Assembly: GCA_042217555.1 (NCBI GenBank)
Contig: JBDGSL010000078.1
Span: 1 to 19,883, forward strand
Direction: 5' to 3'
DNA from: Candidatus Nanohalobium sp.
Lineage (GTDB): Archaea; Nanohalarchaeota; Nanosalinia; Nanosalinales; Nanosalinaceae
DNA: 19,883 nucleotides
This document shows, one piece after another, positions 1-19,883 of this stretch. The translations under genes were made by a program, and so were the position numbers. The stretch's first letter is position 1, and every line of letters starts with the position of its first letter. A model generated the notes under the pieces. It had not been told where the DNA came from. It searched no databases and saw only the letters and a list, made by a program, of their open reading frames with translations.

Positions 1-230
1 AGAGAATATCCAACAATTTTAGCAAACACGGAAATGGATTAGTGAGATCCAACCCTCCTTTCTCGCGACGCACGCGCCCGTGACTATAACCGCCATCCAA
101 ACAAGATCTTATCCGCTTCAAACAGTTACCTGTAACTTCTTTAACCAGGCATAACCAGCATTTTAGACGGCTCCGCGACGCGTCGCCGTTGGTAAAGCTT
201 ATGAAGTAGAGGAATCACTGTTCAAACAGG

Positions 231-560
231 ATGAACAAAGCCTGGATTCGGGCAGTAAAGGAAATGGATGAACGACCACATCCCAACCTCCAGAAACAAG
301 TATATCTTAACATACAGGCTCTGGAAACCAGGAAAAACCTGAACAAGTTATCCAAGAAACAGTGGAAGAAACTGATCTCCGAAGTAGTCCAAAACCAAGG
401 CATCAAGACTTACCCAGATAGATACCCGTTCGAAAAAGAGGAACGGATAAGCGTGGTAACCGCAGACAGAGACAACAACACTGAAGAAGTCTTCACAGGA
501 AAACTCAAAATACCAGAAAAGTACCGGGAAAAAGACGCAGGAACAGAACAAATCTACTAA
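231..560 (+). CDS. Hypothetical protein (109 aa, basic)
   Basis: ATG ORF with A/C-rich coding-like composition; no family recognised. Confidence 0.55.
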   Translation: MNKAWIRAVKEMDERPHPNLQKQVYLNIQALETRKNLNKLSKKQWKKLISEVVQNQGIKTYPDRYPFEKEERISVVTADRDNNTEEVFTGKLKIPEKYREKDAGTEQIY

Positions 561-625
561 CACAGAGGTAGCAGCCACAAAAACCAGACTGAGGCTGTGA
601 TAAAAACCTTTTTATCACAGAAACC

Positions 626-1156
626 ATGGACAGAGAAAGCTTACTGACTGTCATAACCGACATAGACGGCTGGGAAGAACTCCCGATCGAGTTCAAGGAG
701 TATATTAACCAGTTGGAAAACTCCGACAACTCATACAGTACAGACACAGTAGTAGTAGTCAACTACATCAGATACTTGGAAAAGATAGACTTCGACCCTC
801 TAAGCAGCGAACCATGCCCCAACATATACGAGGAAGATGCAAGCTTCCCTCTCTCACAGTTCTTGGACTACGCTGAGAAGAAAGCAAACCAGAGAGGATT
901 TGAAAGCTCCAACAGCAAAGTCCGATTCAAATATTTCCTCTACATCGCACTACGCAACTACCTAGAAGCACTCGACGAGGACGAAAAGATAGAGGAACTA
1001 CCGCCCTCAATGAAACTACAGAAACCCAGCAGCGAACCACCAGTCCAAGCACCAGAAGAATTCAACCTAGAATATGGAGAAGATACAATAGGTAAAGTAG
1101 AACCTAGAAACAACATCAAGATAAGAAAAATTGAAAGAAAGCAAGAAGAAAAGTAG
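626..1156 (+). CDS. Hypothetical protein (176 aa, acidic)
   Basis: ATG ORF with TTTTTAT about 15 nt upstream; acidic composition like the other genes; no family recognised. Confidence 0.65.
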   Translation: MDRESLLTVITDIDGWEELPIEFKEYINQLENSDNSYSTDTVVVVNYIRYLEKIDFDPLSSEPCPNIYEEDASFPLSQFLDYAEKKANQRGFESSNSKVRFKYFLYIALRNYLEALDEDEKIEELPPSMKLQKPSSEPPVQAPEEFNLEYGEDTIGKVEPRNNIKIRKIERKQEEK

Positions 1157-1287
1157 CTAACAAATTACAGTAACATTCTCAGTACATATCTTAAAACAAG
1201 AACCGAGATCCTGAAGTACTAGGACAAGATGTAAAAGAGTAGCCGGTCAACGCTTACATACCTCTGCCCACCGAAATATAGCCGTAT

Positions 1288-1305
1288 ATGCGGCGTCCGG
1301 GATTT
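1288..1305 (-). repeat. 18-bp exact copy of the tRNA-Gly 3' end (att-like scar)
   Basis: atgcggcgtccgggattt at 1288-1305 is identical to 1416-1433. Confidence 0.8.
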
Positions 1306-1353
1306 TGAAAATTGGAAATTTTCTGCTAAACCCGGAACTTGCAGCGCTGAAAG

Positions 1354-1380
1354 CGATGCGGTGCGCAGCATTTGAACCCG
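1354..1380 (-). repeat. Degenerate copy of the tRNA-Gly 3' end
   Basis: cgatgcgg-tgcgcagca-tttgaacccg versus cgatgcgg-cgtccggga-tttgaacccg at 1414-1440, a 60-bp offset. Confidence 0.6.
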
Positions 1381-1416
1381 AATGCTGCTTCAAGCATGCG
1401 ACCTCAAAAAGGTCGA

Positions 1417-1569
1417 TGCGGCGTCCGGGATTTGAACCCGGGTCACCGGCTGACTTCTGGATAAACCCGGTGGAGAAAAGTGCGTTCGCCGAGGGCGAAT
1501 GCTCTCTTGCGTGTCCACCTGAGCGTAACCAGTGGAAGGCCGGGGTCTTAGCCACTGGACCAACGCCGC
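1417..1569 (-). tRNA. tRNA-Gly(TCC) with an 81-nt intron (1452-1532) at position 37/38
   Basis: The reverse complement folds with acceptor GCGGCGT/ACGCCGC plus discriminator A, anticodon stem CCGGC/GCCGG, loop CT-TCC-A|intron|A and T arm CCGGG-TTCAAAT-CCCGG. There is a canonical bulge-helix-bulge (CTTC/GAAG helix, CAC and TCA bulges) and no encoded CCA. Confidence 0.95.
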
Positions 1570-1801
1570 AGATTGAAAATCTGCTAAGTAGCTGAAAACT
1601 CTTTCGAGTTTTCAAACGCTGCAAAACTTCTGAAAGTTTTATCACGCACGAAGCTAGGTTCGTGCTTCAAGCAACTTGGAAAGTTGCGTCACCAGAAGCC
1701 ATTCATCGAATGGCTTACGGGTAATCTGTGTTTTATGTGTTATTTTCTTAAAATGGTCTGTGGTGTCTGGTTTTTTGAATCTTCCAGTCTATTTTCTGTG
1801 T

Positions 1802-2215
1802 ATGGTTTCTGAAGATTTTCTGGAGGAAAGGGCTGAGTCCGCGGCTGAAAGGCTTATTGAGGTTGAAGTTGAGGGTCGTGGTGACCGGACTGTAAAGGTG
1901 GATAAGAGGAACAGTTTTGATGAAAAGCTTGAGAAGGATATTGAAACGGATGAAGGTGTCTGGAGCAGGGAGGAGGTTGAGTACCTGGTCAGTAACAGGC
2001 AAAGTATGAGTAATGATGAGATGGAAGAGTTCTTGAACCGTGAGTCTGATTTCCAGGAGAGTGGTTTCGAGCGTTTCTCTGAGGCCGAGGAAGAACTGGT
2101 TATGCGTAGTTTTCCACGGGAGGATGCTGAGGAGATAGCCGGGCAGCTTGACAGGCCTGTAGAGGAAGTTGAAAAGAAGATAAAGATGCTGGGACTGGGC
2201 AACAAGCTGGAGTAA
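1802..2215 (+). CDS. Hypothetical acidic protein with possible Myb/SANT-like HTH repeats
   Basis: Likely start is ATG 1802, because the upstream ORF extension is T-rich and non-coding-like. Motifs WSREEVEYL and FSEAEEELV...EEIAGQLDRPVEEVEKKIKMLGL; first gene of the nop5 operon. Confidence 0.7.
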   Translation: MVSEDFLEERAESAAERLIEVEVEGRGDRTVKVDKRNSFDEKLEKDIETDEGVWSREEVEYLVSNRQSMSNDEMEEFLNRESDFQESGFERFSEAEEELVMRSFPREDAEEIAGQLDRPVEEVEKKIKMLGLGNKLE

Positions 2216-2222
2216 AAAATTT

Positions 2223-2975
2223 ATGGGTAGAGAAGAGATCCGGGAGAAGGCTCTGGAACGGACGAGGAAGCAGCTAGCTGAGACTGACCGTGTGAAGCTG
2301 ATGGTTAAAGCGGTGAAGAACCTTGACCGTGCAGCCAGTTCCTGGACTGAGGATGTTGAGGCTTTCAGGGACTGGTACTCGCTTCACTTCCCGGAGCTTG
2401 AAAACGAGATACAGGACGATGAACAACTGGTGAAGATACTTTCCCGTGAAGTTGACAGGAACAATCTGAAGTCGTTCAATGAGATGGCAGAGGAGTCCAC
2501 AGGAATGTACCTGGGAGAGGAAGACAGGAAGATGCTGCAGGACTTTGTTAACTCGCTTGAAGAACGCCTGGATCTGAAGCAGAGACTGGAGCAGTACGTC
2601 CACGACATAGCCATGGAGGAGATGCCGAACACTTCCATCCTGCTCGGGCCTGTACTGGCAGCGAGAATGGTGAAACTGGCAGGAGGACTTGAAGACCTTG
2701 CCAGGAAACCCTCGTCCACGATCCAGGTGCTTGGAGCGGAGAAAGCACTGTTCAGACATCTGAAAGAAGGTGGAAACCCGCCGAAACACGGTATACTGTT
2801 CCAGCACGAGTACGTTAAACGTTTACATCCGGACAGCCGTGGGAAGATGGCGCGTTTCATCGCAAACAAGACTGCGATAGCAGCAAGAATCGATCAGTAC
2901 GGAGACAAGGAGAAAGGAGAAGCACTTAGAGAAGAATGCAGAGAAAAATTTGAGGAATTAAAAGAGGAAGAGTAA
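2223..2975 (+). CDS. nop5: Nop5/Nop56/58 box C/D sRNP protein (compact form)
   Basis: Motifs WYSLHFPEL, LARKPSSTIQVLGAEKALF, PPKHGILF and GKMARFIANKTAIAARID; directly upstream of fibrillarin. Confidence 0.95.
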   Translation: MGREEIREKALERTRKQLAETDRVKLMVKAVKNLDRAASSWTEDVEAFRDWYSLHFPELENEIQDDEQLVKILSREVDRNNLKSFNEMAEESTGMYLGEEDRKMLQDFVNSLEERLDLKQRLEQYVHDIAMEEMPNTSILLGPVLAARMVKLAGGLEDLARKPSSTIQVLGAEKALFRHLKEGGNPPKHGILFQHEYVKRLHPDSRGKMARFIANKTAIAARIDQYGDKEKGEALREECREKFEELKEEE

Positions 2976-2976
2976 T

Positions 2977-3630
2977 ATGAAGGAAGTACAGCCAGGGATA
3001 TACAGGGAGGGCGACAACCTGTACACGGTCAACGCAGTTGAAGGAAAAGATGTCTACGGCGAACAGCTTTACAGCCGTGAAGACAGAGAGTTCCGGGCCT
3101 GGCACGGCAACAGATCGAAAGCCGCAGCCGCAGCACTCAACGGAGTAGACCTGGAGATAGAAAGAGACGACGAAGTACTGTACCTTGGAGCCTCAACAGG
3201 TACAACAGTCTCCCACTTCTCAGATATACTTGAAGACGGCTTTATATACGCAGTAGAGTACTCTGAAACTGTTATACGTAGCCTGGTGAACCTGGCAGAG
3301 CAGAGAGAGAACATAGCGCCGATACTTGGAGATGCAAGAAACCCGGAAGAGTACTCTGACCTGGTGAGAAAAACCGACATCGTGTTCCAGGACATATCCC
3401 AGAGCGATCAGCCAGAAATATTCACAAAAAACGCAGAGAAATACCTGAAAAAAGATGGGACAGGCCTTCTAGCAGTAAAAGCACACTCCATATCCACATC
3501 AAAAGATGAGGAACAAGTTTTCACCGAAGTAAAACATAAACTGAAGGAAAAATTCGATATAAAAGCTGAGAAACGGCTTGAACCCTACGAGAAAAACCAT
3601 CTCTTCCTCAAACTCAAGTGGTCAAGTTGA
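2977..3630 (+). CDS. flpA: Fibrillarin-like rRNA/tRNA 2'-O-methyltransferase
   Basis: Motifs [46 protein letters not shown] and LEPYEKNH. Confidence 0.96.
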
Positions 3631-4010
3631 AAGTCATGGCCCAGGGAACATTCGACATCCTCCACCCGGGACACCTTCACTACCTGGAGAACTCGGCCAA
3701 ACTCGGAGACCGGCTCACAGTAGTGATCTCACGGGACGCCCGCACAGAGAAAGAACTCCACTTCAACGAAGACGAAAGAAAAAAAATGGTGGAAGCACTG
3801 CAGGTCGTCGACAGAGCCGTACTCGGATCAAAAAAAGACATATTCACAACAGTACAGAAGATCGACCCCGAACTGATAACACTCGGATACGACCAGGGAT
3901 ACGACACAGAAAAAGTAAAGCAAAAAGCCGAAAAAGCAACAGGCCACAAAATCCAGGTAAAAAGAATCTCCAACCTGAAAAACTACTCCTCAAGCAATAT
4001 AAAAAACTAG
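3618..4010 (+). CDS. ribL: FAD synthase (archaeal cytidylyltransferase-like nucleotidyltransferase)
   Basis: [14 protein letters not shown] (HxGH) motif plus [13 protein letters not shown] and ITLGYDQ; overlaps the flpA stop; exact start uncertain. Confidence 0.85.
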
Positions 4011-4107
4011 AAAAACCCCTGTTTCCCCTCTCCTTTTTTCTCTCCTTTCTTGAAGGAATGGCTTTTAATTCAAACACCTTCCATACACCTTCTATGAGGA
4101 GTCAGCA

Positions 4108-5133
4108 GTGAAGGCACAGAGCAGCGTAGAATACCTTGTCACATACGGATGGATGCTAGTAGCTGTAACAGTAGTCGGAGGAGTCACATACCAGTACATA
4201 GACTCTGGATGCAGCCTCCAAGTAGACAGCACGGAAGGACCCTTCCCACGCATAGTAGACGTCGGCAAGTTCAACAACCAGACACTGGCCTTCGAACTCT
4301 ACAACCCGGACAGAGACACACAGAGAATAGACCACATAAACTTCACAGAAAACGGAGAAACACTGGCAAAAGTAGACGTCAACAGAGAAGTACTCGGCAG
4401 AGGCCGGATGCAGATACGGTCAAACCGCTTCAGCCAATCCAAAAACTGCAACACATACAAACTTCAGATAAACTACGGTGGAAACCTCAACCTCGTATCC
4501 CAGGCAGAACTGAAAGGACAGATCAAACTCTACGAAATACTCGCATCACTCACCGCAAAACCCTTCGCACCCAAAACAGGAGAAAACATAACCTTCAACG
4601 CCTCCAACACCGAATCCACATACGACATCAAAGAATACAAATGGAAGTTCGGAGACGGGGAAACAGGATACGGAAAAACAGTCAACCACAGCTACACCCA
4701 CGAACAGACATACCAGGTAAAACTCACAGTCACAGACGAAAGAGGCCGAACAGACACAGAAACACTCAACATATACGTCGGAGGAGTATTCACACGAAAA
4801 GGAGGAACACTCCCCAAAATCGGGATAAGCAACACACTCGCCTCCACCTGCATAGGAAACAACTGCACCAACACAACCTCACAAGACCAAACAGCAGTAA
4901 GCCGCAGAGGAGACTACATAGAAGGAACACTCCTCACAGACAAAATACTCAAACTCAACACAGACATGTGCATAACCTCCAACAACTCATTCAACCAAGA
5001 CCAGGGATGCCCCAAAACACGAAAAGGAGAAGACAAACCACTCACCACACAAAACTACAAAATGAACGGCAGCCTCAAAGCACCAGTAATAAAACCCAAC
5101 CAAACCCAACTCTGCATAGGAAACAACTGCTAA
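4108..5133 (+). CDS. Class III signal peptide (pilin-like) protein with PKD domain and Cys-rich fibre-like C-terminal repeats
   Basis: N-terminus KAQSSVEYLVTYGWML plus hydrophobic helix; PKD signature ITFNAS...YKWKFGDG...HSY...VKLTVTD; CIGNNC occurs twice; GAGGAG RBS before GTG. Confidence 0.85.
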   Translation: MKAQSSVEYLVTYGWMLVAVTVVGGVTYQYIDSGCSLQVDSTEGPFPRIVDVGKFNNQTLAFELYNPDRDTQRIDHINFTENGETLAKVDVNREVLGRGRMQIRSNRFSQSKNCNTYKLQINYGGNLNLVSQAELKGQIKLYEILASLTAKPFAPKTGENITFNASNTESTYDIKEYKWKFGDGETGYGKTVNHSYTHEQTYQVKLTVTDERGRTDTETLNIYVGGVFTRKGGTLPKIGISNTLASTCIGNNCTNTTSQDQTAVSRRGDYIEGTLLTDKILKLNTDMCITSNNSFNQDQGCPKTRKGEDKPLTTQNYKMNGSLKAPVIKPNQTQLCIGNNC

Positions 5134-5170
5134 AAAACACCTATAAACCAAGAACACACAACAAAAAAAC

Positions 5171-7963
5171 ATGAAACACACCAAAACCCTCCTCACCACA
5201 GCACTCATACTCCTCACAGCAACCACAACAGCAGAACTCAACTTCAAAACACAAAACCCCATCAACTTCCACAGCAACATAAACATGCAAAACAACCAGA
5301 TACAAAACCTATCCACCCCCGTAAACTCAAACGACGCTGTTAGACTCCAAGACCTTGGAAACTACGTCAACAGAAGTGGGGATACTATGAATGGTTACCT
5401 CAACATGAACGGTAATAACATAACTGCTGTTGACAATCTTAAAACAGGAGGTCAGAACATTACAGTCCGAGACACAAAAAACAATCAAGATATCATGCGT
5501 TTAAAACAAGGAGGAAACATAGAAATACCGAACGGAAACCTTGACATGGGTGGAAATTTGGTAAGCAATACGGGAAAGGTGGGAGGTGCAAAGGCGAGAA
5601 ATTGGGGATTTGAGAGCCCCAGTGGTAAGGAGAAGATTGATTCAGGAATACCTGGGTGGAGAGTGGAAGAAGTATCTGGTACCGATATACAGAAGAGAGG
5701 GGGTAATACGGAATCTTTCTCATTTGGATTTGAATCCTGTTGTAACCCTGTGGGGGACGGTGCAGGTGGTGGAAGTACAGGCCAATGGGATGTCTACAAG
5801 ACCTTTTCAGGCAATTTTGGAGACAGATGGTTTAACGCATCTGTTAAAGCCTATGTTAATGCTGATGTTGACGGCGTTGGCAGCTGTAGTTCTGGAAATG
5901 TCTGGGTAGGTGAGAACGGTGCTAGGATAACTCTTAGAGCCTATGATAGCTCCGGCAACCAAATAGGTATAAAGAGAGGTCATTGGACGGCATGGCATGC
6001 CAAGAATACTGCTGGCATAAGTGGTGATGGAGATAAAACAACGAGTGATGTGTCTAAGGTAATTAAAATATACAATCGTTATCATCTTCCTTCAGGTACA
6101 AAAAAGGTCAGAGTAAACTTGAATGCTGGAGAAAATAGCAACTCCTGTACTTCTGAAACCAGTGAAGCAATTGGAAATGCCGCTACTTACTTCGATAGTT
6201 TTGAATTGGACACCAAAGCCGACTGGACAGATTACGGCGGTAGAGAATCTGTATTTGTCGGAGGCGGCAACCTCGACATGAACGGCAACAACATCGCACT
6301 CAACGGAGGCTACCTCTCAAATGATGGTGACAACGAAGGAATAACAATAGACAACTCAGGGAACGTACAGGTACCAAGTGGAAATATTGGCCTTTCGGGT
6401 GATTTTCTTTTCCATAGGAGCACCAATTTTACCCTCCAGCAAAGTGGTGGAGATGACAAACTGGTCTTCTGGGATGAATATCGCAGTCGGCGGCTTATGT
6501 CTCTTGACTATGATGAAAGTGGCCCGCTTAAGCTCACCAATACGGCTCTCGACATGAACGGCAACAACATCAACAACGTCAACTCGATAGAACTCAACTC
6601 TCAGGGAGAAATCCAGACCGACGGAACGAACGCGATAACGATTGATTCAGGGCAGAACGTAGCGATTCCGAACGGCAACTTGGATGTTTCCAGTCCTTCC
6701 AACTCGGATCATACCGTGGATGTCGGCGGTTCAATGGGTGTGGAAGGAAACCTGGATTTAAACTCTAACGCGATGAAGAATGTTGACTGGTCGAACAGTG
6801 ATAATCCTAACACAGACAATCAGGGTTTGACTAATGTCTTAGGTAATGATAATACGGCTGGAAATGACATAGTTATGGATGGCTCCAATAATCTGTATTT
6901 CGGAGATTCAGGGGATTCTGGCCGAATTCAGGCCCGGCTCCACAATAATCAGAGGTTTTTAATGGCTCCATACGACGATGGTTCTGAACAGTGGGGGAGA
7001 GAGTTTGGATATTCTAGTGGGACAAATCAATGGTACGTGGAAAATGGTCTAGATATCAAAACAGGTGGACTAGACATGAACAGCAACGATATCAAGAATA
7101 TTGATGAGATAAGTGAGCCGCGTAGGGCGGCTTCGATGAACTCGGTATTCCATGACTCTTTCGAGGATAACAGTCTTGGAAACTGGGCACGTGTGGACAC
7201 CTCTACAGGAGGCTCGGCAACAGGTATCGGGACCGGAGGACAGGTCGGTGCGAACCCGATCGGCGACTATCTCATCAACATGGAGGGTTTGGATATGATC
7301 GAGTATCAGGCCAATATCGATCTTTCCAGCCTCGATGATCCGGTTTTAAGCTTTTACTGGGCGTGCAGGAGCTGTGACAACGAGGGAGGGTATTTGGAAA
7401 TATCTCAGGATGGCGGGTCTTCCTGGACGCAGATCGAAACTTTCAGGCCTCAGACAAACTCCGGGGGTGGTAACTCCAACTTCCAGTACGAGGAGGTCGA
7501 CCTATCCGCTTACGGCGGCCAGGGAGATATCAGGATCAGGTTTAAGGGAAGCCCGGGAAGCGGCGACGACTTTGCGGTTGACAACATCAATATACACGGT
7601 GAGAGAGGTCTCTTGACTAAGAGTTCGAAGACTCGTGTTTCGCAGAGGAGCACACTAGTAGCCGCAAGCAGAATCGACGCCGGCGGCAACCATATAACAA
7701 ATGTTGCAGACCCGAATTCCGCCCAGGACGCAGCCACTATGTCTTGGGTCAATAATAATGATGCCTCGGGCGCTTCCCTCGGGACGAAGGGTTGGACGTC
7801 GTGGTCGGTCGGGTCCCTGTCGGCGAATGCGACGTGTTCGGCCGGGGAGGTAGTGGTGGGGGTGCGTGTGGGTGGCAGGTCGTTGGGGGGGAGTTGCGCG
7901 GATGAGAGTCCGACGCAGGCGTCTTCGTGGTGTGTAAGTGTGCAGTGTGCCCCTCTACAGTAG
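5171..7963 (+). CDS. Secreted modular fibre-like adhesin (930 aa) with lectin/MAM-like passenger domains and a Cys-rich C-terminal tip
   Basis: Sec signal; neck-like motifs IQNLSTPVNSNDA and ITNVADPNSAQDAA; YVNRSGDTMNGYLNM; repeated (G)NLDMNGNNI linkers; beta-sandwich inserts ending YFDSFEL and FAVDNINI. Confidence 0.85.
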   Translation: MKHTKTLLTTALILLTATTTAELNFKTQNPINFHSNINMQNNQIQNLSTPVNSNDAVRLQDLGNYVNRSGDTMNGYLNMNGNNITAVDNLKTGGQNITVRDTKNNQDIMRLKQGGNIEIPNGNLDMGGNLVSNTGKVGGAKARNWGFESPSGKEKIDSGIPGWRVEEVSGTDIQKRGGNTESFSFGFESCCNPVGDGAGGGSTGQWDVYKTFSGNFGDRWFNASVKAYVNADVDGVGSCSSGNVWVGENGARITLRAYDSSGNQIGIKRGHWTAWHAKNTAGISGDGDKTTSDVSKVIKIYNRYHLPSGTKKVRVNLNAGENSNSCTSETSEAIGNAATYFDSFELDTKADWTDYGGRESVFVGGGNLDMNGNNIALNGGYLSNDGDNEGITIDNSGNVQVPSGNIGLSGDFLFHRSTNFTLQQSGGDDKLVFWDEYRSRRLMSLDYDESGPLKLTNTALDMNGNNINNVNSIELNSQGEIQTDGTNAITIDSGQNVAIPNGNLDVSSPSNSDHTVDVGGSMGVEGNLDLNSNAMKNVDWSNSDNPNTDNQGLTNVLGNDNTAGNDIVMDGSNNLYFGDSGDSGRIQARLHNNQRFLMAPYDDGSEQWGREFGYSSGTNQWYVENGLDIKTGGLDMNSNDIKNIDEISEPRRAASMNSVFHDSFEDNSLGNWARVDTSTGGSATGIGTGGQVGANPIGDYLINMEGLDMIEYQANIDLSSLDDPVLSFYWACRSCDNEGGYLEISQDGGSSWTQIETFRPQTNSGGGNSNFQYEEVDLSAYGGQGDIRIRFKGSPGSGDDFAVDNINIHGERGLLTKSSKTRVSQRSTLVAASRIDAGGNHITNVADPNSAQDAATMSWVNNNDASGASLGTKGWTSWSVGSLSANATCSAGEVVVGVRVGGRSLGGSCADESPTQASSWCVSVQCAPLQ

Positions 7964-8064
7964 CTATTCCCCTTTCCGGTTGGTTGTGGGGCGTGGGGCG
8001 ACCCTGTTCAGGGGAGATGGGTTCCCGCCCCTTTGCCGGGATGGGGAACGCGTAGCGTAGGGTT

Positions 8065-8619
8065 TTGAACAGGGCGTGGTACTGGGATGGATCGACCAAT
8101 ATTGATTTGGTGGATGGCGGCAACGTTGAAATCCCGAACGGCAACCTTGACATGAACGGCAACAACATCCAACTCAACGGCGGCTACCTCAGCAACGACG
8201 GCAGCAACGAAGGAATAACAGTGGACAACTCAGGGAACGTACAGGTACCAAGCGGAAAACTGGGTGTGGGAACTTCACCGTCAGCATCTTTGCACATAGC
8301 AGGTCAGGATAATTCACCGGTATTGTTAATCGAGCCAGATTCTATGACGGGTGAAACGTCCAGGATAAGGTTTTCTGATCCTGATGGGGGAACGGGGAAT
8401 ATGAATATAGAATATGCTGATGATGGTGCGGCCAGTCTCTCCGTCACAGGAGGCGGTTTGGATGTTTCCAGTCCTTCCAACTCGGATCATACTGTGGATG
8501 TCGGCGGTTCAATGGGTGTGGAAGGAAACCTGGATATGAACGGGAACAATATTAATTCGGCTGGGTCAGTAACTGTTCAAAATAGTTTCCAGCTTCCGGT
8601 GGGGACAGATGCTTACTGA
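8065..8619 (+). pseudogene. Orphan C-terminal adhesin segment (alternative or displaced tail) ending FQLPVGTDAY
   Basis: No signal peptide and only a TTG start. 8139-8258 resembles 6265-6384, and 8458-8535 matches 6680-6757 at 77/78 nt. Confidence 0.7.
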
Positions 8620-8682
8620 TTTCTTGAGGGATTGGTCGCTAAGGTTTGCCGGGAGGAGGGAATCAGTGTTCTGCGTGGAAGA

Positions 8683-8720
8683 ATTACCGGATTTTTAATG
8701 TTGCGGTTGTTGTGAAGTAG
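8683..8720 (+). repeat. Boundary repeat copy 1 (~38 bp)
   Basis: attaccggatttttaatgttgcggttgttgtgaagtag. Confidence 0.85.
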
Positions 8721-8758
8721 TCCAAAGTGATTTAATTATGCAGGTTTAAAACGGGTTT

Positions 8759-9034
8759 ATGTCTGAGGTTGATGTGCCTGATGATTCTTTGGAGGTTGTG
8801 AGGCAGAGTGTTTCCAAAGAGAAGAGGATTGTTCAGAGGAAAATTGAGAGATATGAGAAGAGGGTTGAGGAGTTTGAGGAAGAGTTTGACATGGATTCAG
8901 AGGAGTTTGTGGAGAAGTTTGAGTCCGGTGAGCTTGGTGATGATCAGGAATGGTTTGAGTGGAAAGCGAATATTCAGGCTTTGAAACGTTTGAAGGAGAG
9001 GAAGCAGAAGCTTGAGAAGGCAGGTATTGAATGA
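8759..9034 (+). CDS. Putative antitoxin partner of the DUF6516-type gene
   Basis: FEEEFDMDSEEFVEKFESGELGDDQEWFEW motif typical of the small partners of this family; ATGA overlap with the next gene. Confidence 0.75.
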   Translation: MSEVDVPDDSLEVVRQSVSKEKRIVQRKIERYEKRVEEFEEEFDMDSEEFVEKFESGELGDDQEWFEWKANIQALKRLKERKQKLEKAGIE

Positions 9035-9390
9035 TCTCCAGTATCTGGCGGAAACTTGACTCCCTAGGCTATATAGTTGAGGAGCAGGATATCAGTTTTG
9101 AGAGGATTGATGAGGAAACTTTCCGCATAGATGGAAAGATAGTGTTCGCTAACGGTTACTCTCTGGAGTTCATGGAGTACAGCTCTCCGGAAAACCATGA
9201 TTATAGGTTCCATTTAATGGACGAATCGGATAACCTGGTGAAGAGATGGGATAACGCACCGCATCACGAAGAACTGGAGAACTTCCCGTTCCATGTCCAC
9301 GTTTCTGAAGATAAAATTGAGCCTGATAAGCAAAGAGAACTTGTTTCAGTCCTTGACGAGATTGAGAAGATAATTGTAGAGAACCTGTGA
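9031..9390 (+). CDS. DUF6516 (TumE-like) putative toxin
   Basis: YRFHLMD...RWDNAPHHEELENFPFHVH signature. Confidence 0.75.
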   Translation: MISSIWRKLDSLGYIVEEQDISFERIDEETFRIDGKIVFANGYSLEFMEYSSPENHDYRFHLMDESDNLVKRWDNAPHHEELENFPFHVHVSEDKIEPDKQRELVSVLDEIEKIIVENL

Positions 9391-9401
9391 ACTGGCCGAA
9401 A

Positions 9402-9438
9402 ATTAACGTATCTAAAATTTGCAGTTGGTGTGAAATGG
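9402..9438 (+). repeat. Boundary repeat copy 2
   Basis: attaacgtatctaaaatttgcagttggtgtgaaatgg; abuts the vapC stop at 9439. Confidence 0.75.
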
Positions 9439-9848
9439 TTACAGGTTTTCTTTTCTGAGTTCTTCAGGTCTGTGAACCGTTAGTTCTTCTATCTTGTTGA
9501 AGTGGGAGATGTTTTTCGTGACTATTTCTAGGTCTTCGGCAAGTATTATTGAGGCTATGAGCAGGTCCATGTCATCGATCATTTGGCCTTTCTCTTCAAG
9601 TGCTGCTCTTTTTCTCCAAATTTTTCGGAGCTTTTGGAGGTTGTCTGAAGCACCTGTAGGTGTTGTTTCAGTTCTTCTATGTCTTCTCTATGTTCTTCTG
9701 TTTTAGTGGATTTCTCAGCTCCGTGGTAAAGTTCCGCAAGTGTTATAGAGGTTATGGCTATTCCTTCTTCAAAACTTTGGATAAATTCTTCTGTGTCTTT
9801 GTCTCCGCGTAGAAAGTTGATGATGACATCTGTATCGAAGACTTTCAT
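9439..9848 (-). pseudogene. vapC: VapC PIN-domain toxin, frameshifted by a 1-nt loss in an A-run (9609-9613)
   Basis: N-part MKVFDTDVII...ITLAELYHG; the C-part lies in another frame as LEEKGQMIDDMDLLIASIILAEDLEIVTKNISHFNKI...ENL*; adding one A restores a 136-aa PIN protein. Confidence 0.85.
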
Positions 9849-10051
9849 CGGTTAAATCGCCGGGATTTGCCCTCTCTTTTTTCGTAAATTTCCTTTTTCA
9901 TCTCTTCGAGGCTTTCTCCCTCCTTTGTCTCGTAGTCAGACCAGGCTCCGGCTAGTTTTTCGAGTGATTCCTTTGAGGCAACTTCAGATCGTATCTTCTT
10001 TAGTTCATTCTCTATTCTATCAAGTCTAGAGTTTATACTGGCAGTAACCAT
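9845..10051 (-). CDS. VapB-like antitoxin
   Basis: 68 aa with LEKLAGAWSD motif; ATGA overlap with vapC. Confidence 0.75.
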   Translation of the reverse strand: MVTASINSRLDRIENELKKIRSEVASKESLEKLAGAWSDYETKEGESLEEMKKEIYEKREGKSRRFNR

Positions 10052-10179
10052 GTCTAAGTTTGGGTCAGCGAAATATTAAAATCTGGTGGTTAGGAAGTTA
10101 TCAAATAAGGATTGCTTTTTGCAGGTGGGAGAGAATTTTGGCACGGCGGTAGCAGTTCCCGAGAGCGATATCAGTTTTG

Positions 10180-10320
10180 ATGAGTACAGGGATTGTCCTT
10201 GAAAGGTTTGAAGTGCCGGGGAACGTGAATGAGCAGACGGCTGAAAAGTACAGGGAGCTGTTGGAGGAGGCTGAAAACAGGGATTACCGGATAGTTTATG
10301 TCGCGGTTGGTGTGAGGTAG
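10180..10320 (+). pseudogene. 3' remnant of an unknown gene, ending in boundary repeat copy 3 (10283-10320)
   Basis: Reads ...PGNVNEQTAEKYRELLEEAENRDYRIVYVAVGVR*; homologous to 16669-16773. Confidence 0.7.
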
Positions 10321-10383
10321 CCAGAAGCGGTCGGAAGTTTTTTATGGAAAAGAATTTTATCCTTCAGGTACTGAATTCTGTCT

Positions 10384-10704
10384 ATGAGTAACCGAAAAAC
10401 TAAACACCGCAAAGCCTTCGAAGAATTCGCCGAGAAAGCTCAGGAAGATTTGGGCGATTCTTTGAAGAAACTGGTGTTGTACGGCAGTGTGGCCCGTGGA
10501 GAAGAGTCTGAGGGGAGTGATGTGGATGTGTTCGCCGTGGTTGAAGAAGGTCTTGAAGACGAGCTTTACAGTTTGGCGGCAAAGGCAGGGAGGAAACACG
10601 AGGTGCATTTAGCCGTTATAGTTAGGAACCCTGAGGAGTACGAGTTGGTTCGGGACTCGTACTTTACGCGGGAGGTGATGGAGAGTGGCGAAGCAGTCAT
10701 CTAA
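10384..10704 (+). CDS. MNT (minimal nucleotidyltransferase) antitoxin 1
   Basis: LYGSVARGE....SDVDV (GSx10DxD) motif. Confidence 0.92.
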   Translation: MSNRKTKHRKAFEEFAEKAQEDLGDSLKKLVLYGSVARGEESEGSDVDVFAVVEEGLEDELYSLAAKAGRKHEVHLAVIVRNPEEYELVRDSYFTREVMESGEAVI

Positions 10705-11080
10705 TCATTTGGAGATTGCAGAGGAAATGTTGTCCGATGCCCGGTTCAACCTGGAAAACGATCGCTCTCTGAGAACAGTAGAGGACAGAGCGTTCTACGC
10801 CATGTACCACGCCGTCCTGGAAGTCCTGGAGGAACTGGATTACAATCCAAGCTCCCGGTCCAGCACTATTGCCTTGTTCGGCAGAGAAGTGGTCCATGAA
10901 AGAAAACTGGTTGATGCGGAGTACCACAGTATGCTATCGAAGTACCAGGCCAAGAGGCAGGAAGCAGACTACGAAAAAGTATTTTTAGACGACAGAGAAG
11001 ACGCCAGACAGTTCCTTGAAGACGCGGAAGAATTCGTAAAAACCATCAAAAAACTATTACCGATTGAGGAAAACCGATGA
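10685..11080 (+). CDS. HEPN-domain protein 1 (COG1895/UPF0332-like)
   Basis: DRAFYAMYHA and KRQEADY motifs; coupled to MNT1. Confidence 0.88.
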   Translation: MAKQSSNHLEIAEEMLSDARFNLENDRSLRTVEDRAFYAMYHAVLEVLEELDYNPSSRSSTIALFGREVVHERKLVDAEYHSMLSKYQAKRQEADYEKVFLDDREDARQFLEDAEEFVKTIKKLLPIEENR

Positions 11081-11391
11081 CATCCAGGCATCGTGAAGCT
11101 TTTGAAGTGTTTGCAGAAAAAGCCGAGGAAGAACTAGGTGATTCTCTGAAAAAGCTGGTTTTGTATGGTAGTGTTGCCCGTGGAGAAGAGTCTGAGAAAA
11201 GTGATGTCGATGTCTTTGCTGTTGTTAAATCTGAGGAGGAGAAACAGGTTTTGAGGGACTTAGCATTCGAAACCGGTTTAGAATACGAGGTATCTTTCTC
11301 TCCTATAGTAAAAACTGAGGAAGAGTATTTAGAGGTTAAAGATACGGTCTACGGCCGCGAAGTAAGGTCTACAGGTGAAATCCATGTCTGA
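11077..11391 (+). CDS. MNT antitoxin 2
   Basis: LYGSVARGEESEKSDVDVF; ATGA overlap with HEPN1. Confidence 0.92.
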   Translation: MTSRHREAFEVFAEKAEEELGDSLKKLVLYGSVARGEESEKSDVDVFAVVKSEEEKQVLRDLAFETGLEYEVSFSPIVKTEEEYLEVKDTVYGREVRSTGEIHV

Positions 11392-11761
11392 AGCTGAAAA
11401 GTATCTGGAAATGGCGGAAGACTCTTTTGCCGATCTCCAACTACTGGAGGAAGCATCGGACAGAGCGTACTGGAACTCGATGTACTACTCAGCTTTCTAC
11501 GCAGCCAGAGCAGCACTTCTAACCCTCGGATTCGAGCCCAAAACTCACAGCGGAACCGACACACTCGTAGCAAAAATACTGTTCAAAGACGAAGAATACA
11601 TAGGTAGGGAAGACGCCAAACACTACTCCCAGCTGAAAACGATCAGAGAAGAAAAAGACTACAACCCGGAAGCAAATGTAAACTTCGAAAAAGAAGAAAT
11701 GAAACAGAAAACCCAGAAACTCTTACAGAAAATGAAAAACATAGTAGAGGAAAACCAATGA
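11384..11761 (+). CDS. HEPN-domain protein 2
   Basis: YYSAFYAARAAL, KTHSG and REEKDY motifs; AGGTGA RBS before ATG 11384. Confidence 0.9.
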   Translation: MSEAEKYLEMAEDSFADLQLLEEASDRAYWNSMYYSAFYAARAALLTLGFEPKTHSGTDTLVAKILFKDEEYIGREDAKHYSQLKTIREEKDYNPEANVNFEKEEMKQKTQKLLQKMKNIVEENQ

Positions 11762-12072
11762 GTTCCCAACACCGAGAAGCCTTCGAAGAATTCGCCGAGA
11801 AAGCTCAGGAAGAATTAGGCGATTCTCTGAAGAAACTGGTTCTGTACGGCAGTGTTGCGAAAGGCCAGGAATCGGAAGAGAGTGATGTTGATGTCTTTGC
11901 TGTGGTCGAGTCTCAGGAGCAGAAGGAACGGCTGGAGGATCTGGCTTTTGACGTAAGTGTTGAGCACGGTGTTTTCATCGTACCGGTTATCAAGACTGTG
12001 GAAGAATTTGAAGAGTCGAAAGATTCTCTCTTCAGCCGTGAGGTTATGGAGACAGGTGATATCCGTGTCTGA
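11758..12072 (+). CDS. MNT antitoxin 3
   Basis: LYGSVAKGQESEESDVDVF. Confidence 0.92.
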   Translation: MSSQHREAFEEFAEKAQEELGDSLKKLVLYGSVAKGQESEESDVDVFAVVESQEQKERLEDLAFDVSVEHGVFIVPVIKTVEEFEESKDSLFSREVMETGDIRV

Positions 12073-12457
12073 GTCTCCAGAAGACTTCATGGAGCTAAGC
12101 GATCAAGCATTGCAGGATTTAGAGATAGCAACGGACGGCGGAGCATCTTTAAGAAGCCGTTACAACCGGCTTTACTACGCTGTTTTCTACGCCGCAAAGG
12201 CAGCCTTGCTCTCCGAAGGAATTGAAGCCAAGACCCATAGGGGAACCGCTAACCAGGTCTACCAGGAATTCTACGACAAAAGAGGTCTTCTGGAAAAAGA
12301 GGAAGCTATCGTAATTCAGAAAGTCCAGAAAAGACGGGATATGGCCGACTACGAAGTAAAAGCCAGTTTCACAGAGGAAGACTTTGAACAACTGCTGGAA
12401 AAATCCAGAGAGTTCATCAGAAGAATGAAGAAAATAACCCGCGGTGAGACAAAGTGA
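12065..12457 (+). CDS. HEPN-domain protein 3
   Basis: RLYYAVFYAAKAAL, KTHRG and RDMADY motifs; AGGTGA RBS before GTG 12065. Confidence 0.9.
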   Translation: MSESPEDFMELSDQALQDLEIATDGGASLRSRYNRLYYAVFYAAKAALLSEGIEAKTHRGTANQVYQEFYDKRGLLEKEEAIVIQKVQKRRDMADYEVKASFTEEDFEQLLEKSREFIRRMKKITRGETK

Positions 12458-12768
12458 CCTCAAAACACCGCAAAGCCTTCGAAGAATTCGCAGAAAAAGC
12501 CAAGGAAGAGTTAGGCGACTCCTTGAAGAAGCTGGTTCTGTACGGCAGTGTTGCCCGGGGTGAAGAGACGGAGGAGAGCGATGTTGATATTTTTGCTGTG
12601 GTTGAATCACGGAGCCAGAAAAGAAATTTGGAGCAGTTAGCAGCCGAGATAGGAGTAGAGTACGGCGTGCTGTTTTCGGCGATTGTGAAGACAGAGAAAG
12701 ATTACAAAGAAATGGAGGACAGCTCCTTCAGTCAGGAAGTCAGAGATACAGGTGAGGTCTATGTCTGA
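12454..12768 (+). CDS. MNT antitoxin 4
   Basis: LYGSVARGEETEESDVDIF; GTGA overlap with HEPN3. Confidence 0.92.
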   Translation: MTSKHRKAFEEFAEKAKEELGDSLKKLVLYGSVARGEETEESDVDIFAVVESRSQKRNLEQLAAEIGVEYGVLFSAIVKTEKDYKEMEDSSFSQEVRDTGEVYV

Positions 12769-13150
12769 AGCGGAGCAATATATAGAGTTATGTGACAAAG
12801 CAGTCAAAGACCTTGAGAAAGGCGAGAAAGCAGGGCAAAGCCTGAGAGCAAGATATAACAGGCTTTACTACGCATGCTTTTACGCCGCTAAAGCTGCTCT
12901 ACTGTCGAAGGATATTGAGGTACGGAGCCACGCAGGTATAGCAGATAAAGTCTTCACAGAACTCTACAGAGAACAAAAACTAGTTGAAAAACAGACCGCA
13001 GCCGTCTTAAGCCGTGTACAGACAAAACGAGACCAGTCCGACTACGAAATAGATATCAACGAAACAGAAGAAGACTACCAGGAAATCAAAGAAAAAGCCG
13101 AAAAATTCATACAACAAATGAGACAAATAGTAGAGGAAGAAACTAAATGA
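12761..13150 (+). CDS. HEPN-domain protein 4
   Basis: RLYYACFYAAKAAL, RSHAG and RDQSDY motifs; AGGTGA RBS before ATG 12761. Confidence 0.9.
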   Translation: MSEAEQYIELCDKAVKDLEKGEKAGQSLRARYNRLYYACFYAAKAALLSKDIEVRSHAGIADKVFTELYREQKLVEKQTAAVLSRVQTKRDQSDYEIDINETEEDYQEIKEKAEKFIQQMRQIVEEETK

Positions 13151-15306
13151 ACAAAAACCATTCCCGCTCCACCCGGTCCAGAACCAAGATCACCGCCCTC
13201 ACAATACTACTCCTCACAGCCATAACACTCGGAACAGCCTTAAGCTCCACCTCCAACACCGCAGCACCAGCCGGATCCGCATGGATCGAAGGCTCAAGCC
13301 TCCACTGGGCAAACGGGACAACGGAGTACTTCTTCAATCCGGTTCCTAGCAATGACTCGGCTGTAGGCACCTACCATCTGGACTCAGGGACAGGCCAGAC
13401 CGCACTAGACCTCTCAGTAAACAACAACGATGGAACACTGGGCAACTCCACCAGCAGCGAAACCAGCGACCCCTCCTGGACTAGCGGAAAGTTTGACGAT
13501 GCCTTGAGTTTTGACGGCAGTGATGACTATGTTGCTCTCCCTCAGTCCTATTCTTCATCAAACATAGGTAGTTTCTCGGTAACTGCCTGGGTTAACGTCC
13601 CTACTGATGGAGGAGGCTGGTCTATTGTGGACTTCGATAGGAGTGAATACTTTACAGCTACGGCAGGGATACCCAGCTCGAGCGCTGGCGGTGAAGGAGA
13701 CTATGTTGGTTTCCACACTACGGATTCAGGTGGTACAATCTCTGATATGTGGAGTAGCTCAACCATCAGGGACGGTTCCTGGCATCACGTAGCATGGGTG
13801 TTTGATGGTTCTACGAAGTACATTTACATTGACGGTAGTCAGGACAACACTCAGTCAGTATCAGGCGTGGGAACAGGTACTACAAGATACGGTTTCCTGG
13901 GTGACGGTTCCGAAGCTTCAAGTTTCGACGGCTCCCGGAACAATAACTACTTCCAGGGAGATATGGACGAGGTCCGTATCTATAACCGTGCTCTATCTCA
14001 GGACGAGATTCAGCGACTGTATGAGGGTGCCGGGTCCAAGACGGGTGGGCCGACCGGTGCGTGGTGGGTCGAAGGCTCGGCGATGCACTGGATCGACCAG
14101 AACGGTTACGAGAGGGCTTATACTGGTTCTACTGTGAGGAAAACTGTTTATTCTGAGGGTTTTGATGATGGGACGGCTAATAACTGGAATATTCAGACTG
14201 GTGACACTGACTCTGGTGTGACTACCAGCCCTGTCTGTTCAGGAGATTCTCCTGCGAATTGTCCTACACCTATTGACTCTCATATTTTGCAGGTGGATTC
14301 TAGTGATATCCATACTTCTCCTGCTATTGATCTTTCGTCTTACTCCAGCGCGACTTTGAACTTTGCGGTGGCGAGCGAGTCCATGGATGATTCAAGTGAG
14401 GATACACAGGTAGATGTTTCAAGTGATGGTGGAAGCACTTGGACAACTCTGAAAACAGTACATAACGTTCCTACTTCCGGGTCTGCTCCTCTAAGCTTCT
14501 CAATAGATATATCCTCTTACACAACCTCCAACTTCAAACTCAGGATAGACAACGTCGGCGGAAACGGCGGAGGCGACCACGGCTTCCTCGACGAAGTAAA
14601 AATCACCGTTCCAAGCAGTCCTTCAGCAGCTTCACCAGGAAACGTCTGGATTGAGAACGGCGTGCTTCACTATATTGATGCGAACGGGAACGAGAGGAGA
14701 ACGAGCGGTACTGTGTTTATGGAAGACTTTGATTCTCAAGCTGATGGAGATTTTCCGGATGGGTGGACTAAGGATACACCTTGGGATTCTTCTAATCCAG
14801 TGTTTGAAGTTGATACAGCTCATGCAGTAGGTTCTGCCTCTTTATATACTACTGAAGATAGTCAGGGGGGAAGTACTTATACAGTGCGTGCTTTCAAGAA
14901 TCTCGATAGTATCTATACTCCATCTGAGATACATGCGGATATTCGTCTTGAAGGACATCGAGATCCTGGTAGCACCAATTTAGGATTCAATAATGTGTCT
15001 TATTCTGACAGTAGTAGTGTTGATATTAGTGGTAGTGAGGGAGGCTTGCGGATTATTATTAGTCCTGGAGGGGATTCAAGCAATGATATTCAGCTTACAG
15101 GCATGTTATCAACTTATAGCATTAATACCGGTCAGTGGTATGACGTAAGCTGGAGGGATATAGACTGGAGCTCTCAGACTATGGATGTATATATTGAAGG
15201 AGTTCAACAGGTAAATGATGCATCTTTCTCGTTGTCAGAGATTAAATCTGTATACCATGTCAATGATGATAAGTATCTGAGAATAGATGAGATAGTATTT
15301 AGATAA
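13147..15306 (+). CDS. Secreted LamG/concanavalin A-like multi-lectin surface protein (719 aa)
   Basis: Signal peptide; LamG motifs ALSFDGSDDYV, FSVTAWV, WHHVAWVFDG and FQGDMDEVRIYNRALS; MAM-like domain SPAIDLSSY...SSDGGSTW; third ConA-like domain at the C-terminus. Confidence 0.9.
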   Translation: MNKNHSRSTRSRTKITALTILLLTAITLGTALSSTSNTAAPAGSAWIEGSSLHWANGTTEYFFNPVPSNDSAVGTYHLDSGTGQTALDLSVNNNDGTLGNSTSSETSDPSWTSGKFDDALSFDGSDDYVALPQSYSSSNIGSFSVTAWVNVPTDGGGWSIVDFDRSEYFTATAGIPSSSAGGEGDYVGFHTTDSGGTISDMWSSSTIRDGSWHHVAWVFDGSTKYIYIDGSQDNTQSVSGVGTGTTRYGFLGDGSEASSFDGSRNNNYFQGDMDEVRIYNRALSQDEIQRLYEGAGSKTGGPTGAWWVEGSAMHWIDQNGYERAYTGSTVRKTVYSEGFDDGTANNWNIQTGDTDSGVTTSPVCSGDSPANCPTPIDSHILQVDSSDIHTSPAIDLSSYSSATLNFAVASESMDDSSEDTQVDVSSDGGSTWTTLKTVHNVPTSGSAPLSFSIDISSYTTSNFKLRIDNVGGNGGGDHGFLDEVKITVPSSPSAASPGNVWIENGVLHYIDANGNERRTSGTVFMEDFDSQADGDFPDGWTKDTPWDSSNPVFEVDTAHAVGSASLYTTEDSQGGSTYTVRAFKNLDSIYTPSEIHADIRLEGHRDPGSTNLGFNNVSYSDSSSVDISGSEGGLRIIISPGGDSSNDIQLTGMLSTYSINTGQWYDVSWRDIDWSSQTMDVYIEGVQQVNDASFSLSEIKSVYHVNDDKYLRIDEIVFR

Positions 15307-15337
15307 CCTTGAAAGTAATGACAGAAGGTATAGGAAG

Positions 15338-15640
15338 TTATGTGTTTTCTGATTGATTGGGGTATAGGCCTGTGTCTTCTATTTTGCAGTTGCTGTCAAC
15401 TACTGAATCCCTAATTTCTGAGTTTTTGATCTCTGAGTTTGGGAAGACTATGGTGTCTTCAAGCTTTGAGTTTTTGATTTCTGCGCCTTCCATTATGTGG
15501 ATGTTGTTTCCGATCTTGCAGTGTGTGGTGTTTCCGTTGTTGATGGTGTTTCCGTTGTTGATGGTGTTTTCGGTGACTGCGGCGAGTGCGTCGAGGTATC
15601 CTTGCCGTGTGCCGACGTCGAACCAGTGTCCATCGAAGTT
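15338..15640 (-). pseudogene. C-terminal fragment of a sugar-phosphate nucleotidyltransferase (NDP-sugar synthase)
   Basis: My translation, not in the ORF track because it has no start: NFDGHWFDVGTRQGYLDALAAV...IGNNIHIMEGAEIKNSKLEDTIVFPNSEIKNSEIRDSVVDSNCKIE...* (WxDVG motif plus hexapeptide beta-helix). Contains an 18-bp tandem duplication at 15526-15561. Confidence 0.75.
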
Positions 15641-15647
15641 GTGAAGT

Positions 15648-15751
15648 CTCTGATTCTTCCTACAGTTCCGGTGGTATCGGTGTTGGCCATGATAATCACA
15701 ACGGTGTTTCCGTCGACGATGTACTTTGATGAGGTGAAGGTTGTGGGGTGA
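15648..15751 (+). pseudogene. Frameshifted C-terminal remnant of a lectin-like beta-sandwich domain
   Basis: SDSSYSSGGIGVGHDNHNG followed, in another frame, by STMYFDEVKVVG*; resembles the domain endings FLDEVKI and RIDEIVF of the 719-aa protein. Confidence 0.45.
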
Positions 15752-15809
15752 GTTGGCGGGTTGGAGTGGTTTATCAGGAGAGGGTTTTTTACTTGTTGGA
15801 GATGGGAGG

Positions 15810-15846
15810 ATTACTGCTTTCTTTAGTTGTGGTTGGTGTGAAGTAA
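15810..15846 (+). repeat. Boundary repeat copy 4
   Basis: attactgctttctttagttgtggttggtgtgaagtaa. Confidence 0.75.
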
Positions 15847-15868
15847 GTGTTCGGTAGCCATTATCTTT

Positions 15869-16078
15869 ATGAGTTTGAGTTTACCAGGTTTGGGTATGGA
15901 AGATAACGAACTTGGCTCTCCGGAGGAGTTTGTTGATGAGGTTAAGGAGAAGTGGAGTGACAAGGAGAGGGATTTACGTGAGAAAGTTGAGGAAACTATT
16001 GAGCGTAGAGCGAGGAAGAGGGCTGCTGAGATACTTGATAGGGAATCCAGTGAGCTTAGAGAAGGTTCAACTGCTTAG
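15869..16078 (+). CDS. Small acidic helical protein, possibly an antitoxin
   Basis: 69-aa ORF directly after repeat copy 4; convergent with, and overlapping the end of, a PIN gene. Confidence 0.5.
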   Translation: MSLSLPGLGMEDNELGSPEEFVDEVKEKWSDKERDLREKVEETIERRARKRAAEILDRESSELREGSTA

Positions 16079-16549
16079 TTCTTCCGGAGATTTTATCTCT
16101 ATTTCCGGTAGTTCTTGATTCTTCAGGAACTCGTTGAGCTCTTTCTGCCGATTCAAGAGATGTTTTTTGTCGAATGTGATCAGGTAGTCTATTTTCATTC
16201 CACTGGTGTAAAGAACCAGGTTCAGGTCTGATTCCTTCATATTTTCCAGTTGGTTCATTCCTTCTTCGATTATTTTTGATACAAGTTTGCCGGTTTTCGA
16301 CTCGATCGAGTTTTCGAGTTCTCTTACGTCTATAAGTTCATTTGAGTATCTGAACTGGAATTCAGCTATCTCTGTCGCCAGATCGCTGTGTTTCCATTCG
16401 TGGATTTGTTGGAATAGGAGTATTGGTATGTGAAGTTCAATTTCTCCGCTCTCAATTTTCTCTAATACTTCTTCGGCATGCTCTTTTCTGTCGTCTTGCT
16501 TATCCCAGAGAGCTATCGTGAAAACGTCTATATCCACGACTGCTTCCAT
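16067..16549 (-). CDS. PIN-domain protein
   Basis: N-terminal VVDIDVF, then ESDLNLV and DYLITFDKKHLL motifs. Confidence 0.8.
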   Translation of the reverse strand: MEAVVDIDVFTIALWDKQDDRKEHAEEVLEKIESGEIELHIPILLFQQIHEWKHSDLATEIAEFQFRYSNELIDVRELENSIESKTGKLVSKIIEEGMNQLENMKESDLNLVLYTSGMKIDYLITFDKKHLLNRQKELNEFLKNQELPEIEIKSPEELSS

Positions 16550-16668
16550 GCAAAAAATTGCGGTTTCATATTTAATTAGGTTTGACTGGAATTCCGGGTA
16601 AGAAGATTTAAAGAGAAAAACAGTGGTTTGAGAACAGTTACCGGGCGATTGCTTTTACCGGTCAGGTA

Positions 16669-16773
16669 TCGGAGAACGTGAATGAGCAGACCGCAGAGAA
16701 GTACAGAGAATTGCTTGAGAATGCAGAGAGTAGGGATTACCGGATCTACAATGTTGCGGTTGGTGTGAAGTAA
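16669..16773 (+). pseudogene. Second copy of the gene-3'-end remnant, ending in boundary repeat copy 5 (16736-16773)
   Basis: SENVNEQTAEKYRELLENAESRDYRIYNVAVGVK*; homologous to 10216-10320. Confidence 0.7.
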
Positions 16774-16812
16774 AGGGGTTAGTGATTTAATCTGCAGGTT
16801 TAAGACAGGTTT

Positions 16813-17016
16813 ATGTCTGGGGTTGTTGATTCGGATTTTGATTGGATGGTTGAAGGAGTTAGGGTGAAGGATCGTTCCCGTATAAAGAGGGCTATGGAGA
16901 AGCAGGAGGAGATAAGAGCTGAGTCTGGCGAGGGAGGTTTAAGCAGTGAGATTAGGAAGTGGCGGGATAAGAGAGGTGAAAGGTGTTGTGGTGTTTTGGT
17001 TTTTGTGAGGAGTTGA
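16813..17016 (+). CDS. Orphan VapB-like antitoxin, probably degenerate
   Basis: RAMEKQEEIR...SSEIRKWRDKR resembles archaeal antitoxin C-termini; no toxin follows; upstream region nearly identical to that of 8759. Confidence 0.5.
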   Translation: MSGVVDSDFDWMVEGVRVKDRSRIKRAMEKQEEIRAESGEGGLSSEIRKWRDKRGERCCGVLVFVRS

Positions 17017-17058
17017 TCAGGGAGTTGTTGAAAACGTCTGAGAGTTATAATTGTTTGA

Positions 17059-17098
17059 ACTATGTTAGTTGAGACTATGTTAGGTTAAACTATTTAAG
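17059..17098 (+). promoter_or_regulatory. Three direct repeats (ACTAT(G/T)T(T/A)AG, 15-bp period) overlapping a TATA-like box
   Basis: actatgttag at 17059, actatgttag at 17074 and actatttaag at 17089; TTTAAG lies about 25-29 nt before ATG 17122. Confidence 0.6.
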
Positions 17099-17121
17099 TT
17101 TGTAGGGGCCAAGTTAGGTGT

Positions 17122-18495
17122 ATGGAGGGTTTTGTTAATAGGCGTGATGAGTTGGATAGGCTTAATTCTCTGTTTGATTCCAGGGAGGCTGAGTTGGCTG
17201 TTGTCTACGGGAGAAGGAGGGTTGGCAAGACGGCTTTGGTGACTCAGGCGATTGAAGGTAGGGAGAATGCGGTCTACTATCAGGCGGTAGAAACTACGAA
17301 AAAAGATCAGATAGAAAGTTTCATGGCTACGGTTAAAGAGGAGTTTCCAGAGATAGAAGATTTGAGGAAGAGCTGGGAGCCGGTTTTGAAGTACTTGATA
17401 CAGGAAGAAGCGATAATTGTGCTTGATGAGTTCCCGTATCTTGTGGATTCGGATGAAAGTCTGCCATCTGTTTTGCAGAGGCTCTGGGATCATGAAACAG
17501 ATAACTCGGAGGCAAAACTGGTTCTCACAGGGTCTTCCATCGGAATGATGTATGATATCGCCTTGGAGGGTGGACCGCTTTACGGCAGGGTTTCACAGAA
17601 CCCGAACGGAGAGTTTTCAGTTGACCAGCTGCCTTTCAGCGCTGCGACAGAGTTTTTCCCCGGTTACAGTGATGAGGAAAAAGTACTGGCATTCGGAATT
17701 TTCGGTGGAACGCCGCACTACCTCAACGCGGTCGACTCAGAGAAAAGTATTGCGGAAAACGTCCAGGAAACTATTCTATCACAGGGCGGCGGACTACACG
17801 ATGAACCGGAGACGGTGCTGAGAATGGAGCTGGACGAGGTAAACCGGTACTTCGCCGCTTTGAAGTCTATGGCTAGAGGAAACCGATCCAGAAATGAGAT
17901 AGTAAACGACACCGGTATAGAACAGTCCAGCGCTGGATACTACCTTAATAGGCTTGAAAAACTGCATATAATACAGAGAGATCATCCTGTAACAGAAGAC
18001 CCGAGAAAATCCCGGAAGACTCGTTACAGGATAAGAGACCGGTTTTTCAAGTTCTGGTTCCGGTTTGTATACGGCCAGACCACGAGGTATGATCTCTACG
18101 GAGAGAACGCCTATAAAGACTTTATAGAGCCGGAGATAGCTGATTTCACGAGCGAAACCTTTGAGTATCTCTGTCAGGAAGCTTCAGTAAACCTTCACTC
18201 CGATCTCAAATTCAGGAAGATAGGGCGTTGGTGGAGGAAAGGCAGAGAAATAGATGTCATCGGACTAACTAACTCAGATAAGATTCTGGTTGGAGAAGCC
18301 AAGTTCACATCTTCTCCGCTTGGATACAACACGCTTTCAAAACTGGAGGGAGACGCAGCAAACCTGAACATTGACAAGGAAAAAAGATACGCACTTTTCT
18401 CAAGAAACGGGTTTAAAGAATCAGTGAAAGAAGCTGCTGGTGAAAGAGAGGATCTGTATCTCCATGATCTCGGGGATATAATCAGAAACTTGTAG
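17122..18495 (+). CDS. Archaeal ATPase (COG1672 type) with wHTH and DUF234 PD-(D/E)XK-like C-terminal domain
   Basis: Motifs FVNRRDEL, Walker A YGRRRVGKT, Walker B IVLDEFPY, GGTPHYL, DRFFKFWFRFV and WW...EIDV...GEAK. Confidence 0.92.
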   Translation: MEGFVNRRDELDRLNSLFDSREAELAVVYGRRRVGKTALVTQAIEGRENAVYYQAVETTKKDQIESFMATVKEEFPEIEDLRKSWEPVLKYLIQEEAIIVLDEFPYLVDSDESLPSVLQRLWDHETDNSEAKLVLTGSSIGMMYDIALEGGPLYGRVSQNPNGEFSVDQLPFSAATEFFPGYSDEEKVLAFGIFGGTPHYLNAVDSEKSIAENVQETILSQGGGLHDEPETVLRMELDEVNRYFAALKSMARGNRSRNEIVNDTGIEQSSAGYYLNRLEKLHIIQRDHPVTEDPRKSRKTRYRIRDRFFKFWFRFVYGQTTRYDLYGENAYKDFIEPEIADFTSETFEYLCQEASVNLHSDLKFRKIGRWWRKGREIDVIGLTNSDKILVGEAKFTSSPLGYNTLSKLEGDAANLNIDKEKRYALFSRNGFKESVKEAAGEREDLYLHDLGDIIRNL

Positions 18496-18644
18496 AACCG
18501 GATCATATCAGCTACACGATGTTAAGCTCTACAACTTGACCTATCCTTGATCGAGTAATCAATAAGATAGTGCTATCTGCACAAAGGGATGATTTGATAG
18601 GAGCCAGAGGTCTCCCAGAGTAATAAAAAGGATTAAACGGCAAA

Positions 18645-18679
18645 GGAAGCTCCACCGTTCACGGTGGAGAGGATGTCGC
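18645..18679 (+). mobile_element. IS200/IS605-family (IS1341/tnpB-type) right-end hairpin remnant
   Basis: ggaag-ctccaccgt-tc-acggtggag-aggatgtcgc matches the GAAGC-hairpin-AGGATGTCAC right-end pattern of haloarchaeal elements; no tnpA or tnpB in the window. Confidence 0.65.
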
Positions 18680-18767
18680 TTTGTATGCTTTCGGTTTTTC
18701 CCTTGTGTTGACGGTTCCCCGGGTTTTTCCTCTGGTTTTTTATTCTAGTATCCCGGTTTCTTGTGGT

Positions 18768-19541
18768 ATGCTGGGGCAGTCTGCTGTCGAGTACCTGACA
18801 ACTTATGGATGGATGGTTATCGCTGTCTCCATGGTTTCTGCAGTTGCGTATCCTGCACTGGATCGTGGATGTAGCGTGGAGGTAAGCGATGATATAGGCG
18901 GTGACTTAACGGTTGAAGGCGCTGGCGTAAGTGAAAACGGTACTTTCAAAGTGGTTCTGGACAGCGACACGGCCCAGGAGGTGACTGTGGAATCACTGCA
19001 GTTAAACAGCAGTGAGGACAGCTTCGAGGTCGTCAACCCTGAATCTGTACGGCCTAAAGGCAAGAAAGTTTACAGGATTGGAGAGGTGGAAAAGACAGGT
19101 AGCTGCGACAACTTTGACGTCGTCATGACATACGATAAAGGCCCTCTGAAAGATCAGCGAACACACCTGCAGATAAAGGGCTCACTGGAACTTGTGAAGA
19201 AGTTCAAGTCGCTGATACGTGAAATAGGAGACTCAGTTACAGAGATCGACATATACTCCACAGTAAAACCAACAGAGAAAACGCTTTGCATAGGAACCAG
19301 CTGTCCAACCACTGAAGGAGAAGTACAGGGCGACGAATACGTCAACTACAGCGGAGACGAGATGACAGGAACACTGAAAACCGGTGAAATAAAAGCACTG
19401 TGCTACGGCGTCAACTGCCCCACAGAAAAAGGAGACGAAGACGGATACGTCAACACAGAAGACGCACGCATGAACGGAACACTCAACCTTACAGAACTCA
19501 AACCCCTTTCAAAAGACGCAGAACAACTCATATTCAAATAA
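18768..19541 (+). CDS. Class III signal peptide (pilin-like) protein, paralogue of 4108-5133 lacking the PKD domain
   Basis: MLGQSAVEYLTTYGWMVIAV at ATG 18768; C-terminal CIGTSC...YVNYSGDEMTGTL and CYGVNC...YVNTEDARMNGTL repeats. Confidence 0.85.
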   Translation: MLGQSAVEYLTTYGWMVIAVSMVSAVAYPALDRGCSVEVSDDIGGDLTVEGAGVSENGTFKVVLDSDTAQEVTVESLQLNSSEDSFEVVNPESVRPKGKKVYRIGEVEKTGSCDNFDVVMTYDKGPLKDQRTHLQIKGSLELVKKFKSLIREIGDSVTEIDIYSTVKPTEKTLCIGTSCPTTEGEVQGDEYVNYSGDEMTGTLKTGEIKALCYGVNCPTEKGDEDGYVNTEDARMNGTLNLTELKPLSKDAEQLIFK

Positions 19542-19585
19542 AAACCAGGAAAAGCTTAAAACCAGAAAAACCAAAAACACAAACA

Positions 19586-19883
19586 ATGCAACTCAAAAAC
19601 CTGACACTTCTCACAGTAATAGCCCTCACAGCAGCACTCGCCACAGCCGAAATAGACTTCCGCAGCGACCAACCCATCGACTTCTACAACAACATAGACC
19701 TCAACAACCAGAGAATAGGAAACATCTCACAGCCAGTAAACTCAAACGACGCCGTACCACTTCAGTACCTCGGAAACTATGTTAATAGAAGTGGGGATAC
19801 TATGAACGGTTACCTCAACATGAACGGCAATAACATAACTGCTGTTGACAATCTTAAAACAGGAGGTCAGAACATTACAGTCC
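19586..19883 (+). CDS. 5' part of a fibre-like adhesin paralogous to 5171-7963 (runs off the window)
   Basis: MQLKNLTLLTVIALTAALATAEIDF...PVNSNDAV...YVNRSGDTMNGYLNMNGNNITAVDNLKTGGQNITV; 19787-19883 matches 5372-5468 at 95/97 nt. Confidence 0.88.
   Translation, partial: MQLKNLTLLTVIALTAALATAEIDFRSDQPIDFYNNIDLNNQRIGNISQPVNSNDAVPLQYLGNYVNRSGDTMNGYLNMNGNNITAVDNLKTGGQNITV

Follow-up and report, generated by a model that had tools for sequence, protein, structure and literature searches.

Five copies of a repeat separate small gene modules in a 19,883-nt stretch of DNA from Candidatus Nanohalobium sp. (the window, meaning the whole stretch analysed). Judged by its coding content, this repeat is what erosion has left of the 3' end of an adhesin-like protein gene, and no dedicated DNA site. 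Comparison with related genomes shows the copies to be gene-end remnants of what read as diverged working alleles. The modules that they bound are reordered between genomes and are absent in some strains. We consider it moderately probable that the locus is a displacement array of the kind known from rhs genes, built through homologous recombination and kept by toxin addiction.

A preliminary description of the window had reported a repeat of ~38 bp in five co-oriented copies on the + strand, each between modules. We find all five at the coordinates it gave, and at this locus only. The 38-bp core is real, but the repeat is coding in origin and two copies run beyond that length: copy 3 starts at ~10110 and copy 5 at ~16612. 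The locus is laid out as follows.

5171 to 7963, + strand: open reading frame for an adhesin-like surface protein of 930 aa; it heads the locus and has a different C-terminus
8065 to 8619, + strand: orphan 3' fragment of another adhesin allele, ending ...FQLPVGTDAY*, directly ahead of copy 1
8679 to 8720, + strand: copy 1, a short adhesin 3'-end remnant (…NYRIFNVAVVVK*; profile E 0.036)
8759 to 9390, + strand: module F, an antitoxin-like gene (8759-9034) and a TumE toxin-family gene (9031-9390; PF20126, E 2.8e-21)
9396 to 9438, + strand: copy 2, a decayed remnant with a 1-nt deletion and its stop changed to TGG (profile E 0.067)
9439 to 10051, - strand: module V, a vapB-like gene (9845-10051) and a frameshifted PIN gene (9439-9848; PF01850, E 5.7e-10)
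10110 to 10320, + strand: copy 3, a ~210-nt remnant with an internal frameshifting deletion (tblastn to P0001, 64-77%; nhmmer E 1e-31)
10384 to 13150, + strand: module M part 1, four tandem MNT (NTP_transf_2)-HEPN pairs, from domain matches
13147 to 15306, + strand: module M part 2, a LamG surface protein of 719 aa (PF13385, E 1.2e-26)
15338 to 15642, - strand: fragments of a decayed sugar-nucleotidyltransferase (LbH) gene (weak PF24894; tblastx to a homologue on C27)
15810 to 15846, + strand: copy 4, decayed, only its last ~21 nt good; from core match and position
15897 to 16549, mixed strands: module B, antitoxin-like (15897-16078, +) and a convergent PIN-like gene (16067-16549, -); 86% nt identity over 765 nt to G072
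16612 to 16773, + strand: copy 5, the last ~105 adhesin codons less a 50-codon internal deletion (BLASTP to the P0001 C-terminus, E 1e-20; nhmmer E 3e-21)
16813 to 17016, + strand: module A, an antitoxin alone; the PIN partner seen in G072, G012 and G029 is lost here
17122 to 18495, + strand: archaeal ATPase (ATPase_2 and DUF234), a flanking gene

Some module assignments in the preliminary description need adjustment. The vapC-like stop does adjoin copy 2 with zero gap, in a layout identical to that of G029, but the gene is frameshifted here and intact in the G029 module (77% nt identity). The four MNT-HEPN pairs and the surface-protein gene are present as one module; a decayed sugar-nucleotidyltransferase-like stretch (~15340-15640) must be added to them. 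The PIN gene proposed at 16067-16549 has no Pfam match but is borne out by the ESM Atlas (TM ~0.8 to PIN clusters). The last antitoxin had been joined with the ATPase into a module. Because that antitoxin pairs in G072, G012 and G029 with a PIN gene of its own, lost here, the ATPase is not its partner; nor is the ATPase adjacent to module A in other arrays.

The 930-aa protein and P0001 have a GGNLDMNGNNI-type repeat in common (tblastn), and many strain joints and loose ends fall inside its gene. The fragment ahead of copy 1 contains 88-96% repeats with 6265-6384 and 6680-6763. The LamG gene is represented by a stub in G012 (93% nt) and a homologue in G032.

The repeat as coding sequence

The repeat stands out clearly from chance. 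A 20-nt core at up to 3 mismatches finds 4 copies, where shuffling predicts 0.01 (0 of 200 shuffles reach 4). Across the 1.31-Mb genome, a 23-nt core at up to 4 mismatches matches copies 1, 3, 4 and 5 only; copy 2 differs from it at 5 positions, as do two chance matches on other contigs. An nhmmer profile built solely from G072 and G012 remnants and run on the whole genome gave its top ranks to copies 3, 5, 1 and 2, in that order, and missed copy 4 up to E 10. Copies 2 and 4, both decayed, are identified by position: a remnant precedes the same vapBC-like module in G029, and remnants precede the same module B in G072 (remnant r1) and G032, where the copy 4 junction is the same (86% over 315 nt).

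The copies encode the last ~12 codons and the stop (…YNVAVGVK*) of an adhesin-like gene and match the C-terminal end of proteins P0001 and P0002. In copy 3 the 38-bp core is simply the final 38 nt of the remnant, which reaches ~210 nt; copy 5 reaches ~160 nt, and the upstream portions of both are broken coding sequence. Remnants range from ~20 to ~320 nt, the parent gene being 2-3 kb. A tblastn search with P0001 found no intact parent gene in this genome (G000), which seems to have lost it.

Remnants differ mainly at synonymous sites, so each must have functioned as an allele in the past. Over the 8 computed pairs, pS is 0.37-0.86 and pN 0.07-0.28, and minimum changes by codon position are 28/20/50 (p=0.0006); this test excluded W_c1 and G72_r5 and never included c2, c4, r4 and G12_b. 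Within one array pS also lies far above pN, so the fragments represent different alleles and not local duplication. Identity over the last 21 nt groups the remnants clearly neither by array nor by the module that follows: it is 0.81 among remnants of one array, 0.76-0.86 in 4 pairs preceding the same module and 0.74 for others. The tail of the anchor protein is a C-terminal domain with a wide distribution (2057 representatives found at E<=0.001); it matches PF11962 (Peptidase_G2 / IMC chaperone) at E 0.0048 and 16.8 bits, under the curated cut-off of 25, and no solved structural relative was found. Relatives of this domain lie at gene ends in G011, in G073 and in L028, a gammaproteobacterial locus; the stretches inspected there contain no remnants.

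Could the motif serve the toxin-antitoxin (TA) operons as a promoter, terminator or structured RNA, or be an assembly artefact? We give this very little credence, and the idea is largely refuted. In its favour, short copies of ~40 nt persist immediately upstream of TA promoters. The motif is, however, in-frame coding sequence with synonymous divergence, and it precedes forward and reversed cargo alike. The core and profile scans rule out a promoter or terminator motif scattered genome-wide, an outcome that the preliminary description had named as one that would refute it. No Rfam model matches at the repeats (Rfam gave a tRNA and a weak HgcC match elsewhere), and no fold was detected, as described below. 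The same neighbours also stand together in independent genomes (F-V in G029; M-copy 4-B in G032), and Logan contigs run across copies 2, 4 and 5.

No attC palindrome and no recombinase had been seen in the window, and our searches agree. Eight single-strand DNA folds of 71-nt windows, covering copies 1, 3 and 5 on both strands and copies 2 and 4 on the bottom strand alone, revealed no attC hairpin, with z from -0.03 to 1.21. PF00589 has no match on C76, C54, C6 or G072:C10; PF00589 and PF00239 are both missing from C76 and from the 114-kb G072 contig. No integrase lies inside the modules.

An enzyme might nonetheless act in trans. Tandem genomic islands integrate at the 3' ends of genes (tRNA, ssrA, trmE, yicC) and, as here, the 3' end of the target gene is duplicated after each unit. 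A tyrosine recombinase might similarly integrate small circles carrying TA genes, always at one site ~300-320 nt ahead of the stop codon of the adhesin gene. The geometry of island attL/attR pairs equals that of the array, the longest remnants all begin in a narrow zone about 275-320 nt ahead of the stop, and PF00589 has matches on other contigs of G000 (14) and G012 (11). We nevertheless judge this improbable: the arrays have three unrelated anchors (see below), recombinases are lacking in modules and on the G000, G072 and G012 array contigs, and the remnants compared hold no invariant core beyond codon constraint. Remnant starts vary, although the longest cluster about -275 to -320 from the stop. 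Compared with tandem islands, the units are small (0.65-1 kb, one of 5.5 kb), with no integrase and no demonstrated fixed crossover. Nor was a viral contig with the motif found: the exact pattern YNVAVGVK* gave 0 matches, and an alignment search confirmed 0 of 37 candidates. A metagenome pattern scan gave 2 matches, both unrelated by tblastn.

Arrays in other genomes and among strains

The preliminary description took the repeats for boundaries of modules added one after another. That modules come, go and change order at these boundaries is supported, with arrays in four genomes. G072 (contig C10) carries the intact parent gene followed by six remnants, each ahead of a TA-like pair; G029 has 3 remnants and G012 has 2. 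Among the arrays, 8 of the 12 shared module pairs stand in conflicting order. Between genera, modules are 77-86% and adhesin pieces 93-97% identical; for nop5/fibrillarin the figure is 66-71%. At module D, the 5' part of the downstream remnant is kept in G012 and G072, and the 3' part comes with different cargo. No RNA dataset was listed as containing the stretch, and run X3 covered almost none of it. Strain contigs, taken from a single study (two runs, possibly including the source sample), show joints that delete whole modules at or inside copies (8623>10281 and 10233>15826), and new flanks begin directly past the remnant stop. The back-joints 16770>10341, 16721>8683 and 16667>10131 might suggest circular intermediates; they are better read as other alleles because of unlike or unknown letters between their two sides, and they were not counted.

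Unrelated gene ends occur in the same layout at G002:C29 and G000:C12. At G002:C29 an intact head gene is followed by remnants, with a weak codon signal for this anchor; at G000:C12 remnants lie upstream of an intact gene and TA unit. C12 is the one convincing further array from a scan of 2111 ORF tails of G000, in which the other rows were judged by eye to be paralogues or internal repeats and only C12 was inspected in detail. The three anchor tails have just 10-16 of 40 nt in common, and unrelated gene ends in the same role argue against one att site. Together with remnant lengths from ~20 to ~320 nt and synonymous divergence, they leave the earlier idea of a conserved 38-bp integron-type site unsupported.

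The cargo consists of PIN, TumE, MNT-HEPN and RelE/ParE-like pairs, all beyond the adhesin stop. It begins 32-63 nt past the remnant stop, or abuts the remnant when reversed. Pfam and the ESM Atlas support the pairing of a toxin domain with a small neighbouring gene. The modules look like toxin-antitoxin pairs, with toxicity and neutralisation predicted. A homologue of the module F antitoxin lies behind remnants in G072 and G029. Breaks in several toxin genes count against the toxin-addiction part of the displacement model.

How the array may have been built

How would such an array grow? We suggest that a piece made of an adhesin end and a TA-like pair enters the locus through homologous recombination by the cell's own machinery, which would displace the older adhesin end together with its cargo. 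The incoming piece might be a small circle or a fragment anchored by one arm. Later deletions would erode the dead end until they reach the TA promoter, toxin addiction would retain the cargo, and the remnants would offer homology for later shuffling and inter-genus exchange.

Beside the remnants, module orders and strain joints described above, the fit of the layout to published models of rhs and type VI secretion (T6SS) arrays supports this model. The rhs C-terminal displacement arrays (Jackson et al. 2009, PMC2935791; Koskiniemi et al. 2014, PMC3967940) share with ours an intact gene with a row of conserved gene fragments behind it, variable in length and each with cargo, and no integrase; two-step homologous recombination via a circle is proposed there. 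An intact head gene followed by such fragments is found in G072:C10 and G002:C29; a search of G000 did not find the head gene. The repeated piece of rhs is an internal core, and its cargo is an alternative, re-fusable toxin tip with an immunity gene. Here the piece is the conserved extreme 3' end and the cargo a self-promoted TA-like operon past the stop; the polymorphic C-terminal tip and immunity gene of rhs and T6SS arrays are missing, so the array stores no alternative protein tips. The host differs too, being a DPANN archaeon, and the role of anchor is filled by three different surface genes. In the Vibrio cholerae T6SS effector-immunity arrays (Kirchberger et al. 2017, PMC5361080), successive additions likewise displace the old gene and spare the gene behind it, with homology-facilitated illegitimate recombination and later homologous exchange proposed. 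Those arrays retain immunity genes that protect against kin, whereas here complete TA-like pairs are kept that have no relation to the gene displaced. Integrons and CALINs, including archaeal ones (PMC9668308), resemble the array in their small TA-rich units with their own promoters, reordered between genomes and with a fixed repeat orientation, and here too the repeats are the points of gain, loss and reordering. They differ in the attC hairpin and intI, both lacking here, where the delimiter is dead coding sequence of variable length.

Several observations count against the displacement model. Remnant-to-remnant identity of just 60-87% is low for efficient present-day homologous recombination, and the strain contigs contain no fresh insertion or circle. 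The G072 array has no age gradient along it, and the C12 remnants lie upstream of the intact gene. The start zone of the longest remnants would also be expected from a fixed crossover. The G002 codon signal is weak, the same TA families elsewhere have a remnant beside 0 of 9 loci with a match, and the number of MNT-HEPN pairs differs among strains with breakpoints at non-repeat positions.

Some of these data would suit another history, which we think unlikely: surface genes with TA units pile up in tandem, deletions strip the older surface-gene bodies and spare the TA promoter, the 3' stubs stay behind as inert scars, and modules differ in order because they were gained and lost independently. 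Tandem pilin and adhesin units do flank the array, the C12 remnants precede an intact gene and TA unit, and deletions within remnants are frequent. The C1 TA cluster sits behind a pilin 5' stub, and the leader downstream of copy 5 is common to both. Yet in three arrays no class-1 adhesin 5' stub was seen between cargo and remnant (P0001/P0002 tail search and alignment inspection), and no remnant of the 2-3-kb gene exceeds ~320 nt. Moreover, conflicting orders of modules 77-86% identical require exchange at remnants or repeated parallel events.

A literature search at the level of titles and listings returned no paper on such arrays in Nanohaloarchaeota, and in the main text of PMC10266531 neither 'toxin' nor 'HEPN' occurs. 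The displacement reading would extend the rhs/T6SS principle to archaea, to cargo unrelated to its anchor and to anchors of at least three unrelated kinds. A caution follows for genome scans, in which repeats that look like those of an integron can turn out to be fossil gene ends. The remnants are a record of past adhesin alleles, one of them with its intact gene seemingly lost here. More speculatively, and less likely than not, Nanohaloarchaea may possess a cassette system without an integrase: host-attachment genes would offer their ends as interchangeable landing pads, and small circles of gene end and TA pair would be actively exchanged between genera. If so, any surface-gene end could become a growing, reorderable defence array, and TA addiction would couple defence turnover to adhesin turnover. 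Displacement at gene ends is a candidate, testable route by which genome-reduced DPANN symbionts may gain and shuffle TA or defence modules without an integrase, a route tied to hypervariable adhesins, the likely determinants of attachment to the host.

The repeats as a gene end

Five co-oriented repeats lie between modules of the window, where the preliminary description had placed them:

8683-8720 (+), copy 1 (c1), before an antitoxin gene and TumE, which we take to be DUF6516 (module F)
9402-9438 (+), copy 2 (c2), before a vapBC-like pair (V)
10283-10320 (+), copy 3 (c3), before four MNT-HEPN pairs and a LamG protein gene (M)
15810-15846 (+), copy 4 (c4), before an antitoxin and a PIN-like gene (B)
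16736-16773 (+), copy 5 (c5), before an antitoxin gene (A)

Four of the five copies match a 20-nt core with at most three mismatches, against a shuffle expectation of 0.01. The genome-wide scan that the description proposed, run in this genome (G000, 1.31 Mb), confined matches to a 23-nt core with at most four mismatches to this locus; copy 2 has five, as do two chance matches elsewhere.

The in-frame translations of copies 3 and 5 both terminate in …ELLE.AE.RDYRI..VAVGV[KR]*. Searching with the 53-aa frame of copy 5 retrieved a single longer protein, P0001, of 1025 aa and carrying YadA head repeats. Its last 103 residues align to copy 5 across a 50-residue gap; copy 3 aligns to it from about 10110 onward, with a frameshift. 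These alignments to the P0001 C-terminus show the 38-bp motif to be the last ~12 codons and stop of an adhesin-like gene. The label follows the YadA and signal-peptide-like architecture and the description of such proteins in nanohaloarchaea in PMC10266531. Widespread, with 2057 representatives at E<=0.001, the tail domain shows a weak, sub-threshold resemblance to Peptidase_G2. No intact anchor, the gene whose end is repeated, was found in G000, which is 94% complete.

How did these ends diverge? In the last 33 codons of eight copies that align without gaps, the first, second and third codon positions require a minimum of 28, 20 and 50 changes (p=0.0006), and pS (0.37-0.86) exceeds pN (0.07-0.28) in the eight pairs computed, within-array pairs included. 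This concentration at the third position indicates that each remnant is a former working allele, diverged while coding. Divergence of this kind rules out a decayed local duplicate and a site kept for protein binding, and the proposal of a conserved recombination or target site was not borne out. A regulatory element or an artefact is a most improbable account of the repeats.

The feature in the preliminary description is real and its interpretation partly right; the integron-type reading fails the attC and intI tests, and the array is not an integron. None of the copies gave a better fold than shuffled sequence, in agreement with the reported lack of an attC-type palindrome, and Rfam gave no match at the repeats. 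Integron arrays have attC and intI, whereas this array has neither; the likeness lies in content, archaeal cassettes being rich in toxin-antitoxin (TA) genes according to the cited part of PMC9668308. Could a recombinase act in trans? G000 carries 14 PF00589 matches on other contigs, 10 of them exceeding the Pfam cut-off. Against this, no tyrosine or serine recombinase match was detected on C76, the contig that the window spans in full (as already noted), on C6 and C54, which probably adjoin it, or on the G072 contig of 114 kb, and we consider such action unlikely.

Arrays in related genomes and strains

Within the phylum, 5 of 70 genomes matched in a protein search; at the DNA level, querying with modules B and A gave 7 of 70. 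On contig C10 of G072 an intact gene (7926-10022) for P0002, an adhesin-like protein with the same tail, precedes six remnants spaced 650-960 nt. Behind each is a two-gene module with PIN, RHH, TumE-like or RelE/ParE-like members.

Module order in five arrays (identity assigned by homology; for F mainly 117 nt of antitoxin)
Window: c1-F-c2-V-c3-M-c4-B-c5-A
G072: gene-A-B-C-D-E-F-G
G029: E-A-F-V
G012: D-A-M(stub)
G032: M-B(truncated)

Order conflicts in 8 of the 12 module pairs common to arrays; loss from a single ancestral order therefore cannot account for them. Module B is 86% identical between G000 and G072 (765 nt), and the module A region 82.5% between G000 and G012 (366 nt), against 71% (partial segments) and 66% in the nop5/fibrillarin control. 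These values point to exchange of modules between genera.

Modules also vary among strains, as the description had suggested checking. The stretch occurs in contigs from two runs of one study, which may include its source. With likeness thresholds of 85 and 80, some of the joints may stem from related organisms. Among the joints listed, 8623>10281 lacks F and V, with six intervening letters resembling the start of copy 1, and joint 10233>15826 lacks M, one side being just 26 nt. New downstream flanks start directly past the copy 5 stop. Arguing against a special role of the repeats, MNT-HEPN copy number changes at non-repeat breakpoints (10399>13182, 10512>11878, 12457>10404), and mosaicism extends to the adhesin upstream. 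The four tandem pairs (10384-13150) differ in number between co-occurring strains, and 10399>13182 deletes all four, much like the G012 stub. Back-joints that might mark the excised circles sought by the description are present; they read equally well as other alleles.

Neighbouring features

The mosaic adhesin and an orphan alternative 3' fragment occupy 5171-8619, where strain contigs join or break at a repeated GGNLDMNGNNI motif (for example 6577>8116 and 8255>6656), suggesting swapping of adhesin tips. A G012 adhesin (L022:671-2062, -) shares pieces at 90-97% with the window's adhesins. We take its tail to recall the C-type-lectin/FGE-sulfatase targets of diversity-generating retroelements. 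The window's end (19879-19883) overlaps C54:1-5 by 5 nt and the frame continues, so C54 appears to carry on the second adhesin gene from there. Near nop5/fibrillarin, Rfam found a long-intron tRNA missed by ARAGORN (1417-1569, -; anticodon CCA, Trp, read by eye); behind it, its 3' end recurs twice in degenerate form (about 1357-1382 and 1289-1310), resembling old integration scars.

On C1 of G000 (L058, about 16700-18050) a TA cluster follows a pilin 5' stub with no adhesin remnant, and shares a leader with sequence behind copy 5. An inverted short ORF in G032:C33 (L048, reverse-complement 3382-3654), ending …GSLTEGASL*, matches P0001 as far as the tail-domain start. Stand-alone TA modules of G032 and G013 are flanked or preceded by short direct repeats (L063:6-42 and 659-695, 37 nt at 81%; L065:337-386 and 1260-1306, 50 nt at 76%), and the L063 pair may represent a further duplicated gene end.

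Other anchors and a displacement model

On G002:C29, from the same genus, a different gene end (…YYAVFRNLVFE*) occurs as one intact copy and two repeats, 82-86% alike, each repeat coming after a TA-like pair, one of which is module C. In this third gene-end array (L050:5960-8382) the first TA pair has retained, ahead of it, a stub of the window's core; an orphan remnant of the same …FRNLVFE* end occurs at G000:C54:7191-7517. The second array in G000 (C12:85600-89400, L057) has a pilin-LamG gene ending …SGCKLTG*, then a DUF5615/DUF433 pair. Two remnants lie upstream of that gene, one before a vapBC-like pair and the other before a stub; the last 27-41 nt of the copies are 95-96% alike. The three anchor tails share 10-16 of 40 nt, and the architecture is therefore independent of the 38-bp sequence.

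We somewhat favour a displacement array, built by recombination of pieces that each carry a gene end and TA genes. What is shown, and what this reading builds on, is that the remnants come from diverged alleles, that cargo is tightly coupled to the stop, that modules are reordered and lost at the remnants, and that there are several anchors. Forward cargo begins 32-63 nt past the stop (16 junctions, tabulated by hand), and reversed PIN genes touch it with zero gap (2/2 tabulated; G029 alike by eye). A piece would enter through a crossover within the gene end, either as a circle, as modelled by Jackson et al. (PMC2935791, in the part cited), or anchored by one arm (Kirchberger et al., PMC5361080, likewise). 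The displaced older end would die and erode. Deletions into the TA promoter or antitoxin would kill the cell, so that ~40-nt stubs and their cargo would survive. Other adhesin ends (8065-8619, then 5171-7963) appear to have taken the place of the head gene in the window.

Remnants are ~20 to ~320 nt long, with frequent internal deletions. That they are tandem whole units eroded by deletion is conceivable, and we give it limited credence. The displacement reading has weak points: present-day remnants are 60-87% alike, the G072 array has no age gradient, the longest remnants begin within a narrow zone, those on C12 are found upstream of their gene, and the same TA families lack the window's remnant at 9/9 other loci checked. 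Several toxin genes are also broken, and addiction is therefore not permanent.

Literature searches, which covered neither subscription papers nor supplements, returned no description of such arrays in Nanohaloarchaeota. In rhs, recombination between main gene and orphan fragment has experimental support (PMC3967940, in the part cited). If built by displacement, the window's array would work like rhs/T6SS displacement arrays, although it is not a member: it has its own cargo past the stop, unrelated to the anchor.
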